This document shows, one piece after another, positions 1 through 64,000 of a stretch of DNA of 64,000 bases (positions within the stretch are counted from its first letter, which is position 1; the number at the start of each line of letters is the position of its first letter). The stretch is from assembly GCF_053078305.1 (NCBI RefSeq), contig NZ_CP166879.1, one strand, 5' to 3'. A program made the position numbers and the translations under genes. The notes beneath the pieces are model-generated. The model did no database searches. It was not told where the DNA came from and saw only the letters and a list, made by a program, of their open reading frames with translations.

Positions 1-1
1 C

Positions 2-361
2 GAAACGTTCCGTGGTGCTTTTATGGCAGTGCCGAAAGGACATATAGAGGCGGCGACGGCGTTTGGTTTTACTCGTGGGCAAGTGTTTCGGCGGATCATG
101 TTTCCGGCGATGATGCGTTACGCTCTGCCAGGCATTGGCAACAACTGGCAGGTGATCCTTAAATCTACCGCTCTGGTTTCGTTACTCGGCCTGGAAGATG
201 TGGTCAAAGCCACGCAGCTGGCAGGCAAAAGTACCTGGGAACCGTTCTATTTCGCCATCGTCTGTGGCGTGATTTACTTGGTTTTCACCACCGTTTCCAA
301 TGGTGTGCTGCTGTTCCTTGAGCGCCGCTACTCCGTGGGTGTGAAGAGGGCTGATCTGTGA
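2..361 (+). CDS. hisQ: Histidine/lysine/arginine/ornithine ABC transporter permease HisQ, C-terminal part (5' end lies outside window)
   Basis: ORF 23..361 in frame to window edge; permease-like hydrophobic sequence; followed with 4-bp overlap by hisM and then the ATPase hisP, the classical hisQMP arrangement. Confidence 0.85.
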   Translation, partial: ETFRGAFMAVPKGHIEAATAFGFTRGQVFRRIMFPAMMRYALPGIGNNWQVILKSTALVSLLGLEDVVKATQLAGKSTWEPFYFAIVCGVIYLVFTTVSNGVLLFLERRYSVGVKRADL

Positions 362-1074
362 TCGAAATCTTACATGAATACTGGAAACCGCTGCTGTGGA
401 CCGACGGTTATCGCTTTACTGGTGTGGCGATCACCCTGTGGCTGCTTATTTTGTCGGTAGTGATAGGCGGAGTCCTGGCGCTGTTTCTGGCGATTGGTCG
501 TGTCTCCAGTAATAAATACATCCAGTTTCCAATCTGGTTATTTACCTATATTTTTCGCGGTACGCCGCTGTATGTTCAGTTGCTGGTGTTCTATTCCGGC
601 ATGTATACGCTGGAGATTGTTAAGGGGACCGAGTTTCTTAACGCCTTTTTCCGCAGTGGCCTGAACTGTACCGTGCTGGCGCTGACGCTTAACACCTGCG
701 CTTACACTACCGAGATTTTTGCTGGGGCAATCCGTTCGGTTCCGCATGGGGAAATTGAAGCCGCCAGAGCCTATGGCTTCTCGACTTTTAAAATGTATCG
801 CTGCATTATTTTGCCTTCTGCGCTGCGTATTGCGTTACCGGCATACAGCAACGAAGTGATCCTGATGCTGCACTCTACTGCGTTGGCATTTACTGCCACG
901 GTGCCGGATCTGCTGAAAATAGCCCGCGATATTAACGCCGCCACGTATCAACCTTTTACTGCCTTCGGCATTGCCGCGGTGCTCTATTTAATCATCTCTT
1001 ATGTCCTGATCAGCCTCTTTCGCAGAGCGGAAAAACGCTGGTTGCAGCATGTGAAACCTTCTTCAACGCACTGA
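358..1074 (+). CDS. hisM: Histidine ABC transporter permease HisM
   Basis: 238-aa polytopic membrane ORF; ATGA start/stop overlap with hisQ; directly upstream of hisP. Confidence 0.9.
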
Positions 1075-1081
1075 GAATACG

Positions 1082-1855
1082 ATGTCCGAGAATAAATTAA
1101 ACGTTATCGATTTGCACAAACGCTATGGCGAACACGAAGTGCTGAAAGGGGTGTCACTGCAAGCGAATGCCGGAGATGTAATAAGCATCATTGGATCGTC
1201 GGGATCGGGGAAAAGTACCTTTCTGCGCTGCATTAACTTCCTCGAAAAACCGAGTGAAGGGGCGATCGTGGTCAATGGCCAGACGATCAATCTGGTGCGC
1301 GACAAAGACGGTCAACTCAAAGTCGCCGATAAAAATCAACTGCGCTTACTGCGCACACGCCTGACGATGGTATTCCAGCACTTCAATCTCTGGAGCCATA
1401 TGACGGTGCTGGAAAACGTCATGGAAGCGCCGATTCAGGTGTTGGGCCTGAGCAAGCAGGAAGCGCGCGAGCGGGCGGTGAAGTATCTGGCAAAAGTCGG
1501 GATAGACGAACGTGCACAGGGGAAATATCCGGTGCATCTTTCCGGCGGTCAGCAACAGCGTGTTTCTATCGCGCGGGCGCTGGCGATGGAACCGGAAGTT
1601 TTACTGTTTGATGAACCTACCTCGGCGCTCGATCCTGAACTGGTAGGCGAAGTGTTGCGCATTATGCAGCAGCTGGCAGAAGAGGGGAAAACCATGGTGG
1701 TAGTGACTCACGAAATGGGCTTTGCTCGTCATGTTTCTACTCACGTCATTTTCCTCCATCAGGGGAAAATAGAGGAAGAAGGCGCGCCGGAGCAGTTATT
1801 TGGCAACCCGCAAAGCCCTCGTCTGCAACAGTTCCTTAAAGGTTCGCTGAAATAA
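1082..1855 (+). CDS. hisP: Histidine ABC transporter ATP-binding protein HisP
   Basis: 257 aa; Walker [13 protein letters not shown] signature LSGGQQQR, Walker [12 protein letters not shown] visible in translation. Confidence 0.95.
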
Positions 1856-1857
1856 TT

Positions 1858-1892
1858 GCCTCTCCGGTGGCTAACGCTGCCGGAGTATTTTC
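1858..1892 (+). terminator. Rho-independent terminator after hisP (GC hairpin ctccgg...ccggag followed by T-rich tail)
   Basis: Inverted repeat 1862-1885 followed by TATTTT immediately after the hisP stop. Confidence 0.5.
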
Positions 1893-2051
1893 AAGGGGAA
1901 TTTGCGAGTCAGCTTCCGCTGAAATGTAAAAGTTGCAGTCCGCTAAAAATACTTCTGAATTCGCTGTCCAAAGATAAAAACTGCCTGCTGCATTGGGTGT
2001 TAATCGTGGTTATTGTCGCGTCATCTTAAATTTGAGGGGTGACGGAACGCC

Positions 2052-2942
2052 ATGACAATATCGACAACTTCCACGCCGCATGATGCGGTATTTAAATCTT
2101 TTTTACGCCATCCAGACACCGCGCGGGATTTTATTGATATTCATCTTCCCGCGCCGCTGCGCAAACTGTGTGATTTAACGACGCTTAAACTGGAACCAAA
2201 CAGTTTTATTGATGAAGACCTGCGGCAATATTATTCCGACCTCTTGTGGTCTGTGAAAACGCAGGAGGGAGTGGGTTATATTTATGTAGTGATAGAGCAC
2301 CAAAGTAAGCCGGAAGAATTAATGGCTTTTCGCATGATGCGTTATTCCATTGCGGCAATGCAAAACCATCTTGATGCGGGCTATAAAGAGCTTCCATTGG
2401 TGATCCCGATGCTGTTTTATCATGGTTGCAGAAGTCCTTATCCTTATTCACTCTGCTGGCTTGATGAATTTGCCGAGCCTGCGATTGCCCGTAAAATATA
2501 TTCATCGGCTTTTCCGTTGGTGGATATTACCGTGGTGCCGGATGACGAGATTATGCAACATCGCAAAATGGCGCTGTTGGAGTTAATTCAGAAACATATT
2601 CGTCAGCGCGATCTGTTGGGATTAGTCGACCAAATTGTTTCGCTGCTAGTTACAGGGAACACTAATGACAGACAGCTAAAAGCCCTGTTTAATTATGTAT
2701 TACAAACGGGAGATGCCCAGCGTTTCCGTGCATTTATTGGTGAGATAACAGAACGCGCACCACAAGAAAAGGAGAAACTGATGACCATTGCTGACAGATT
2801 ACGTGAAGAAGGCGCAATGCAGGGCAAACACGAAGAAGCTCTGCGTATTGCTCAGGAGATGCTGGATAGAGGTTTAGACAGAGAGTTAGTTATGATGGTG
2901 ACCCGACTTTCACCAGACGATCTTATCGCGCAAAGCCACTAA
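2052..2942 (+). CDS. rpnB: Rpn-family recombination-promoting nuclease / transposase-like protein (YhgA-like PD-(D/E)XK)
   Basis: 296-aa ORF; N-terminal HDAVFKSFL motif typical of Rpn/YhgA family; position after hisP matches yfcI/rpnB. Confidence 0.8.
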
Positions 2943-2989
2943 TCCTGTAACACCGGGAGTTAACTGGCGGATGTTTGCTGTAAACCACA

Positions 2990-3883
2990 TCAGCGAACGA
3001 CATCCGCCAGCGCCTCTTCTAAATCGTACCAGCGAAACGCAAAACCCGCTTCTTCCAGCCGTTTAGGCAGCGCGCGTTGTCCACCTAATACCAGTACTGA
3101 AGATTCGCCCATTAACAGTCGAATGGCGGTCGCGGGGACGCGCAAAATGGCCGGGCGATGCAGCGCATGACCGAGCGCATGGGCAAATTGTTCATTGCGT
3201 ATCGGGTAGGGCGAAACCATATTAAATGGCCCGCGCAGCTCGTTATCCAGCAGCCAGAGAATGCCGTTGACCATATCATCGATATGAATCCAGGCCAGAT
3301 ACTGCCGACCGGAACCAATCGGCCCGCCCAGGCCAAGACGAAACGGCGGCAGCATTTTACCGAGAATACCGCCATCCGGTGCCAGCACTACGCCGGTACG
3401 CAGCAGGCACACTCGCGTTTTGTCACTTTGCGCCCGGCAGGCAATTTCTTCCCAGCGGGCGCAGAGTTTATGGGTAAATTCGTTATGCGGCGGTTCCTCT
3501 TCGGTAACCACCACTTCACCTAAGTCGCCATAATAGCCCGTTGCCGAGCCGGAAATGAGTACCGACGGTGGCGTGTCGCTGGCATTAATCAAATCGACCA
3601 GTTTTTGCGTGATATTCCAGCGGCTTTGGCAGAGACGCTCTTTTTGCTCGTGAGTCCAGCGTTTATCAGCAATCGGTTCTCCGGCCAGGTTGATTACCGC
3701 ATCAACGCCGTTGAGGTTGCTTTGATCGGCAAGCCCTTGCCATAGTGTCACCCGAGGGCCGAGAACGGAACTGGCTTTCTGCGGGTTACGCGTCATTACC
3801 GTGATTTGATGGCCCAGCTCCAGCAAACGTGGAATCAAATGGCGACCAATTAATCCCGTCCCTCCGGTGATCACTATGTTCAT
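2990..3883 (-). CDS. yfcH: NAD-dependent epimerase/dehydratase family protein YfcH
   Basis: 297 aa; N-terminal Rossmann GGTGLIG motif; synteny downstream of folX. Confidence 0.85.
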
Positions 3884-3903
3884 GCAGCCTCCCGATATGG
3901 CGG

Positions 3904-4266
3904 TTAACGCTGCCAGCTTAAGGTCATGGATACCGAATCGGCGTAGCGCAGCGCGTGCAGTTTATCGATCTCCACTTCAGCATACGTCACCCAGTGATGT
4001 TCACGTGCGATATCGAGCACATCCTGAGTTAATTTTTCCAGCAAAGAGAAACGGTTATTCTCTACATGCTGAATAATGTTTTTCGTTACGGTGCGATAAT
4101 TCAGCGCATCGTTGATATCTTCGCTGGTGCGCGCTTTATCGGCGGGGTAGTGGATCGTCACATTGATAACAATATCCTGACGGTTGTTAATTTCTTCTTC
4201 CTTAATTCCGATAAATGTACGTAAACGAAGGTTCTTTATACGAATAATAGCGGCAGGTTGTGCCAT
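3904..4266 (-). CDS. folX: Dihydroneopterin triphosphate 2'-epimerase
   Basis: 120-aa ORF, FolB/FolX fold-sized protein, sequence recognised as FolX; conserved position. Confidence 0.9.
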
Positions 4267-4322
4267 TGCAGGTTCTCCGTTGTTTTACTTAGGATGAAAT
4301 AATACACGAGAACCTGTTTCTG

Positions 4323-5799
<1,477 letters not shown>

Positions 5800-5802
5800 T
5801 GA

Positions 5803-6357
5803 GTGATGAAACTGATGTTTGCATCGGACATTCATGGGTCGTTACCGGCGACGGAACGTGTTCTGGAGTTGTTTGCCCAAAGCGGTGCCCAGTGGCTGGT
5901 GATCCTTGGCGACGTGTTGAATCACGGCCCGCGTAATGCTTTACCGGAGGGTTACGCGCCAGCCAAAGTCGCTGAACGGCTTAATGAAGTGGCACATAAG
6001 GTTATCGCTGTGCGCGGCAACTGCGACAGCGAAGTGGATCAAATGCTGCTGCATTTCCCGATAACCGCGCCGTGGCAACAGGTATTACTGGAAAAACAAC
6101 GTCTGTTTTTGACGCATGGTCATCTTTTTGGCCCGGAAAATCTGCCTGCTTTAAACCAGAACGATGTGCTGGTGTACGGCCATACCCATCTGCCAGTGGC
6201 AGAACAGCGGGGGGAGATTTTCCACTTCAACCCCGGCTCGGTGAGTATTCCGAAAGGCGGTAATCCGGCGAGTTATGGCATGCTGGATAATGACGTACTT
6301 AGTGTAATCGCACTCAATGATCAAAGTATCATTGCGCAGGTCGCGATTAATCCGTAA
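5803..6357 (+). CDS. yfcE: Metallophosphoesterase (phosphodiesterase) YfcE
   Basis: 184 aa; calcineurin-like motifs DIHG, GDVLNHGP, GNCD, GHTH. Confidence 0.9.
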   Translation: MMKLMFASDIHGSLPATERVLELFAQSGAQWLVILGDVLNHGPRNALPEGYAPAKVAERLNEVAHKVIAVRGNCDSEVDQMLLHFPITAPWQQVLLEKQRLFLTHGHLFGPENLPALNQNDVLVYGHTHLPVAEQRGEIFHFNPGSVSIPKGGNPASYGMLDNDVLSVIALNDQSIIAQVAINP

Positions 6358-6414
6358 TTTACCCACAACTCATAATGCGCCGTAAGAGCGCCAGAAAAAG
6401 AAGGTTTCCTGATA

Positions 6415-6957
6415 ATGGAACAGCGTCGTTTGGCAAGTACTGAATGGGTGGATATTGTCAATGAAGAGAACGAAGTCATTGCACAAGCCAGCCGGGAACA
6501 AATGCGGGCACAGTGTCTGCGTCATCGTGCAACTTACATCGTCGTGCATGATGGCATGGGCAAAATTCTGGTCCAGCGTCGTACCGAGACAAAAGACTTT
6601 TTACCCGGCATGTTAGATGCGACCGCAGGCGGTGTGGTTCAGGCCGATGAGCAACTGCTGGAATCCGCGCGTCGCGAAGCGGAAGAAGAGTTGGGCATTG
6701 CCGGTGTCCCCTTTGCCGAGCACGGGCAGTTCTATTTCGAAGATAAAAATTGCCGTGTCTGGGGCGCGTTGTTCAGCTGCGTCTCTCACGGTCCCTTCGC
6801 CCTACAGGAAGATGAAGTCAGTGAAGTTTGCTGGCTGACGCCGGAAGAAATCACCGCACGCTGCGATGAGTTCACTCCAGACTCGCTGAAAGCGCTGGCG
6901 TTGTGGATGAAGCGCAATGCCAAAAATGAAGCCGTAGAGACTGAAACGGCAGAATGA
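6415..6957 (+). CDS. yfcD: Nudix hydrolase YfcD
   Basis: 180 aa; Nudix-box-like REAEEELG; synteny. Confidence 0.85.
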
Positions 6958-6990
6958 AAAAAGAGCCGCAATTGCGGCTCTTAACATTTT
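6957..6990. terminator. Bidirectional rho-independent terminator between convergent yfcD and yfcC
   Basis: Perfect hairpin agagccgcaattgcggctct (6962-6981) flanked by A-run upstream and T-run downstream. Confidence 0.6.
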
Positions 6991-8531
6991 TAGTGGTAGC
7001 CCATCAACTGAGCGCCGATCACCACGACGCTGGACATAATAAACAGCAGTCCAAGCAGGGTCGCGCCCACCTTCAGCCAGTTACGGAAGTCCACCCTGCA
7101 CACACCGAGTGTTGCCATTAACGAAGCTGAGGTTGGGTAAATGATGTGACTGAAGCCATCACCAAACTGGAACGCCAGCACGGTAACCTGACGGTTAACA
7201 CCGACCAGATCGCCAAGCGGTGCCAGTAACGGCATGGTTAACGCCGCCTGACCAGAACCGGACGTCACGAAGAAATTAAATACCGCCTGGAAGAGCAACA
7301 TAAACCAGGCCGCGACCGCGTTGTCCAGACCGCTAATGGCATTGGCAATGCTGTTGAGGATAGTATTTAACACGCTGGCATCACCTGCTTCACCATTACC
7401 AACCAGCAGCAAAATCCCTTTGGCGAAACCCACCAGCAGGGCAGGGGCGATCATCATTCGCGCCCCTTCGGTAAAGGATGAAGCCATGGTATTAACCGTC
7501 ATGCCGTTAAGGCGGAAAATAACGCCGATGATGCCAATCACCAGACCCATGGTGAAGAACTGGCTGGCAATTTCTGGAATAAACCAGGCATTAACGATCA
7601 CGCCCCAAATCACCCAGACCATTACGGCGGTCAGGACAATCAATACCAGCCAGTCACCAAAGGTAAACGGACGTTGTTCAACATCCGCCTGCTTTTCACG
7701 AAAGAAGCGGTCGGACTCATGCACGCGTGACAGAAGAGGATTCTTTTTCACTCGTGAGGCGTACACCATGGTAAAGATCAGGCCAATCAGAGTGGCGATA
7801 ACCCACACCACGATGCGCAACCCGGAGCCAGAAAGCACCGGAACGCCGGCAATCCCCTGAGCAACGACCACACAAAACGGGTTCATCCACGAACTGGCAA
7901 AACCGATTTGCGTGGCAATATAGGTCACCAGGACGGTGGTAATACTGTCATAGCCCAGCCGGACCATTAGCGGTGCGATGATAATGGCAAAGGCGACGGC
8001 CTCTTCTCCCATACCAAATACCGCGCCGCCAAGTGAAAACAGAATAAACAGCGCAGGAATAAAGAGAATTTCATTCCCGCGGGTATGGCGAATAAGCGCC
8101 AGGATACCGTTATCAATGGTTCCTGTACGCATCACAATGCCAAACGCGCCGCCAATCACCAGCATAAACATGATGATGCCAACGGCTGTCCCGTATTTCG
8201 ATCCTGAGGTTAACCCTTCAAACGGGAAGTTCATCAGGCCCGGGCGTTCATCGCCCGTCGTGAACAGCTGTACGCGGTGATACTCAGGTTCGCCTGCTTC
8301 GTTAGTCAGAATGCGAAATGAGTGTGGATCTACGACTTTGCGTGTTTTTGTTTGACCATCAACCTGATACTGCACTTCCTGACTGTCAAACATCCCCACC
8401 GGAACTACCCAGGTGGCAAGGCTGGTTAAAATAGCAACAAAAAAGATAATCACCAACGTATCGGGCATTGCCCATCTTCTTGTTGGTTTGGATTCAGTGA
8501 TTGCGGACATAGCGCAAATATTCCCTTGCAC
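6990..8531 (-). CDS. yfcC: Putative inner-membrane transporter YfcC (anaerobic C4-dicarboxylate carrier-like); true start may be the internal Met near 8510
   Basis: 513-aa highly hydrophobic ORF; located immediately downstream of pta on same strand. Confidence 0.85.
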   Translation of the reverse strand: MQGNICAMSAITESKPTRRWAMPDTLVIIFFVAILTSLATWVVPVGMFDSQEVQYQVDGQTKTRKVVDPHSFRILTNEAGEPEYHRVQLFTTGDERPGLMNFPFEGLTSGSKYGTAVGIIMFMLVIGGAFGIVMRTGTIDNGILALIRHTRGNEILFIPALFILFSLGGAVFGMGEEAVAFAIIIAPLMVRLGYDSITTVLVTYIATQIGFASSWMNPFCVVVAQGIAGVPVLSGSGLRIVVWVIATLIGLIFTMVYASRVKKNPLLSRVHESDRFFREKQADVEQRPFTFGDWLVLIVLTAVMVWVIWGVIVNAWFIPEIASQFFTMGLVIGIIGVIFRLNGMTVNTMASSFTEGARMMIAPALLVGFAKGILLLVGNGEAGDASVLNTILNSIANAISGLDNAVAAWFMLLFQAVFNFFVTSGSGQAALTMPLLAPLGDLVGVNRQVTVLAFQFGDGFSHIIYPTSASLMATLGVCRVDFRNWLKVGATLLGLLFIMSSVVVIGAQLMGYH

Positions 8532-8629
8532 AAAACAAAGTGGTAAGTATGCAAAGTGAAATGGCGCAATTCATTGATGCAGCGCAGTTAAGCAAGATAA
8601 TCAGAAAGGATTAATGCAAATTAAGAGAA

Positions 8630-8690
8630 TAAAAAACCGGAAATAGTGACTATTTCCGGTTCAGATATCCGCAGCGCAAAGCTGCGGATG
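8630..8690 (-). terminator. pta terminator region (two hairpins; hairpin 8637-8659 followed by U-tract on minus strand)
   Basis: Inverted repeats ccggaaatagtgactatttccgg and ccgcagcgcaaagctgcgg directly after the pta stop codon; plus-strand A6 gives T-tract on coding strand. Confidence 0.55.
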
Positions 8691-8699
8691 ATGACGAGA

Positions 8700-10844
8700 T
8701 TACTGCTGCTGTGCAGACTGAATCGCAGTCAGCGCGATGGTGTAGACGATATCGTCAACCAGTGCGCCACGGGACAGGTCGTTAACCGGCTTGCGCATAC
8801 CCTGCAGCATCGGCCCGATGGAGATCAGGTCGGCAGAACGCTGTACCGCTTTGTAGGTGGTGTTACCGGTGTTCAGATCCGGGAAGATGAACACGGTAGC
8901 GCGACCTGCAACCGGAGAGTTCGGCGCTTTAGATTTCGCAACGTCAGCCATTACCGCAGCGTCGTACTGCAGCGGACCGTCGATCATCAGGTCAGGACGT
9001 TTTTCCTGCGCCAGACGAGTTGCTTCGCGAACTTTTTCTACGTCGCTACCTGCACCAGAAGTACCGGTGGAGTAGGAGAGCATAGCAACGCGCGGTTCGA
9101 TACCGAAGGCTGCAGCGGAATCAGCGGACTGAATCGCGATTTCTGCCAGCTGTTCTGCGGTCGGATCCGGGTTGATCGCACAGTCACCGTAAACGTAAAC
9201 CTGTTCCGGCAGCAGCATGAAGAACACGGAAGATACCAGGGAGCTGCCCGGTGCAGTTTTGATCAGCTGCAGCGGCGGACGGATGGTGTTTGCGGTAGTG
9301 TGAACAGCACCGGAAACCAGACCATCAACTTCATCCTGTTCCAGCATCAGCGTACCGAGCACCACGTTGTCTTCCAGCTGTTCGCGGGCAACGGTTTCGG
9401 TCATGCCTTTGTTCTTACGCAGCTCGACCAGACGACCAACATAGCTTTCGCGAACCACTTCTGGATCAACGATTTCAATGCCTGCACCCAGTTCTACACC
9501 CTGAGACGCTGCAACACGGTTGATCTCTGCCGGATTACCCAGCAGTACGCAAGTTGCGATACCACGTTCAGCACAGATAGCGGCTGCTTTAACGGTACGC
9601 GGTTCGTCACCTTCCGGCAGTACGATACGTTTGCCCGCTTTGCGCGCAAGTTCAGTCAGCTGATAACGGAACGCTGGCGGAGACAGACGACGGCTGCGCT
9701 CAGAAGTGGCAGTCAGAGAATCGATCCAGTCTGCGTTGATGTAGTTAGCAACGTATTCCTGAACTTTCTCGATACGCTCGTGATCGTCAACTGGAACTTC
9801 CAGGTTGAAGCTCTGCAGGCTCAGAGAAGTCTGCCAGGTGTTGGTGTTCACCATAAATACCGGCAGGCCGGTAGCGAAAGCACGTTCGCACAGTTTAGAA
9901 ATGCGCGCGTCCATTTCGTAGCCGCCAGTCAGCAGCAGGGCACCGATTTCTACGCCGTTCATGGCAGCCAGGCAAGCGGCAACCAGCACGTCAGGACGGT
10001 CTGCGGAAGTCACCAGCAGAGAACCGGCACGGAAGTGCTCCAGCATGTGCGGAATGCTGCGTGCGCAGAAAGTGACGGATTTAACGCGGCGAGTATTGAT
10101 GTCGCCTTCGTTGATGATGGTCGCATTCAGGTGGCGAGCCATATCGATCGCACGAGTCGCGATCAGGTCAAAGCTCCACGGCACAGCGCCGAGAACCGGC
10201 AGCGGGCTGGATTCTTGCAGCTTCGCCGGATCAACATTGTTTACTTTAGCTTTGGAAGAGTCGTCGAAAATCTCGGACAGATCCGGGCGAGTACGACCCT
10301 GTTCATCAACCGGTGCGTTCAGTTTGTTAACGATAACGCCGGTGATGTTGGTGTTTTTGGCACCGCCGAAGCTGTTGCGGGTCAGTTCGATACGCTCTTT
10401 CAGCTGTTCCGGGGTGTCAGTGCCCTGAGACATAACGAAGACGATTTCCGCATTCAGCGTTTTAGCGATTTCGTAGTTCAGAGACTGGGCAAACTGGTGC
10501 TTACGTGTCGGGACCAGACCTTCAACCAGAACGACTTCAGCGTCTTTGGTGTTAGCGTGGTAGTTTGCGACGATCTCTTCCATCAGCACATCTTTCTGAT
10601 TGCTGGAAAGCAGACCTTCAACGTAGCTCATTTTCAGCGGTTCAGCGGCCGTCGTGGTGGAAGAGTTCGCACGCACGATAGTCGTAGTCTGATCGGGCGC
10701 ATCGCCACCGGTACGCGGCTGAGCGATAGGTTTGAAAACGCTCAGACGAACGCCTTTGCGTTCCATTGCACGGATCACGCCAAGGCTGACGCTGGTCAGA
10801 CCGACGCTGGTTCCGGTAGGGATCAGCATAATAATACGGGACAC
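8700..10844 (-). CDS. pta: Phosphate acetyltransferase
   Basis: 714 aa; N-terminal [23 protein letters not shown] and C-terminal PTA domain recognised; adjacent to ackA. Confidence 0.97.
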
Positions 10845-10918
10845 GGTTTATCCTCTTTCGTTACCGCCGATTTGGCGGGTTACAAAACAGCACCGCCAGC
10901 TGAGCTGGCGGTGTGAAA

Positions 10919-12121
10919 TCAGGCAGTCAGGCGGCTCGCGTCTTGCGCGATAACCAGTTCTTCGTTGGTTGGGATAACCACCGCAGGACGGGTACCTTCT
11001 TTGTTGATGAAACCAGATTTGCCGAAACGTGCAGCCAGGTTGCGTTCATGATCAACTTCAAAGCCCAGCACGCCCAGTTTGCCCAGAGACAGTTCACGAA
11101 CCATCGCGGCATTTTCACCGATACCACCGGTGAATACAACAGCGTCCAGACGACCATCCATCAGCGCAGTGTAGGCACCGATGTATTTCGCCAGGCGGTG
11201 GCAGTAAACGTCCATTGCGCGCTTCGCGTCTTCTTTCGTCGCGTAGTTGTCTTCAACATAGCGGCAGTCGCTGGTCACTTCGGTCAGACCCAGCAGGCCA
11301 GACTCTTTGGTCAGCAGTTTGTTGATTGCGTCAACGCTCATGCCCAGGGTGTCGTGCAGGTGGAAGATGATCGCCGGATCGATATCACCAGAACGGGTAC
11401 CCATGACCAGACCTTCCAGCGGGGTCAGGCCCATAGAGGTGTCAACGCATTTACCGTTGCGGATAGCAGAAACGGAACCACCGTTGCCCAGGTGGCAGGT
11501 GATGATGTTCAGTTCTTCTACCGGTTTGTTCAGCATTTTTGCCGCTTCCTGGGTTACATAGAAGTGGCTGGTGCCGTGCGCGCCGTAACGACGGATGCCG
11601 TGCTCTTTGTACAGGTTGTACGGCAGGGCGTAGAGGTAAGACTCTTCCGGCATAGTCTGGTGGAACGCGGTGTCAAATACAGCAACGTTTTTGTCTTTCA
11701 GCTGTGGGAAAGATTTCAGAGCTTCTTCGATACCGATCAGGTGAGCCGGGTTGTGCAGCGGTGCAAAAGAAGCTGCATCTTTGATACCCTGAATAACAGA
11801 CTCATCGATCACTACGGAGCTGGTATACTTTTCGCCGCCGTGTACGATACGGTGACCGATAGCAGTCAGCTGCGCAGACAGTTCTGGTTTTTGTGCCAGA
11901 ATAGTATTAACGATAAAGTTGAGCGCTTCGCTGTGAGCGGCGCCTGCACCTAAAGCCGCTTCCTGTTTATTGCCGTCCATTTTCCATTTGATACGTGCTT
12001 CGGGCAGGTGGAAACATTCGGCTAAACCAGAAAGGTACTCTTCACCATTTACTGCATCGATGATGGCAAATTTCAGTGAAGAACTACCGCAGTTCAGAAC
12101 CAGTACTAACTTACTCGACAT
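10919..12121 (-). CDS. ackA: Acetate kinase
   Basis: 400 aa; N-terminal [13 protein letters not shown] acetate/propionate kinase signature. Confidence 0.97.
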
Positions 12122-12440
12122 GGAAGTACCTATAATTGATACGTGGCTAAAAAAACGTCAGGGAGCCATAGAGCGTAGCGCATGATGACACCGACATTTA
12201 TGATTAACATCATGCACTGCAAATTTTTTTTGCATGATGGAAGAAATATCTTGAGTCTATGCCATTTTGCGTAATTTTCAGCCAATGGCATAATGTATAT
12301 GAATTTGACGACTCAATGAATATGTACTACTTAGGCCTTCAGGCTGCTAAAGGATACCTGATAGTGGGTATGGAAGACAAAATGTTTTGAACGTTGTCCC
12401 GCTGAGTTGTGAATTTGCACAAATTTTTGAATCTTTATAT

Positions 12441-12456
12441 GTGAAGTTGAGGTGAA
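12441..12456 (-). promoter_or_regulatory. Exact TTCAC-N6-TTCAC direct repeat (CreB 'cre-tag'-like) in ackA/yfbV divergent control region
   Basis: Plus strand reads GTGAAgttgagGTGAA; reverse complement is TTCACctcaacTTCAC; ackA-pta is a reported CreBC regulon member. Confidence 0.35.
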
Positions 12457-12458
12457 GC

Positions 12459-12914
12459 ATGTCAACGCCGGATAATCGTTCTGTTAATTTTTTTAGCTTG
12501 TTTCGCCGGGGACAGCATTACTCAAAGACGTGGCCGCTGGAAAAACGCCTTGCCCCGGTCTTTGTCGAAAATCGCGTTATCAAGATGACGCGTTATGCGA
12601 TCCGTTTTATGCCGCCGATCGCCGTATTTACTCTCTGCTGGCAGATTGCCCTGGGCGGTCAGCTTGGGCCGGCAGTTGCCACTGCCCTGTTCGCCTTAAG
12701 TTTACCCATGCAGGGATTGTGGTGGCTGGGCAAGCGTTCTGTCACGCCATTACCCCCTGCAATCCTCAACTGGTTTTATGAAGTTCGCGGTAAATTGCAG
12801 GAGTCTGGACAGGTGTTGGCACCCGTTGAAGGCAAGCCTGATTACCAGGCATTAGCTGACACGCTTAAGCGCGCCTTCAAACAACTGGATAAAACTTTCC
12901 TTGATGATTTGTAA
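12459..12914 (+). CDS. yfbV: UPF0208 inner membrane protein YfbV
   Basis: 151 aa with two hydrophobic segments; divergent from ackA. Confidence 0.85.
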
Positions 12915-12918
12915 TTGA

Positions 12919-13491
<573 letters not shown>

Positions 13492-13501
13492 GGAGGCCCG
13501 C

Positions 13502-14152
13502 GTGCGGTGCAAAGGTTTTCTGTTTGATCTTGATGGAACGCTGGTGGATTCCCTGCCTGCGGTAGAACGGGCGTGGAGCAACTGGGCCAGACGTCATGGG
13601 TTAGCGACGGAAGAGGTGCTGGCTTTCATTCACGGTAAACAGGCGATCACCTCTCTGCGCCATTTTATGGCGGGCAAATCCGAGGCTGATATTGCCGCCG
13701 AGTTTACGCGTCTGGAGCAAATCGAGGCCACGGAAACCGAAGGTATTACCGCGCTTCCGGGGGCAATCGCCTTACTCAATCATTTGAATAAAGCAGGTAT
13801 TCCGTGGGCCATTGTGACTTCTGGCTCCATGCCGGTAGCGCGAGCGCGCCATAAAATAGCGGGGCTTCCCGCGCCAGAGGTGTTTGTGACCGCTGAGCGA
13901 GTGAAGCGCGGAAAACCAGAACCTGATGCGTATCTGTTAGGCGCACAGCTGCTGGGGCTTGCGCCGCAGGAGTGTGTGGTGGTGGAAGATGCTCCCGCTG
14001 GCGTGCTTTCTGGCCTGGCGGCGGGTTGCCATGTCATTGCGGTTAACGCTCCGGCAGATACCCCGCGCCTGAATGAGGTCGATTTGGTCCTCCACAGTCT
14101 GGATCAAATTACTGTGACCAAACAGCCAAATGGCGATGTTATTATTCAGTGA
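13502..14152 (+). CDS. yfbT: HAD-family sugar-phosphate phosphatase (GTG start)
   Basis: 216 aa; HAD motif I FDLDGTLVDS at N-terminus. Confidence 0.9.
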   Translation: MRCKGFLFDLDGTLVDSLPAVERAWSNWARRHGLATEEVLAFIHGKQAITSLRHFMAGKSEADIAAEFTRLEQIEATETEGITALPGAIALLNHLNKAGIPWAIVTSGSMPVARARHKIAGLPAPEVFVTAERVKRGKPEPDAYLLGAQLLGLAPQECVVVEDAPAGVLSGLAAGCHVIAVNAPADTPRLNEVDLVLHSLDQITVTKQPNGDVIIQ

Positions 14153-14170
14153 AACACCTGATCATGATTT

Positions 14171-14196
14171 AGCCCCGTCTCGTCGGGGCTTTTTTA
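14171..14196 (+). terminator. Rho-independent terminator after yfbT
   Basis: Hairpin agccccgtctcgtcggggct followed by TTTTT. Confidence 0.6.
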
Positions 14197-14238
14197 TGGC
14201 AGAATCAAGTCATCCCCCTCAATTAACAAGGATAAGTT

Positions 14239-16071
14239 GTGAACGGTGAATTGATTTGGGTTCTTTCATTACTGGCCGTTGCCATCGTCTTGTTTGCGAC
14301 GGGCAGAGTGCGTATGGATGCGGTCGCTTTGTTTGTTATTGTCGCGTTTGCATTAAGCGGAACGCTGACAGTCCCAGAAGTATTTTCCGGCTTTTCTGAT
14401 CCTAACGTTGTCCTGATTGCCGCCTTGTTTATTATTGGCGATGGTTTGGTCCGTACCGGTGTTGCCACCGTAATGGGAACATGGCTGGTCAAAGTTGCGG
14501 GCAACAGTGAAATCAAAATGTTGGTTTTGTTGATGCTGACCGTCGCGGGGCTTGGCGCGTTTATGAGTTCAACCGGCGTTGTCGCTATCTTTATTCCCGT
14601 GGTGTTAAGCGTTGCCATGCGTATGCAAACTTCGCCGTCACGTCTGATGATGCCGTTAAGTTTTGCCGGGCTGATTAGCGGCATGATGACGCTGGTGGCG
14701 ACGCCGCCGAACCTGGTAGTCAACAGTGAATTGCTGCGTGAAGGCTATCACGGCTTCAGTTTCTTTAGCGTAACACCTATTGGCCTGGTCGTGCTGGTGC
14801 TGGGTATTTTGTATATGTTAGTGATGCGTTTCATGCTGAAAGGGGATACCCAGACCCCGCAGCGCGAAGGCTGGACGCGTCGAACCTTTCGCGATCTTAT
14901 CCGTGAATATCGACTGACCGGGCGTGCGCGACGTCTGGCTATTCGCCCCGGATCGCCAATGATTGGTCAACGGCTGGATGATCTCAAATTACGTGAGCGT
15001 TATGGCGCTAACGTCATCGGTGTTGAACGCTGGCGGCGTTTTCGTCGCGTTATCGTGAACGTTAATGGGGTTTCTGAATTTCGCGCGCGTGACGTTTTGC
15101 TTATTGATATGTCTGCGGCTGATGTCGATCTCCGGCAATTTTGTAGTGAGCAATTGCTGGAGCCGATGGTACTGCGCGGCGAGTATTTTTCTGACCAGGC
15201 CCTTGATGTGGGCATGGCAGAGATTTCATTAATTCCTGAGTCAGAACTGATTGGTAAATCGGTGCGCGAAATTGGTTTTCGTACCCGCTACGGACTGAAT
15301 GTGGTGGGGCTAAAGCGCAATGGCGTGGCGCTGGAAGGTTCGCTGGCGGATGAGCCTCTGCTGCTGGGCGATATCATCCTGGTTGTGGGTAACTGGAAAC
15401 TGATCGGTATGCTGGCCAAACAGGGCCGCGACTTCGTAGCGCTGAACTTACCGGAAGAGGTGAGTGAAGCATCGCCCGCGCACAGCCAGGCACCCCATGC
15501 CATTTTCTGTCTGGTGCTAATGGTGGCGTTAATGCTGACAGATGAAATTCCTAATCCTGTTGCCGCTATCATCGCCTGCCTGCTGATGGGGAAATTCCGC
15601 TGTATAGATGCTGAAAGCGCCTATAAATCCATTCACTGGCCGAGCATTATTTTGATCGTTGGGATGATGCCGTTTGCTGTGGCATTACAGAAAACGGGAG
15701 GTGTCGCGCTGGCGGTGAAAGGGCTGATGGACATTGGCGGTGGTTACGGGCCACATATGATGCTGGGTTGTTTGTTTGTCTTGTCGGCGGTTATTGGGCT
15801 ATTTATCTCTAATACCGCGACGGCGGTGTTGATGGCTCCGATTGCGCTGGCTGCTGCCAAAACGATGGGGGTGTCGCCTTATCCATTCGCGATGGTCGTG
15901 GCGATGGCAGCATCCGCCGCCTTTATGACACCGGTTTCTTCACCTGTTAACACACTGGTTTTAGGTCCGGGAAATTACAGCTTCAGTGACTTTGTGAAGT
16001 TGGGGGTACCGTTCACCATTATCGTGATGGCGGTTTGTGTGGTGATGATCCCGATGCTGTTTCCGTTTTGA
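14239..16071 (+). CDS. yfbS: Putative transporter YfbS (membrane domains flanking two cytoplasmic TrkA-C-like regions)
   Basis: 610-aa ORF, GTG start, hydrophobic N- and C-terminal halves with a soluble central region. Confidence 0.85.
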
Positions 16072-16077
16072 CAAGAG

Positions 16078-16116
16078 CCTGATGTCGCATCCGGCGCTTA
16101 TTGCCTGATGCGACGC
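16078..16116. repeat. REP-like palindromic element between convergent yfbS and yfbR
   Basis: gcctgatgcgacgc motif and partner inverted copy (gatgtcgcatccggcgc), resembling enterobacterial REP units. Confidence 0.45.
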
Positions 16117-16129
16117 AGACTCCGGCTGC

Positions 16130-16729
16130 TTACAGCGGTGAATCCTGGCTAATCTCATCGAGCGAAAGATGGAAGCTGGGAACAAATACTTCCATGAAGT
16201 AGTCCATCTCCTGGCTGCGACGCGCTTCAAGCGTCGCTTCCAGTCGCGTTTTTGCCAGCAAGAATTCATTATTTCCGGCCGCGAGTTCTTCCAGACATTT
16301 CAGATATGCACACAGTGCATCTGCCTGTTTCACCAGCGATTTTTCTTCATCGCTATATGCATGCTCGTCAATTAACGGCGCAAAGATATCCCGCAGCTCT
16401 TCCGGAACCATATCGACCAGTTTTTGCTGAGCGATTTTTTCAATCGCCTTGTACTCCTGAGCGATTTGCGAATTGAAGTATTTCACCGGAGTAGGGAGAT
16501 CGCCGGTGAGCACTTCTGAGGCATCGTGGTACATCGCCAGTAAAGCGATACGTTCGGCGTTGACATTACCGCCAAATTTCCGATTTTTGATAGCTGCCAG
16601 CGCATGGGCGACCATCGCTACCTGCAAACTGTGTTCGGACACATTTTCCGTCCGCACGTTGCGCATGAGCGGCCAGCGGTTAATGAGTTTCAGGCGGGAG
16701 AGATGGGCAAAAAAATGGCTCTGTTTCAT
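16130..16729 (-). CDS. yfbR: HD-domain 5'-deoxynucleotidase YfbR
   Basis: 199 aa; HD motif ([15 protein letters not shown]) visible. Confidence 0.9.
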
Positions 16730-16812
16730 AGTGACCTTACGTATGATGACATCATCAGGTCATTGTGGCGGGATAACACTGCCGGATGCAATCTCCGGCA
16801 GTGAAATTAAGA

Positions 16813-18030
16813 TTACAGCTGATGATAACCAGAAAGGAAACGCGCGAACTTGCTCAAAGACAGCTCGATATCATCGACACGCGGTAGCGTGACAATGCGG
16901 AAGTGATCCGGCCACGGCCAGTTGAATGCCGTCCCTTGCACCAACAGAACTTTTTCCTGCAACAGGAAATCCAGCACCATTTTCTGATCGTCGTGAATGT
17001 TAAAGCGTTTGGCGTCGATTTTCGGGAACATGTACAGCGCACCACGAGGTTTCACGCAGGAAACGCCCGGAATATCGTTGATCAATTCCCACGCGCGGTT
17101 ACGCTGCTCATAAAGACGACCGCCAGGGGTAATAAATTCACTGATGCTCTGATAACCACCCAGCGCGGTCTGAATGGCGTGTTGCGCAGGAACGTTAGCA
17201 CACAGGCGCATTGAAGCCAGCATTTCCAGACCTTCGATGTAGCCTTTGGCGTGTTTTTTCGGCCCGTTCAACACCATCCACCCCTGACGGAAGCCTGCAA
17301 CGCGGTACGTTTTCGACAGTCCGTTAAAGGTAATGGTCAGCAGGTCAGGTGCCAGCGGCGCAATTGAGTGATGCTCAGCGTCGTCGTAGAGAATTTTGTC
17401 ATAAATTTCATCGGCGAAGATAATGAGATTATGCTGACGTGCAATCTCCACAATCTCCATTAAAAGCTCTTTGGAATATACCGCGCCGGTTGGGTTATTT
17501 GGGTTGATAATAACGATCCCACGCGTACGAGGCGTAATTTTAGCGCGAATATCATCGAGGTCCGGGAACCAGTCAGAGGATTCATCGCAAAGATAATGCA
17601 CCGCTTTACCGCTGGAAAGCGAAACCGCCGCGGTCCATAGTGGGTAATCTGGTGCAGGAACCAACATTTCGTCCCCGCTGTTCAGCAATGCCTGCATTGC
17701 CTGAACGATAAGCTCCGATACACCATTGCCGATGTAAATATCTTCCACGGTAACATCACGCATGCCACGAGCCTGATAGTGCTGCATGATGGCTTTACGC
17801 GCGGAGTAAAGACCTTTGGAATCGCAATACCCTTGAGCGGTAGGCAGGTTGCGTATCACGTCAACGAGGATTTCATCTGGCGCGTCAAAACCGAACGGGG
17901 CTGGGTTGCCGATGTTCAGTTTCAGTACCTTGTTACCTTCTTCTTCCAGGCGTTTTGCTTCTTTCAGCACCGGACCACGGATGTCATAACAGACATTCTC
18001 TAATTTGCTGGATTTTTCAATGGGGGACAT
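16813..18030 (-). CDS. alaA: Glutamate-pyruvate aminotransferase AlaA (PLP-dependent class I aminotransferase)
   Basis: 405 aa; aminotransferase fold with PLP-lysine context NGLSKTY; synteny. Confidence 0.9.
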   Translation of the reverse strand: MSPIEKSSKLENVCYDIRGPVLKEAKRLEEEGNKVLKLNIGNPAPFGFDAPDEILVDVIRNLPTAQGYCDSKGLYSARKAIMQHYQARGMRDVTVEDIYIGNGVSELIVQAMQALLNSGDEMLVPAPDYPLWTAAVSLSSGKAVHYLCDESSDWFPDLDDIRAKITPRTRGIVIINPNNPTGAVYSKELLMEIVEIARQHNLIIFADEIYDKILYDDAEHHSIAPLAPDLLTITFNGLSKTYRVAGFRQGWMVLNGPKKHAKGYIEGLEMLASMRLCANVPAQHAIQTALGGYQSISEFITPGGRLYEQRNRAWELINDIPGVSCVKPRGALYMFPKIDAKRFNIHDDQKMVLDFLLQEKVLLVQGTAFNWPWPDHFRIVTLPRVDDIELSLSKFARFLSGYHQL

Positions 18031-18946
18031 GAATCTTGACCTTTTTTGCTGTTATCGCCACTCCCTGCCGTGGAAGTCAGCTTAGAACAATGTACTCCCC
18101 CAGGACGGTGTTTTGAAGGTCTGCAGAATAAGATTTTGCCAGAGGGGAAGGCTCGATTGTGCTGTTAATAACTTAATAATGACAAAATAATGAGGTGTAT
18201 ATGCTTTACATGCAATGTTATATAGTGAATTGTTCTGATTCTTAATTGTAAGTCTGGTTTTTTTATCTGTAAGATAATTGTGTGAAAATGCCTCATTTAA
18301 GAATTCACTAATGAAACGCGATGATGATATTTCCGCATTACGGAGAGTTTAACAGCGTGATGATTTCCGAGGTGTCGCAATGGGGGCAAGGTGTGAAACT
18401 ATTGTTAAGCGGAATTAATGAATGAGGATGATGCTAATTAATTATTATTTAATATTCAAAAAGGTTTTGATGTGCTTATTAATAATAGAAGATTACTTTG
18501 CCTAACATAACATAACTTTGCATCAGATAATTCGCAATGACCCTTATAAATAAAAGGTTTTTGGGGTAAAATGCTCGCATAAATGACGGATCCCTGCTCT
18601 TGATGCCGCCTCACCATTGCTGTTTGTACGTGTTCGCGTATGACCAGCGATGCTGCACGAGAGTGGAACAAGGACTCACATTTACATTTATACAAACACG
18701 CGCATGTCATAAATAGAAAAGAGTGAGTAACTTAATAGATATGCGATCCCTGAAGATATATTCTGTGATCTACTTCAGGCATTATAACGGAACAATGTGA
18801 GTCGCTTTTTTAGTGCAACTCATATGCATTTTTACTTTCGTCCGGGTTCCGGATGAAACTGCCAGGGAGGCACATTACAAATGGAATTGCTTGTTTGTGT
18901 GTGCACAGCATTAACCAGCTCAGTATGAGCCGCCAGTAAGTGATAA

Positions 18947-19888
<942 letters not shown>

Positions 19889-19929
19889 TCGACGGACGAT
19901 AGATAATTCCTGAGACAATAGTGTAAAAA

Positions 19930-19972
19930 ACGAGCCGCTGGGGGTGTTTTAAACCCCAGCGGCTTTTTTTTA
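19930..19972 (+). terminator. Rho-independent terminator after lrhA
   Basis: Stem gccgctgggg/ccccagcggc followed by T8. Confidence 0.7.
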
Positions 19973-20518
19973 GTAAAGAACCTTCTTCACATCGTGCAGA
20001 ACGTACAAAACTGTTCATTTTTCAATCACCAGAGATTCACGCCCCGTACGCACAAATAATCGCCTGAAAAAAATCACCTGCTACAATGATGTTAAAAAAT
20101 AAGTAAATTTGTTGCTGCGTTTTTGTTATGGAATGACAAAAGCGTGTCACAGATCAAGAAAATACTCTCTTTTGGGGGGAGGAATCGACACAAATTCCTG
20201 TCAAAATAGACCTGTATTTTTTCCATTGCTTCACAACGGACACGATTCAACAACATCTAATTATCCTGGAGTCGTCAAGGATCTGGGGTGAAAGGGCATT
20301 AAATGCTAATGGTGTTGATATTATGTAAACTAATGTGAAGAAACTTTTGTTAAAGTTGACAAAAGGTTATAGAAAGGAGTAAAAGACCACATCAATTAGC
20401 TGTATAAAAGAATTTCTACAGTGATTGTAAGGTTTTTTTTATTCCTCCCCATGAATCGATGTGGCGTCCATCTGCCGTGAAGAGCAGTGAATCTGGCGCT
20501 ACTTTTGATGAGTAAGCA
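19973..20518 (+). promoter_or_regulatory. nuo operon promoter/leader region
   Basis: ~550-bp AT-rich non-coding region upstream of nuoA; location only, individual promoter elements not resolved. Confidence 0.5.
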
Positions 20519-20962
20519 ATGAGTATGTCAACATCCACTGAAGTCATCGCTCATCACTGGGCATTCGCTATCTTTCTTATCGTTGCCATTGGCCTGTGTT
20601 GCCTGATGCTGGTAGGCGGTTGGTTTTTAGGCGGTCGCGCACGCGCGAGGTCAAAAAACGTGCCGTTTGAATCCGGTATCGACTCGGTCGGCTCCGCCCG
20701 CTTACGCCTGTCCGCTAAGTTTTATCTGGTGGCCATGTTCTTCGTTATCTTCGACGTTGAAGCGCTGTATCTGTTCGCATGGTCAACCTCTATCCGCGAA
20801 AGCGGCTGGGTAGGCTTTGTGGAAGCTGCAATTTTTATTTTTGTGTTACTGGCAGGTCTGGTTTATCTGGTGCGTATTGGCGCGCTGGACTGGACGCCCG
20901 CGCGTTCACGCCGCGAGCGTATGAACCCGGAAACGAACAGTATCGCTAATCGTCAACGCTAA
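20519..20962 (+). CDS. nuoA: NADH-quinone oxidoreductase subunit A
   Basis: 147-aa membrane protein, first gene of a 13-gene complex I cluster. Confidence 0.95.
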
Positions 20963-20977
20963 CCGCGAGGCATTAAG

Positions 20978-21640
20978 ATGGATTATACGCTCACCCGCAT
21001 AGATCCCAACGGTGAGAACGACCGTTACCCCCTGCAAAAGCAGGAGATCGTAACCGACCCTCTGGAGCAAGAAGTTAACAAAAACGTGTTTATGGGCAAG
21101 CTCAATGACATGGTTAACTGGGGTCGTAAAAACTCAATTTGGCCGTATAACTTCGGTCTTTCCTGCTGTTACGTTGAGATGGTGACTTCGTTTACCGCGG
21201 TGCATGACGTGGCGCGTTTTGGCGCAGAAGTATTGCGTGCTTCGCCGCGTCAGGCTGACCTGATGGTGGTTGCAGGAACCTGCTTTACCAAAATGGCACC
21301 GGTTATTCAGCGTCTGTATGACCAGATGCTGGAACCAAAATGGGTTATCTCAATGGGTGCCTGTGCCAACTCTGGCGGTATGTACGATATTTATTCCGTT
21401 GTGCAGGGCGTCGATAAATTCATCCCGGTTGATGTGTATATCCCGGGCTGCCCGCCGCGTCCTGAAGCGTACATGCAGGCACTGATGCTGTTGCAGGAAT
21501 CTATCGGTAAAGAACGTCGTCCGCTCTCCTGGGTGGTTGGCGATCAGGGCGTTTATCGCGCCAATATGCAATCAGAGCGCGAACGCAAGCGCGGTGAACG
21601 CATTGCCGTAACCAACCTGCGTACACCTGACGAGATTTAA
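20978..21640 (+). CDS. nuoB: NADH-quinone oxidoreductase subunit B
   Basis: 220 aa; Fe-S cysteine motifs (CCY...GACANSGG...PGCPP). Confidence 0.95.
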
Positions 21641-21643
21641 TTT

Positions 21644-21714
21644 GCGCCTGTCGGCAAAGGGATTTTTCTTCGCTTATTCCTAAATCTATTTCGCGAAGCT
21701 TACTGCGCCGACAG
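21644..21714 (+). other. Nested inverted repeats in nuoB-nuoC spacer (potential mRNA stem-loop)
   Basis: ctgtcggc (21648-21655) pairs with gccgacag (21707-21714); inner cttcgc (21668-21673) pairs with gcgaag (21693-21698). Confidence 0.4.
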
Positions 21715-21733
21715 TCACCACGGACCATTTGCA

Positions 21734-23536
21734 ATGGTGAACAATATGACCGACTTAACCGCGCAAGAACCCGCCTGGCAGACCCGCGATCATCTTGATG
21801 ATCCGGTGATTGGCGAACTGCGCAACCGTTTTGGGCCGGATGCCTTTACTGTTCAGGCGACTCGCACCGGGGTTCCCGTTGTGTGGATCAAGCGTGAACA
21901 ATTACTGGAAGTGGGCGATTTCTTAAAGAAACTGCCGAAACCTTACGTCATGCTGTTTGACTTACACGGCATGGACGAACGTCTGCGCACACACCGCGAA
22001 GGGTTACCTGCCGCGGATTTTTCCGTTTTCTACCATCTGATTTCTATCGATCGTAACCGCGACATCATGCTGAAGGTGGCGCTGGCAGAAAACGACCTGC
22101 ACGTACCGACCTTCACCAAACTGTTCCCGAACGCTAACTGGTATGAGCGTGAAACCTGGGATCTGTTTGGCATTACATTCGACGGTCACCCGAACCTGCG
22201 CCGCATCATGATGCCGCAAACCTGGAAAGGTCACCCGCTGCGTAAAGATTACCCGGCGCGCGCTACCGAATTCTCGCCGTTTGAGCTGACCAAAGCCAAA
22301 CAGGATCTGGAGATGGAAGCCCTGACCTTCAAACCGGAAGAGTGGGGGATGAAGCGCGGCACCGAAAACGAGGACTTCATGTTCCTCAACCTCGGTCCGA
22401 ACCACCCGTCGGCGCACGGGGCTTTCCGTATCGTTCTGCAACTCGACGGCGAAGAGATTGTCGACTGCGTGCCAGACATCGGCTACCACCACCGTGGTGC
22501 GGAGAAAATGGGCGAACGCCAGTCCTGGCACAGCTACATTCCGTATACCGACCGTATCGAATACCTCGGCGGCTGCGTTAACGAAATGCCTTACGTGCTG
22601 GCGGTAGAGAAACTGGCCGGGATCACCGTGCCGGATCGCGTTAACGTCATTCGCGTAATGCTCTCCGAACTGTTCCGCATCAACAGCCACCTGCTGTATA
22701 TCTCGACCTTTATTCAGGACGTCGGCGCAATGACGCCCGTGTTCTTCGCCTTTACCGATCGTCAGAAAATTTACGATCTGGTGGAAGCGATCACGGGTTT
22801 CCGTATGCACCCGGCGTGGTTCCGTATTGGCGGCGTAGCGCACGACCTGCCGCGCGGCTGGGATCGTCTGCTGCGTGAGTTCCTCGACTGGATGCCGAAA
22901 CGTCTGGCGTCTTACGAGAAAGCGGCGCTGCAAAATACCATTCTGAAAGGTCGTTCCCAGGGCGTTGCCGCCTATGGCGCGAAAGAGGCGCTGGAGTGGG
23001 GCACCACTGGCGCGGGCCTGCGTGCTACCGGGATCGACTTCGACGTGCGTAAGGCGCGTCCTTATTCTGGCTATGAAAACTTCGACTTTGAAATCCCGGT
23101 TGGTGGTGGTGTTTCTGACTGCTACACCCGCGTAATGCTGAAAGTGGAAGAGCTGCGCCAGAGTCTGCGCATTCTTGAGCAGTGCCTCAACAACATGCCG
23201 GAAGGCCCGTTCAAAGCGGATCACCCGCTGACCACGCCACCGCCGAAAGAGCGCACGCTGCAACATATCGAAACCCTGATCACCCACTTCCTGCAAGTGT
23301 CGTGGGGGCCGGTGATGCCTGCCAATGAATCTTTCCAGATGATTGAGGCGACCAAGGGGATCAACAGTTACTACCTGACCAGCGACGGTAGCACCATGAG
23401 TTATCGCACTCGTATCCGCACGCCGAGTTATGCGCATTTGCAGCAAATTCCGGCGGCGATCCGCGGCAGCCTGGTGTCTGACCTGATTGTTTATCTGGGC
23501 AGTATCGATTTTGTTATGTCAGATGTGGACCGCTAA
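21734..23536 (+). CDS. nuoC: NADH-quinone oxidoreductase subunit C/D (fused NuoCD)
   Basis: 600 aa, fused 30-kDa and 49-kDa subunit domains as in E. coli. Confidence 0.95.
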
Positions 23537-23538
23537 TT

Positions 23539-24039
23539 ATGCACGAGAATCAACAACCACAAACCGAGGCTTTTGAGCTGAGTGCGGCAGAGCGTGAAGC
23601 GATTGAGCACGAGATGCACCACTACGAAGACCCGCGTGCGGCGTCCATTGAAGCGCTGAAAATCGTTCAGAAGCAGCGTGGCTGGGTGCCGGATGGCGCG
23701 ATCCACGCGATCGCCGATGTGCTGGGTATTCCGGCGAGCGACGTCGAAGGCGTGGCAACGTTCTACAGCCAGATCTTCCGCCAGCCGGTTGGTCGCCATG
23801 TGATCCGTTATTGCGACAGCGTGGTCTGTCATATCAACGGGTATCAGGGTATTCAGGCGGCGCTCGAGAAAAAGCTGAACATCAAACCAGGGCAAACGAC
23901 ATTTGATGGCCGCTTTACGCTGCTGCCAACTTGCTGCCTGGGGAACTGTGATAAAGGGCCAAACATGATGATCGATGAGGACACTCACGCGCATCTGACC
24001 CCGGAAGCGATCCCTGAACTGCTGGAGCGGTATAAATGA
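23539..24039 (+). CDS. nuoE: NADH-quinone oxidoreductase subunit E
   Basis: 166 aa; 2Fe-2S thioredoxin-like cysteines. Confidence 0.95.
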
Positions 24040-25373
24040 AAAACATTATCCGTACTCCCGAAACGCATCCGCTGACCTGGCGTCTGCGCGATGACAAACA
24101 GCCAGTGTGGCTGGACGAATACCGCAGCAAAAACGGTTACGAAGGGGCGCGTAAGGCGCTGACCGGGCTGTCTCCGGACGAAATCGTTAATCAGGTAAAA
24201 GACGCTGGTCTGAAAGGGCGCGGCGGCGCGGGCTTTTCGACTGGCCTGAAGTGGAGCCTGATGCCGAAAGACGAATCCATGAACATCCGTTACCTGCTGT
24301 GTAACGCCGATGAAATGGAGCCGGGCACCTATAAAGACCGCCTGTTGATGGAGCAACTGCCGCACCTGCTGGTGGAAGGTATGCTCATCTCCGCGTTTGC
24401 GCTGAAAGCTTACCGTGGCTACATCTTCCTGCGTGGCGAATATATCGAAGCGGCAGTAAATCTGCGCCGTGCCATTGCCGAAGCCACCGAAGCAGGGCTG
24501 CTCGGCAAAAACATTATGGGAACAGGTTTCGACTTCGAATTGTTCGTCCATACAGGGGCAGGGCGCTACATCTGCGGCGAAGAAACAGCGTTAATCAACT
24601 CCCTGGAAGGGCGTCGCGCTAACCCACGCTCGAAACCCCCATTCCCGGCAACCTCCGGCGCATGGGGCAAACCGACCTGTGTCAACAACGTCGAAACCCT
24701 GTGTAACGTTCCGGCGATCCTTGCTAACGGCGTGGAGTGGTATCAGAACATCTCGAAAAGTAAAGATGCTGGCACCAAGCTGATGGGCTTCTCCGGTCGG
24801 GTGAAAAATCCGGGACTGTGGGAACTGCCGTTTGGTACTACCGCGCGCGAGATCCTCGAAGATTACGCCGGTGGTATGCGTGACGGTCTGAAATTCAAAG
24901 CCTGGCAGCCAGGCGGCGCGGGGACTGACTTCCTGACCGAAGCGCACCTTGATCTGCCGATGGAATTCGAAAGTATCGGTAAAGCGGGAAGTCGTCTGGG
25001 TACGGCGCTGGCGATGGCGGTTGACCATGAGATCAACATGGTGTCGCTGGTGCGTAACCTGGAAGAGTTTTTCGCCCGTGAGTCCTGCGGCTGGTGTACG
25101 CCGTGCCGCGACGGTCTGCCGTGGAGCGTGAAAATTCTGCGTGCGCTGGAGCGTGGCGAAGGTCAGCCGGGCGATATCGAAACACTTGAGCAACTGTGTC
25201 GATTCTTAGGCCCGGGTAAAACTTTCTGTGCCCACGCACCTGGTGCAGTGGAGCCGTTACAGAGCGCCATCAAATATTTCCGCGAAGAATTTGAGGCGGG
25301 AATCAAACAGCCGTTCAGCAATACCCATTTGATTAATGGGATTCAGCCGAACCTGCTGAAAGAGCGCTGGTAA
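24036..25373 (+). CDS. nuoF: NADH-quinone oxidoreductase subunit F (NADH/FMN-binding)
   Basis: 445 aa; GRGGAGF FMN/NADH motif; C-terminal 4Fe-4S cysteines. Confidence 0.95.
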
Positions 25374-25419
25374 CCGAATTTCGATTAACGCTCAGTCTCT
25401 GACTGAGAAAACTGGAAGC

Positions 25420-28152
25420 ATGCTAATGGCTACAATTCATGTAGACGGCAAAGAATACGAGGTCAACGGAGCGGACAACCTGCTGGAAGCTTGTCTGTCT
25501 CTGGGCCTTGATATTCCTTACTTTTGCTGGCATCCGGCGCTGGGAAGCGTCGGTGCTTGCCGCCAGTGTGCGGTGAAGCAATACCAAAACGCGGAAGACA
25601 CGCGTGGTCGCCTGGTGATGTCCTGTATGACACCGGCTTCCGATGGCACCTTTATTTCCATTGACGACGAAGAAGCGAAACAGTTCCGTGAAAGTGTGGT
25701 CGAGTGGTTAATGACCAACCACCCGCACGACTGTCCGGTATGTGAAGAAGGCGGTAACTGCCATCTTCAGGATATGACCGTGATGACCGGACACAGCTTC
25801 CGTCGCTACCGTTTCACCAAACGTACCCACCGTAATCAGGATTTGGGGCCGTTCATCTCTCACGAAATGAACCGCTGCATCGCCTGCTACCGCTGCGTGC
25901 GTTACTACAAAGATTACGCTGACGGTACAGATCTGGGCGTTTATGGCGCGCACGACAACGTCTACTTCGGTCGCCCGGAAGACGGCACGCTGGAAAGCGA
26001 ATTTTCCGGTAACCTGGTCGAAATTTGCCCGACCGGCGTATTTACCGACAAAACGCACTCCGAGCGTTACAACCGTAAATGGGATATGCAGTTTGCACCG
26101 AGCATCTGCCAGCAATGTTCCATCGGCTGTAACATCAGCCCCGGTGAACGTTACGGCGAACTGCGTCGTATCGAAAACCGTTACAACGGTACGGTAAACC
26201 ACTACTTCCTCTGCGACCGTGGTCGTTTCGGTTACGGTTACGTCAACCTGAAAGATCGTCCGCGTCAGCCAGTACAGCGTCGTGGCGATGATTTCATTAC
26301 CCTCAACGCCGAACAGGCAATGCAGGGCGCAGCAGATATTCTGCGTCAGTCGAAGAAAGTGATCGGCATTGGTTCTCCGCGCGCCAGCGTGGAAAGCAAC
26401 TTTGCGCTGCGTGAGCTAGTGGGCGAAGAAAACTTCTACACCGGTATCGCTCACGGTGAGCAGGAACGTCTGCAACTGGCGCTGAAAGTGCTGCGTGAAG
26501 GCGGCATTTATACTCCGGCTCTGCGCGAAATCGAATCTTACGATGCGGTACTGGTGCTGGGCGAAGACGTTACCCAGACCGGCGCGCGCGTCGCGCTGGC
26601 AGTGCGTCAGGCGGTGAAAGGTAAAGCGCGCGAAATGGCGGCAGCACAGAAAGTGGCTGACTGGCAGATTGCGGCAATCCTCAATATCGGTCAACGTGCT
26701 AAGCATCCGCTGTTTGTTACCAACGTTGATGACACCCGTCTGGATGATATCGCGGCGTGGACTTACCGCGCACCGGTTGAAGATCAGGCGCGTTTAGGTT
26801 TTGCCATCGCCCATGCGCTGGATAACTCTGCGCCAGCGGTTGACGGTATTGAACCTGAGCTGCAAAGCAAAATCGACGTCATCGTGCAGGCACTGGCGGG
26901 TGCGAAGAAACCGTTGATTATCTCCGGGACGAACGCCGGTAGCGCTGAAGTAATTCAGGCTGCGGCTAACGTCGCGAAAGCCCTGAAAGGTCGCGGCGCT
27001 GACGTCGGTATCACCATGATTGCCCGTTCCGTCAACAGCATGGGGCTGGGCATTATGGGCGGTGGATCGCTTGAAGAAGCGTTAACCGAACTGGAAACCG
27101 GACGCGCCGACGCGGTGGTGGTGCTGGAAAACGATCTGCATCGTCACGCTTCTGCTACCCGCGTGAATGCTGCGCTGGCTAAAGCGCCGCTGGTGATGGT
27201 GGTTGACCATCAACGCACAGCGATCATGGAAAACGCCCATCTGGTGCTTTCCGCTGCCAGCTTTGCTGAAAGCGACGGTACGGTAATTAATAATGAAGGT
27301 CGCGCCCAACGTTTCTTCCAGGTTTACGATCCGGCTTATTACGACAGCAAAACTGTCATGCTGGAAAGCTGGCGCTGGTTACACTCGCTGCACAGTACCC
27401 TGTTGAGCCGTGAAGTGGACTGGACGCAGCTCGACCATGTGATTGACGCTGTTGTGGCGAAAATCCCGGAACTGGCAGGTATCAAAGATGCTGCGCCGGA
27501 TGCGACATTCCGTATTCGTGGGCAGAAACTGGCCCGTGAACCGCACCGTTACAGCGGTCGTACCGCCATGCGCGCCAATATTAGCGTTCATGAGCCGCGT
27601 CAGCCGCAGGATATTGACACCATGTTCACCTTCTCGATGGAAGGTAACAACCAGCCGACTGCGCACCGTTCGCAAGTGCCGTTTGCCTGGGCGCCAGGCT
27701 GGAACTCCCCGCAGGCGTGGAACAAATTCCAGGACGAAGTGGGCGGCAAACTGCGCTTTGGCGATCCGGGCGTGCGTCTGTTTGAAACCAGCGAAAATGG
27801 TCTGGATTACTTCACCAGCGTACCGGCACGCTTCCAGCCGCAGGACGGGAAATGGCGTATCGCGCCGTACTACCACCTGTTTGGCAGCGATGAATTGTCA
27901 CAGCGTGCTCCGGTCTTCCAGAGCCGTATGCCGCAGCCGTACATCAAACTCAACCCAGCGGATGCCGCGAAGTTGGGTGTGAACGCAGGTACACGCGTCT
28001 CCTTTAGTTACGATGGCAACACGGTCACGCTGCCGGTTGAAATCGCTGAAGGGCTGACGGCAGGGCAGGTGGGCTTGCCGATGGGTATGTCCGGCATTGC
28101 TCCGGTGCTGGCTGGCGCGCATCTTGAGGATCTCAAGGAGGCACAACAATGA
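25420..28152 (+). CDS. nuoG: NADH-quinone oxidoreductase subunit G
   Basis: 910-aa ORF; N-terminal 2Fe-2S/4Fe-4S cysteine clusters; true start may be the Met 2 codons in. Confidence 0.95.
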
Positions 28153-29126
28153 GTTGGATATCACCGGAACTGATTGAGATCCTGCTGACCATCCTCAAAG
28201 CGGTGGTGATCCTGCTGGTGGTTGTCACCTGTGGGGCATTCATGAGCTTTGGCGAACGTCGCCTGCTGGGTCTGTTCCAGAACCGTTACGGACCTAACCG
28301 TGTTGGCTGGGGCGGTTCGCTCCAGCTGGTTGCGGACATGATCAAAATGTTCTTTAAAGAAGACTGGATCCCGAAATTCTCGGATCGCGTCATCTTTACC
28401 CTGGCACCGATGATTGCCTTTACCTCACTGCTGCTGGCCTTTGCGATTGTGCCAGTCAGCCCAGGTTGGGTGGTTGCCGACCTGAACATCGGGATTTTGT
28501 TCTTCCTGATGATGGCAGGTCTGGCGGTTTACGCGGTGCTGTTTGCGGGCTGGTCAAGTAACAACAAATACTCGCTGCTGGGTGCGATGCGTGCTTCTGC
28601 GCAGACCCTGAGCTACGAAGTGTTCCTCGGGCTTTCCCTGATGGGCGTTGTGGCGCAGGCCGGTTCATTCAACATGACCGACATCGTCAACAGCCAGGCG
28701 CATGTGTGGAACGTCATCCCGCAATTCTTTGGTTTTATTACCTTTGCCATCGCGGGCGTGGCGGTATGTCACCGTCACCCGTTTGACCAGCCGGAAGCCG
28801 AGCAGGAACTGGCGGATGGTTACCACATTGAATACTCCGGCATGAAGTTCGGTCTGTTCTTCGTGGGTGAGTACATCGGGATTGTGACCATCTCTGCATT
28901 GATGGTGACGCTGTTCTTCGGTGGCTGGCAAGGCCCGTTGTTACCGCCATTCATCTGGTTCGCGCTGAAAACCGCGTTCTTTATGATGATGTTCATTTTG
29001 ATTCGTGCGTCGTTACCGCGTCCGCGTTATGACCAGGTAATGTCCTTCGGCTGGAAAATCTGCCTGCCGCTGACGCTGATCAACTTGCTGGTAACGGCGG
29101 CTGTCATTCTCTGGCAGGCGCAATAA
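28149..29126 (+). CDS. nuoH: NADH-quinone oxidoreductase subunit H
   Basis: 325-aa polytopic membrane protein; overlaps nuoG stop. Confidence 0.95.
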
Positions 29127-29140
29127 GGGGCAATAAGACC

Positions 29141-29683
29141 ATGACCTTAAAAGAATTGTTAGTAGGTTTCGGCACCCAGGTTCGTAGTATCTGGATGATC
29201 GGCCTGCACGCGTTCGCCAAACGCGAAACGCGAATGTACCCGGAAGAGCCGGTCTATCTGCCGCCCCGTTATCGTGGTCGTATCGTTCTGACCCGCGACC
29301 CGGACGGCGAAGAGCGTTGCGTAGCCTGTAACCTCTGCGCGGTAGCCTGCCCGGTCGGCTGTATCTCGCTGCAAAAAGCAGAAACCAAAGACGGTCGCTG
29401 GTATCCGGAATTTTTCCGCATCAACTTCTCACGCTGCATTTTCTGTGGTTTGTGCGAAGAAGCCTGTCCGACCACGGCGATTCAGTTAACCCCGGATTTC
29501 GAAATGGGGGAATACAAGCGCCAGGATCTGGTTTACGAGAAAGAGGATCTGCTGATCTCCGGTCCGGGCAAATACCCGGAATATAACTTCTACCGGATGG
29601 CAGGTATGGCAATCGACGGCAAAGATAAGGGCGAAGCAGAGAACGAAGCCAAGCCTATCGACGTCAAGAGCCTGTTACCGTAA
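29141..29683 (+). CDS. nuoI: NADH-quinone oxidoreductase subunit I (2x[4Fe-4S] ferredoxin)
   Basis: 180 aa with two CxxCxxCxxxCP motifs. Confidence 0.95.
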
Positions 29684-29694
29684 GGAGAGGGGCA

Positions 29695-30249
29695 ATGGAG
29701 TTCGCTTTTTATATCTGTGGCCTGATAGCCATACTTGCGACCTTGCGAGTGATCACCCATACCAATCCGGTACACGCACTGCTGTACCTGATTATTTCGC
29801 TGCTGGCGATTTCCGGGGTGTTCTTCTCACTGGGCGCTTACTTCGCCGGTGCGCTGGAAATTATCGTCTACGCGGGTGCCATTATGGTGCTGTTCGTGTT
29901 CGTAGTGATGATGCTCAACCTGGGCGGTTCAGAAATCGAACAGGAACGCCAGTGGCTGAAACCGCAGGTGTGGATTGGTCCGGCGATTTTGTCGGCCATC
30001 ATGCTGGTGGTGATTGTTTACGCCATCCTTGGTGTTAATGATCAGGGTATCGACGGTACGCCAATCAGTGCTAAAGCAGTGGGTATTACGCTGTTCGGGC
30101 CTTACGTACTGGCGGTGGAACTGGCTTCTATGCTGCTGCTCGCGGGTCTGGTTGTGGCCTTCCACGTCGGTCGTGAAGAGCGTGCGGGTGAAGTGCTGAG
30201 CAATCGTAAAGACGACAGCGCGAAAAGAAAAACGGAGGAGCACGCATGA
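29695..30249 (+). CDS. nuoJ: NADH-quinone oxidoreductase subunit J
   Basis: 184-aa membrane subunit. Confidence 0.95.
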
Positions 30250-30548
30250 TCCCCTTACAACATGGACTGATCCTCGCGGCAATCTTATTCGTTCTTGGCT
30301 TAACCGGTCTGGTTATCCGTCGCAATCTGCTGTTTATGCTGATTGGTCTGGAAATCATGATTAACGCCTCCGCGCTGGCCTTTGTGGTCGCCGGAAGCTA
30401 CTGGGGTCAGACCGACGGTCAGGTGATGTACATTCTCGCCATCAGCCTCGCGGCGGCAGAAGCGAGTATCGGCCTTGCGCTGCTGCTGCAACTTCACCGT
30501 CGTCGCCAGAACCTGAACATCGATTCAGTAAGTGAGATGCGCGGATGA
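30246..30548 (+). CDS. nuoK: NADH-quinone oxidoreductase subunit K
   Basis: 100-aa membrane subunit; overlaps nuoJ and nuoL. Confidence 0.95.
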
Positions 30549-32386
30549 ACATGCTTGCCTTAACCATTATTTTGCCATTGATTGGCTTCGTCCTGCTGGC
30601 GTTCTCCCGTGGGCGCTGGTCTGAAAACGTTTCGGCGATCGTCGGCGTTGGCTCTGTGGGCCTGGCGGCGCTGGTAACCGCTTTTATCGGCGTTGATTTC
30701 TTCGCTAACGGCGAGCAGGCTTACAGCCAGCCGCTGTGGACGTGGATGTCGGTAGGCGACTTTAACATCGGTTTCAATCTGGTGCTGGACGGCCTGTCGC
30801 TGACCATGCTCTCGGTGGTCACTGGTGTGGGTTTCCTGATCCACATGTACGCCTCCTGGTACATGCGCGGTGAAGAGGGCTACTCTCGCTTCTTCGCCTA
30901 CACCAACCTGTTCATCGCCAGCATGGTAGTTCTGGTGCTTGCCGACAACCTGCTGCTGATGTACCTCGGCTGGGAAGGCGTGGGCCTGTGCTCCTATCTG
31001 CTGATCGGTTTCTATTACACCGATCCGAAGAATGGCGCAGCGGCAATGAAAGCGTTCGTCGTGACCCGTGTGGGTGACGTGTTCCTCGCTTTCGCGCTGT
31101 TCATTCTTTACAACGAACTGGGCACCCTGAACTTCCGCGAAATGGTGGAACTGGCACCAGCGCACTTTGCTGACGGCAATAATATGCTGATGTGGGCGAC
31201 GCTGATGCTGCTGGGCGGTGCGGTCGGTAAATCTGCGCAGTTGCCGTTGCAGACATGGCTTGCCGACGCGATGGCGGGCCCGACGCCTGTCTCCGCGCTG
31301 ATCCACGCCGCAACGATGGTAACCGCGGGTGTCTACCTGATCGCCCGTACCCACGGCCTGTTCCTGATGACGCCGGAAGTTCTGCATCTGGTGGGTATTG
31401 TCGGGGCGGTTACGCTGCTGCTGGCCGGTTTTGCCGCGCTGGTACAGACCGACATCAAACGTGTTCTCGCTTACTCTACCATGAGCCAGATTGGCTACAT
31501 GTTCCTCGCGCTTGGCGTGCAGGCATGGGATGCGGCGATTTTTCACTTGATGACCCACGCGTTCTTTAAAGCGCTGCTGTTCCTGGCATCCGGTTCCGTC
31601 ATTCTGGCCTGCCATCACGAACAGAACATCTTCAAGATGGGCGGTCTGCGTAAATCTATTCCGCTGGTTTATCTCTGCTTCCTGGTGGGCGGCGCAGCAC
31701 TGTCGGCACTGCCGCTGGTCACTGCGGGCTTCTTCAGTAAGGATGAGATCCTCGCGGGTGCGATGGCGAATGGTCATATCAATCTGATGGTGGCAGGTCT
31801 GGTCGGTGCGTTTATGACCTCGCTCTACACCTTCCGTATGATTTTCATCGTCTTCCACGGAAAAGAACAAATTCACGCTCACGCCGTGAAAGGGGTAACT
31901 CACAGCCTGCCGCTGATTGTGCTGCTGATCCTTTCCACCTTCGTTGGCGCACTGATTGTACCGCCGCTGCAGGGCGTGCTTCCGCAAACGACGGAACTGG
32001 CGCACGGCAGCATGTTGACCCTGGAAATTACCTCTGGCGTGGTCGCGGTGGTCGGCATTCTGCTGGCAGCCTGGCTGTGGCTGGGTAAACGTACTCTGGT
32101 GACCTCCATCGCCAACAGTGCGCCGGGCCGTCTGCTGGGCACCTGGTGGTACAACGCCTGGGGCTTTGACTGGCTGTACGACAAAGTGTTCGTCAAGCCG
32201 TTCCTGGGTATTGCCTGGTTGCTGAAACGCGATCCGCTGAACTCAATGATGAACATTCCGGCGGTTCTTTCCCGCTTTGCAGGTAAAGGCCTGCTGTTAA
32301 GCGAGAACGGTTATCTGCGCTGGTATGTGGCATCCATGAGCATCGGTGCGGTCGTGGTGCTGGCACTGTTGATGGTACTGCGTTGA
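30545..32386 (+). CDS. nuoL: NADH-quinone oxidoreductase subunit L (antiporter-like)
   Basis: 613-aa Mrp-antiporter-like membrane subunit. Confidence 0.95.
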
Positions 32387-32425
32387 GTTAAGGATTGTGG
32401 GATTGCCCCTGGGCATATAAGAACG

Positions 32426-32462
32426 TAGGTCGGATAAGCCTCCTTCGCGGTGCATCCGACAC
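32426..32462. repeat. Degenerate REP-like palindromic element in nuoL-nuoM spacer
   Basis: Reverse complement gtgtcggatgcaccgcgaaggaggcttatccgacctac resembles the REP consensus (…GGATGC…CTTATCCGGCCTAC). Confidence 0.4.
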
Positions 32463-32549
32463 TACCCCCAGTCCGAAGAGAATTTTCTGTCGTGAGAATT
32501 CGTTGAAAATCCGGTCCTGACGGGACTTTTACAAGGAATAAAGATCGCC

Positions 32550-34079
32550 ATGTTACTACCCTGGCTAATATTAATTCCCTTTATCGGCGGCTTCCTGTGC
32601 TGGCAGACCGAACGCTTTGGCGTCAAGGTGCCGCGCTGGATCGCGCTGATCACCATGGGATTGACGCTGGCGCTGTCGCTGCAACTGTGGTTGCAGGGCG
32701 GTTATTCACTGACGCAATCCGCCGGAATTCCGCAGTGGCAGTCTGAATTCGACATGCCGTGGATCCCGCGTTTTGGTATCTCTATCCATCTCGCCATTGA
32801 CGGGCTGTCGCTGCTGATGGTCGTGCTGACCGGTCTGCTCGGTGTGCTGGCGGTACTCTGTTCGTGGAAAGAGATCGAAAAATATCAGGGCTTCTTCCAC
32901 CTCAACCTGATGTGGATCCTGGGCGGCGTTATCGGCGTGTTCCTTGCCATCGACATGTTCCTGTTCTTCTTCTTCTGGGAAATGATGCTGGTGCCGATGT
33001 ACTTCCTGATCGCACTGTGGGGGCATAAAGCCTCTGACGGTAAAACGCGTATCACGGCGGCAACCAAGTTCTTCATTTACACCCAGGCGAGTGGTCTGGT
33101 GATGTTGATCGCCATCCTGGCGCTGGTTTTTGTTCACTACAATGCGACCGGCGTCTGGACCTTCAACTATGAAGAGCTGTTGAATACGCCAATGTCCAGT
33201 GGTGTGGAATATCTGTTGATGCTGGGCTTCTTCATCGCGTTTGCGGTGAAAATGCCGGTGGTTCCGCTGCATGGCTGGCTGCCGGATGCGCACTCACAGG
33301 CTCCGACCGCCGGTTCCGTGGACCTCGCGGGGATCTTGCTGAAAACCGCTGCTTACGGTCTGCTGCGTTTCTCCCTGCCGCTGTTCCCGAACGCGTCGGC
33401 AGAGTTCGCGCCAATCGCTATGTGGCTGGGTGTTATCGGCATCTTCTACGGTGCGTGGATGGCCTTCGCCCAGACCGATATCAAACGTCTGATCGCCTAC
33501 ACCTCGGTTTCCCACATGGGCTTCGTGCTGATTGCTATCTACACCGGCAGCCAGTTGGCCTACCAGGGCGCGGTAATCCAGATGATTGCGCACGGCTTGT
33601 CGGCGGCGGGTCTGTTTATTCTCTGCGGTCAGCTTTATGAACGTATCCATACCCGCGACATGCGCATGATGGGCGGTCTGTGGAGCAAGATGAAATGGCT
33701 GCCAGCACTGTCGCTGTTCTTTGCGGTGGCAACGCTTGGGATGCCTGGCACCGGTAACTTCGTCGGCGAATTTATGATTCTGTTCGGCAGCTTCCAGGTT
33801 GTCCCGGTGATTACCGTTATCTCTACCTTTGGGCTGGTCTTTGCATCTGTTTATTCGCTGGCGATGTTACATCGCGCTTACTTCGGTAAAGCGAAAAGCC
33901 AGATTGCCAGCCAGGAACTGCCAGGGATGTCGCTGCGTGAGCTGTTTATGATCCTGTTGCTGGTGGTGCTGCTGGTACTGCTGGGCTTCTATCCGCAGCC
34001 GATTCTGGATACCTCGCACTCCGCGATTGGCAATATCCAGCAGTGGTTTGTTAATTCCGTTACTACTACAAGGCCGTAA
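32550..34079 (+). CDS. nuoM: NADH-quinone oxidoreductase subunit M
   Basis: 509-aa antiporter-like membrane subunit. Confidence 0.95.
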   Translation: MLLPWLILIPFIGGFLCWQTERFGVKVPRWIALITMGLTLALSLQLWLQGGYSLTQSAGIPQWQSEFDMPWIPRFGISIHLAIDGLSLLMVVLTGLLGVLAVLCSWKEIEKYQGFFHLNLMWILGGVIGVFLAIDMFLFFFFWEMMLVPMYFLIALWGHKASDGKTRITAATKFFIYTQASGLVMLIAILALVFVHYNATGVWTFNYEELLNTPMSSGVEYLLMLGFFIAFAVKMPVVPLHGWLPDAHSQAPTAGSVDLAGILLKTAAYGLLRFSLPLFPNASAEFAPIAMWLGVIGIFYGAWMAFAQTDIKRLIAYTSVSHMGFVLIAIYTGSQLAYQGAVIQMIAHGLSAAGLFILCGQLYERIHTRDMRMMGGLWSKMKWLPALSLFFAVATLGMPGTGNFVGEFMILFGSFQVVPVITVISTFGLVFASVYSLAMLHRAYFGKAKSQIASQELPGMSLRELFMILLLVVLLVLLGFYPQPILDTSHSAIGNIQQWFVNSVTTTRP

Positions 34080-34085
34080 ATCGCC

Positions 34086-35543
34086 ATGACAATAACTCCA
34101 CAAAACCTGATCGCACTGCTACCGTTGCTGATCGTCGGCTTGACGGTGGTGGTTGTGATGCTCTCCATTGCGTGGCGACGCAATCATTTCCTCAACGCTA
34201 CGCTCTCGGTTATTGGGCTTAACGCGGCGCTGGTTTCGCTCTGGTTTGTTGGCCAGGCGGGCGCTATGGACGTTACGCCGCTGATGCGCGTTGATGGTTT
34301 CGCCATGCTTTACACCGGGCTGGTATTGTTGGCGAGCCTCGCCACCTGTACTTTCGCCTACCCGTGGCTTGAAGGCTATAACGACAACAAGGATGAGTTC
34401 TACCTGTTGGTGTTAATTGCCGCGCTGGGCGGGATCCTGCTGGCGAATGCAAACCATCTGGCGTCTCTGTTCCTCGGTATTGAACTGATCTCTTTGCCGC
34501 TGTTTGGCCTGGTCGGTTACGCTTTCCGCCAGAAACGTTCGCTGGAAGCCAGTATCAAATACACCATCCTTTCTGCCGCAGCGTCTTCTTTCCTGCTGTT
34601 CGGTATGGCGCTGGTGTATGCGCAGTCTGGCGACCTGTCGTTTGTCGCGCTGGGTAAAAACCTCGGCGACGGTATGCTCAACGAGCCGCTGTTGCTGGCA
34701 GGTTTCGGTCTGATGATTGTTGGCCTCGGCTTCAAACTCTCTCTGGTGCCGTTCCACCTGTGGACGCCAGACGTATACCAGGGCGCGCCTGCGCCGGTTT
34801 CCACTTTCCTGGCGACGGCGAGCAAAATCGCTATCTTCGGTGTAGTGATGCGTCTGTTCCTCTACGCACCGGTGGGTGACAGCGAAGCGATTCGGGTGGT
34901 GCTGGCGATTATCGCCTTTGCCTCCATCATCTTCGGTAACCTGATGGCGCTGAGCCAGACCAACATCAAACGTCTGCTCGGTTACTCATCTATCTCTCAC
35001 CTCGGCTATCTGCTGGTGGCGCTGATTGCGCTGCAAACCGGCGAGATGTCGATGGAAGCGGTAGGGGTTTACCTGGCCGGTTATCTGTTCAGCAGCCTCG
35101 GCGCGTTCGGCGTGGTCAGCCTGATGTCCAGCCCGTATCGTGGCCCGGATGCTGATTCCCTGTTCTCTTACCGCGGTCTGTTCTGGCATCGTCCGATCCT
35201 CGCGGCGGTGATGACGGTGATGATGCTGTCTCTGGCCGGTATCCCGATGACGCTGGGCTTTATCGGTAAGTTCTACGTGCTGGCGGTCGGTGTCCAGGCA
35301 CACTTGTGGTGGCTGGTGGGTGCCGTGGTTGTCGGTTCGGCAATCGGCCTCTACTACTACCTGCGCGTGGCGGTGAGCCTGTACCTGCACGCACCGGAAC
35401 AACCGGGTCGCGATGCACCGTCAAACTGGCAGTACAGCGCGGGCGGTATCGTGGTGCTGATCTCCGCACTGTTGGTACTGGTGCTGGGTGTATGGCCACA
35501 ACCGCTGATTAGCATTGTGCGGTTAGCAATGCCACTGATGTAA
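34086..35543 (+). CDS. nuoN: NADH-quinone oxidoreductase subunit N
   Basis: 485-aa antiporter-like membrane subunit; last gene of cluster. Confidence 0.95.
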
Positions 35544-35562
35544 TCTGTTAGTTTGTAAGTCA

Positions 35563-35593
35563 GAAAGCCGCCGACATGTTCGGCGGTTTTTTT
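35563..35593. terminator. Bidirectional rho-independent terminator between convergent nuoN and downstream ORF
   Basis: aaagccgccgacatgttcggcggttttttt: 7-bp GC stem, 5-nt loop, flanked by A-run and T7. Confidence 0.7.
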
Positions 35594-35620
35594 ATGGTAT
35601 TTATAAAGAAATTAGAAGAG

Positions 35621-36097
35621 TTAATCCCACCAACAAATAACCGGATGCATACCCGCAGGGACCTCAACCCATCCATGATTCGTATCTTCTGACCATCCTT
35701 CCCAACACTCATCAGGGGCAATTTCTTCTACAAACCAGCTCTGAACTTCTTCTGGTGAAGCAGAAGTGATAACTAAAATACGTTCACTAAAGGGCCAGTC
35801 TGGGTCATCGAACATTGTAATCTCTACCAAAACATCACTGACATCGTTACGCTCACGAATTTTCTGTAAATGGTGATAGATAGTTTGCGGAGATTGTTCT
35901 GGAGTCACATTGCAACATATCGAACCGACGATATTATTGCCGATAAAAAAATCCTCAAGAGATAACAATGGACGCAGGGTATCAGGATCATTAACATCAC
36001 CGTTGATATTAACAAGTTGGGTAATGCGTTCTAAAGGTGTCATAATCATTCCTTGAAATAATTCATTCATCAAGTGAATGGTATTGTCTGAATTCAT
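35621..36097 (-). CDS. Hypothetical acidic cytoplasmic protein, 158 aa; family not recognisable from sequence alone (may correspond to yfbO/yfbP locus)
   Basis: Intact ORF with its own start, sits between nuoN terminator and yfbN; acidic, Trp-rich C-terminus (…ECWEGWSEDTNHGWVEV…VICWWD). Confidence 0.5.
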   Translation of the reverse strand: MNSDNTIHLMNELFQGMIMTPLERITQLVNINGDVNDPDTLRPLLSLEDFFIGNNIVGSICCNVTPEQSPQTIYHHLQKIRERNDVSDVLVEITMFDDPDWPFSERILVITSASPEEVQSWFVEEIAPDECWEGWSEDTNHGWVEVPAGMHPVICWWD

Positions 36098-36225
36098 TAA
36101 CGAATAAATAGAAACAACGCCATACGTCTTATTAGTTTCAGGAGTATCATAACATGGACGTTAAGCAGGAAATGCAGTTATACCATTGTTATATATAATA
36201 TCTTAAATATTTAAAGGCTTATGAC

Positions 36226-36942
36226 ATGGAATGGTTAAGTGAAATTCGCAAACTTCGGGAGAGCATATCTGTCGGTATCCAGGCTGCCAGGCGTTTGTTA
36301 GAGAAGACTGGTGGTGATGTTGATGAAGCCATTAAGTTGTTTCATATTGACCAAATCAATATATTGACGGCAAAAGTAGACGTCACTCATCAGGAGGCAG
36401 AGAATGTTTTGCTGGCGGCAAACTACGATATGGCAGAAGCTCTTCGGCGTATTGATGAACAGCGTTATACACTGACGGAATTGATTATACGTAAAAATAA
36501 GGATGCCGGAGATGCTTTAAGTAATATAGAATTAGCAATAACATATGAATGGAATCTGACATGCAAATTTTGGTTTGGTTTTAAGGCATTCCAGTCGCTG
36601 CCTCCACAATTACAAGCCTTTATGCTGGTATGTGAATGGCGTAACTATTGGGGATGGGAAGGCCTGGATAGTGCGTTATATTATGAGATGGACAATGTCC
36701 CCCAACAATTACAGGTAGTAGGCTTAGATGAAATGGCTAAAGTTATTGTTGTGGCGAGAAATCGTTATGATGAGTTAAGAGCACAAGGCAAAGAGCATAA
36801 TAAAATCATTAAAGATGATAAATTTAAAAAATTTATGAAGCACTGTGAACAACTGGATAGTGAAGTAGACTCTATATTACTGCAATTTGTGAAGGATAAT
36901 ATTGAGGTTTTCCCACGTCGCCACAACGGACACGATTTATAA
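36226..36942 (+). CDS. yfbN: Uncharacterized protein YfbN-like, 238 aa, with two N-terminal UBA/TS-N-like helical motifs
   Basis: Length and synteny match yfbN; repeated motif (GIQAARRLLEKTGGDVDEAIKLF / EAENVLLAANYDMAEALRRI) resembles UBA-like domains. Confidence 0.6.
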   Translation: MEWLSEIRKLRESISVGIQAARRLLEKTGGDVDEAIKLFHIDQINILTAKVDVTHQEAENVLLAANYDMAEALRRIDEQRYTLTELIIRKNKDAGDALSNIELAITYEWNLTCKFWFGFKAFQSLPPQLQAFMLVCEWRNYWGWEGLDSALYYEMDNVPQQLQVVGLDEMAKVIVVARNRYDELRAQGKEHNKIIKDDKFKKFMKHCEQLDSEVDSILLQFVKDNIEVFPRRHNGHDL

Positions 36943-48298: not shown

Positions 48299-49156
48299 AT
48301 GATTTATCCTGATGAAGCAATGCTTTACGCACCGGTTGAATGGCACGACTGCTCCGAAGGTTTCGAGGACATTCGTTATGAAAAATCCACCGACGGTATC
48401 GCAAAAATCACCATTAATCGTCCGCAGGTGCGCAATGCCTTCCGTCCTCTGACGGTAAAAGAGATGATCCAGGCGCTGGCAGATGCGCGTTATGACGACA
48501 ACATCGGCGTGATCATTCTGACTGGTGCAGGCGATAAAGCGTTCTGCTCCGGTGGTGACCAGAAAGTGCGTGGTGATTACGGCGGCTATAAAGATGATTC
48601 CGGCGTACATCACCTGAACGTGCTGGACTTCCAGCGTCAGATCCGTACCTGTCCGAAACCGGTTGTCGCGATGGTGGCTGGCTACTCCATCGGCGGTGGT
48701 CACGTTCTGCACATGATGTGCGACCTGACTATCGCGGCAGATAATGCCATCTTCGGTCAGACTGGCCCGAAAGTCGGTTCCTTCGACGGCGGCTGGGGCG
48801 CTTCCTACATGGCTCGCATCGTCGGGCAGAAAAAAGCGCGTGAAATCTGGTTCCTGTGCCGTCAGTACGACGCAAAACAGGCGCTGGATATGGGCCTTGT
48901 GAACACCGTGGTACCGCTGGCGGATCTGGAAAAAGAAACCGTCCGTTGGTGCCGCGAAATGCTGCAAAACAGCCCGATGGCGCTGCGCTGCCTGAAAGCT
49001 GCACTGAACGCCGACTGTGACGGTCAGGCAGGTCTGCAGGAGCTGGCGGGCAACGCCACCATGCTGTTCTACATGACGGAAGAAGGTCAGGAAGGTCGCA
49101 ACGCCTTCAACCAGAAACGTCAGCCTGACTTCAGCAAATTCAAACGGAATCCGTAA
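48299..49156 (+). CDS. menB: 1,4-dihydroxy-2-naphthoyl-CoA synthase MenB
   Basis: 285 aa crotonase-fold enzyme. Confidence 0.95.
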
Positions 49157-50118
49157 TGCGTAGCGCGCAGGTATACCGCTGGCAGATCCCCATGGACGCG
49201 GGGGTGGTTCTGCGCGACAGGCGGTTAAAAACCCGCGACGGGCTGTATGTTTGCCTGCGTGAAGGCGAGCGCGAAGGGTGGGGGGAGATCTCCCCACTGC
49301 CGGGCTTCAGTCAGGAAACCTGGGAAGAGGCGCAAAGTGTGCTGCTTGCCTGGGTAAATAACTGGCTGGCAGGCGATTGCGAGCTACCGCAGATGCCTTC
49401 CGTGGCCTTTGGCGTAAGTTGTGCATTGGCGGAGCTGGCAGATACGCTCCCGCAGGCGGCCAATTACCGTACGGCACCACTGTGTAATGGCGATCCGGAC
49501 GATCTGATCCTCAAACTTGCAGATATGCCAGGCGAGAAAGTGGCGAAGGTCAAAGTGGGATTGTACGAAGCGGTGCGCGACGGCATGGTGGTGAATCTGT
49601 TGCTGGAGGCAATTCCGGATCTGCATTTGCGTCTTGACGCAAATCGCGCCTGGACACCGCTGAAAGGTCAGCAGTTTGCCAAATATGTTAACCCGGATTA
49701 TCGCCACCGCATCGCGTTTCTCGAAGAGCCGTGCAAAACCCGCGATGATTCGCGAGCGTTTGCCCGTGAAACCGGCATTGCCATTGCCTGGGATGAAAGC
49801 TTGCGCGAGCCGGATTTTGCCTTTGTGGCTGAAGAGGGCGTGCGCGCGGTAGTTATCAAACCCACGCTCACGGGCAGTCTGGAGAAAGTTCGCGAGCAGG
49901 TACAGGCGGCGCACGCGCTGGGGCTGACGGCGGTGATCAGTTCTTCCATTGAATCGAGCTTAGGCTTAACGCAACTGGCGCGGATTGCTGCCTGGTTAAC
50001 GCCGGACACCATTCCAGGGCTGGACACGCTGGATCTGATGCAGGCGCAGCAGGTACGTCGCTGGCCGGGTAGCACGCTGCCTGTCGTGGAAGTTGATGCA
50101 CTGGAGCGGTTGTTATGA
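49156..50118 (+). CDS. menC: o-succinylbenzoate synthase MenC
   Basis: 320 aa enolase-superfamily protein; ATG overlaps menB stop. Confidence 0.9.
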
Positions 50119-51470
50119 TCTTCTCTGACTGGCCGTGGCGTCACTGGCGGCAAGTGCGGGGAGAAACCATCGCCTTACGTCTTAATGACGAGCAACTCAA
50201 CTGGCGCGAGCTTTGTGCTCGCGTCGATGAATTAGCCTCCGGCTTTGCGGCGCAGGGCGTTGTTGAGGGCAGCGGCGTGATGTTGCGGGCGTGGAATACG
50301 CCGCAAACGCTGCTCGCCTGGCTGGCGTTACTGCAATGCGGGGCGCGGGTGTTGCCCGTGAACCCTCAGCTGCCGCAACCGTTGCTTGAAGAATTGCTGC
50401 CCAATCTGACGCTGCAATTTGCGCTGGTGCCGGATGGGGAAAACACGTTTCCGGCGTTAACGTCGCTGCACATTCAGCTGGTTGAAGGCGCACATGCCGC
50501 TGCGTGGCAGCCGACGCGTCTGTGCTCAATGACGTTGACCTCGGGTTCTACCGGGTTGCCGAAAGCCGCTGTCCATACTTATCAGGCCCATCTTGCCAGT
50601 GCCGAAGGGGTGTTATCGTTGATTCCGTTTGGCGATCACGATGACTGGTTGCTCTCTTTGCCGTTGTTTCACGTCTCCGGTCAGGGAATTATGTGGCGCT
50701 GGTTATACGCTGGTGCGCGGATGACGGTGCGTGATAAACAGCCATTGGAGCAAATGCTGGCAGGCTGTACTCACGCTTCGCTGGTGCCAACACAACTCTG
50801 GCGTTTGCTGGTTAACCGCAGTTCCGTTTCCCTGAAAGCGGTGTTACTTGGCGGTGCGGCTATCCCGGTCGAGTTGACGGAACAGGCGCGCGAGCAGGGG
50901 ATTCGTTGCTTTTGCGGCTATGGTCTGACCGAGTTTGCCTCCACGGTGTGTGCGAAAGAAGCCGACGGCCTGGCAGACGTTGGTTCGCCGCTGCCGGGTC
51001 GGGAAGTGAAAATCGTTAATAATGAAGTGTGGCTGCGGGCTGCCAGTATGGCAGAAGGTTACTGGCGTAACGGGCAACTGGTTTCACTGGTTAATGACGA
51101 AGGCTGGTACGCTACGCGCGATCGCGGTGAGATGCATAATGGCAAGCTGACCATTGTCGGACGTTTAGACAATCTATTCTTCAGTGGCGGAGAGGGTATT
51201 CAGCCGGAAGAAGTCGAGCGCGTAATTGCTGCACATCCTGCGGTTTTGCAGGTGTTTATCGTCCCCGTTGCCGACAAGGAGTTTGGTCATCGACCGGTGG
51301 CGGTGATGGAGTATGACCACGAGAGCGTTGATCTTAGTGAATGGGTGAAAGATAAGCTGGCCCGTTTTCAGCAACCGGTGCGTTGGTTAACGTTGCCGCC
51401 TGAACTGAAAAACGGCGGTATTAAAATTTCACGTCAGGCGCTAAAAGAGTGGGTGCAACGTCAGCAATAA
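50115..51470 (+). CDS. menE: o-succinylbenzoate-CoA ligase MenE
   Basis: 451 aa adenylate-forming enzyme ([13 protein letters not shown]-binding motif). Confidence 0.9.
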
Positions 51471-51579
51471 TTAACCCTCCGTTTCACTTCTCAGTTCTGC
51501 CATTCCATTGCCGTTGATAAAGAGTTTATCTGTTAATCTGTAAATTGATATGAAAACTCTTAGCAAACAGGATAATACA

Positions 51580-51846
51580 ATGGAATGGCTGGTCAAAAAA
51601 TCGTGCTGCAATAAACAAGATAACAGACATGTACTTATGCTCTGCGATGCTGGCGGCGCGATAAAAATGATCGCCGAAGTGAAGAGTGACTTCGCCGTGA
51701 AAGTGGGGGATTTACTCTCACCTTTGCAGAATGCGCTTTACTGTATTAATCGTGAAAAGCTGCATACGGTGAAAGTCCTCTCGGCAAGCAGTTATAGCCC
51801 CGATGAGTGGGAACGGCAGTGTACAGCGGCAGGGAAAACTCAGTAA
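51580..51846 (+). CDS. pmrD: Signal-transduction connector protein PmrD
   Basis: ORF in track starts at 51550; start placed at [10 protein letters not shown] (88 aa) by recall; synteny between menE and arn operon. Confidence 0.85.
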
Positions 51847-52226
51847 CGTTGTTTTGTCGTGGGCAGGAAAATCAGCATCAACCCGCTCATAATACAGGCT
51901 ACTCCCAGTAGTGCTTTCAGCGAAAAAGTCCCTTCCCAGCCGGGAAGTACCATTGAAGAAATCCATACCAGCACATAACTCATACTGAGCAAGGCATAGG
52001 CTTTGCTTAGCGCAAGTTTATGTAGCGTTTTATACCAACAAAAAACGGAAAGCAGATAACCCAGCAGCCCGAGTAACAGTATCCGGGCATCCAGCCCAAA
52101 AGCTAACAGAGCCGCGATAAAATCCCATAAGTGCGTCATCGGCGGCAGATGACTCGCCGCAAAACCCAGGCTTAATTGCGCAACTGAGGCAATAATGACG
52201 CTGAATAATCCCCACATCAGGCCCAT
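51840..52226 (-). CDS. arnF: Undecaprenyl-phosphate-L-Ara4N flippase subunit ArnF
   Basis: Start placed at MGLMWGLF inside the longer ORF 51840..52508; 128-aa SMR-like membrane protein; ATG overlaps arnE stop (TAATG). Confidence 0.85.
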
Positions 52227-52561
52227 TACACCGTACTCCCGAGGATCACAATGCCACCAATAATGAACGCCACCCCACACCAGTGACGCGGCGATACCGG
52301 TTCGTGCCACAGTTTTACTGCAGCCAGCGTCACCCAGACAAAATTCAGACTTAACATCGGGTAGGCAATGCCTACCGGTACGTTCTGCAGGACCAGCAGC
52401 CAGAGCACCATGGCAAGACCAAGACAAGCCAGCGCCAGTCCCAGCCACAGCACGATATGTTTGCGCCGTTTGTTTATCGCCACAAAGCAGGTTGCCTGTT
52501 TCTGACACAACTGCCCGGCAACGCTAAGCAAGCTGGCAAAGACTAATGTTAGCCAGATCAT
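52226..52561 (-). CDS. arnE: Undecaprenyl-phosphate-L-Ara4N flippase subunit ArnE
   Basis: 111-aa SMR-like membrane protein; overlaps arnT stop. Confidence 0.9.
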
Positions 52562-54210
52562 TTGGGACGATACTGAATCAGCACCAGACGCTCCTGACGA
52601 TCGATGGCATCTGCGGGCGGAATGGCGAGACTGTTGATATCTTCATCGCGGTCAACCGAAAGCACGAGTGTAATAATCCCCTCCTGACGATGTTGATTAA
52701 GCCAGTTTGCGAACTCATCACCGCTGACAAATCTCCCTTTCGCATCCGGATAATTAAGGCCGTATTTCAACTCACCTGTCTGGCGATACATGATGATGTC
52801 ATCGCGTTGCAGGCTCCATGCCAGACCTGCGGCAACACCGACGCTATCAGTAAGAATATAGCGGCTTGGCTGAAGTGATTCTTGTGTCATCTCGACAAAA
52901 AATTGCGGATGTTTTCCTTCCATGACTCTGTCAGGAATTGAAAATCCTACCAGCAACGCCAGCCCCAGCGGGCAAAGCGCGGCAAAAGACCAGGTCTTTT
53001 CGACGTTTGTTAAGGTGTACCAGCCGAAAAATGCCCATAGCGAAAAAATCGACCAGGCACAAAAGACTTTATAGCTCTCGAAGGTTTGCCACACCGGCGT
53101 GTTCATTGGTCCCCAGGGGGAGACCACAAATGTGGCAATAATGCCAGTGACGCCAAAAGCGATGTTAATCCAGCCATTAATCCGCAGCGCCAGAGGATTA
53201 TTTTTTGCTGCCAGCAAAGCGTAATGCGCCATCAGCATTGCCAAAGGTGCAAAGCAAGAAAGAATATAGGTGGGCAATTTACCCTTAGCAACGGAGAAAA
53301 ACAGCAGCGGCATTATCGTCCAGCTCAACAAATAGACGGTTGCGGAATGCTTGCGGTTTTTCCAGCCTGTGTATAGTGCACCGGGGAGTAATCCCAGCCA
53401 CGGCAGGCTACCGGCAATGATGACCGGCACGTAGTACCAGAACGGAGCTCTATGTTGGGCATCATCCAGTGCAAAGCGTTGAATATGCTCAACCCAGAAA
53501 AAATAGTGCCAGAAGTCAGGCTCCCGCTGCGCTATCGCCAGTCCCCAGGGGAGAACCGTCAGTACGCAACTGATAACCGCCAGCCAGCCGTAAATAAAGA
53601 GATCTTTCCAGCGTTTTTGTGTCGCTACCCATGGCAGCACGCTTAATACCGGCACGGCAAGGGCGAGAAAACCTTTGGTCATCACCCCCATGCCGCAGGT
53701 GATTCCCAGCAGTAAAAATCCTGCGCTTTTGCCTTTCCACGTCTGTGCCTGCATTGCCAGCCAGAAGCTGCACATTCCCGCCACCAGCCAGAAGGCAATA
53801 AACGGATCGAGCACGGCATAAGTGCCGATGGCATAGACAATAAACAATGAGAGATAAATTACTGTGGCGAGTAGAGCCAGACGTTTATCGCGCCATAAGC
53901 GCAGAGTAAACCAGGTCACCAGCGCGGCAGTTAACAGGGTCGCAAAGATAACGCCTGCCCGCACACCAAAGTTATTCGCGCCAAATAGCCATTGCCCAAT
54001 GCTGTTAATCCAGTATCCGGCAATGGGTTTTTCGAAATAACGTAGCCCTAACAGATGGGGCACAATCCAGTCGCCGGATGCCAGCATTTCTCGACTGATT
54101 TCCGCATAACACGTTTCATCGGGTTGCCATAGCAGACGCGTGCTGATCGGTAACAGGTAATAGCAGGCAATAAACGCGAAGAGGCCGATAAGGTAACGTA
54201 CCGATTTCAT
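52558..54210 (-). CDS. arnT: Lipid A L-Ara4N transferase ArnT
   Basis: 550-aa polytopic glycosyltransferase (GT-C); operon position. Confidence 0.95.
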
Positions 54211-55100
54211 CAGCGACTACCCGCAATTTGTTGGCAACCCAGCCAGCCTTCACGTCCGGCAATATTTCCGCGAACAACTTGTCCGAGCGGCAACGTCTCT
54301 GATAACAGTTCGCTTAAAGGGCAAAATGTCACGCCTTCCTGAGCTGCGCGTTTGAGGAGATCCACAAAATTATGCTGATAAGCGCAGCCTTCAACTTCTG
54401 CATGAATGGTATAAACCGGCGTGCCTTTATCTCGCAGGATGCGGTTGAGTAACCAACCGTTAAAATCTTCTGCTTTCACATCCCGACCAATCACTTCATC
54501 CCAGGTGGGTAAGGTCACCGGAATTTGCGCAGTGCCAGGGTTTCCTGATTCGAGCAGTGGACGGAACGGCATGGCCCCACGACAATCGCTGTTGTAGCGC
54601 AAATGGAACGCTTCTTTTGCTTCGATCACCTGCTGGTCGGCACGCCAGCCCGCAGCGGCAGAACAGGTTACCGGTTGACCGATAATCTCTTCCAGAGTGC
54701 GAAGGCCGCGTGCAATATCGTCGATCATTGTTTGCCGATCCCAGTTACCGCTACGGGCTTGCCAGGCATGGTGATCCCAGGCGTGCAGGCCGACTTCGTG
54801 ATGTTTAGCCGCTTCACGAATGATATCGGCATTGGCATGACCAATCTCTTTACCTGGCCAGGCCGTACCTGCCAGTAAAATATCCCAGCCATAAAGCGAT
54901 GCCGCGTTTGAGCGCAGCATCTTCCACAAAAACTGTGGCTTCACCAGTCGCCAGAGATGACGGCCCATATTGTCCGGGCCGACGCTGAAAAAAATGCTGG
55001 CCTGAATATTATGCTTACTCAAGATTTCCAGCAGACGCGGCACGCCTTCACGGGTGCCACGAAAGGTATCGACATCAATGCGTAAGCCTACTTTGGTCAT
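54210..55100 (-). CDS. arnD: Undecaprenyl-phosphate-4-deoxy-4-formamido-L-arabinose deformylase ArnD
   Basis: 296-aa polysaccharide-deacetylase-fold protein; operon position. Confidence 0.95.
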
Positions 55101-57078
55101 GATGGTTTATCCGTAAGATCAACGGTGCGCAGGAAGAAATCCAGCGTTTCGTCGATGGTTTCCTGCATATCAATTTTCGGCTCCCAGTCCAGGCAGCGGT
55201 GGGCATTGCGGATGCTCGGTTTACGATGCTCTACGTCCTGATATCCTTTGCCGTAGTAGCTGCTACTTTCGACAACGCGAAAGCCCGCAAACGGTGGGAA
55301 ATGATGGCGCAGCGGATGTTTTTCGAAGCTCGCCAGCAGCATCTCGCCCAGTTCCTCAATGCTCGCTTCGTTCTCAGGATTGCCAATGTTGATAATTTCG
55401 CCGTCGCAGCGATTTCCCGCATTTTCGATAATGCGGTATAACGCCTCGATACCATCGCGAATATCAGTAAAGCAGCGTTTTTGTTTTCCGCCATCAATTA
55501 GCTTAATCGGTGAACCTTCTACCAGATTGAGAATGAGTTGCGTAATCGCGCGGGAGCTGCCAATTCGCGCTGCATTAAGGTTATCCAGTCGTGGTCCCAT
55601 CCAGTTAAACGGGCGGAAGAGGGTGAACTGTAAACCCTCTTTTTCGCCATAGGCCCAGATCACCCGATCAAGTAATTGTTTTGACACCGAATAAATCCAG
55701 CGTGGTTTATTCACCGGGCCGACGATTAAATTAGAATGGTCCTCATCGAAGTATTTATCGCTACACATTCCATAAACTTCTGAAGTTGATGGGAAGATGA
55801 TTCGCTTACGGTACTTCACGCAGTAGCGGATAATGCGCAGATTCTCTTCAAAATCGAGTTCAAATACGCGCAGCGGATTGCGGGTATATTCAATCGGCGT
55901 GGCTATCGCCACCAGCGGCAAGACGACATCACATTTTTTGACGTGATACTCAATCCATTCGGAATGAATACTGATATCGCCTTCGACAAAGTGAAAATGC
56001 GGATGATTCAGAAAACGGCTTATCGCATCGCTGCCAATATCCAGACCGTAAACTTCATAATGATCTTCGCGCAGCAGGCGTTCTGTCAGATGGTTGCCAA
56101 TAAAGCCATTCACCCCGAGGATGAGTACCCGGGTACGGCGTCGGGCGGCACAGGCAGGCTGGCTATTCAAGCGTGAACCTTGCACCAGGCCCAGCGTCTG
56201 CGCTAATTGCGAGCCCTGCATAGTAATGCCGTCGCCCGCCTGTCCGGTGACGATTTCCAGCGCGCCATCGCCACAGGCAATCAGCAGTGGCGCAACAGAA
56301 ATCACGCTCCCCGGCTGTGCTTTGCTGGCATGAGGATGAACACGCGACGACCAGACGGTGAATTTCTGATTGCCAACATAGCTGAAGGCACCCGGCCACG
56401 GATCGGCAACGGCACGTACCATGTTGTGCAGTACGGATGCCGGCTTATGCCATTCGATGAAACTGTCATCCGGCGTTCTGCGACCAAAACAGGTGGCTTC
56501 GTTTTCGCGCTGGGCGATTTCCAGAATATTACCGTGTTTAATGGCGGGTAATGTCTGTTCCAGTAGCTGGCGCGCGGCATGGCACAATTTATGATGCAGC
56601 GTAATAGCGATATCGTCTGGCGCAATGGCAACGCGCAGTTGCGCCACAATGGCCCCGGCATCGGCACGTTTTACCATTCGGTGCAATGTAACGCCAGTTT
56701 CTGTTTCACCGTTCACCAGCACCCAGTTCAGCGGCGCGCGACCACGATATTTTGGTAACAGCGAACCGTGCAGATTAAATGCACCTGCGGGAGCGAGCTG
56801 CAAAATCTCGTCGCAAATAAGATGGCGATAATAAAAAGAGAAAATCACCTCTGGTGAGAGTTGGGCAATGCGTTCCACCCACAGCGGATGATTAACGTTA
56901 TCCGGCGCATAAACCGGAATGCCTCTTTCCGCCGCCAGACGAGCCACCGAACCATAAAAGGCTTTTTCACCGGGATTATCGGTATGGGTAAAAATGGCGC
57001 TAATTTCGTAACCGGCAGCCAGCAGGGCTTCAATACCGAGGCATCCCATATCGTGGTAGGCAAAAACGACGGTTTTCA

Positions 57079-57079
<1 letters not shown>
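55097..57079 (-). CDS. arnA: Bifunctional UDP-GlcA decarboxylase / UDP-Ara4N formyltransferase ArnA
   Basis: 660 aa; N-terminal formyltransferase and C-terminal SDR domain ([10 protein letters not shown]). Confidence 0.95.
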
Positions 57080-58050
<971 letters not shown>

Positions 58051-59208
58051 TTATTGTCCTGCGAGTTGCTGAAGGGCTGTGATGACACGGTCGGCATCGG
58101 CGGTAGTCATATCCGGGAACAGCGGCAACGAACAGATGCGTTCGCTATTCCATTCGGTATTCGGTAACGACAGCGTGGGAAAACGCTCGCGATAATATTT
58201 TTGTGTGTGAGCGGCGCGGAAATGTAACCCGGTACCAATACCTCTTTCTTTTAACGCTTCCATCAACGCATTTCGACTGATACCACAACGTTGTTCATCG
58301 ACACGAATAATAAACAGATGCCAGGCGTGAACGTGCGACCAGGCGGGAAGGCTTAATGGCTGAAAGGGGAGAGCTGCCAGTGCTTGCTGATATTGCTGGG
58401 CAATTTCGCGCCGACGGGTGTTGAGGTGCTCTAATTTAGCTAACTGTGTCAGGGCAATCGCGGCGTTAATATCGGTCAGATTGTACTTATAGCCCGGTGT
58501 TAAGACTTCAGCCTGCGGTGCACGGCCCCAGGTTTGTCTGTCATAGGCATCGACACCCAGACCGTGAAATTTCAGCATCCGTAGCTGGCGGGCAAGATTT
58601 TCATTATCAGTAACAATCAGGCCACCTTCCGCACAGGTAATATTTTTGATGGCGTGAAACGAAAAAATAGCGGTACCTTTTGCGCCAATATGTCGCCCTT
58701 TGTAATACGTACCGACGGCATGGGCTGCATCTTCGATAACTGCGATGCCGTAACGTTCGCCAATGGCGCGAATGGCGTTAATATCTGCTGGCGCACCGGC
58801 ATAATGCACCGGAATGATGGCTTTAGTGCGTGGCGTAATGGCTGATTCGATCGCTTCAGGCGTGACCATCAGCGTATCGCGATCGACATCCACCATTACC
58901 GGCGTTGCACCCTGCAAGGAAATCATATTGAGGGTTGAAACCCAGGTCAGGGAAGGCGTAATCACTTCATCGCCCTTGCCAATTTCCAACGCCATTAGCG
59001 TGATATGCATTCCGGCGGTGGCTGAACTGACCGCGATGGCATGCTGATTTCCTGTCAACTGGCAAAAGGCTTGTTCAAGCGCCTGATTCTTCGGACCGGT
59101 TGTGATCCAACCGGATTCGAGAACCTCTTTAACTGCAGCGAGTTCCTCCACGCCCATTGCTGGTCGCGAAAAAGGCAAAAATTCTGACATTGCTTTTCCT
59201 TCCGCCAT
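58051..59208 (-). CDS. arnB: UDP-4-amino-4-deoxy-L-arabinose aminotransferase ArnB (start uncertain: 59190, 59208 or 59223)
   Basis: DegT/ArnB-type PLP aminotransferase; ORF in track 58051..59223. Confidence 0.9.
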
Positions 59209-59288
59209 TGAATACCTGTCCACTTATATTTTCTATAAAGAGTGTTGTGTATATTTTGCCATTTGGAGCGAAATTTTAAGGATAGAAT

Positions 59289-59305
59289 ATTAACTTAACC
59301 TTAAG
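59289..59305 (-). promoter_or_regulatory. Candidate PmrA (BasR) box upstream of arnB
   Basis: Minus strand reads CTTAAG-gttaa-GTTAAT, matching YTTAAK-N5-YTTAAK direct-repeat consensus in 11 of 12 positions; 81-97 bp upstream of arnB ATG. Confidence 0.5.
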
Positions 59306-59497
59306 AAACTAATATTAGACGTAAATATTGAAATTTTTATATTTTTTCTTATTTAGGCTTTGCATTTGGCAAAATTTTGAGGCATTTTGCCAGCATCGCA
59401 GGATTTTTAATATTACACCAACTGCTAATTATCGCCAGAAATGTCGCTCAATTTCACGGTAATTGTCTGGTTGCGCTTGTCTATAGGTGGAGTTTAC

Positions 59498-60100
59498 GTG
59501 TTAGCTTTTTGCCGCTCTTCGTTGAAGTCAAAAAAATATTTCATCATTTTACTGGCGCTCGCTGCAATTGCCGGACTGGGTACTCATGCCGCCTGGAGTA
59601 GCAATGGTTTGCCACGTATCGACAATAAAACACTGGCCAGACTGGCACAGCAGCACCCGGTTGTCGTTTTGTTTCGCCATGCTGAACGTTGCGATCGTTC
59701 AACCAATCAATGCTTGTCAGATAAAACAGGTATTACGGTCAAAGGTACCCAGGATGCCCGAGAACTGGGCAACGCTTTTAGTGCTGATATCCCTGATTTC
59801 GATCTCTATTCCAGTAATACCGTCCGGACCATTCAGTCGGCGACCTGGTTTTCAGCGGGTAAAAAATTGACGGTAGATAAACGACTTCTTCAGTGCGGTA
59901 ATGAGATTTATAGTGCAATTAAGGACTTACAAAGCAAAGCGCCTGATAAAAATATCGTTATTTTCACCCATAATCATTGCCTGACATATATTGCTAAAGA
60001 TAAGCGTGATGCGACATTTAAACCTGATTATCTGGATGGTTTAGTCATGCATGTGGAAAAAGGCAAAGTTTATCTGGATGGGGAATTCGTTAACCACTAA
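59498..60100 (+). CDS. ais: Lipopolysaccharide core heptose(II)-phosphate phosphatase Ais (GTG start)
   Basis: ORF 59441..60100; start placed at GTG (MLAFCRSS…) by recall; signal-like N-terminus, histidine-phosphatase RHAER motif; divergent from arnB. Confidence 0.85.
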
Positions 60101-60138
60101 ATTTTCAATCTGACAGCCAGTGATGGCTGTCATCATTG

Positions 60139-60564
60139 TTACAGAAGACCTTTCAAACGTAACGTTTTTCGGGTGGCAACATTCAAATCATAATGCACCA
60201 GATCTTCAGGTTTTACCCACGCGTAGTCCTGAAACTCTTCGTTTATTTTCACTTCTCGGTTGGCAGAAACGCAGTCAAAAATCAGGTAAATCATATAAAT
60301 CTCTTCCTTGCGACCATCTGCATACGTCTTGGTGCGAATATCATCGCTGAAGGTCCACGGCTTGATTTCTGTCAAAAGCAGCTGTTCTCCCAGTTCTTCG
60401 CGAATTTCGCGGCGTAGTGCCTCTTCAATTCGTTCGTCGGGCTCCACGCCGCCACCCGAAAGCGCCCATTGACCGGGGAAAACGCCGCGATCGTCGGCCA
60501 TTTTACACAGCAAATAAGCACCATCATTTTGAATCAAAGGGCATACAATAGTCCGTTGTCGCAC
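60139..60564 (-). CDS. nudI: Nudix nucleoside triphosphatase NudI (GTG start; ORF in track extends to 60660)
   Basis: Nudix box [24 protein letters not shown]; start placed at VRQRTIV by recall of 141-aa protein. Confidence 0.85.
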
Positions 60565-60843
60565 AGGGGTATTCCTTATAAATAAATAGAAACCATGAGA
60601 ATACGGTAACTCAGAAATATGTGAAAGTGACAGTAATCTCTTTTGCGATGATAACTGCACTTATTATTATTTTTGTGTGTATCGGTAAAGTGTGTTTATT
60701 TTTTTCGGCGTTTAATTATTTAAGAAGTATTTAGTTACAATAAGTGACTAGATCCCTTTTTTCGCTCATTGAATCCTCTGCGCCAGGCAGTACAATCCCG
60801 CAGCTTTGGGAATTTTGATTAATTGCTTGTGGGAAAGGGGATA

Positions 60844-61386
60844 ATGAAAAAAATTGCGCTAGCAGGTCTGGCCGGAATGCTGTTGGTTTCTGCATCGGTC
60901 AATGCAATGAGCATCAGCGGCCAGGCGGGTAAAGAATACACCAATATTGGTGTCGGTTTTGGGACTGAATCGACGGGCCTGGCTTTAAGCGGTAACTGGA
61001 CACATAACGACGACGACGGTGACGTCGCGGGCGTGGGGCTGGGGTTGAATCTGCCTCTCGGGCCGTTAATGGCGACCGTTGGCGGAAAAGGCGTTTACAC
61101 CAACCCGAATTACGGCGATGAAGGTTATGCCGCAGCGGTAGGAGGTGGTTTGCAGTGGAAAATTGGCAACAGCTTCCGTTTGTTTGGCGAGTATTACTAC
61201 TCTCCGGATTCACTCTCCAGCGGTATTAAAAGTTATGAGGAAGCGAATGCTGGCGCGCGTTACACCATTATGCGTCCAGTCAGTATTGAGGCGGGTTATC
61301 GCTACCTGAATCTGTCGGGTAAAGACGGTAACCGCGACAACGCCGTGGCTGACGGCCCGTATGTTGGGGTTAACGCCAGTTTCTGA
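60844..61386 (+). CDS. yfaZ: Outer-membrane protein YfaZ
   Basis: 180 aa with signal peptide (MKKIALAGLAGMLLVSASVNA) and C-terminal aromatic residue typical of OM beta-barrels. Confidence 0.85.
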   Translation: MKKIALAGLAGMLLVSASVNAMSISGQAGKEYTNIGVGFGTESTGLALSGNWTHNDDDGDVAGVGLGLNLPLGPLMATVGGKGVYTNPNYGDEGYAAAVGGGLQWKIGNSFRLFGEYYYSPDSLSSGIKSYEEANAGARYTIMRPVSIEAGYRYLNLSGKDGNRDNAVADGPYVGVNASF

Positions 61387-61485
61387 TCCCTTCCGGCGCG
61401 GCATTCTGTCGCGCCATTCAGTTTCTTACTACGCCTTATCTCCCTTTGCGTTATAGTGATTCGATAACAAAAGCAGGAGATAACC

Positions 61486-64000: not shown

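Follow-up and report, generated by a model that had tools for sequence, protein, structure and literature searches.

The 9-bp inverted repeat in the divergent control region of ackA and yfbV probably reflects two sigma-70 promoters that occupy a common ~55 bp and fire in opposite directions, a reading to which we assign a probability of roughly 60%. All positions refer to the window, that is, the whole stretch of 64,000 nucleotides that was analysed. The promoter towards yfbV (P+, plus strand) would consist of TTGCGT (12267-72), a 16-bp spacer and TGgCATAAT (12286-94), with a start at 12300-12302 and a ~158-nt leader, and the promoter towards ackA (P-, minus strand) of CTGAAA (12281 to 12276), a 16-bp spacer and TAGACT (12259 to 12254), with a start at ~12247 and a ~126-nt leader. 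Each -35 would sit within the spacer of the other promoter, the right arm of the repeat would be the extended -10 of P+, and the left arm would contain the first two bases of the P- -10 and the DNA immediately upstream of it. The two starts would lie at nearly equal distances on either side of the dyad centre at 12275 (+25 to +27 and -26 to -28), and the palindromy itself would be incidental, a by-product of the promoter layout. RNA polymerase could occupy the region in only one orientation at a time, and the two promoters should therefore compete. Both components were in the literature before, as a mapped start for yfbV and a predicted promoter for ackA; what is new is that together they explain the repeat.

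The window is E. coli DNA: a 381-bp query over the region matched 5424 of 5426 complete genomes with ≥99% identity, invariably between ackA and yfbV. The divergent spacer between the two genes is 337 bp long (12122-12458). The repeat finder and a reading of the sequence both gave two arms of 9 nt each, complementary at 9/9 positions (100%) and separated by a 17-nt spacer; the repeat is 137-171 nt from the ackA ATG and 167-201 nt from the yfbV ATG, upstream of both. The earlier note had described a perfect 9-bp inverted repeat with a 17-nt spacer within 12255-12300, in the divergent ackA/yfbV control region, and both the repeat and its placement proved correct. The features of the locus are as follows.

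10919-12121, minus strand: ackA
12459-12914, plus strand: yfbV
12258-12266: left arm of the inverted repeat, TATGCCATT (repeat finder)
12284-12292: right arm of the inverted repeat, AATGGCATA (repeat finder)
12267-12272, plus strand: -35 of P+, TTGCGT, inside the inverted-repeat spacer
12286-12294, plus strand: extended -10 of P+, TGgCATAAT, formed by the right arm and 2 further nt
12300-12302, plus strand: yfbV-direction start (published 5' ends, reporter inserts, PWM)
12276-12281, minus strand: -35 of P-, CTGAAA, inside the inverted-repeat spacer
12254-12259, minus strand: -10 of P-, TAGACT, two bases in the left arm and four in its flank
12247-12249, minus strand: ackA-sense RNA 5' end, the probable P- start (RIL-seq boundaries, PWM)

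The frequency of such repeats by chance was estimated with dinucleotide-preserving shuffles. At least one perfect 9-nt inverted repeat (0-30 nt spacer) was found in 4.2% of 5000 shuffles of the 337-bp spacer, and the whole 64-kb window had 44 perfect 9-nt inverted repeats (21 distinct loci), compared with 9.4 +/- 3.8 in its shuffles. The pattern ATGCCAT-N19-ATGGCAT occurred without mismatch only once in the window, at the dyad reviewed here. The repeat is mildly unusual locally, one among many in the window, and unremarkable by statistics alone. It is bracketed by an outer 7-bp inverted repeat (TTGAGTC/GACTCAA, 12251-12257/12310-12316) that lengthens the stem in E. coli MFE folds and whose right half (12310-12316) is not kept in other genera.

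The E. coli genomes were too alike to be informative, so conservation was profiled across species. The locus was fetched via YfbV from 80 species (GTDB set), and 74 spacers were extracted and aligned; per-base conservation is the major-allele fraction over 60 haplotypes, and dyad and promoter counts are over 63 distinct sequences. Two of the loci retrieved (L021 and L049, with 94% and 90% identity) carried an Enterobacteriaceae-type yfbV on a 455-bp contig labelled as Microbispora bryophytorum and on a contig labelled as Chryseobacterium sp. 18061, most likely indicating contamination or mislabelling of these assemblies.

The block 12254-12294 was kept over ~70 Enterobacteriaceae species, including Escherichia, Salmonella, Citrobacter, Klebsiella, Enterobacter, Kluyvera, Kosakonia and others, and the stretches next to it (12295-12301 and 12312-12340) had diverged across those species. 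The earlier note had named an absence of conservation among relatives as grounds for giving up its proposal; this was looked for here, and the block proved conserved. From 12258 to 12266 the per-base conservation of the left arm was.97,.98,.68,.95,.70,.87,.95, 1.0 and.98, and from 12284 to 12292 that of the right arm was.92,.78,.95, 1.0,.95, 1.0, 1.0,.65 and.97, the least conserved arm positions being 12260, 12262, 12285 and 12291 (65-78%). Mirror positions of the arms were unequally conserved (for example,.98 vs.65,.68 vs 1.0 and.70 vs.95), and the TTG (12267-69) and TTTCAG (12276-81) of the inverted-repeat spacer were 88-100% conserved, on par with the arms. Conservation covers the block as a whole, including its spacer, and not a dyad. 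The right arm was retained without the left arm in three lineages (L022, L039 and L068). The block was absent from Cedecea, Pantoea, Erwinia, Biostraticola, Enterobacillus and one further genome, all of which have the divergent ackA/yfbV arrangement; an FNR-type site and the proximal and distal ackA -10 elements persist in these distant relatives.

The elements of P+ varied as expected for a promoter. The TTG of its -35, TTGCGT (a 3/6 match to consensus), was present in 60/60 haplotypes, with variation in the three bases after it, which is the usual -35 pattern. In the extended -10, G12287, C12289 and A12290 were invariant and T12294 was present in 59/60 haplotypes, with variation restricted to hexamer positions 3 and 5 (CATAAT/CAGAAT/CATACT); A2 and T6 of the hexamer were present in 62/63 sequences. 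The TG (T12286 and G12287), one base upstream of CATAAT at 12289-94, was retained in 59/63 sequences, position -16 was A or G only, and the -35 to -10 distance was 16 bp in 63/63.

Published K-12 coordinates (g) were converted to window positions as 2,423,613 - g (U00096.2), and the map was verified with the ackA gene of Kim 2012 (2411492-2412694) and their 51-nt upstream strings, all of which match the window. The PWM placed the P+ start at 12301, and its scan of the spacer put P+ in 2nd place. Inserts in pXG-10 start at the TSS as standard practice. The yfbV reporters of Miyakoshi 2019 begin at the base homologous to 12301 in Salmonella (by alignment) and at 12302 in E. coli, and the dRNA-seq data of Romero 2014 include a TAP-enriched, class II end with no leading edge, RVS_(II)-2411313 (U00096.2), which corresponds to 12300. 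The TG, the -10/-35 spacing and a published 5' end 6-8 nt downstream were all present, as expected of a sigma-70 extended -10 promoter. The start at 12300-12302 was absent from the TSS table of Kim 2012, in which the main yfbV start is at 12341.

Two further observations concern the yfbV side. The octamer at 12302-12309 (AATTTGAC) was almost invariant over the 60 haplotypes. It includes the TTGAC of TTGACG (12305-12310), a -35-like hexamer that precedes TACTTA by 17 bp, and this pair would serve the main yfbV start of Kim 2012 (2411272, 12341; 69 reads), for which the -10 region was not conserved; the octamer also forms the first bases of a transcript starting at 12300-12302. A second extended -10, TGcGATAAT, lies 10 bp downstream of TGgCA(T/G)AAT (aligned to 12296-12304) in most genera except Escherichia, Salmonella and Citrobacter (for example, in L032 and L054), and is degenerate in E. 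coli (TATATGAAT). From these alignments, the yfbV start may differ among genera.

The elements of P- were derived from the conservation pattern, independently of the RpoD gSELEX table of Shimada 2014, in which the same hexamers (CTGAAA-16-TAGACT) are given as the ackA-side constitutive promoter; that call is a sequence prediction within a low-resolution gSELEX peak. The -35, TTTCAG on the plus strand, was 88-100% conserved, and the -10 followed TAnAnT, with positions 1, 2, 4 and 6 at 97-100% and positions 3 and 5 free (TAGACT/TAAAAT/TAGAAT); the hexamer was TAAAAT or TAGAAT in most genera. A2 and T6 were found in 60/63 sequences and the 16-bp spacer in 62/63. CTGAAA-16-TAGACT matches the consensus at 4/6 and 4/6 positions and has the hexamers and spacing of a sigma-70 promoter.

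The mirrored extended -10 on the minus strand, TGgCATAGA, was considered as the ackA-direction -10 and rejected: its -11 base is variable (T41/A14/C5, plus strand) and its -7 base is never T. TAGACT is the better fit. The PWM placed the P- start at 12247, and P- ranked 7th in the spacer scan. RIL-seq 'yfbV.ackA.IGR' fragments begin at 2411366 in stationary phase (12247) and at 2411364 under iron limitation (12249), so that boundaries matching the expected P- start appear in two of three conditions. We infer that transcription truly initiates at this 5' end of the ackA-sense RNA; the RIL-seq boundary could instead be a processing or trimming end, and the start was absent from the TSS tables of Kim 2012 and Romero 2014.

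Across species, conservation tracked the two promoters, in that their 16-bp spacers were fixed while the dyad decayed (perfect in 26/63 distinct sequences, ≤6/9 in 21/63). In Kosakonia only 6/9 dyad pairs remained, yet TTGCGC-16-TGgCATAAT and CTGAAA-16-TAAAAT were both intact. The PWM-predicted starts at 12301, 12247 and 12344 agreed with mapped 5' ends. For RNA polymerase at the region, the record consists of an RpoD gSELEX peak of low resolution within the spacer. A simple consensus scan called neither P+ nor P-, and the PWM promoter scores were not above those of the shuffled AT-rich spacer (rank-1 shuffle mean 11.3). Shuffled sequence scores as high, so the support for the promoters is positional agreement and conservation, not score. 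The repeat had been presented as unexplained by the coding annotation, which holds for the gene annotation and does not hold for the published TSS and promoter literature.

We compared the layout with known promoter arrangements. The Beck & Warren classification of divergent promoters in E. coli control regions is said to include an 'overlapping' class. P+ and P- resemble overlapping divergent sigma-70 pairs in using opposite strands of one polymerase-sized stretch, with starts 53-54 bp apart and interdigitated -35 elements; they differ in that competition is inferred here and the ackA start rests on a published prediction and RIL-seq boundaries. Warman et al. 2021 reportedly described bidirectional promoters that arise from -10 symmetry, with overlapping -10 hexamers on opposite strands and starts ~18 bp apart. 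Divergent transcription, and palindromy as a by-product of promoter sequence, would be common to both cases, whereas at ackA/yfbV ~30 bp separate the two -10 elements, both -35 elements fall in that gap, the distance from start to start is ~53 bp, and the symmetric TGGCATA would serve as an extended -10 for just one of the two directions. P+ is also like extended -10 (TGnTATAAT) promoters, having TGgCATAAT with a TG conserved at 95-100% and a weak -35, TTGCGT, typical of that class, although its mirror image on the opposite strand, TGgCATAGA, does not serve as an extended -10.

Some conserved bases are required by neither promoter model (G12261, A12264, C12283, G12288 and the invariant non-consensus C12289), and on this pattern another factor besides RNA polymerase may read the block. 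One alternative is an operator, with a dimeric or higher-order factor of the Escherichia-Klebsiella-Enterobacter clade binding TATGCCAT...ATGGCATA and repressing or switching the overlapping promoters. We regard it as unlikely. The E. coli dyad is perfect (9/9) and locally uncommon, it overlies two core promoters in the classical position of a repressor, both arms are conserved above the spacer background, and the conserved arm bases G12261, A12264, G12288 and C12289 lie outside the promoter models; the intergenic spacer is also protein-dense by FNR ChIP-chip and RpoD/RpoN gSELEX. The geometry of the dyad nevertheless argues against this alternative, since the half-site centres (12262 and 12288) are 26 bp apart, or ~2.5 turns, and face opposite sides of the helix rather than the same side. 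Opposite-face half-sites are atypical for dimeric helix-turn-helix regulators. The conservation pattern points in the same direction: the arms lack mirror symmetry in their conservation, the inverted-repeat spacer is kept just as well as they are, the dyad falls to ≤6/9 in 21/63 sequences with no compensating changes, and one arm can vanish alone. A search confined to a library of papers found none that prints the dyad sequence or reports a factor there, and the reported FNR sites lie elsewhere, at ~12203-12228. A more specific version, in which a candidate regulator of core Enterobacteriaceae at the dyad chooses between firing towards ackA and towards yfbV, is less probable still; if true, such a symmetric switch would couple carbon overflow (ackA) to chromosome organisation (yfbV, the Ter-macrodomain insulation protein). 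The 'candidate operator' of the earlier note thus finds no positive support, given the asymmetric conservation, the 26-bp half-site distance and the decay of the dyad.

The FNR/CRP-type site aTGATtaacATCAt (12200-12213), 60 bp away, provides a comparison. Like the reviewed dyad, it has perfect dyad symmetry and lies over core promoter elements. In contrast to FNR/CRP-type operators, the reviewed half-site centres are 26 bp apart and not ~10-11 or ~21 bp, the inverted-repeat spacer is conserved like the arms, conservation is asymmetric, and there is no known binding protein; the FNR-type site is conserved order-wide and the reviewed dyad is not. The palindrome aTGATtaacATCAt is centred ~42 bp upstream of the ackA start at 12164, which is class II activator geometry, and the site is kept together with a TACGCT -10 even in Pantoea, Erwinia and Biostraticola. 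This start is the class I ackA start of Romero 2014 (2411449, minus strand, -10 TACGCT), and Myers 2013 instead assigned the FNR site to -74.5 relative to another reference TSS.

Other known motifs were compared by eye with consensus sequences. The PurR half-site ACGCAAAA, ArcA direct repeats, the OxyR/LysR T-N11-A pattern, and the marbox, NagC/Mlc and CytR motifs gave no convincing or conserved match. A sigma-54 promoter, suggested by the TGGCA motif and by a peak of RpoN gSELEX within the spacer (~12181), was rejected: TGGCATAATGTATATG and TGGCATAGACTCAAGA are without GC at -12, and TGGCTGAAAATTACGCA has GG-N11-GC, not the required GG-N10-GC. On the minus strand just upstream of the yfbV ATG, TTCACctcaacTTCAC (12441-12456) faces ackA and matches the CreB cre-tag direct repeat, TTCACnnnnnnTTCAC; the second repeat of this match is not kept in Salmonella, Klebsiella and Enterobacter.

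It is rather improbable that the repeat has no function at all, being a chance palindrome in AT-rich DNA that seems conserved as the compared genomes are close. Such a repeat is contained in 4.2% of shuffled spacers, the 64-kb window offers many places for one, shuffles yield promoter-like PWM scores just as often, and core Enterobacteriaceae are the only group with the block. On the other hand, 12295-12301 and 12312-12340 diverged freely while 12254-12294 did not, the spacing is invariant, and mapped RNA 5' ends on both strands flank the block at the predicted distances. Small ORFs from the ATGs in the arms (12259, plus strand, 43 aa; 12291, minus strand, 53 aa) were rejected, as their start codons are not conserved.

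The least favoured alternative, which we hold to be very unlikely, is an RNA hairpin with a stem of 9 bp and a loop of 17 nt in the leader of ackA and/or yfbV that affects stability, processing or translation. Transcripts from both strands cover the repeat. The leaders concerned are a 223-nt ackA leader from 12344 and a 661-nt yfbV leader from 11798: the distal ackA start (2411269, 12344) was reported by Kim 2012 and Romero 2014 (class I), the ackA reporter constructs for Salmonella and E. coli both begin at 12344, with the repeat at +53 to +87, and a yfbV start inside ackA (2411815, 11798; 33 reads) was reported by Kim 2012. A p19-captured RNase III dsRNA cluster covers 2,411,203-2,411,785 (11828-12410). 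In E. coli the hairpin has a dG of -11 to -12.2 kcal/mol (z -2 to -3.5) on either strand and is present in the leader MFE fold, one compensatory C:G to T:A change was found, in two related species, and one-sided changes were more often G.U-compatible in the plus sense. Huaxiibacter combines C to T at 12262 with G to A at 12288.

The species comparison, in which pairs were counted against shuffles and slid registers and folding was also done per species, did not bear this out. Paired cells made up 89.6% vs 89.2% in column shuffles (66/500 as high), doubly changed pairs numbered 2 vs 1.2 (168/500), and the covariation score was 0.135 vs 0.125 (13/500). RNAalifold gave no consensus structure on either strand, the pairs 12259/12291 and 12260/12290 were broken in about a third of sequences, and 39-41 of the 63 sequences folded at ≤ -8 kcal/mol, with z ~ 0 in several genera. 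A search of Rfam 15 with an E-value threshold of 1 returned only a noise hit (snoR66, E = 0.65). The covariation tests have power, since the neighbouring hairpin at 12208-12239 passes them. The 'small hairpin' of the earlier note was likewise left without positive support, with pairing and covariation at background, an empty RNAalifold result and no Rfam match. An intrinsic terminator was rejected, with no terminator-like site in 12050-12520, a 17-nt loop and no T run on either strand.

This neighbour is a second perfect 9-bp inverted repeat, with arms CATCATGCA (12208-12216) and TGCATGATG (12231-12239), and in the ackA-sense leader it shows the behaviour of a conserved hairpin, which the reviewed repeat does not. 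The hairpin was foldable in nearly all of 69 distinct sequences, including those of Cedecea, Biostraticola, Enterobacillus and L085, with Pantoea and Erwinia as the exceptions. Its loop varies freely, its inner stem differs among lineages, and RNAalifold gave a 7-bp consensus helix in the ackA sense. Pairing was 97.0% vs 95.1% in shuffles (0/500) and doubly changed cells numbered 7 vs 1.1 (0/500). The hairpin overlaps the FNR-type site.

The ackA 'TSS' of Kim 2012 at 2411394 (5 reads; 12219, minus strand) falls in the loop of this hairpin with no good -10 upstream, and may be a processing site rather than a true start. A T8 run at 12224-12231 lies in the loop. Herron & Doebeli 2013 found an identical +T insertion in the yfbV/ackA spacer in two evolving populations, linked to a shorter acetate lag, and the T8 run is an obvious candidate slippage site for it. 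Transcription involves both strands throughout the spacer and ~290 nt at the start of ackA (11798-12410), and an antisense interplay of the ackA and yfbV mRNAs is likely for this reason. A 3'-end mapping preprint makes no mention of ackA or yfbV.

In general, the earlier interpretation stands as far as a regulatory and conserved element is concerned, and not as regards an operator or a functional hairpin. A palindromic operator fails two defining tests (half-sites on one helix face and mirror-symmetric conservation) and a structured RNA fails the covariation test; most likely the repeat is neither. Two opposed sigma-70 promoters, our preferred reading, would lie in a crowded spacer, which has an FNR-type site, a leader hairpin with covariation, antisense overlap and at least three 5' ends in each of the ackA and yfbV directions. 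The ackA-pta pathway governs acetate overflow and acetyl-phosphate levels, and the spacer is a recurrent target in evolution experiments. The crowded layout is useful for engineering this region or for reading mutations in it, and otherwise matters little beyond tidying the locus map. For AT-rich divergent control regions, back-to-back promoters can yield a perfect and conserved inverted repeat, and conservation of such a repeat is not by itself the mark of an operator.

Follow-up and report, generated by a model that had tools for sequence, protein, structure and literature searches.

The window analysed here, a stretch of 64,000 nucleotides (64 kb), carries the acetate kinase gene ackA (10919–12121, minus strand, 400 aa, RefSeq name), with pta downstream, and the divergent gene yfbV (12459–12914, plus strand, 151 aa), which RefSeq describes as a terminus macrodomain insulation protein. 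The intergenic region between ackA and yfbV is 337 bp long. The window is E. coli DNA and runs collinear with MG1655 in reverse, the MG1655 coordinate being 2425591 minus the window coordinate, and a 401-bp query over the locus found at least 99% identity in 5424 of 5426 complete E. coli genomes, in which the genes are annotated as ackA and yfbV. A motif scan of the window located TTCACCTCAACTTCAC at 12441–12456 on the minus strand, i.e. on the ackA coding strand. This is a perfect cre tag (TTCAC-CTCAAC-TTCAC), consisting of two 5-nt direct repeats 11 bp apart and corresponding to MG1655 2413135–2413150, so that the exact consensus match on the ackA strand claimed by the initial annotation was confirmed. 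The same annotation had placed the repeat over the yfbV ribosome-binding region and, indeed, the tag overlaps the yfbV Shine-Dalgarno sequence GAGGTG (12449–12454, plus strand) and ends 2 nt before the yfbV ATG. Only its distance of ~340 bp upstream of ackA has to be corrected: the tag covers positions -335 to -320, counted from the first base of the ackA start codon, and 319 nt separate it from this codon, 337 bp being the length of the intergenic region.

The two half-sites, both reading GTGAA on the plus strand, differ in their history. The ackA-side half-site (12441–12445, minus strand) is GTGAA in 66 of the 78 sequences aligned in this work, with a mean identity of 0.97 (97% across Enterobacteriaceae), while the yfbV-side half-site (12452–12456, minus strand) is a derived state encountered in Escherichia only. 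The block GTTGAGGT (12446–12453, plus strand), made up of the spacer GTTGAG and the next GT, is invariant in 78/78 sequences, with an identity of 1.0 at each spacer position, and represents the yfbV Shine-Dalgarno block. Thus, the conserved part of the tag coincides with a translation signal, and its conservation requires no CreB. On the minus strand, the tag can be extended to CTTCAC-N5-CTTCAC (12441–12457), a repeat common to the creD, cbrA and cbrB tags. The extra C at its outer end is G12457 of the plus strand, which belongs to the yfbV start region G(-2) C ATG TCA(+6) at 12457–12464 (plus strand). A third TTCAC half-site, specific to Escherichia, lies at 12409–12413 on the minus strand, 32 bp from the ackA-side half-site. 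It is yielded on the ackA strand by a direct repeat with 32-bp spacing, TGTGAATTTG / TGTGAAGTTG (12408–12417 and 12440–12449), the upstream copy of which is Escherichia-specific and reads GTTGTTGTTTTG in other genera. A half-site scan around all eight published tags revealed no systematic additional half-sites.

The perfect tag was unique in the 64-kb window. Dinucleotide shuffles gave an expectation of 0.10, with a match in 10 of 100 shuffles, and the window's own TTCAC frequency gave 0.29; the earlier estimate of ~0.1 chance matches was fair, maybe slightly low. For the extended repeat CTTCAC-N5-CTTCAC, 0 of 100 shuffled windows gave a match. Once a perfect tag is present, having both additional C residues as well is a 1-in-16 coincidence, a figure to be read with the extended-repeat criterion being post hoc, drawn from three sites and derived in this analysis, not published. 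At the scale of a genome, chance alone would yield ~7 to 21 perfect tags, ~1 to 2.5 of them intergenic (the intergenic fraction being our own estimate), versus at least 7 published tags that are intergenic; perfect tags appear to be enriched in intergenic DNA. One-mismatch matches to the cre tag were found in the window at 273, 18393, 20025, 21883, 27614, 35755, 45550, 51686, 57932 and 63423. Together with the perfect tag these are 11 matches versus 4.09 expected, a number reached in 0 of 100 shuffles, and the excess may partly stem from codon structure, which the shuffles do not preserve. Two of them fall in non-coding DNA where regulation is of interest, one between lrhA and alaA (18393) and one upstream of nuoA (20025).

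The cre regulon has been defined via a genome-wide search for TTCACnnnnnnTTCAC, and ackA-pta is one of its reported members (PMC3962086, PMC3660660, PMC13214185), in agreement with what had been stated about the operon at the outset. The cre tag is bound by CreB in vitro, and the regulon comprises seven activated genes and a single repressed one, malE (PMC3962086). According to the reviews consulted, CreBC-dependent expression of ackA/pta in minimal medium goes back to Avison 2001, and flux analysis is reported to show an effect of creB deletion on the acetyl-CoA node (Nikel 2009, as cited in PMC3962086). The eight published members ackA, talA, creD, cbrA/yidS, cbrB/yieI, radC/yicR, malE and trgB/nudF were compared at their MG1655 loci. 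Every locus contains a single perfect tag, located on the same strand as the member gene. We also checked whether the ackA tag could be located elsewhere, and nothing pointed to this. Since the 64 kb contain no other perfect tag and each member has one own-strand tag, we infer that 12441–12456 is the already published ackA-pta cre tag. The tag itself is thus already known, and there is nothing new at these coordinates.

What sets the ackA tag apart is its position. In MG1655, the distance between the own-strand tag and the ATG is 88 nt for yicR, 61 nt for creD, 47 nt for cbrB, 46 nt for cbrA, 22 nt for nudF and 18 nt for malE, versus 260 nt for talA and 319 nt for ackA, so that the ackA tag is not promoter-proximal as are those of six other members (18 to 88 nt). 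An alignment of the eight tags showed CTTCAC-N5-CTTCAC in those of ackA, creD, cbrA and cbrB only, and not in those of talA, yicR, malE and nudF. The ackA tag therefore resembles the creD, cbrA and cbrB tags in having the same 12-base repeat on the strand of the assigned gene and the same regulator, CreB. However, the latter three lie 46 to 61 nt before the start codon, compatible with an overlap with the -35 element, whereas the ackA tag lies 319 nt away; moreover, creD and cbrABC are induced 14- to 50-fold while ackA shows no change of at least 2-fold in the same data set. The creD tag is located within the coding sequence of creC, at its 3' end and finishing 4 nt short of the stop codon, and together with the following ATAACTTCAAATTC it is better conserved across genera than the flanking creC codons.

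In its position, the ackA tag is closest to that of talA-tktB in the maeB-talA intergenic region, which is separated from talA by 260 nt and from the start of the divergent gene maeB by 12 nt. Like ackA, talA is a central-metabolism member found through the genome-wide tag search, and its tag has a conserved half-site by the maeB ribosome-binding region and another half-site that is perfect in E. coli only. It differs from the ackA tag in that it is devoid of the extra C residues and its perfect form is missing even in E. fergusonii. The talA tag occupies MG1655 2578390–2578405, and its second half-site is TTCAA, ATCAA or TTCGA in Salmonella, C. koseri, E. fergusonii and Leclercia. The malE tag provides another likeness, as it also stands immediately before a start codon (18 nt for malE, 2 nt for yfbV); nevertheless, the malE repeats share the strand of malE, reportedly a repressed gene, whereas those next to yfbV run on the strand opposite to it, and no report describes an effect on yfbV. 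The Pho box, bound by PhoB of the OmpR/PhoB family, consists of 11-bp direct repeats on which a winged-helix response regulator sits as a head-to-tail dimer, and the ackA tag has the same 11-bp direct-repeat periodicity. Yet, the Pho box replaces the -35 hexamer of its target promoter and the ackA tag lies hundreds of bp from the mapped ackA promoter. Compared with a PhoB-type class II site, the 11-bp spacing is present, and neither a known nor a predicted promoter lies directly downstream of the tag on the ackA strand. Altogether, cre tags fall into two classes, one conserved and promoter-proximal and the other young and distal.

The ackA promoter region is marked by an FNR-like palindrome, ATGAT-TAAC-ATCAT (12200–12213), whose centre is 85.5 nt before the ackA ATG. 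A published FNR ChIP-seq peak, with an annotated position of -74.5 relative to the ackA transcription start (PMC3688515), falls at the same place. The centre of the cre tag lies ~240 bp further upstream than the FNR site, that is, at ~ -316 if the FNR annotation is taken at face value. A promoter scan detected neither a sigma-70-like promoter adjoining the tag on the ackA strand nor a convincing proximal yfbV promoter. Candidates for -35/-10 elements around 12415–12445, inspected by eye, had just 3-of-6 matches and were discarded, as was TTGTGAATTTGCACAA (12407–12422) as a CRP or FNR site, its half-site spacing being wrong for both and its bases unconserved. The surroundings of the FNR-like site (12177–12239) contain nested palindromes. 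One of them, AGCGCATGATG / CATCATGCACT (12177–12187 and 12208–12218), belongs to a strongly conserved block upstream of ackA; the other is a 19-nt palindrome overlapping it (12208–12239).

When CreBC is triggered by colicin M, creD, cbrA, cbrB and cbrC are induced with log2 values of 3.8 to 5.7 (PMC3599342). The full list of genes whose expression shifted 2-fold or more in response to colicin M includes creD and cbrABC and lacks ackA, pta, yfbV and talA. This experiment represents one condition in rich medium, and the reported effect on ackA was in minimal medium; therefore, it bounds the size of an ackA effect and not its existence. In the literature we found no genome-wide CreB binding data (ChIP or DAP) for E. 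coli, no site-specific CreB binding data for ackA and no publication linking CreB to yfbV. The supplements available for a Salmonella CreB ChIP-seq paper, which do not include a peak list, contain no mention of ackA or yfbV.

In order to place the tag in time, 77 orthologous ackA-yfbV intergenic regions from Enterobacteriaceae species were collected, giving an alignment of 78 sequences (7 Escherichia and 71 others). The perfect tag occurs at none of the 71 non-Escherichia loci, with one mismatch at 9 of them, two at 54 and three at 8. In other genera the yfbV-side half-site reads GTAAG, GTACA, GTAAC or GTAAA, the version of the whole site in Salmonella or Citrobacter being GTGAAGTTGAGGTAAGCC, and G12454 and A12456 are kept in 10% and 9% of the 78 species, respectively. 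Within the genus, the tag is perfect in E. coli, E. whittamii and E. albertii, and 2 of 6 other Escherichia lineages have one mismatch each. Even in E. coli the yfbV-side half-site can be broken, as A12456G does in 105 of 5424 complete genomes (variant GTGAAGTTGAGGTGAG); their haplotype combines A12438G with A12456G and comes from varied hosts and countries. The strains carrying it constitute a natural, ready-made test of the tag. The creD tag served as a positive control: Salmonella enterica, three Citrobacter species, E. albertii and E. fergusonii, which all carry creBCD, retain its two half-sites unchanged. Exact 30-mers around the tags were found in 5305 (ackA), 4569 (creD), 5186 (cbrA), 3136 (cbrB) and 5416 (talA) of 5426 E. 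coli genomes, counts that do not discriminate between sites because variation in the flanks dominates. As judged from these alignments, the perfect ackA tag is a young, derived trait of Escherichia under weak constraint. The change can be pictured as a remodelling, in the Escherichia lineage, of the 5 nt between the yfbV Shine-Dalgarno sequence and the start codon, from GGTAAGCC-ATG to GGTGAAGC-ATG, which, next to the pre-existing conserved GTGAA, would have completed the CreB tag.

The intergenic region as a whole (12122–12458) is unusually conserved, with a length of 331 to 339 nt in 76 of 78 sequences and a median per-base identity to E. coli of 0.92. It includes fully conserved blocks, e.g. 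12122–12215 and 12370–12400, that are not accounted for by the cre tag. A search of this region for structured RNA retrieved no Rfam family, just a sub-threshold chance match to a snoRNA.

The nucleotides around the yfbV start codon are also the target of an RNA regulator in Salmonella. There, SdhX, a TCA-cycle sRNA, represses yfbV by pairing around the start codon, and E. coli yfbV has been shown experimentally to be refractory to SdhX because of G-2 and A+6 (Miyakoshi et al., PMC6393394). In our alignment, G-2 and A+6 occur in 7/7 Escherichia sequences and C-2 in 71/71 others, so that E. coli lacks the C at -2 and the G at +6 of yfbV that characterize an SdhX target. The G at -2 (12457) is precisely the extra C of the CreB repeat and is part of the remodelled 5-nt stretch that gives rise to the second half-site. 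Hence, by alignment, the derived Escherichia bases of the tag overlap bases that abolished SdhX control of yfbV. The two sites share nucleotides and differ in kind: SdhX acts at the RNA level through pairing that needs C-2 and G+6, whereas the cre tag is a DNA-level protein-binding site. One Salmonella yfbV transcription start sits inside ackA (PMC6393394), which means that the DNA of the tag is transcribed as yfbV leader.

Taken together, we consider it on balance probable that CreB has a genuine site of consensus quality here, which Escherichia acquired recently on the yfbV translation-initiation region, and that for ackA it is at most a remote and weak upstream element. An 11-bp repeat spacing suits the head-to-tail mode of the OmpR/PhoB family, and the tag would be a consensus site for such a dimer of CreB, a response regulator of this family, with its repeats one helical turn apart. 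Because it matches the 10-base consensus as well as the 12-base repeat of creD, cbrA and cbrB, the tag very probably binds phosphorylated CreB. Occupancy by CreB is deduced from these features, and so are the strength and sense of whatever influence it would have on ackA or yfbV. From ~320 bp before the ackA ATG and ~240 bp before the FNR site, bound CreB could act on ackA solely as a remote site and with a modest effect, which would then be the CreBC-dependent activation reported in minimal medium. As for yfbV, with the tag in transcribed leader DNA, CreB could at most obstruct its transcription. Given its Escherichia-only origin, its distance from the ackA promoter and its place on the yfbV ribosome-binding site, the regulatory effect of the ackA tag is probably small.

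A less probable explanation, although one to be taken seriously, is that the tag is a chance match, in which neutral or SdhX-related changes beside the ancestral GTGAA by the yfbV Shine-Dalgarno sequence made a second GTGAA. CreB might then bind it in vitro, like every other consensus site, without any physiological effect on ackA or yfbV, and the CreBC dependence of ackA-pta would be indirect, via the metabolic state. A perfect-match search of a single genome necessarily captures lineage-specific chance matches, and the expected 1 to 2.5 perfect intergenic tags in E. coli (again with an estimated intergenic fraction) fit the number of such sites, ackA and talA. Exactly these 2 of the 8 tags are distant from their assigned gene (319 and 260 nt), abut a divergent start (2 and 12 nt) and are perfect solely in E. 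coli or Escherichia. The lack of a response of at least 2-fold of ackA, pta and yfbV to strong CreBC activation, and the natural E. coli lineage of 105 genomes devoid of the perfect tag, point in the same direction. Against chance speak the two extra C residues of CTTCAC-N5-CTTCAC (the 1-in-16 coincidence, with 0 of 100 shuffles), the third Escherichia-specific TTCAC 32 bp off, the CreBC-dependent ackA/pta expression as related in reviews, and the 30-nt region, which within E. coli is as invariant (5305 of 5426 genomes) as the cbrA, creD or cbrB regions.

It is unlikely, in our opinion, that yfbV is the real target, with CreB on the DNA of the Shine-Dalgarno sequence and start codon blocking elongating RNA polymerase or a proximal yfbV promoter and lowering yfbV expression, which would replace the SdhX repression seen in Salmonella. 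The tag is just 2 nt from the yfbV ATG, the repressed gene malE has its tag 18 nt upstream of its own ATG (PMC3962086), the tag DNA is transcribed, as judged from the Salmonella yfbV start inside ackA (PMC6393394), and the Escherichia-specific block that completes the tag includes the G-2 that abolishes SdhX pairing. However, the repeats point away from yfbV, while at 8/8 published members they are on the strand of the target; strong CreBC induction did not place yfbV on the list of genes with a change of 2-fold or more; we found no publication linking it to CreB; and loss of SdhX pairing also requires A+6, which is outside the tag. In general, roadblocks by response regulators are usually weak. 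Still less likely appears a swap of regulators, by which the remodelling from GGTAAGCC-ATG-TCG to GGTGAAGC-ATG-TCA would have cost the locus its SdhX pairing and given it the full-strength CreB site CTTCAC-N5-CTTCAC, moving the ackA-yfbV pair from post-transcriptional control by SdhX to transcriptional control by CreBC, which acts in such a scheme as a sensor of carbon overflow.

The preferred reading, a recent and remote CreB site, bears on an operon at the heart of acetate overflow and acetyl-phosphate signalling, for which CreBC is routinely cited as a regulator, an assignment based on a single sequence match together with expression differences. To the tag already known, this analysis adds caution about a direct and strong control of ackA by CreB, the overlap of the derived tag with the bases that abolished SdhX control, and the two classes of tags. 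A site that is restricted to Escherichia, remote from ackA and embedded in the yfbV ribosome-binding site suggests a much weaker foundation for the 'metabolic' arm of the cre regulon (ackA, talA) than for its envelope arm (creD, cbrABC), a difference relevant to regulatory databases and to metabolic engineering work in which creB or creC is manipulated.

Follow-up and report, generated by a model that had tools for sequence, protein, structure and literature searches.

The whole gap between nuoB and nuoC in the nuo operon of E. coli, approximately positions 21641-21766 of the window, is a conserved structured mRNA leader of nuoC, ~105-125 bases in length. It is an uncurated, conserved intercistronic mRNA structure and a sister to the nuoG RNA. 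That the gap is a selected sense-strand RNA structure is very probable. With a probability of roughly 0.45, we predict that the element is a cis-acting RNA leader with a housekeeping role as an insulator, keeping the gap folded and the nuoC start site fixed, rather than a setter of stoichiometry. The window is the whole 64,000-nucleotide stretch that was analysed (contig NZ_CP166879.1 of assembly GCF_053078305.1), and all features are given on its + strand.

This part of the window covers the first genes of nuo, the operon for NADH dehydrogenase I. The open reading frame of nuoA (20519-20962) is followed by that of nuoB (20978-21640, with a translation that is NuoB and annotated as nuoB in E. 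coli genomes), which ends in the stop codon TAA (21638-21640), and by nuoC (fused nuoCD), which extends to 23536. The MG1655 annotation places the nuoC start codon at 21746-21748, giving a spacer of 105 nt, and other records use the in-frame ATG at 21734-21736 (the W3110 RefSeq start), giving a spacer of 93 nt. Depositors of NuoCD in the PDB use both the 600-aa and the 596-aa form of the protein. In one Erwinia locus (L067), as read by eye, the upstream ATG is out of frame and GGTGA is retained, which favours the start at 21746 over that at 21734.

A first-pass annotation of the sequence had described an 8-bp outer stem enclosing a 6-bp inner stem in the 93-nt spacer. Both are present and perfect, and together, nested, they make up the minimum-free-energy (MFE) fold of the spacer. 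The outer repeat, P1, consists of CTGTCGGC (21648-21655; RNA CUGUCGGC) and GCCGACAG (21707-21714), 8 nt each and 51 nt apart. The inner repeat, P2, consists of CTTCGC (21668-21673; RNA CUUCGC) and GCGAAG (21693-21698), 6 nt each, separated by a terminal loop of 19 nt (21674-21692) that is A/U-rich and partly conserved. When the 93-nt spacer was shuffled 5000 times with dinucleotides preserved, 145 shuffles contained a perfect 8-bp inverted repeat and 7 contained one with a nested 6-bp repeat. The nested repeats are notable in a single spacer, and not across the thousands of spacers genome-wide. Relative to shuffles the fold z-score of the 93-nt spacer is an unremarkable -0.66, and that of the 105-nt spacer, where the extra length adds a third hairpin, is a moderate -2.05. 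The E. coli sequence by itself is weak evidence for structure.

The orthologous spacers are far more informative. We extracted nuoB-nuoC spacers from 80 loci (one genome per species, all but one from Enterobacteriaceae) and folded 71 distinct spacers singly and without constraints. The same P1-P2-P3 architecture was obtained independently, as the single-sequence MFE fold, in the 71 distinct Enterobacteriaceae spacers. Spacer length is 95-105 nt in the sampled loci, except in four species with insertions. P1 and P2 are the base and the top of one long hairpin, which in the orthologues comprises P1 as the lower stem, a variable 7-9-nt loop confined to the 5' side, P2 as the upper stem and a loop of ~19 nt; the long arm of P1 plus P2 has a median of 18 bp in the 71 folds. 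In most genera the middle of P1 forms 4-5 more pairs (GUGG/CCAC, CCUGG/CCAGG) before the variable 7-9-nt loop begins. The corresponding E. coli segment, the degenerate P1 middle plus the 5' internal loop (21656-21667), pairs in the MFE only through A21658-U21704 and G21659-C21703, and on the 3' side (21699-21706) Escherichia has extra bases relative to the family consensus, as judged from the structure-fitted alignment and the MFE. The E. coli long hairpin is a weakened copy with a P1 middle that has decayed to two pairs, and this is why the first-pass annotation, which had both stems right, took them for two separate ones. The third hairpin, P3, was missed in that reading.

P1 and P2 are maintained by compensatory substitutions across Enterobacteriaceae. 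The sequence of P1 varies freely while its pairing is kept (e.g., CUGUCGGC/GCCGACAG, CUGUGGGU...ACCCGACAG and GCCUGG/CCAGGC), and six of the eight pairs in the E. coli P1 columns (helix 1) show compensatory changes. P2 is nearly invariant, with rare compensatory variants (CGUCGC/GCGACG in L033 and CUCCGC/GCGGAG in L068), and 99.8% of its cells pair in the structure-fitted alignment. RNAalifold, applied to a plain MAFFT alignment, recovered P2 and P3 and missed P1, because indels set the two P1 strands out of register in that alignment. As a remedy, the structure was annotated by hand on an in-register seed alignment of 22 sequences, a covariance model (R1) was built from it, and 72 sequences were realigned. 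In the plain MAFFT alignment of 22 sequences, 98.5% of cells pair, versus 28-42% with the partner strand slid. In the covariance-model alignment, which is fitted to the model and gives somewhat inflated figures (the independent single-sequence folds are the safeguard), 95.8% of cells pair versus 27-57% in slid controls, compensatory changes occur in 14 of 24 pairs (108 cells), and none of 500 shuffles reached the observed value on any of five measures. Conservation of pairing across Enterobacteriaceae had been named beforehand as the check on the nested stems, and the shared architecture of the 71 spacers and these compensatory changes bear the stems out. Cells with G-U or U-G outnumber those with A-C or C-A (70 vs 20), which indicates that the structure forms in the sense-strand mRNA and disfavours an antisense-strand RNA. 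The median fold z-score of the 72 orthologous spacers is -2.0.

Within the species there is little variation. The K-12 spacer is identical to that of the window, and a 300-base stretch around the element has one match each in 5423 of 5426 complete E. coli genomes, at an identity of at least 99% in all matched genomes but one; the spacer itself is at least 99% conserved in nearly all of the 5423. A sensitive blastn search (E <= 10) of these 5423 genomes places the element at exactly one site per genome, and this single copy rules out a REP/BIME or ERIC repeat. Model R1 matches every Enterobacteriaceae locus sampled, and it has no match at the nuoB-nuoC junction in an Erwinia MAG, Morganella, Plesiomonas, Pseudomonas and two further loci. 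Outside the family the gap contains unrelated hairpins (Morganella, Erwinia, Pseudomonas) or, in Plesiomonas, is only 26 nt long. The insertions in the four exceptional species are large (55-120 nt), partly self-structured and confined to loops, with the stems intact. They lie in the P1 middle/5' internal loop segment in Siccibacter (~55 nt; L066 and L074) and in the P2 terminal loop in two other loci (~110-120 nt; L071 and L062, the latter ERIC-like). One loop insertion is ~82% identical to an ERIC consensus.

P3 starts directly after P1, with no spacer between them. Its 5' arm UCACCA (21715-21720), invariant in the orthologues, pairs with the 3' arm UGGUGA (21735-21740), which includes the nuoC Shine-Dalgarno (SD) sequence GGUGA (21736-21740), and the arms enclose a loop, CGGACCAUUUGCAA (21721-21734), that is nearly invariant except at position 21727. 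The 3' end of 16S rRNA is 5'-GAUCACCUCCUUA-3', and the UCACC of the 5' arm is the same sequence as the anti-SD in it. Thus, the mRNA would compete with the ribosome for its own SD. The nuoC SD pairs with the upstream CACC in the unconstrained MFE of 70 of the 71 orthologues, and the predicted probability that its GGU is unpaired in the window sequence is ~0.01. P3 alone has a predicted energy of -6.6 kcal/mol. Opening the nuoC start region is predicted to cost 8.2 kcal/mol, an ordinary value for a nuo gene (range 6.6-15.0), so P3 is not an unusual barrier. Four of the six P3 pairs never vary, one varies on one side and one departs by unpaired cells only, with no compensatory change; this invariance is neutral and neither supports nor opposes pairing. 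Hardly any variation is seen over the final ~35 nt upstream of the nuoC start, which comprise P3 with its loop and the SD; in the neighbouring nuoB, by comparison, pairwise identity at third codon positions is only 63%. An alternative hairpin, ACCAUU/AAUGGU (21724-21729/21733-21738), was rejected, as it is broken by the only variable position of the region, 21727.

Conservation is also high at the other end of the element. The first 8 nt after the nuoB stop, UUUGCGCC, are almost invariant; the 5' flank UUUGCGC (21641-21647) is at least 90% conserved in the 71 spacers, UGCGC of this flank is present in 66 of them, and the predicted unpaired probability of 21642-21646 is 0.00-0.12. UUGCGC at 21642-21647 is complementary to GCGCAA at 21761-21766, in nuoC codons 6-7, and the two are paired in the MFE of a 180-nt segment. 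The flank pairs with nuoC in this way, forming a possible helix P0, in the MFE of 65 of the 71 orthologues, and in Mangrovibacter both strands have been lost together. P0 would close a three-helix domain around the SD and the start codon, a possible arrangement in which both strands are invariant and show no covariation. Codon 4 of nuoC is TTA in all 71 orthologues and codon 6 is GCG in 69 of 71, a constraint at synonymous sites.

No family among the 4227 covariance models of Rfam 15 matches the locus. The only matches within 21000-22400 are two chance-level ones to eukaryotic families, both inside nuoC (E = 4 and 8.7). The only gathering-level match in the 64-kb window is the nuoG RNA (RF01748; 25376-25418, 50.3 bits against a gathering score of 33 bits), and this model has no match in 21000-22400 even at E <= 10. 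Full-text literature searches returned no paper describing a nuoB-nuoC structure and no experiment on the element. An intrinsic terminator was rejected: a scan of 21300-22100 was empty, and P1 is followed by UCACCACGGACC, not by a U tract. A small conserved open reading frame in the spacer was also rejected. Only in Escherichia does the nuoB/nuoC frame run open through the spacer; in other genera there are stop codons, and the spacer lengths differ by numbers of bases not divisible by three.

We favour the view that the element is an insulator. The structure would keep an unusually long ribosome-free stretch folded within a 15-kb operon, and the folded gap would limit Rho loading and RNase attack. 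It would also present the nuoC start site in one fixed local fold, so that initiation stays about constant whatever happens upstream. The hairpins would bring the nuoB stop near the nuoC start (7 nt, two helix bases and 5 nt), which may help ribosome hand-over. This role is supported by the freedom of P1 to change in sequence while pairing is kept, by the tolerance of the loops for structured insertions of 55-120 nt, and by the unrelated hairpins that occupy the same gap in Morganella, Erwinia and Pseudomonas. It is further supported by the layout of the operon. Three nuo gaps exceed 40 nt, and all three hold hairpins (nuoB-nuoC; nuoF-nuoG, with the nuoG RNA; and nuoL-nuoM, with a REP-like palindrome), and the remaining junctions are of 15 nt or less or overlap.

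All Nuo subunits are present 1:1 in the complex, which leaves no stoichiometric need for the element to meet. The first-pass suggestion of a device that adjusts stoichiometry between peripheral-arm subunits does not fit the mRNA levels, which are equal (484 for nuoB vs 466 for nuoC), and translation efficiencies are ordinary (0.90 vs 0.67), with ribosome densities of 436 and 311 (Burkhardt et al., 2017). The nuo operon was among 390 operons analysed for differential decay, a set from which those containing internal start sites or terminators had been removed, and is absent from the table of 47 differentially decaying operons (Dar & Sorek, 2018, PMC5927463). Term-seq in three growth conditions lists no 3' end between a point 200 nt before nuoC and the nuoC stop codon, nor any attributed to either nuoB or nuoC (Adams et al., 2021, PMC7815308). 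Equal mRNA, ordinary translation efficiencies, no differential decay and no stable 3' end all support insulation, as does a bicyclomycin-sensitive drop in reads 14 nt into nuoC. This drop is listed as a 'Rho termination region' at MG1655 2403831 on the minus strand (supplementary file 2 of Adams et al., 2021, PMC7815308), which is window position 21760 when mapped via the MG1655 nuoC start (2403845 = 21746). Upstream and downstream reads are 483 and 310 untreated and 593 and 573 with bicyclomycin, i.e., downstream/upstream ratios of 0.64 and 0.97, and the Rho score of 1.51 (p = 1.35e-5), derived from 800-nt windows, is modest and below the authors' two-fold guide (PMC7815308). The modest Rho-dependent drop at the junction may be a residual leak.

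A ribosome-free stretch of more than 50 nt with bicyclomycin-sensitive read-through at its end is also what Rho-dependent attenuation looks like (PMC7815308). Here, however, the score of 1.5 denotes a weak effect, the greater part of the spacer is predicted to be base-paired, and the RNA is not clearly C-rich and G-poor (27 C vs 22 G in the 105 nt; 30 C vs 25 G from P3 to nuoC +70). A structure that restrains Rho fits these features better than one that recruits it. The modest Rho score and the base composition also count against the insulator itself, as does the ordinary cost of opening nuoC. In addition, pure fold-keeping leaves the near-invariant P2 stem, the 5' flank UUUGCGCC and the P3 loop unexplained.

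Near-invariance in these three places suggests that they are recognised by a specific partner. The element could be a regulated operator, in which some protein, small RNA or metabolite acting in trans binds the invariant parts, namely the stem and loop of P2, the flank on the 5' side and the loop of P3, and shifts the occlusion of the nuoC ribosome-binding site, with Rho polarity spreading the decision to nuoC-N. We consider this unlikely, while placing it first among the alternatives. These parts are more invariant than pairing demands, the nuoC SD is predicted to be occluded, the junction is Rho-sensitive, and the nuoG RNA, which overlaps a CsrA CLIP-seq peak, is a precedent for protein control at nuo gaps. 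On the other hand, the internal loop varies, large insertions are accommodated in both loops, a second conserved fold was not found (its one competitor, the hairpin at 21724-21729/21733-21738, is broken at 21727) and no binding partner is known. CsrA was considered as a candidate and rejected: its CLIP-seq peak lies on the nuoG RNA and the nuoG start region, with none named for nuoB or nuoC (Potts et al., 2017), and the upstream GGA is missing by eye in several genera (e.g., Citrobacter and Kluyvera). RyhB was likewise rejected: its repression extends over the whole operon, its predicted target is nuoA, and it has no effect particular to nuoC (Wang et al., 2015). A more elaborate version, a regulated checkpoint in which the trans factor reads P2, the flank and the P3 loop and toggles the anti-SD/SD hairpin, so that Rho polarity would split the operon into nuoAB and nuoC-N, is less likely still. 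Hairpins that sequester an SD occur as translational operators and as intercistronic RNA thermometers such as yscW-lcrF, and the predicted pairing of the nuoC SD in a local hairpin resembles them. P3 differs from them in being perfect and invariant, in having a 5' arm that copies the 16S anti-SD, and in its ordinary opening cost, and no signal for it is known.

We give about the same low standing as the checkpoint to a translational coupling device, in which the hairpins and P0 (21642-21647 with 21761-21766) set the nuoB stop beside the nuoC start and a terminating ribosome would open P0 along with the base of P1 and move on to nuoC in spite of the 105 nt between them. The 5' strand of P0 lies 2-7 nt past the stop codon, where a terminating ribosome is expected to cover it, P0 is predicted in 65 of the 71 orthologues, with joint loss of its strands in Mangrovibacter, the synonymous sites of nuoC codons 4-6 are frozen, and P1 and P3 abut. 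Yet when a ribosome is simulated on the nuoB stop, the nuoC start region becomes easier to open by a predicted 0.1-0.6 kcal/mol only, P0 shows no covariation, ribosome densities differ between nuoB and nuoC, and the conservation of GCG and TTA could reflect ordinary constraints on start regions. Long-range, structure-mediated translational coupling is found in the infC-rpmI-rplT operon. As there, pairing across cistrons could tie downstream initiation to upstream translation, but the P0 of nuo is short, invariant and a candidate only, with a small predicted energetic effect. Coupling had been raised in the first-pass annotation. A link to nuoC translation is plausible, given the SD-occluding hairpin that abuts the long one, whereas coupling of the unmasking type gains little backing from a predicted change of 0.1-0.6 kcal/mol.

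Slightly more doubtful is a processing or stability element, also proposed at first pass, in which RNase E or RNase III would cut at or near the hairpin and one product would be protected, giving different levels of nuoAB and nuoC-N. The stacked helix of 18-22 bp with an asymmetric internal loop is loosely like known substrates, and AA|UUU at 21639-21643 fits RN|WUU, the preference of RNase E. Within transcripts, it is the intergenic regions that are enriched in RNase III sites (PMC6212723). Against this, nuo is not among the differentially decaying operons (PMC5927463), no Term-seq 3' end lies near the hairpin (PMC7815308), and nuoB and nuoC mRNA are equal (Burkhardt et al., 2017). Protective hairpins of the malE-malF type (PMC5927463) are likewise stable, conserved and placed in a gap within an operon, but the nuoB-nuoC element lacks the differential decay, the stable 3' end after the hairpin and the unequal mRNA. 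Overall, the first-pass annotation is partly supported: there is an RNA-level cis element beside the start site, and the data speak against a stoichiometry or stability device.

The other readings are much less probable. An intercistronic RNA thermometer, in which P3 would melt with temperature and tune nuoC translation, would have the known layout of a short SD-occluding intercistronic hairpin, as in yscW-lcrF (PMC6992388), and P3 is only -6.6 kcal/mol. We regard it as very improbable: the 6-bp helix of P3 is perfect and has neither the mismatches nor the U-rich pairing that thermometers typically show, nuoB serves as a non-thermoregulated reference gene in Yersinia (PMC6992388), and nothing indicates separate thermoregulation of the subunits of complex I. 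A DNA-level element, either an internal promoter or a protein-binding palindrome, fares no better. Genomic SELEX detected in vitro binding of RNA polymerase-sigma70 between nuoB and nuoC and labelled it 'internal promoter' (Shimada et al., 2014, PMC3946193), but we found no sigma-70 promoter-like hexamers (-35/-10, 16-18-bp spacing) in 21300-22100, the pairing-preserving covariation, including G-U pairs, points to RNA, and nuo passed the filter that removes operons with internal start sites (PMC5927463). That the palindromes are chance or the relic of an old insertion, without function, is hardly credible: the E. coli copy is thermodynamically unremarkable and its P1 middle has decayed, but the architecture is kept with compensatory changes over many genera of Enterobacteriaceae and the spacer is conserved at 99% or more in nearly all E. 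coli genomes.

The closest relative of the element is the nuoG RNA, 3.6 kb downstream in the same operon, in the nuoF-nuoG gap. Weinberg et al. (2010, PMC2864571), who make no reference to nuoB or nuoC, described the nuoG RNA motif (RF01748) as a candidate cis-regulator; it is restricted to Enterobacterales. Like the nuoB-nuoC element, it consists of a hairpin flanked by conserved single-stranded segments and is located after the stop codon of one gene and before the ribosome-binding site of the next. The two share no sequence or model similarity. The nuoG RNA is 43 nt long with one 7-bp hairpin that does not include an SD, whereas the nuoB-nuoC element is ~105-125 nt and has three or four helices, one of which occludes an SD; the nuoG RNA overlaps a CsrA CLIP peak and the nuoB-nuoC element does not.

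Complex I of E. coli is heavily studied and its operon is a textbook 13-gene unit, and its largest structured non-coding element appears to be uncatalogued, judging from Rfam 15 and full-text searches. With covariance model R1, the family could be curated. The ambiguity of the nuoC start sits inside the structure, which matters for annotation and for the design of NuoCD expression constructs. If the checkpoint were real, then together with the nuoG RNA and its CsrA CLIP peak it would mean that complex I synthesis is controlled module by module at the long intercistronic gaps. The presence of a hairpin in every long ribosome-free gap of nuo suggests a general rule, by which long operons may shield their untranslated gaps from Rho and RNases, and the nuoB-nuoC locus would be a clean place for testing it.

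The conserved RNA hairpin of the nuoB-nuoC spacer carries loop insertions of 55-120 nt in four species, with its stems intact. In the coordinates of the orthologous loci, the insertions lie in the terminal loop of the upper stem P2 in L062 (~1005-1164) and L071 (~1021-1165), and in the 5' internal loop in the Siccibacter loci L066 and L074 (~1062-1137 in both). The L062 insertion, from a Citrobacter sp., resembles an ERIC consensus, with ~82% identity across 76 nt. The covariance model built from the structure-annotated spacer alignment gave a further weak match at window 47410-47475 (15.3 bits, E = 0.47), which is at chance level.

In Escherichia, the spacer (window 21641-21733) contains no stop codon in the frame shared by nuoB and nuoC, so the two genes are parted by a single TAA. 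This frame is not kept in other genera, and ~23% of 31-codon stretches are expected to be stop-free by chance. Two ATGs in the same frame occur at window 21734-21748 (MVNNM-TDL vs M-TDL), and the NuoCD start differs among databases and PDB entries (600 vs 596 aa). Both candidate ATGs are inside or directly 3' of hairpin P3, which is predicted to pair the nuoC Shine-Dalgarno sequence.

The nuoL-nuoM gap (window 32387-32549) is, at 163 nt, the longest of the nuo operon, and its fold has z = -2.0. It holds the palindrome GTAGGTCGGATAAG...CATCCGACACTAC, which we take to be REP-like; thus, hairpins are present in all three of the long (>40 nt) nuo gaps. The nuoF-nuoG gap matches the Rfam nuoG RNA (window 25376-25418). 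A CsrA CLIP-seq peak (peak_224, MG1655 2400056-2400198, minus strand; Potts 2017) starts within the nuoG RNA hairpin; both the conserved CUGGAAG sequence and the start of nuoG fall within this peak. Given this overlap, CsrA may be a partner of nuoG RNA.

Adams et al. (2021) reported highly abundant Term-seq 3' ends, with as many as ~476,000 reads, at MG1655 2405086 and 2405082 and classified them as orphan. These correspond to window ~20505-20509, 10-14 nt 5' of the nuoA ATG (20519), and suggest a stable RNA that ends just upstream of nuoA.

Follow-up and report, generated by a model that had tools for sequence, protein, structure and literature searches.

The stretch of DNA analysed here (the window, 64,000 nt) belongs to an E. 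coli chromosome and runs in the orientation opposite to the K-12 map. It carries nuoL (30545-32386), nuoM (32550-34079) and nuoN (34086-35543), all on the + strand, with a gap of 163 bp between nuoL and nuoM. Elsewhere in the window, yfbS (14239-16071, + strand) and yfbR (16130-16729, - strand) are convergent and separated by a gap of 58 bp. Each gap holds a palindrome, which we designated site 1 (nuoL-nuoM) and site 2 (yfbS-yfbR). A preliminary description of the two palindromes had named the four flanking genes correctly, and the operon-internal and convergent settings that it gave agreed with the gene coordinates. The region around site 1 was 100% identical to strain 14EC033. The features of the two gaps are as follows.

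16076-16094, no strand assigned: equivalent of K-12 REP168, AGCCTGATGTCGCATCCGG, a collapsed REP consisting of the lower stem only; coordinates mapped through locus L004.
16084-16114, no strand assigned: main hairpin of the yfbS-yfbR spacer, in which the REP heads GCCGGATGCGAC (- strand) and GCCTGATGCGAC (+ strand) stand face-to-face across 7 nt, as judged from arms, folds and BIME geometry.
16103-16116, + strand: exact z2-type REP head GCCTGATGCGACGC with no REP tail behind it, a 14-mer that otherwise starts full REPs.
32393-32402, no strand assigned: left flank of a former REP pair, GGATTGTGGG, which pairs with 32465-32474 in minimum-free-energy folds.
32404-32418, + strand: remnant of the partner REP, TGCCC joined to CTGGGCATAT, with about 17 nt of interior deleted relative to the intact Citrobacter/Klebsiella REP in the alignment.
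32425-32460, - strand: REP (palindromic unit, y-type variant), identified by covariance model, fold and the determinants listed below.
32441, + strand: T in the window strain where K-12 and most E. coli have G, disrupting one pair of the upper stem, as aligned over six E. coli variants.
32465-32474, no strand assigned: right flank of the former REP pair, CCCCCAGTCC, complementary to 32393-32402.
32496-32511, + strand: conserved box GAATTCGTTGAAAATC, at least 90% conserved across genera.
32513-32527, + strand: small hairpin GGTCCT-GAC-GGGACT followed by UUUU, identified by covariation in 16 orthologues.

Site 1 lies 38 nt past the nuoL stop codon and 89 nt ahead of the nuoM start, and its + strand reads cGTAGGTCGGATAAGCCTCCTTCGCGGTGCATCCGACAC at 32425-32462. 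Its inverted arms (32429-32435 and 32454-32460) match perfectly over 7 nt, and the RNA was predicted to fold at -20.3 kcal/mol (z = -3.85), a stability equalled by none of 200 shuffles. The palindromes reported in the preliminary description are real at both sites by this measure, with 0 of 200 shuffles as stable in either case; its limits for site 1 were displaced by 1-2 nt from those of the element, 32425-32460.

To compare the sites with the REP family, a covariance model designated R1 was constructed from 26 distinct canonical K-12 REPs drawn from 190 kb, with the nuoL-nuoM copy excluded. In the R1 alignment, 97.5% of hairpin cells were paired and four pairs had changed on both sides, and the alignment was consistent with the published consensus GCCGGATGCGGCGTGAACGCCTTATCCGGCCTAC (PMC12306157). 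With filters off, site 1 matched R1 on the minus strand with 27.1 bits (E ~2.5e-4), the top match in the 64-kb window (128 kb searched). The K-12 copy of site 1 scored 34.5 bits and the copy of a divergent Escherichia (L009) 40.3 bits, while site 1 itself scored under all 26 training REPs (34-59 bits). A separate REP-like palindrome, AT-rich and located about 64 nt downstream of a yfbM-like ORF (37662-38165), was recorded by the REP covariance model at 37563-37598 on the - strand (GCTGGATGTGATGCAGAAATGTTTTATCCAGCTTAC; 23.3 bits, E 1.9e-3). The surrounding region, 35544-37661 after nuoN, has a gene content unlike that of K-12: it lacks about 0.9 kb at the position of K-12 yfbP, and between yfbN and yfbM it has some 0.45 kb of additional sequence, in which there are two small ORFs.

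The E. coli TnpA_REP protein needs four features in a y-type REP, namely GTAG, which plays a crucial role, a lower stem with T11 and G32, an AA/GC bulge, and an upper stem-loop of free sequence (PMC8266576). At site 1, GTAG is present at the hairpin foot (32425-32428, + strand), the lower stem GTCGGAT/ATCCGAC is perfectly paired over 7 bp and contains the equivalents of T11 and G32, and an unpaired AA (32436-32437) faces GC (32452-32453). The second lower-stem pair is T:A instead of the consensus C:G, a compensated change for which L009 shows a T.G intermediate. In minimum-free-energy folds, the upper stem-loop has 5 pairs and a 4-nt loop in the K-12 allele and 3 pairs and an 8-nt loop in the window allele. 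As far as sequence and predicted fold can tell, site 1 is a real but low-tier REP, and to call it degenerate is fair.

No Rfam family passed its gathering threshold anywhere in the window except the nuoG RNA motif (RF01748), which scored 50.3 bits against a threshold of 33 at 25376-25418 on the + strand. Rfam returned no match to a dedicated REP family for site 1. A permissive search gave naRNA4 (RF02564, REP325-derived) at 32428-32465 with 13.8 bits and an E-value of 3.5, below the gathering threshold of 59.5; this weak score is consistent with a single REP matching part of a two-REP model. A match to SAM-III at permissive Rfam thresholds was dismissed as chance. A terminator scan of 32200-32700 found no intrinsic (Rho-independent, U-tract) terminator, and a promoter scan found no match to a sigma-70 promoter in the nuoL-nuoM spacer. 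Two small ORFs that extend into the spacer (32395-32520, + strand; 32462-32656, - strand) were dropped, as their frame is unconserved and the orthologous spacers contain large indels.

A literature search found no paper naming a REP or an ERIC at nuoL-nuoM, and nothing was found in the RepRanger and Dar & Sorek supplements. In the K-12 numbering of REPs, REP166 and REP167 are unaccounted for between 2.35 and 2.41 Mb. The K-12 RefSeq record NC_000913.3, as read here, lists no REP or repeat_region features; the missing annotation is uninformative, because malE-malF, used as a positive control, is empty as well.

Within E. coli, the 163-bp spacer allele that carries the REP is single-copy in the 4698 genomes that contain it. 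GTAG, the lower stem and the bulge were unchanged among the six E. coli variants compared, and the variation specific to the window falls in the upper stem, where the T at 32441 costs about 5 kcal/mol (-25.7 kcal/mol for the K-12 hairpin vs -20.3 kcal/mol for the window). The exact 65-nt variant of the window is rare, being found in 79 of 4697 genomes.

The spacer is dimorphic in the species. A further 724 genomes (13%) carry an unrelated allele of 230 bp in place of the 163-bp REP allele. O157:H7, strain C, B/BL21 derivatives and many clinical isolates belong to this group; K-12 has the REP allele. Positions 82-199 of the 230-bp allele consist of a 118-bp repeat that is dispersed in 4-5 copies per genome, and the centre of this repeat agrees with the ERIC core GGAGCTTACATAAGTAAGTGA in 18 of its 21 positions. 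The corresponding features are given below.

L001-L003, 688-917: the 230-bp allele, counterpart of 32387-32549 in the window.
L001, 769-886, and L089, 301-418: the 118-bp dispersed repeat, one copy of which lies between pheM and pheS.

The 230 bp together with the first 74 nt of nuoM were 100% identical to those of Salmonella enterica subsp. arizonae CCUG 6322T (L001 688-991 vs L011 671-974). The nuoL sequence adjoining this shared patch is only 85.5% identical between E. coli and S. arizonae, and the next closest spacers to the 230-bp allele are 90-93% identical. The alignments thereby indicate a probable short-patch exchange of the spacer between genera. Import into E. coli would be the simpler reading of its direction.

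To follow the spacer across genera, residues 1-200 of NuoM were scanned against one genome per species, which yielded 80 Enterobacterales loci (L009-L088). Spacer length in these 80 species ranged from 21 to 291 bp, and the spacers were composed of interchangeable modules: a REP pair, the box, the hairpin, an ERIC-like element and two ribosome-binding-site haplotypes. An intact tail-to-tail REP pair occupies the same place in Citrobacter sp. R56, C. sedlakii, C. amalonaticus, Pseudocitrobacter, Klebsiella spallanzanii and Pseudescherichia vulneris, and in each of these orthologues it belongs to the species' own REP type. Inverted repeats flank the pair in Citrobacter sp. R56, Pseudocitrobacter, K. 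spallanzanii and C. sedlakii. The pair of Citrobacter sp. R56 was predicted to form one REPIN-like hairpin of 100 nt (-65.5 kcal/mol, z -9.1), and the base of that hairpin is formed by the flanks orthologous to 32393-32402 and 32465-32474.

Just 15 nt of the left REP remain in the window, and the 83-nt fold has a z of only -2.0, so that the two inverted REPs in one long hairpin by which a REPIN is recognized are not found here. As read from these alignments, site 1 probably derives from an old tail-to-tail REP pair (REPIN/BIME-like) and is the half that survives, the left member having been stripped of its interior in Escherichia. The lower stem of the surviving REP was 100% paired across ten orthologues from 7 genera, with three pairs changed on both sides, compared with 22-54% pairing in slid controls. 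This pairing would fit either selection for the hairpin or homogenisation by the REP population of each genus.

The remainder of the spacer ahead of nuoM contains the box and the small hairpin at 32513-32527, both of which are common to many enterobacterial genera. The TTGAAA box was present in 34 of the 80 spacers. As the -35 element of a nuoM promoter it was rejected, there being no acceptable -10 element and the promoter scan being negative. The small hairpin lies 6 nt upstream of the nuoM Shine-Dalgarno sequence AAGGA (32533-32537). Across 16 orthologues, 92.9% of its cells were paired and three pairs had changed on both sides (slid controls, 26-71%), and its stability in the window was unexceptional (z -0.16). 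Many genera have the ERIC-like element at this very hairpin, which may be a target or footprint of that element rather than an independent regulatory structure. Considered together, the alleles and orthologues describe the nuoL-nuoM gap as a place in which small mobile repeats appear to have been repeatedly gained, lost and swapped.

At site 2, two arms of 12 nt (16084-16095 and 16103-16114) are 92% complementary and lie 7 nt apart. The predicted fold was -27.4 kcal/mol on the + strand (z -4.16) and -30.3 kcal/mol on the - strand (z -4.95), and none of 200 shuffles was as stable. The hairpin begins 4-6 nt from each of the two stop codons. The left arm is the reverse complement of the GCCGGATGCGAC head, the right arm opens the exact z2-type head TGCCTGATGCGACGC, and the head motif GCCKGATGCG(AC) has an exact copy on each strand, at 16103 (+) and 16095 (-). 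Elsewhere in 264 kb, the 14-mer GCCTGATGCGACGC occurs 7 times, each time as the beginning of a full REP. The junction, ...GCATCCGGC-N6-TGCCTGATGCGACGC, has the geometry of the head-to-head BIME junctions that follow pgi and lamB in K-12.

The two REPs of site 2 lack GTAG/CTAC, bulge, upper stem and tail. At the foot, AAGA precedes GCCTGAT on the + strand, and on the - strand GTAAG lies 2 nt off the stem and overlaps the yfbR stop codon. In a spacer-only search, R1 gave 5.6 bits at 16073-16095 with the upper stem entirely skipped, and the whole-window R1 search gave no match to site 2 at E <=10. The preliminary description had regarded both palindromes as degenerate, ordinary REP-type elements and had named a poor match to REP covariance models as what would refute it. 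The model agreed at site 1, its best match in the window, and failed to recover site 2, which by that criterion is no full REP but is REP-derived all the same. We interpret site 2 as a decayed BIME-like junction of REP origin in which two heads pair as a 12-bp hairpin, a reading drawn from its letters; with tails, bulges, upper stems and GTAG gone from both REPs, the heads would be left to pair with each other.

The yfbS-yfbR spacer was at least 99% identical in 5227 of 5425 genomes (96%), and 101 nt of site 2 were 100% identical in a K-12 genome. A comparison with reference REP annotations, also proposed earlier, succeeded at this site: REP168, annotated at K-12 2409497-2409515 between yfbS and yfbR (Harris et al. 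2026 supplement, 10.64898/2026.03.23.713779), maps to 16076-16094. The yfbS-yfbR hairpin is further tabulated as a bidirectional terminator of convergent genes, and site 2 overlaps a NusG/Rho termination region (10.64898/2026.03.23.713779 supplement). With a REP168 entry and a listed bidirectional terminator, site 2 is therefore already catalogued. A terminator scan of 15900-16300 found no U-tract terminator. One weak promoter-like match in the yfbS-yfbR spacer was at chance level and was discarded.

The best overall explanation of these observations, to which we assign a probability of roughly 0.8, combines membership of both sites in the REP family, the history outlined above and a mechanism taken from the family. 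As expected of family members, each transcribed hairpin would resist 3'-to-5' exonucleases and could favour Rho-dependent termination. Stem-loops lacking U-tracts mark and protect Rho-dependent 3' ends (PMC6061677). Published expression data indicate that REPs between convergent genes accompany higher expression of both genes, that tandem gene pairs holding REPs show upstream-biased expression, more strongly with canonical REPs, and that the bias is weakest for low-conservation REPs. For the two convergent mRNAs, site 2 would most likely define and protect the 3' ends. Termination of translation may be hindered as well, because the hairpin starts 4-6 nt after each stop codon; by a published rule, a REP no more than 15 nt from a stop codon may affect translation, and site 2 falls inside this range.

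For site 1, the terminator listed after nuoN is associated with the genes from nuoG to nuoN (10.64898/2026.03.23.713779 supplement). This association suggests that transcripts read through the nuoL-nuoM spacer, and with it site 1. Stabilisation of mRNA by site 1 is plausible by analogy with other REPs. Its effect would be modest at most, either a little protection for the nuoA-L part of the mRNA or incomplete attenuation ahead of nuoMN, because it is a single sub-canonical REP, read-through is implied and the element is absent in 13% of E. coli. The site-1 REP also appears dispensable, since those 13% have none. The subunits of complex I are required in equal amounts, which argues against strong polarity between nuoL and nuoM.

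The most substantial alternative is that both palindromes are decaying REP or REPIN insertions that are functionless now, their conservation in E. coli reflecting a short divergence time. We consider this a real possibility, although one with the odds somewhat against it. The left REP of the former pair is short by 17 nt, the window strain bears a stem-breaking mutation, 724 genomes have unrelated sequence in place of the whole spacer, spacer length varies between 21 and 291 bp in 80 species, and site 2 has neither tails nor upper stems, all as expected of neutral relics. Such relics would not readily account for the complete pairing and double changes of the site-1 lower stem over 7 genera, for the conservation of site 2 (99% identity or more in 96% of genomes) and its coincidence with an entry in the bidirectional-terminator table, or for the genome-wide correlation between the presence of REPs and the expression of neighbouring genes. 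At the opposite extreme, the nuoL-nuoM spacer could be a selectively maintained, modular control region for nuoM/nuoN, composed of the REP hairpin, the box and the covarying hairpin, and at the same time a hot spot of mobile-repeat exchange between genera; we regard this as doubtful, and clearly less probable than neutral decay.

The remaining readings are weaker still. Site 2 could be a plain terminator hairpin of convergent genes whose likeness to REPs is incidental, given its 5.6 bits, its lack of GTAG, bulge and upper stem, and its place in the bidirectional-terminator table. This is improbable: the 14-mer GCCTGATGCGACGC was otherwise encountered solely where full REPs begin (7 of 7 in 264 kb), the junction matches the K-12 pgi and lamB BIMEs, REP168 is annotated here, and a U-tract is absent. 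A role at the level of DNA, with the elements serving as IHF or DNA gyrase binding sites on the chromosome, is slightly less probable again. Binding of IHF and gyrase is among the proposed roles of REPs, and the Boccard and Hofnung groups have reportedly observed gyrase and IHF binding at some BIMEs. IHF sites lie in the L motif of BIME-1, and high-affinity gyrase sites are known from multi-REP BIME-2 arrays and not from REPs that are single or collapsed. Against this background, the BIME-1 L motif is absent, both sites are single or collapsed REPs rather than arrays, and the IHF consensus WATCAANNNNTTR was found in neither spacer with up to one mismatch, which leaves the IHF binding mentioned in the preliminary description unsupported. 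REP325 was also without effect on nucleoid compaction (Harris et al., 10.64898/2026.03.23.713779). That the palindromes arose by chance and mean nothing biologically was rejected with near certainty. Short GC-rich inverted repeats do arise randomly, and exact GCCKGATGCG 10-mers occur in coding sequence at 27495 and 33281, yet no shuffle out of 200 folded as well at either site, the model E-value for site 1 was 2.5e-4, and both sites are conserved in thousands of genomes, site 1 also across genera.

With the REP-family reading preferred, the two palindromes themselves matter little, because no non-coding repeat is commoner in E. coli than REPs and site 2 is already catalogued as REP168 and as a bidirectional terminator. 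The mild surprises are limited to the spacer polymorphism and the Salmonella-identical allele. Site 1 stands in an operon for a complex that requires its subunits in equal amounts, where REP-driven polarity would be unwelcome, and the REP spacer of K-12 vs the ERIC-like spacer of B/BL21, C and O157:H7 amounts to a natural allele swap bearing on whether such elements tune nuoM/nuoN expression. The Salmonella-identical allele cleanly illustrates the exchange, as a short patch, of a non-coding spacer from one genus to another.

Compared with known systems, the ERIC/IRU miniature inverted-repeat elements are resembled by the 118-bp repeat of the 230-bp allele through its ERIC-like core (18/21), a modest likeness in an allele that lies outside the window. 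The REPs of yjdM-yjdN (REP325) and malE-malF resemble site 1 in placing a hairpin between co-transcribed genes, and by analogy an exonuclease barrier with partial Rho-dependent attenuation would be expected. In contrast, REP325 has 12 hairpins and malE-malF two canonical REPs, whereas site 1 is a single sub-canonical REP, and the products of its operon are required in equal amounts. REPIN and BIME elements are matched by the orthologous Citrobacter/Klebsiella pair, and site 2 shares the head-to-head spacing of K-12 BIME junctions. The window differs from them in that the partner of site 1 is gutted, the tails and upper stems of site 2 are lost, and the IHF-binding L motif is missing. Site 1 shares GTAG, a lower stem of 7 bp, the AA/GC bulge, its extragenic position and its 36-nt length with the y-type REP of E. 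coli; the upper stem-loop of that type is weakened in the window allele. It departs from that type in the T:A of pair 2, in its upper-stem and loop sequence (CCGC-CTTC-GCGG in K-12) and in the stem-breaking T of the window. Site 2 has the same locus and the same sequence as REP168 of K-12, although the annotated REP168 covers 19 nt only (16076-16094) and the hairpin in the terminator table about 46 nt. At both sites, the kind of element is already known.

Follow-up and report, generated by a model that had tools for sequence, protein, structure and literature searches.

A rare allele of Escherichia coli yfbO in a strain-variable islet beside nuoN, and its possible role as an orphan immunity-type protein

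What is the small acidic protein encoded beside nuoN in this genome, and what might it do? The window, by which we mean the whole 64,000-nucleotide stretch of DNA analysed, covers the E. coli nuoM-nuoN / yfbM-yfbL-yfbK region. Within it, the open reading frame (ORF) listing gives an intact 158-codon frame with an ATG start at 35621..36097 on the minus strand, the product of which ends in ...DECWEGWSEDTNHGWVEVPAGMHPVICWWD. The initial annotation described an unclassifiable, acidic and Trp-rich protein without transmembrane (TM) segments that is encoded convergently with nuoN, shares its terminator, and has a size and composition compatible with an immunity or antitoxin-like protein. The physical description is borne out by computation on the sequence: the 158-aa product has a pI of 4.1, 28 Asp and Glu residues against 6 Lys and Arg, 7 Trp (4.4 %), a GRAVY of -0.25 and no hydrophobic segment. 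The orientation is also as described, with nuoN at 34086..35543 on the plus strand facing the ORF. The features in and around the reading frame are as follows.

35562..35592, plus strand: GC-rich hairpin (13-bp stem) and T-run between the convergent nuoN and yfbO, from a terminator scan
35621..36043, minus strand: yfbO coding sequence in its most likely form, 140 aa, MTPLERITQ...CWWD, from the ORF listing, the PGAP coding sequence, homologue starts and the Shine-Dalgarno site
36044..36097, minus strand: 18-codon in-frame upstream extension MNSDNTIHLMNELFQGMI, probably 5' leader and not coding
36050..36054, minus strand: Shine-Dalgarno AAGGA inside the upstream extension, 6 nt before the Met19 ATG
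36098..36225, no strand: AT-rich divergent intergenic region between yfbO and yfbN (182 bp counted from the Met19 start; GC 36-38 %)

The true yfbO product is probably the 140-aa protein that starts at Met19. The ATG of this codon, at 36043, has AAGGA 6 nt upstream, and inspection of the sequence ahead of Met1 revealed no Shine-Dalgarno site. Nearly all homologues from Planctomycetota, Proteobacteria and Bacillota start with MTPLERI... at the position of Met19 and have lengths of 138-142 aa, the upstream 18-aa extension being missing from homologues outside Escherichia. In comparison with the K-12 allele, omega is 0.68 (almost neutral) for the 18-codon leader versus 0.29 for the body of the gene. 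The 140-aa length is also the one used by PGAP (in strain A16) and by UniProt for YFBO_ECOLI. It is this combination of ribosome-binding site, homologue starts, near-neutral leader and database length that leads us to prefer the shorter form.

The idea of a shared terminator survives in part. The hairpin is a canonical intrinsic terminator for nuoN, with its 13-bp stem and T-run on the plus strand, but on the yfbO strand only a poor T-tract comes after the stem, where the terminator scan made no call, so that it would act as a weak yfbO terminator at best. No sigma-70 consensus was found on the minus strand upstream of yfbO (36098..36225).

The protein proves to be classifiable. It is 88 % identical to K-12 YfbO over 158 aa and 90 % identical over 140 aa, it groups with YFBO_ECOLI in one 90 % cluster, and its close relatives carry the precomputed Pfam assignment PF27222 'YfbO' (function unknown). 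Membership of the YfbO family thus rests on full-length homology to the E. coli protein together with the PF27222 assignment of cluster relatives. The identical protein in strain A16 is WP_000188049.1, which PGAP labels "hypothetical protein", and identical copies occur on 650 contigs. That the reading frame is a genuine gene and did not arise by chance follows from homologues in other phyla with E values of 1e-40 to 1e-87 and from a dN/dS of 0.29 in comparison with the K-12 allele; yfbO is under purifying selection, and the window allele keeps all of the family-invariant residues. Its nucleotide sequence differs from that of K-12 yfbO by ~7 %, core-gene dS being ~0.06. Among 5,426 complete E. 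coli genomes, matches of at least 99 % to the window allele occur in 10 and matches to the K-12 allele in 964. The ORF is therefore a rare allele of a catalogued, uncharacterised gene. The initial annotation had allowed that an immunity role would fall if the ORF turned out to be yfbO and yfbO had a known function. The identity holds, yet yfbO still counts among the E. coli K-12 "y-genes" that lack an assigned function, and the suggestion is left standing by this comparison.

A separate observation concerns a 2,776-bp contig from a metagenome-assembled genome labelled 'Bacillota bacterium' (L013, JAEWTL010000023.1), whose YfbO shares 90 % identity with the window protein, as does the K-12-type allele. 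Most likely the contig is contaminating E. coli DNA that was assigned to the Bacillota assembly by mistake.

We characterized the family to which the protein belongs. An exhaustive HMMER search of 50 % identity clusters recovered 471 representatives at E<=1e-3 and 198 at E<=1e-10. Hits in genomes are patchy, with occurrences in Planctomycetes, Hydrogenophilales/Thiobacillus, Sphingomonadales, Myxococcales, Methylobrevis, Hylemonella and Desulfocapsaceae, and also on Priestia/Bacillus plasmids. Neither a tblastn search of 50,697 phage genomes nor IMG/VR yielded a homologue, and on this basis we rejected a phage origin of YfbO.

In a 72-sequence alignment the near-invariant positions are F32, F33, G35, N36, S41, I42, N45, V68, W83, P84, P110 and W138-W139-D140. 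The resulting motifs (FFxGN, GSI, WPF and a C-terminal WWD) are mostly aromatic or structural in character, and at no position of the alignment is a His, Lys, Arg or Glu conserved, an absence that speaks against an enzyme. An AlphaFold2 model built from this alignment has a pLDDT of 94.8 and a pTM of 0.89. The predicted fold is a sheet of five strands with four helices packed onto it and a long conserved loop formed by residues 34-51. A Foldseek comparison of the predicted structure, the check proposed by the initial annotation, returned no structural relative (best E 0.87 in the PDB and 0.13 in BFVD), and PDB sequence searches with the single YfbO sequence and the 72-sequence profile gave noise only. 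The model lacks the SUKH fold, so YfbO does not belong to the SUKH (SMI1/KNR4) superfamily. There was also no match in Pfam, NCBIfam or PADLOC; the Pfam scan is empty because the copy scanned did not include the PF27222 model. The Pfam scan gave no match to an Imm-family model and detected no HTH, RHH or AbrB domain. We regard the product as most likely a soluble protein of the cytoplasm, strongly acidic, with one alpha/beta domain and without a catalytic signature.

Some family members depart from the single-domain form, having N-terminal TM anchors or being fused C-terminally to other domains. A Pfam scan of the N-terminal parts of 10 YfbO fusion proteins was empty. In two of the proteins examined (P0106 / P0176) a ~230-aa N-terminal domain precedes YfbO, and this domain also exists as a free-standing family (291 hits, no Pfam assignment), with free-standing relatives in Variovorax, Undibacterium and Roseateles. 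At two loci of the domain family (L118, L119) it appears as conjugative-element cargo beside T4SS/conjugation genes and in a small-gene array, the contexts being otherwise uninformative.

In E. coli the gene lies in an islet of foreign appearance between two core genes, the remaining features of which are given here.

35550..37650, no strand: AT-rich, strain-variable islet of ~2.1 kb between the core genes nuoN and yfbM, from GC content and comparison of genomes
36226..36942, plus strand: yfbN allele, 238 aa, divergent neighbour of yfbO, from the ORF listing and PGAP
36937..37510, minus strand: SMI1/KNR4 (SUKH)-like gene, frameshifted into overlapping 106-aa and 92-aa ORFs, from the ORFs, sub-threshold Pfam hits and the PGAP name

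The GC content drops sharply from 55-62 % in nuo (nuoM/N) to 36-40 % across the islet, as would fit DNA gained by horizontal transfer at a hot spot. Across the 5,426 complete genomes the nuoN|yfbM site is polymorphic and is empty in most; yfbO is present in 993 (18 %) and absent from 82 %. The K-12 arrangement, found in ~964 genomes, consists of yfbP(TPR)-yfbO-yfbN with a ~258-bp 3' remnant of the SUKH-like gene between yfbN and yfbM. In ~10-11 genomes the site has the arrangement of the window, in which yfbO and yfbN are accompanied by a longer SUKH-like gene and yfbP is missing. Thus, the window allele shares with K-12 YfbO its position relative to yfbN, its length and the invariant motifs, but it is rare, lies next to nuoN with no yfbP, and has a longer SUKH-like gene as its companion. 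Two strains have yfbN and an intact 191-aa SUKH-like gene but no yfbO; an example is E. coli 2013C-4282 (L117; NZ_CP027579.1 155815-163447), which also has no yfbP at the site and in which the intact SUKH-like gene is at 3508..4083 of L117. This fourth islet type indicates that the islet genes assort independently. At least three combinations are drawn from yfbO, yfbP, yfbN and the SUKH-like gene, and the site therefore shows the variation in content between strains of one species that is expected of polymorphic-toxin immunity loci.

Divergence among the islet alleles also exceeds that of the flanking core genes, by a factor of 3-10. Relative to K-12, dS is 0.17 for yfbO and 0.72 for yfbN, as against 0.06-0.07 for nuoN and yfbM, and this excess points to separate histories through recombination or horizontal transfer. 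Homologues of YfbN are confined to Escherichia (61-92 % aa identity), and its only Pfam hits are weak UBA-like ones at the N-terminus (UBA_4, HYPK UBA). Because of this restriction, YfbN is not a co-evolving partner of the broadly spread YfbO. The SUKH-like gene has sub-threshold Pfam hits to SMI1_KNR4, SUKH_5 and SUKH_6 (19.4 bits against a threshold of 25.4), and its assignment rests on the PGAP name, SMI1/KNR4 family, together with these three SUKH-clan models. No toxin gene was detected in the window islet among the ORFs, Pfam hits and PGAP annotation, and PADLOC placed none of YfbO, YfbN, the SUKH-like ORFs, YfbM or YfbP in a known defence system.

We extended the analysis to the neighbourhoods of YfbO homologues outside E. 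coli, using precomputed gene calls where they existed; the GC3-based caller misses genes in islands of atypical composition, such as that of locus L004. This locus, which belongs to a 7.8-Mb genome, has an LHH toxin gene followed by two SUKH genes, YfbO and a small ORF; a Tox-REase-5, an Imm52 and another SUKH gene lie 6 kb away. YfbO is here the third gene after the LHH toxin, behind the two SUKH genes, and at none of the loci does it directly follow a toxin gene, where a cognate immunity gene would be placed. At a second locus (L071) a SUKH gene (SMI1_KNR4, 7e-17) lies 93 bp upstream of YfbO in a co-directional array with an IS transposase nearby, and at a third (L029) a SUKH gene (2e-11) lies 250 bp downstream. 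A bona fide SUKH gene thus adjoins YfbO at 3 of ~75 independent non-E. coli loci, a frequency that we estimate to be above chance because SUKH genes are rare in genomes. In other settings YfbO is one of ten co-directional genes for proteins of 133-184 aa, all Pfam-less (L112/L113), or belongs to a gene array with DUF4304 and DUF6678 on a Priestia plasmid.

Pooling of the immediate neighbours gives a plainer picture. Some 50 metagenomic loci (~50) supplied 113 flanking ORFs with a median length of 170 aa; 82 of them run in the same direction as YfbO. When these neighbours were scanned with Pfam, no toxin or immunity family recurred, HEAT and Cupin_3 occurring twice each and all other families once. 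At 14 genome loci YfbO is flanked mostly by unrelated housekeeping genes. No conserved partner gene emerged from an all-against-all BLAST of ORFs within +-5 kb at 23 loci, and a targeted check found no conserved downstream gene of ~100-130 aa. Because no neighbour is shared across distant taxa, no cognate toxin can be named. The search for toxin contexts around homologues that the initial annotation had proposed therefore yields the one LHH locus but no recurrent toxin family. As for an antitoxin, YfbO has no conserved adjacent partner in any taxon such as would characterize a type II system.

The explanation that we favour, with a probability of about 0.4, is that YfbO is an orphan, non-enzymatic, toxin-binding protein of the immunity type, carried in a decaying, strain-variable islet. 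This reading is favoured because of the SUKH neighbours, the LHH locus, the co-directional arrays of small genes, the variable islet and the domain fusions. Polyimmunity loci, as described by Zhang et al. 2012 (PMC3482391), consist of small same-strand genes, vary between strains, usually lack a toxin and include domain fusions, and several Imm families have conserved C-terminal Trp motifs. Judged by these characteristics, the contexts of YfbO appear to match polyimmunity loci and Imm families, and its fusion to a domain that also exists as a small free-standing protein follows the pattern of 'polyimmunity proteins'. We infer that YfbO would neutralise a protein toxin by stoichiometric binding. 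The target could be an effector domain delivered by rival bacteria, or it could belong to a mobile or defence element. As part of a horizontally acquired AT-rich islet at the nuoN-yfbM recombination hot spot, yfbO would have been retained without its cognate toxin as pre-emptive protection.

The likeness to known immunity systems has limits. Like the Imm proteins of PMC3482391, YfbO is small, acidic, alpha+beta and cytoplasmic, with a C-terminal Trp motif comparable to those of Imm1, Imm8 and Imm45, and like the genes of polyimmunity loci it is found beside SUKH genes, once at an LHH-toxin locus, in small co-directional arrays, at variable loci and in fusions. However, it matches no Imm HMM and is not named in the main text of that paper, its copies are mostly solitary among housekeeping genes, and in the E. 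coli islet the genes do not form a co-directional operon. The SUKH / SMI1-KNR4 immunity proteins, which are frequent neighbours, resemble YfbO in size, cytoplasmic location and alpha/beta class. Against an immunity role stand the 113 pooled neighbours, with no enrichment of Tox or Imm families, the 14 housekeeping-flanked loci and the lack of a conserved neighbour, as well as an E. coli islet that is toxin-free, of mixed gene orientation and furnished with a SUKH call that is below threshold. Thus, the antitoxin-like or immunity-like character proposed by the initial annotation gains from the SUKH genes at three loci, the LHH locus, the variable islet and the fusions but not from the pooled neighbourhoods, and yfbO may be a leftover immunity gene, with support that is weak to moderate.

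The rivals of this explanation differ mainly in what YfbO is supposed to bind. The one direct K-12 phenotype of yfbO comes from a droplet RB-TnSeq study, in which delta-yfbO and delta-yfbL mutants are reported to be specifically resistant to phage N4, with plasmid complementation reversing the resistance (bioRxiv 10.1101/2025.09.29.679331). This phenotype is not predicted by the immunity model. YfbO might instead be an envelope or phage-infection host factor that works with the M28 peptidase YfbL and binds a conserved cellular partner, so that its loss blocks N4. The strong loop motifs and the constant 140-aa length across phyla would also fit such a partner, and in another enterobacterial contig (L008) yfbO directly follows yfbL on the same strand. 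However, yfbL and yfbM are core genes whereas yfbO is missing from 82 % of complete E. coli genomes, outside the Enterobacteriaceae neither an M28 peptidase nor any other neighbour is conserved, the N4 support comes from a single preprint using Keio mutants, and yfbL in the window has itself lost its start codon. We consider a host factor unlikely. The partner could also be a toxin in a different conflict, if YfbO were anti-defence cargo of mobile DNA that blocks abortive-infection or defence toxins (such as retron effectors) by the same mechanism. Phages and prophages encode blockers of this kind, RacC against RcaT and Dmd against RnlA/LsoA, and yfbN was among the genes that when over-expressed blocked RcaT, the toxin of retron-Sen2; yfbO was followed up in the same study because it is linked to yfbN (bioRxiv 10.1101/2020.06.22.160242). 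YfbO resembles the RacC and Dmd blockers in that it is small, accessory and encoded by AT-rich foreign DNA, the adjacent yfbN scored as a blocker of RcaT, and homologues occur beside a phage terminase (L024), beside transposases (L025, L010, L071) and on a mobilisable plasmid. Yet yfbO itself fell below the significance cut-off of the RcaT screen (bioRxiv 10.1101/2020.06.22.160242), and the family differs from these blockers in being absent from the phage collections searched, with no BFVD fold or PADLOC match, which makes defence-toxin blocking quite improbable.

Other readings dispense with a toxin partner or treat YfbO as part of a pair. The most conserved part of the protein is the loop of residues 34-51, with Asn36, Ser41 and Asn45 near-invariant and Cys44 frequent, and many homologues are solitary among metabolic genes; both would suit a small enzyme or small-molecule binder using the FFxGN...GSIGCN loop (Ser41/Cys44). 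We think this very unlikely given that conserved His, Lys, Arg and Glu are lacking, the sole conserved Asp is the C-terminal Asp140, Cys44 is not invariant, no enzyme family or fold is matched and the metabolic context is inconsistent. A two-gene toxin-antitoxin or toxin-immunity pair made up of yfbO and yfbN is suggested by their adjacency, their common divergent AT-rich control region and their joint occurrence in two islet types. Their distribution largely refutes such a pair: strain 2013C-4282 has yfbN without yfbO, and YfbN is restricted to Escherichia whereas YfbO occurs in many phyla and never there with a YfbN-like neighbour. Moreover, the genes are divergent and not co-transcribed, neither product has a DNA-binding antitoxin domain, and over-expressed yfbN acts as a toxin blocker and not as a toxin, leaving very little room for this idea. 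Equally little credence goes to the view that the window ORF is a decaying or non-functional remnant. Its neighbours are indeed decaying, with the SUKH-like gene frameshifted and the yfbL start lost, and in an AT-rich islet the gene is probably poorly expressed, but its frame is intact, dN/dS is 0.29, the family-invariant residues are all retained and the identical protein is spread over 650 contigs.

Both the sequence and the family were already present in databases; the new elements are an argument from context for an immunity-like role and the apparent absence of a structural relative. To what was catalogued the analysis adds a likely length of 140 aa, a broad family, a confidently predicted fold with no solved relative, and a hyper-variable islet that includes a SUKH-type gene. 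If the immunity or blocker reading is true, YfbO would be a new family in the catalogue of inter-bacterial conflict genes, and the reading would supply a concrete hypothesis for both the N4 resistance of delta-yfbO and the blocking of RcaT by yfbN. If it is wrong, yfbO stays an ordinary accessory ORF. A wider form of the immunity reading, which we hold to be possible but doubtful, is that PF27222 is an unrecognised, widespread toxin-neutralising family, that the islet is a miniature, decaying and heterogeneous polyimmunity site and that the N4 and retron phenotypes reflect interference with toxin-like or effector-like proteins.

The surroundings of the islet show additional changes. In the window yfbL (minus strand, ~39237), a 1-nt deletion takes the G of the ATG start, the sequence being GCATATGAAAAAA in K-12 and GCATAT-AAAAAA in the window. 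A 311-aa GTG-initiated ORF is left, which lacks the first 12 residues, and in strain A16, which is near-identical, PGAP marks yfbL as frameshifted. The lost start is of note given that deletion of either yfbL or yfbO is reported to produce the N4 phenotype. The yfbO site has been described as an alternative insertion site of Stx phage (PMC3519850). Finally, in E. coli DSM 103246 (L116), which has an islet of the window type, an IS4-like ISVsa5 transposase gene (3878..5086) lies between yfbM and yfbL, and this insertion is further evidence of local instability.

Follow-up and report, generated by a model that had tools for sequence, protein, structure and literature searches.

The tail-to-tail overlap of pmrD and arnF in Escherichia coli, a tightly packed and already known convergent junction

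The analysed stretch of DNA, called the window here, comprises 64,000 nucleotides of an Escherichia coli chromosome with the gene order his-...-nuo-men-pmrD-arn, in an orientation opposite to that of K-12. The gene pmrD (51580..51846, plus strand) encodes the PhoP-activated connector protein PmrD, which protects phospho-PmrA, and comprises 88 codons and a TAA stop codon at 51844-51846. It is supported by the ORF list, NCBIfam, a PDB match and RefSeq. The gene arnF (52226-51840, minus strand), supported by NCBIfam and RefSeq, starts with an ATG at 52226 and ends with a TGA at 51842..51840. Its 128-aa product is a subunit of the undecaprenyl-phosphate-L-Ara4N flippase, and it is the last gene of arnBCADTEF. 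The two genes form a convergent overlapping pair on opposite strands, in which the coding regions including the stop codons have common bases. The tail-to-tail overlap, TCAGTAA at 51840-51846, is 7 bp long and contains both stop codons. PmrD ends in T-Q-stop and ArnF in R-Y-stop.

The 851 bases around the junction are 100% identical to those of strain Res13-Sevr-PER07-33. The locus was found in 5419 of the 5426 complete E. coli genomes and was chromosomal in each of them. In the RefSeq annotation of K-12 MG1655, arnF (2372892-2373278) and pmrD (2373272-2373538) have the same 7-bp overlap, which RefSeq also annotates in the strain that is identical here and in a strain with 94.6% identity. The K-12 genes (b2258-b2259) lie in the same order, menE > pmrD > < arnF < arnE, around the same TCAGTAA. 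The window represents another strain; compared with MG1655, its PmrD differs at two C-terminal residues (CTAAGKTQ instead of CKVAGKTQ) and its ArnF at one residue.

The gene identities proposed in the sequence-only reading, pmrD and arnF, have been confirmed by equivalog scores above the cutoffs, and the RefSeq annotation agrees. PmrD reaches 174.3 bits on the NCBIfam equivalog NF011994 (Pfam PF11183; cutoff 96), and its residues 1-85 align to model positions 1-85 of 85, thus over the full length. In comparison with the solved 88-aa E. coli PmrD (2JSO/4HN7), 86 of the 88 residues are identical. ArnF scores 139 bits on the equivalog NF002816 (cutoff 99) and ArnE 214 bits. The position of arnF directly after arnE in the arn operon agrees with this assignment. 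An upstream ATG at 51550 would give a longer pmrD ORF with a different start only; no Shine-Dalgarno sequence precedes it, and the RefSeq-type ATG at 51580 has an AGGA ribosome-binding site. Both stop codons are unambiguous, and the products of pmrD and arnF are full-length family members. The stops that had been placed at 51846 for pmrD and at 51840 for arnF are exact in sequence and ORF list, and so is the 7-bp overlap, which is the same in the K-12 annotation; other start or stop calls that would abolish it were considered, and the overlap stays, with the stops fixed by the frames. An annotation artefact, with pmrD or arnF starting or ending elsewhere and hence no overlap, has a next to negligible probability and is ruled out: the ATG at 51550 and database entries with N-terminal extensions touch the start only, the reading frames fix the stop codons, the solved protein is the 88-aa PmrD, both proteins align with their equivalog models from one end to the other, identical stops have been called independently across many genomes (RefSeq), and the 7-mer at 51840-51846 is identical in K-12 and other strains.

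Upstream of pmrD and in the same direction lies menE (50115..51470, plus strand; ORF list, RefSeq). The menE-pmrD spacer of 109 nt contains the pmrD ribosome-binding site, and a consensus scan found no terminator-like site in it. On the other side, arnE (52226..52561, minus strand; 111 aa; ORF list, NCBIfam) overlaps the arnF start with its stop by 1 nt, and arnE and arnF are translationally coupled operon partners. The upstream part of the arn operon, with arnT, arnD, arnA, arnC and arnB, occupies 52558..59190 on the minus strand. From the arnB ATG at 59190 the gene order is arnB, arnC, arnA, arnD, arnT, arnE, arnF, and transcripts started at the arnB promoter would be the ones to enter pmrD in antisense.

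Overlaps between convergent coding sequences are not exceptional. About 75 occur in E. coli, pmrD-arnF among them, and for this genome, the pmrD-arnF overlap is no rarer than expected by chance. The corresponding stretch of the closest complete genome contains seven convergent pairs, of which only pmrD/arnF overlaps; the others are 32-66 bp apart. A second convergent pair of the window, rpnB > < yfcH at about 2050-3900, is also on the published MG1655 excludon list. Its gap measures 47 bp in the reference strain, from which the coordinates were mapped.

Other observations concern more distant parts of the window. The segment 35544-41172, between nuoN and a deubiquitinase gene, carries genes for an SMI1/KNR4 protein and hypothetical proteins, together with yfbM, yfbL and yfbK. 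This segment is variable, with 936 of the 5406 matching genomes covering at least 80% of it. The gene yfbK seems split into the ORFs 39376-40380 and 40323-41102, which suggests a frameshift. A nuoG RNA motif (Rfam RF01748), a known cis-regulatory family, was found in the nuo operon near the nuoG start (25376-25418, plus strand; 50 bits against a gathering score of 33). The last 1.3 kb (62670-64000), downstream of yfaY, do not align to the closest complete genome, which has rpnE there; they are another strain-variable junction.

Terminators were sought on both strands with a consensus scan and a relaxed scan for hairpins followed by T-runs. Neither scan detected a terminator at the junction. 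The earlier statement that no room is left for separate terminators holds, since none lies between the genes and no canonical one follows downstream on either strand. No conserved intrinsic terminator was found inside pmrD or arnF. A scan of the locus against Rfam yielded nothing; a single snoRNA match, far below the threshold, is noise. Bidirectional intrinsic terminators were reportedly described by Ju, Li and Liu in 2019, using SEnd-seq, as shared by convergent genes. They resemble the present case in addressing how two convergent units end within a very short space. Their defining features, a GC-rich hairpin with an A-tract upstream and a U-tract downstream, differ from what is found at or near the pmrD-arnF junction, where no such hairpin occurs; therefore, the bidirectional-terminator solution is not used here.

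Four individual structures were evaluated. A hairpin with an 11-bp stem lies in arnF at 51985-52010 (context 51974-52022), 139-164 nt past the pmrD stop codon and within the codons for LSKAYALLS. Escherichia, Salmonella and Citrobacter all retain its core, in which a few pairs carry changes on both sides. A second structure, on the minus strand and thus in arn sense, combines a hairpin and a U5 run at 51663..51697 (z = -4.1), antisense to pmrD codons 28-40. It occurs in typical E. coli alleles only and is absent in other Escherichia clades, Salmonella and Citrobacter; it was rejected as a conserved terminator and is a non-canonical candidate for the 3' end of arn transcripts. A candidate at 51947..51932 (minus strand) in arnF was rejected, as its T-run is lost in Salmonella and its stem derives from Pro-Gly-Trp codons. 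The hairpin around the pmrD stop (51823-51852, plus strand) was also rejected, with a U-run inside the stem and a stem that is weaker in K-12.

The first two structures could act as embedded terminators: hairpins in the opposite coding sequences, at 51985-52010 for pmrD transcripts and at 51697-51663 for arn transcripts, would set short, discrete 3' UTRs and limit the duplex to only about 165-185 nt. This explanation is rather doubtful. The plus-strand hairpin 51974-52022 is stable (-17.7 kcal/mol, z = -4.1; -13.6 on the other strand in E. coli), and its conservation in three genera speaks for this reading. However, a U-tract next to it is missing, the alignment shows it forming with similar ease on either strand, and its energy places it only in the top 5% or so of the 50-nt windows in this stretch; as a terminator it was rejected on account of the missing U-tract and the unexceptional energy. 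Its arms encode a palindromic Leu-Ser...Leu-Ser peptide, and the structure may merely reflect this coding constraint. It could also be a 3'-end-stabilising structure or mark a processed pmrD 3' end. For the arn side, the hairpin and the U5 run speak in favour, but they are separated by a 4-nt gap, and the restriction to typical E. coli alleles stands against a general function.

The searchable supplements of published 3'-end studies provide no matching ends. Those of Adams 2021 and TERMITe 2025 contain no 3'-end rows for pmrD or arnF, and in none of the searchable supplements does a mapped 3' end lie beyond the stop codon of either gene. In an RNAtag-seq catalogue, one 3' terminus without a hairpin, classed as 'internal', falls 15 nt into pmrD (PMC10687069). 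This terminus, at K-12 position 2373524 (minus strand), corresponds to about 51594 (plus strand) in the window and may be where read-through from the men operon stops or where pmrD transcripts end prematurely. In both 3' extensions C exceeds G (C/G about 1.1-1.7), a composition that would be compatible with Rho loading.

The locus was compared in other Escherichia, Salmonella, Citrobacter, Intestinirhabdus and Klebsiella. Spacing was counted from the end of the pmrD stop to the arnF stop, so that negative values denote an overlap. All Escherichia loci with an intact arnF keep a spacing of -7, written as TCAGTAA, TCAGTAG or TCAGTGA. They include E. albertii, the cryptic clades, and a divergent E. 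coli allele in which PmrD is only 64% identical. Salmonella enterica (subsp. enterica and diarizonae) has the same synteny, pmrD-pmrM(arnF), with a spacing of -6 in TCATGA; this junction has an overlap of another length and in another frame, with shorter proteins of 85 and 125 aa. In Citrobacter, spacings of +2 (C. freundii), +3 (C. farmeri and relatives) and +9 (C. amalonaticus) were found. None of these arrangements in Escherichia, Salmonella and Citrobacter leaves room for an intergenic terminator. Conserved across the genera is the absence of a spacer, and the exact overlap is genus-specific. The lack of a spacer, not the exact overlap, is thus ancestral to the menE-pmrD-arnF arrangement, and each genus has its own exact overlap.

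Several loci deviate from this pattern. One Escherichia genome has lost the arn operon by a deletion which left the last ~22 arnF codons, and the pmrD stop is shifted (90 aa). Shortened arnF genes were observed in one Escherichia sp. (87 aa) and in S. arizonae (114 aa). Intestinirhabdus alba has the order menE-pmrD-ais with no arn operon adjoining pmrD. Klebsiella pneumoniae carries pmrD at another locus, between genes for a hydrolase and an AMP-nucleosidase, the latter downstream on the same strand. The order menE-pmrD-arnF is confined to the Escherichia/Salmonella/Citrobacter lineage. Klebsiella was rejected as a natural test of arn read-through because its pmrD lies at an unrelated locus.

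Within PmrD, variability is highest in the tail after W77. The last three residues of PmrD and the last six of ArnF extend beyond their equivalog models. Such variable tails outside the models are what one would expect if the stop codons had drifted within a densely packed junction. Against drift, the strict -7 across Escherichia could reflect selection rather than a mere absence of indels.

The regulatory elements of both units were searched in the window. The menE-pmrD spacer contains no PhoP box with up to two mismatches and no PmrA box within the mismatch limits. A PhoP-box-like sequence, GGTTTTGCAGGTGTTTA (one mismatch; 51242-51258, plus strand), lies inside menE, ~330 nt upstream of pmrD. 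A PmrA-box-like direct repeat, CTTAAGGTTAAGTTAAT (59289..59305, minus strand), is located ~100 nt upstream of the arnB ATG and is a consensus match only. As a putative PmrA box, it would be in keeping with control by PmrA of the arn operon, which converges on pmrD. In Salmonella, a PmrA site is said to have been located in the pmrD promoter by Kato et al. in 2003, with the feedback acting through that site. PmrD connects PhoPQ with PmrAB, and the arn (pbgP) operon of Salmonella is activated by PmrA (PMC2565834). The gene pmrD is activated by PhoP; its transcription is repressed by PmrA in Salmonella but not in Klebsiella (PMC2565834). E. coli has been described as lacking this feedback loop of PmrA on pmrD (PMC3140997).

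Whenever both genes are transcribed, complementary 3' transcript regions are unavoidable, as the coding sequences themselves overlap. The overlapping 3' UTRs that had been deduced from the sequence are a necessity of this arrangement and agree with a published record. In an analysis with ExcludonFinder, arnF-pmrD is one of 165 convergent excludons of MG1655, called from RNA-seq coverage in at least 50% of 58 MG1655 data sets (NAR 2025, PMC12288877). The authors pointed out that arnF and pmrD act in one pathway (PMC12288877). Like other excludons, the pair consists of neighbouring genes on opposite strands that converge without an effective terminator between them. In contrast to the definition of excludons by mutually exclusive expression, the pair was listed from RNA-seq coverage (PMC12288877), and its coding sequences themselves overlap. 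For genes with overlapping coding sequences, such a call is almost automatic and silent on effect size. The search of the accessible literature found no experiment on interference at pmrD-arnF. The supplements of a p19 dsRNA-capture study contain no entry for pmrD or arnF, in tables that are possibly incomplete and under conditions that were perhaps not inducing. Regulatory antisense interference between the arn operon and pmrD, as the sequence-only reading had suggested, is a plausible hypothesis, for which the searches found no supporting evidence. As the overlap is annotated and the transcript pair already published, neither the observation nor the idea of interference is new.

A functional convergent excludon would go further. 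PmrA-driven read-through from the arn operon would cross pmrD, and collision of polymerases and/or cleavage of the duplex by RNase III would lower pmrD expression. If true, this would constitute a promoter-independent negative feedback on the connector protein PmrD; conversely, PhoP-driven transcription of pmrD would damp the distal arn genes. This explanation is unlikely. It draws on the missing terminator between or near the genes, on the close apposition in Escherichia, Salmonella and Citrobacter, and on the listing as an excludon within one pathway (PMC12288877). That listing is near-automatic for overlapping coding sequences, however, and comes without an effect size; neither pmrD nor arnF has an entry in the searchable supplements of the p19 dsRNA-capture or 3'-end studies, and the exact spacing differs between the genera. 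The logic of the feedback matches the loop in Salmonella, in which PmrA represses pmrD, but that loop has been described as repression of pmrD transcription (PMC2565834) and has been reported absent in E. coli (PMC3140997). The lineage in which pmrD abuts arnF includes Salmonella with its PmrA repression, and Klebsiella has neither the adjacency nor the repression. A functional antisense effect would lead one to expect such a correlation, which keeps this effect alive as a minority hypothesis. A functional antisense contribution has a low probability overall. Less credible is the specific form in which antisense RNA from arn read-through would provide a second, promoter-independent feedback on pmrD in Escherichia, Salmonella and Citrobacter, for which the pmrD-arnF apposition would have been selected.

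The most probable explanation, with a probability of about 0.72, is an ordinary, tightly packed convergent junction with drifted stop codons, no terminator, control at the promoter level, and an overlap without a demonstrated regulatory role. In this ordinary junction, pmrD is a small, lineage-restricted gene that lies, with next to no spacer, between the men operon and the point where the arn operon ends. The last codons of pmrD and arnF would encode unconstrained C-terminal tails, and the stop codons would thus have drifted until they interdigitated in TCAGTAA. With no intergenic or conserved nearby terminator, each transcript must enter the other gene as untranslated antisense RNA. The transcripts would most likely be ended by Rho and/or trimmed back by nucleases, and complementary 3' regions would arise whenever pmrD and arnF are both transcribed. 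The main control would remain at the promoters, with PhoP acting on pmrD and PmrA on arnB.

The pmrD-arnF overlap is real, ordinary and already known. As it stands, it matters little, being part of the reference annotation and of a published list of overlapping transcripts. If arn read-through measurably lowered PmrD, the junction would become a wiring detail in the well-studied circuit for resistance to polymyxin and antimicrobial peptides, and a clear natural example of an excludon whose two genes serve a single pathway. Natural variants for testing this exist, with spacings of -7, -6 and +2 to +9 and an unlinked pmrD in Klebsiella.

Follow-up and report, generated by a model that had tools for sequence, protein, structure and literature searches.

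RESULTS AND DISCUSSION

A PmrA/BasR box in the ais/arnB intergenic spacer

The 17-mer CTTAAGGTTAAGTTAAT, located on the minus strand at 59305..59289 of the analyzed 64,000-nucleotide stretch of DNA (the window), very probably serves as the operator for phosphorylated BasR (PmrA) at the arnBCADTEF promoter (probability about 0.9). The decisive evidence is that sequence, orientation, and spacing are all conserved between genera. The arnB box is an already known element, noted before in the EPEC arn promoter, and every property of a PmrA box that can be tested from sequence was found in it.

The window is a part of the Escherichia coli chromosome, and the region in question is the spacer between the divergent genes ais and arnB, with the following features.

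58051..59190, minus strand: arnB coding sequence, the first gene of arnBCADTEF, RefSeq start ATG 59190
59264..59268 (about 59266), minus strand: PmrA-dependent transcription start site (TSS) of arnB, predicted from geometry
59273..59278, minus strand: predicted arnB -10 hexamer, TAAAAT, following the box at a distance of exactly 10 nt; TAnnnT at +10 in 72 of 76 species
59289..59305, minus strand: PmrA/BasR box CTTAAG-GTTAA-GTTAAT, from motif match and cross-species conservation; half-site 1 at 59305..59300, half-site 2 at 59294..59289
59360..59365, plus strand: candidate ais -35 hexamer TTGCAT, part of TTGCnn-17-CATTTT conserved in ais loci
59383..59388, plus strand: candidate ais -10 hexamer CATTTT; predicted TSS at about 59395, predicted leader of about 100 nt
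59486..59492, plus strand: ais Shine-Dalgarno sequence GGTGGAG, 5 nt 5' of GTG 59498, read from the sequence and kept within Escherichia
59498..60100, plus strand: ais (pmrG) coding sequence, start GTG 59498, encoding the LPS core heptose(II)-phosphate phosphatase

By the RefSeq gene starts, the ais/arnB spacer comprises positions 59191-59497. Alternative arnB starts are the ATG at 59208 in the K-12 annotation and the GTG at 59223 of the longest open reading frame. A preliminary description of this DNA had outlined a divergent arnB/ais control region at 59224-59497; its divergent layout stood, and its left edge, which follows the GTG of the longest open reading frame, had to be given up for the RefSeq ATG at 59190. 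The claim made there that a minus-strand 17-mer upstream of arnB fits the PmrA direct-repeat consensus proved accurate in both sequence and place, 98 nt upstream of the RefSeq arnB ATG.

The G+C content of the spacer is 33%, compared to 51% for the whole window. A search of positions 59100-59600 with Rfam covariance models gave no match at E ≤ 1, and the sole match in the window at the Rfam gathering score was the nuoG RNA motif (RF01748) at 25376-25418 on the plus strand, with 50.3 bits. In published TSS profiling of K-12, a start is given 691 nt upstream of arnB (NC_000913.2, 2363241, plus strand of that record). It corresponds to approximately 59899 on the minus strand of the window, has a TATAAAT motif in front of it, and is antisense to the ais coding sequence, within which it lies.

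The box consists of two direct-repeat hexamers separated by a 5-bp spacer, giving a period of 11 bp. Compared to the strict pattern YTTAAK-N5-YTTAAK it contains one mismatch, a G at position 1 of hexamer 2, and it fits the form reported for verified Salmonella PmrA boxes, CTTAAG-N5-XTTAAT, with zero mismatches. The strict pattern with one mismatch allowed gave 8 matches in 64 kb versus 3.05 expected, so the motif match by itself is weak evidence and not significant. When the reported Salmonella form was generalized to CTTAAK-N5-NTTAAK, the arnB box was the single match with zero mismatches in the window (0.09 expected).

One of the other box-like sequences, TTTAAGAAGTATTTAGT at 60719-60735 on the plus strand upstream of yfaZ, has one mismatch and was rejected as a chance match: its first half lacks conservation in relatives, and no gap separates it from an adjoining TACAAT -10 hexamer. 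Published TSS data give yfaZ starts at 97 and 41 nt before the gene; a conserved TTGAAT-16-TACAAT promoter serves the one at 41 nt.

Conservation of the box across genera and within E. coli

The arnB loci compared numbered 81, namely the window and 80 species-level genomes. A box with at most one mismatch, on the arnB strand and in the same orientation, was present upstream of arnB in 76 of the 81 loci, versus a mean of 3.6 and a maximum of 9 loci with shuffled sequences. The T-T-A-A cores were invariant across the 76 species with the box, and position 1 of hexamer 2, where the E. coli box has its sole deviation, was occupied by any base. In 72 of these 76 species, a TAnnnT hexamer started exactly 10 nt after the box; at any other offset from 5 to 15, such a hexamer was found in 0-1 species each. 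Within E. coli, 5230 of 5426 complete genomes share the 40-bp core comprising the box and the -10 hexamer with 100% identity; the surrounding 401-nt region was at least 99% identical in just 917 of 5417 genomes.

The predicted arnB promoter and the action of the box

BasR (PmrA) is a response regulator of the OmpR/PhoB family. At arnB, there is no separate -35 hexamer, and the box occupies its place. The same geometry is known from the pho box promoters of PhoB, e.g., pstS, where the box replaces the -35 hexamer and 10 bp separate its end from the -10 hexamer. PhoB and BasR have in common the family, the 11-bp repeat period, and this box/-10 arrangement; their half-site sequences and sensing signals differ.

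We propose that a BasR dimer would bind both direct-repeat hexamers head to tail, as Klebsiella PmrA does, on a box that would stand in for the -35 hexamer and end exactly 10 bp upstream of TAAAAT. Bound BasR would recruit sigma-70 RNA polymerase to this promoter lacking a -35. In response to Fe3+, Al3+, or mild acid sensed by BasS, the modification of lipid A with 4-amino-4-deoxy-L-arabinose (Ara4N) would thereby be switched on. Both BasR binding to exactly this E. coli DNA and the position of the TSS are what we infer from the sequence. With the TSS at about 59266, approximately 7 nt after the -10 hexamer, the box would extend from about -39 to -23, which agrees with the Klebsiella footprint reaching -22, and the leader would be about 75 nt long. 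In TSS data from non-inducing growth (Kim 2012), no TSS was present at the PmrA-dependent promoters of arnB or ais.

Activation through BasR is in line with published genetics. In K-12, arnB-lacZ expression was raised 31- to 72-fold by BasS A20D, and similarly by BasR G53V. In serum, a joint decrease of arn, ais, eptA (yjdB), and ugd has been reported, with the arn operon listed under BasR, and both arnB (pbgP) and ais (pmrG) are described in the literature as PmrA-activated in E. coli. A PmrA consensus "with a slight modification" was pointed out in the arn regulatory region in the 2023 EPEC study.

Relation to footprinted PmrA boxes

Footprinted PmrA sites, named in the preliminary description as the standard for comparison, agreed with its reading. 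The Klebsiella pneumoniae pbgP locus (L037) carries CTTAATATTATCCTAAG, identical to the published DNase-footprinted box TCTTAATATTATCCTAAGC, and the Salmonella box (L014) aligns column for column with the box of the window. Judged by these alignments, the E. coli box is positionally orthologous to the footprinted PmrA boxes.

Salmonella enterica pbgP (pmrH/arnB) has the same gene pair in the same divergent pmrG-pbgP layout as E. coli. Its box CTTAATGTTAATTTAAT has the same orientation, the same distance of 98 nt to the arnB ATG, and likewise TAnnnT at +10. Half-site 1 ends with T in Salmonella and with G in E. coli, half-site 2 starts with T instead of G, and the distance from the box to the ais -35 hexamer is 44 bp compared to 54 bp in E. 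coli; the ais-side element reads TTGCTT-17-CATTTT in Salmonella.

In Klebsiella pneumoniae, box1 of pbgP, CTTAAT-ATTAT-CCTAAG, likewise consists of two hexamers with a 5-bp spacer and has its -10 hexamer at +10. It was footprinted with PmrA by DNase and characterized by NMR titration and fluorescence polarization; full-length PmrA, once activated, occupies the two half-sites head to tail, and the footprint extends down to -22. Unlike E. coli, Klebsiella has no adjacent ais gene, its box lies 154 nt from the ATG, and it possesses an extra PhoP box and a second promoter, at which weakly bound PmrA half-boxes have been reported. Direct control by PhoP via a PhoP box has been described for pbgP in Klebsiella and Yersinia. 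Upstream of E. coli arnB, no PhoP box of the form (T/G)GTTTA-N5-(T/G)GTTTA was found, the best match having 3 mismatches and overlapping the ais ribosome-binding site; this agrees with a published statement that E. coli arn lacks a PhoP box.

A candidate ais core promoter without a PmrA box of its own

The preliminary description had found no equally good box for ais, and this was borne out. The only spacer site with at most two mismatches on the ais strand was the arnB box read backwards, which is possible because TTAA is self-complementary. The same holds across nine ais spacers, in which the reversed arnB box was the only shared site with at most two mismatches, and a search for a second PmrA box with up to three mismatches found nothing conserved. 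No conserved half-site abutting the ais -35 hexamer was detected in 13 ais loci.

Homologs of ais occur only in Escherichia, Salmonella, some Citrobacter, and Intestinirhabdus, and ais lies alongside arnB in just 5 of the 81 arnB loci (the window and 4 of the 80 fetched genomes). The element TTGCnn-17-CATTTT was present in all 13 ais loci, with divergent spacer sequence, and absent from all 76 arnB loci without ais. Since the hexamers are conserved at a fixed 17-bp distance and the sequence between them is free to vary, we consider it a candidate ais core promoter. Each hexamer matches the sigma-70 consensus at three of six positions, so that the candidate promoter would be weak and, therefore, activator-dependent.

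Another ais -10 candidate, TAAnnT located 4 nt beyond CTTAAG on the ais strand, was discarded because it was conserved only where arnB is present and was lost in the three arn-less loci inspected (L089, L090, and L091). A perfect 8-bp inverted repeat, GGCAAAAT / ATTTTGCC, at 59368-59375 and 59384-59391 on the plus strand with an 8-nt gap, overlaps the spacer and the -10 hexamer of the candidate ais promoter. It is only partly conserved outside E. coli and could be an operator for some factor or a coincidence.

Does one box serve both divergent genes?

That a single BasR box serves both arnB and ais is a tentative reading, to which we assign somewhat less than even odds. Two mechanisms would then operate from one site. 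At arnB, the box would replace the -35 hexamer; at ais, the same bound BasR would act in reverse orientation on the weak TTGCnn-17-CATTTT element, activating from an upstream position whose center would be about -98 in E. coli and between -77 and -98 in its relatives. The distance from the box to the ais -35 hexamer is 54 bp in E. coli and 33-54 bp across the ais loci. In CRP-dependent divergent gene pairs, too, one site lies near one core promoter and distal to the other, the corresponding positions here being about -31 versus about -77 to -98. A head-to-tail dimer of the OmpR family is orientation-dependent, which makes bidirectional use less obvious than with the symmetric CRP dimer, and for the present pair the sharing is what we tentatively infer.

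Informative in this respect is the distribution of the box among rearranged loci. Four loci without arn still have the box upstream of ais, those of I. alba (L089; gene order menE-pmrD-ais) and C. rodentium (L091; menE-ais) and the loci L093 and L094, in each case 44 bp upstream of the ais -35 hexamer. It is also retained in C. tructae (L090), where it faces an arnT-like gene, and in the C. freundii complex, where ais is gone, it stays with arnB. Whichever of the two genes survives, the box is thus found next to it, a pattern that suggests use by both. The same four loci without arn also keep the arnB-side TAnnnT at +10, for which ais has no need; the retention of the box may, therefore, reflect recent deletion and not selection.

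About as likely is a separate or indirect route, in which the box serves arnB only and ais is induced via a degenerate site, indirectly, or from another promoter. The position of the box is compatible with such a route, as it lies 33-54 bp from the ais -35 hexamer in the opposite orientation, and in two lineages its distance, 41 or 46 bp, does not keep helical phase. A phased placement of box and ais promoter was considered and rejected: the distances of 54, 44, and 33 bp looked phased; once 41 and 46 bp were added, the phase over all five distances (33, 41, 44, 46, and 54 bp) was not significant. The weakly bound half-boxes at the second Klebsiella pbgP promoter offer a precedent for a degenerate site, and a TTTAAG half-site lies within the conserved ais block in most relatives. 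This half-site reads, however, TTTGAG in seven E. coli, TTTAGG in C. rodentium and C. amalonaticus, and TTCAGG in I. alba, and it is situated in the spacer between the -35 and -10 hexamers, a repressing position; it was rejected on both grounds. The lack of any other site with at most two mismatches on the ais side of nine loci, as well as the persistence of the box with ais after arn deletion, also speak against use by arnB only.

In the window, the half-site position is 59376-59381 on the plus strand. All seven E. coli sampled have TTTGAG there, and the other Escherichia, Salmonella, and Citrobacter R56 have the PmrA-like half-site TTTAAG, which makes this an E. coli-specific A-to-G change in the conserved ais block.

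QseB and chance as explanations of the arnB box

A proposal made for EPEC assigns the arnB box a different role, with PmrA blocking RNA polymerase at the arn promoter, QseB being the true activator, and the site being mainly a QseB operator; we regard this as quite improbable for the box described here. QseB~P shifts a 60-bp electrophoretic mobility shift assay (EMSA) fragment that contains the box and is identical to the window sequence except for one base (2023 EPEC study), and arnB is constitutively upregulated in a pmrA qseC double mutant. QseB is, however, a close paralog, and a role as the normal regulator does not follow from cross-binding seen in a mutant background. With BasS or BasR constitutively active, arnB-lacZ expression in K-12 increases 31- to 72-fold, a box 10 bp upstream of a -10 hexamer without a -35 is the activating arrangement of the PhoB type and was found in 72 of 76 species, and the orthologous Salmonella and Klebsiella boxes are activating PmrA sites. 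The geometry and the K-12 reporter data thus argue against blocking as the normal role of PmrA.

At 59420-59435 on the minus strand, GCGATAATTAGCAGTT fits the published QseB consensus GYRACAATWA-N4-TT with one mismatch. This match falls within the predicted ais leader and is separate from the published QseB EMSA fragment.

A chance match without a regulatory role in an AT-rich spacer (33% G+C versus 51% in the window), for which the excess of one-mismatch strict-consensus matches (8 versus 3 expected, the yfaZ one not being conserved) could be cited, is extremely unlikely, as it is contradicted by the sequence, orientation, and 10-bp spacing kept across genera and by the near-invariance of the box within E. 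coli.

Rearranged loci

In I. alba (L089, at about 2330-2350), C. rodentium (L091, at about 2380-2400), L093, and L094, an intact arnB-type promoter was left at a locus from which the whole arn operon has been lost. This leftover promoter points antisense into pmrD or menE; it could drive an orphan PmrA-dependent antisense or short transcript, or it could be a scar of a recent deletion. In C. tructae (L090), arnBCADTEF is replaced by a single gene at 820-2280 on the minus strand encoding a 486-aa ArnT-like glycosyltransferase of the PMT family, which diverges from ais behind the conserved PmrA box and -10 hexamer. In C. amalonaticus (L088), the arnB leader is interrupted between promoter and gene by an insertion of about 200 bp at approximately 1995-2195, which carries a called open reading frame of 66 aa. 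The inserted sequence (…GAGTCCCCTGGAGCGTACATGAGTACGTGACTGGGGTGAGCG…) appears similar to an ERIC/IRU repeat.

Significance

Among the chromosomal routes to polymyxin/colistin resistance in enterobacteria, the arn operon is the main one, and the PmrA box is its on-switch, a role that is textbook knowledge for Salmonella and Klebsiella and already noted for E. coli. The modest additions of the present work are the exact 10-bp spacing between the box and the -10 hexamer across genera (72 species), the persistence of the box with ais in lineages without arn, and the candidate ais core promoter. These additions offer a testable design for the question of whether two divergent promoters can share a single OmpR-family site. 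If true, the dual use of the box would explain why it survives upstream of ais in lineages with arn deleted, i.e., C. rodentium, Intestinirhabdus alba, and two other loci.
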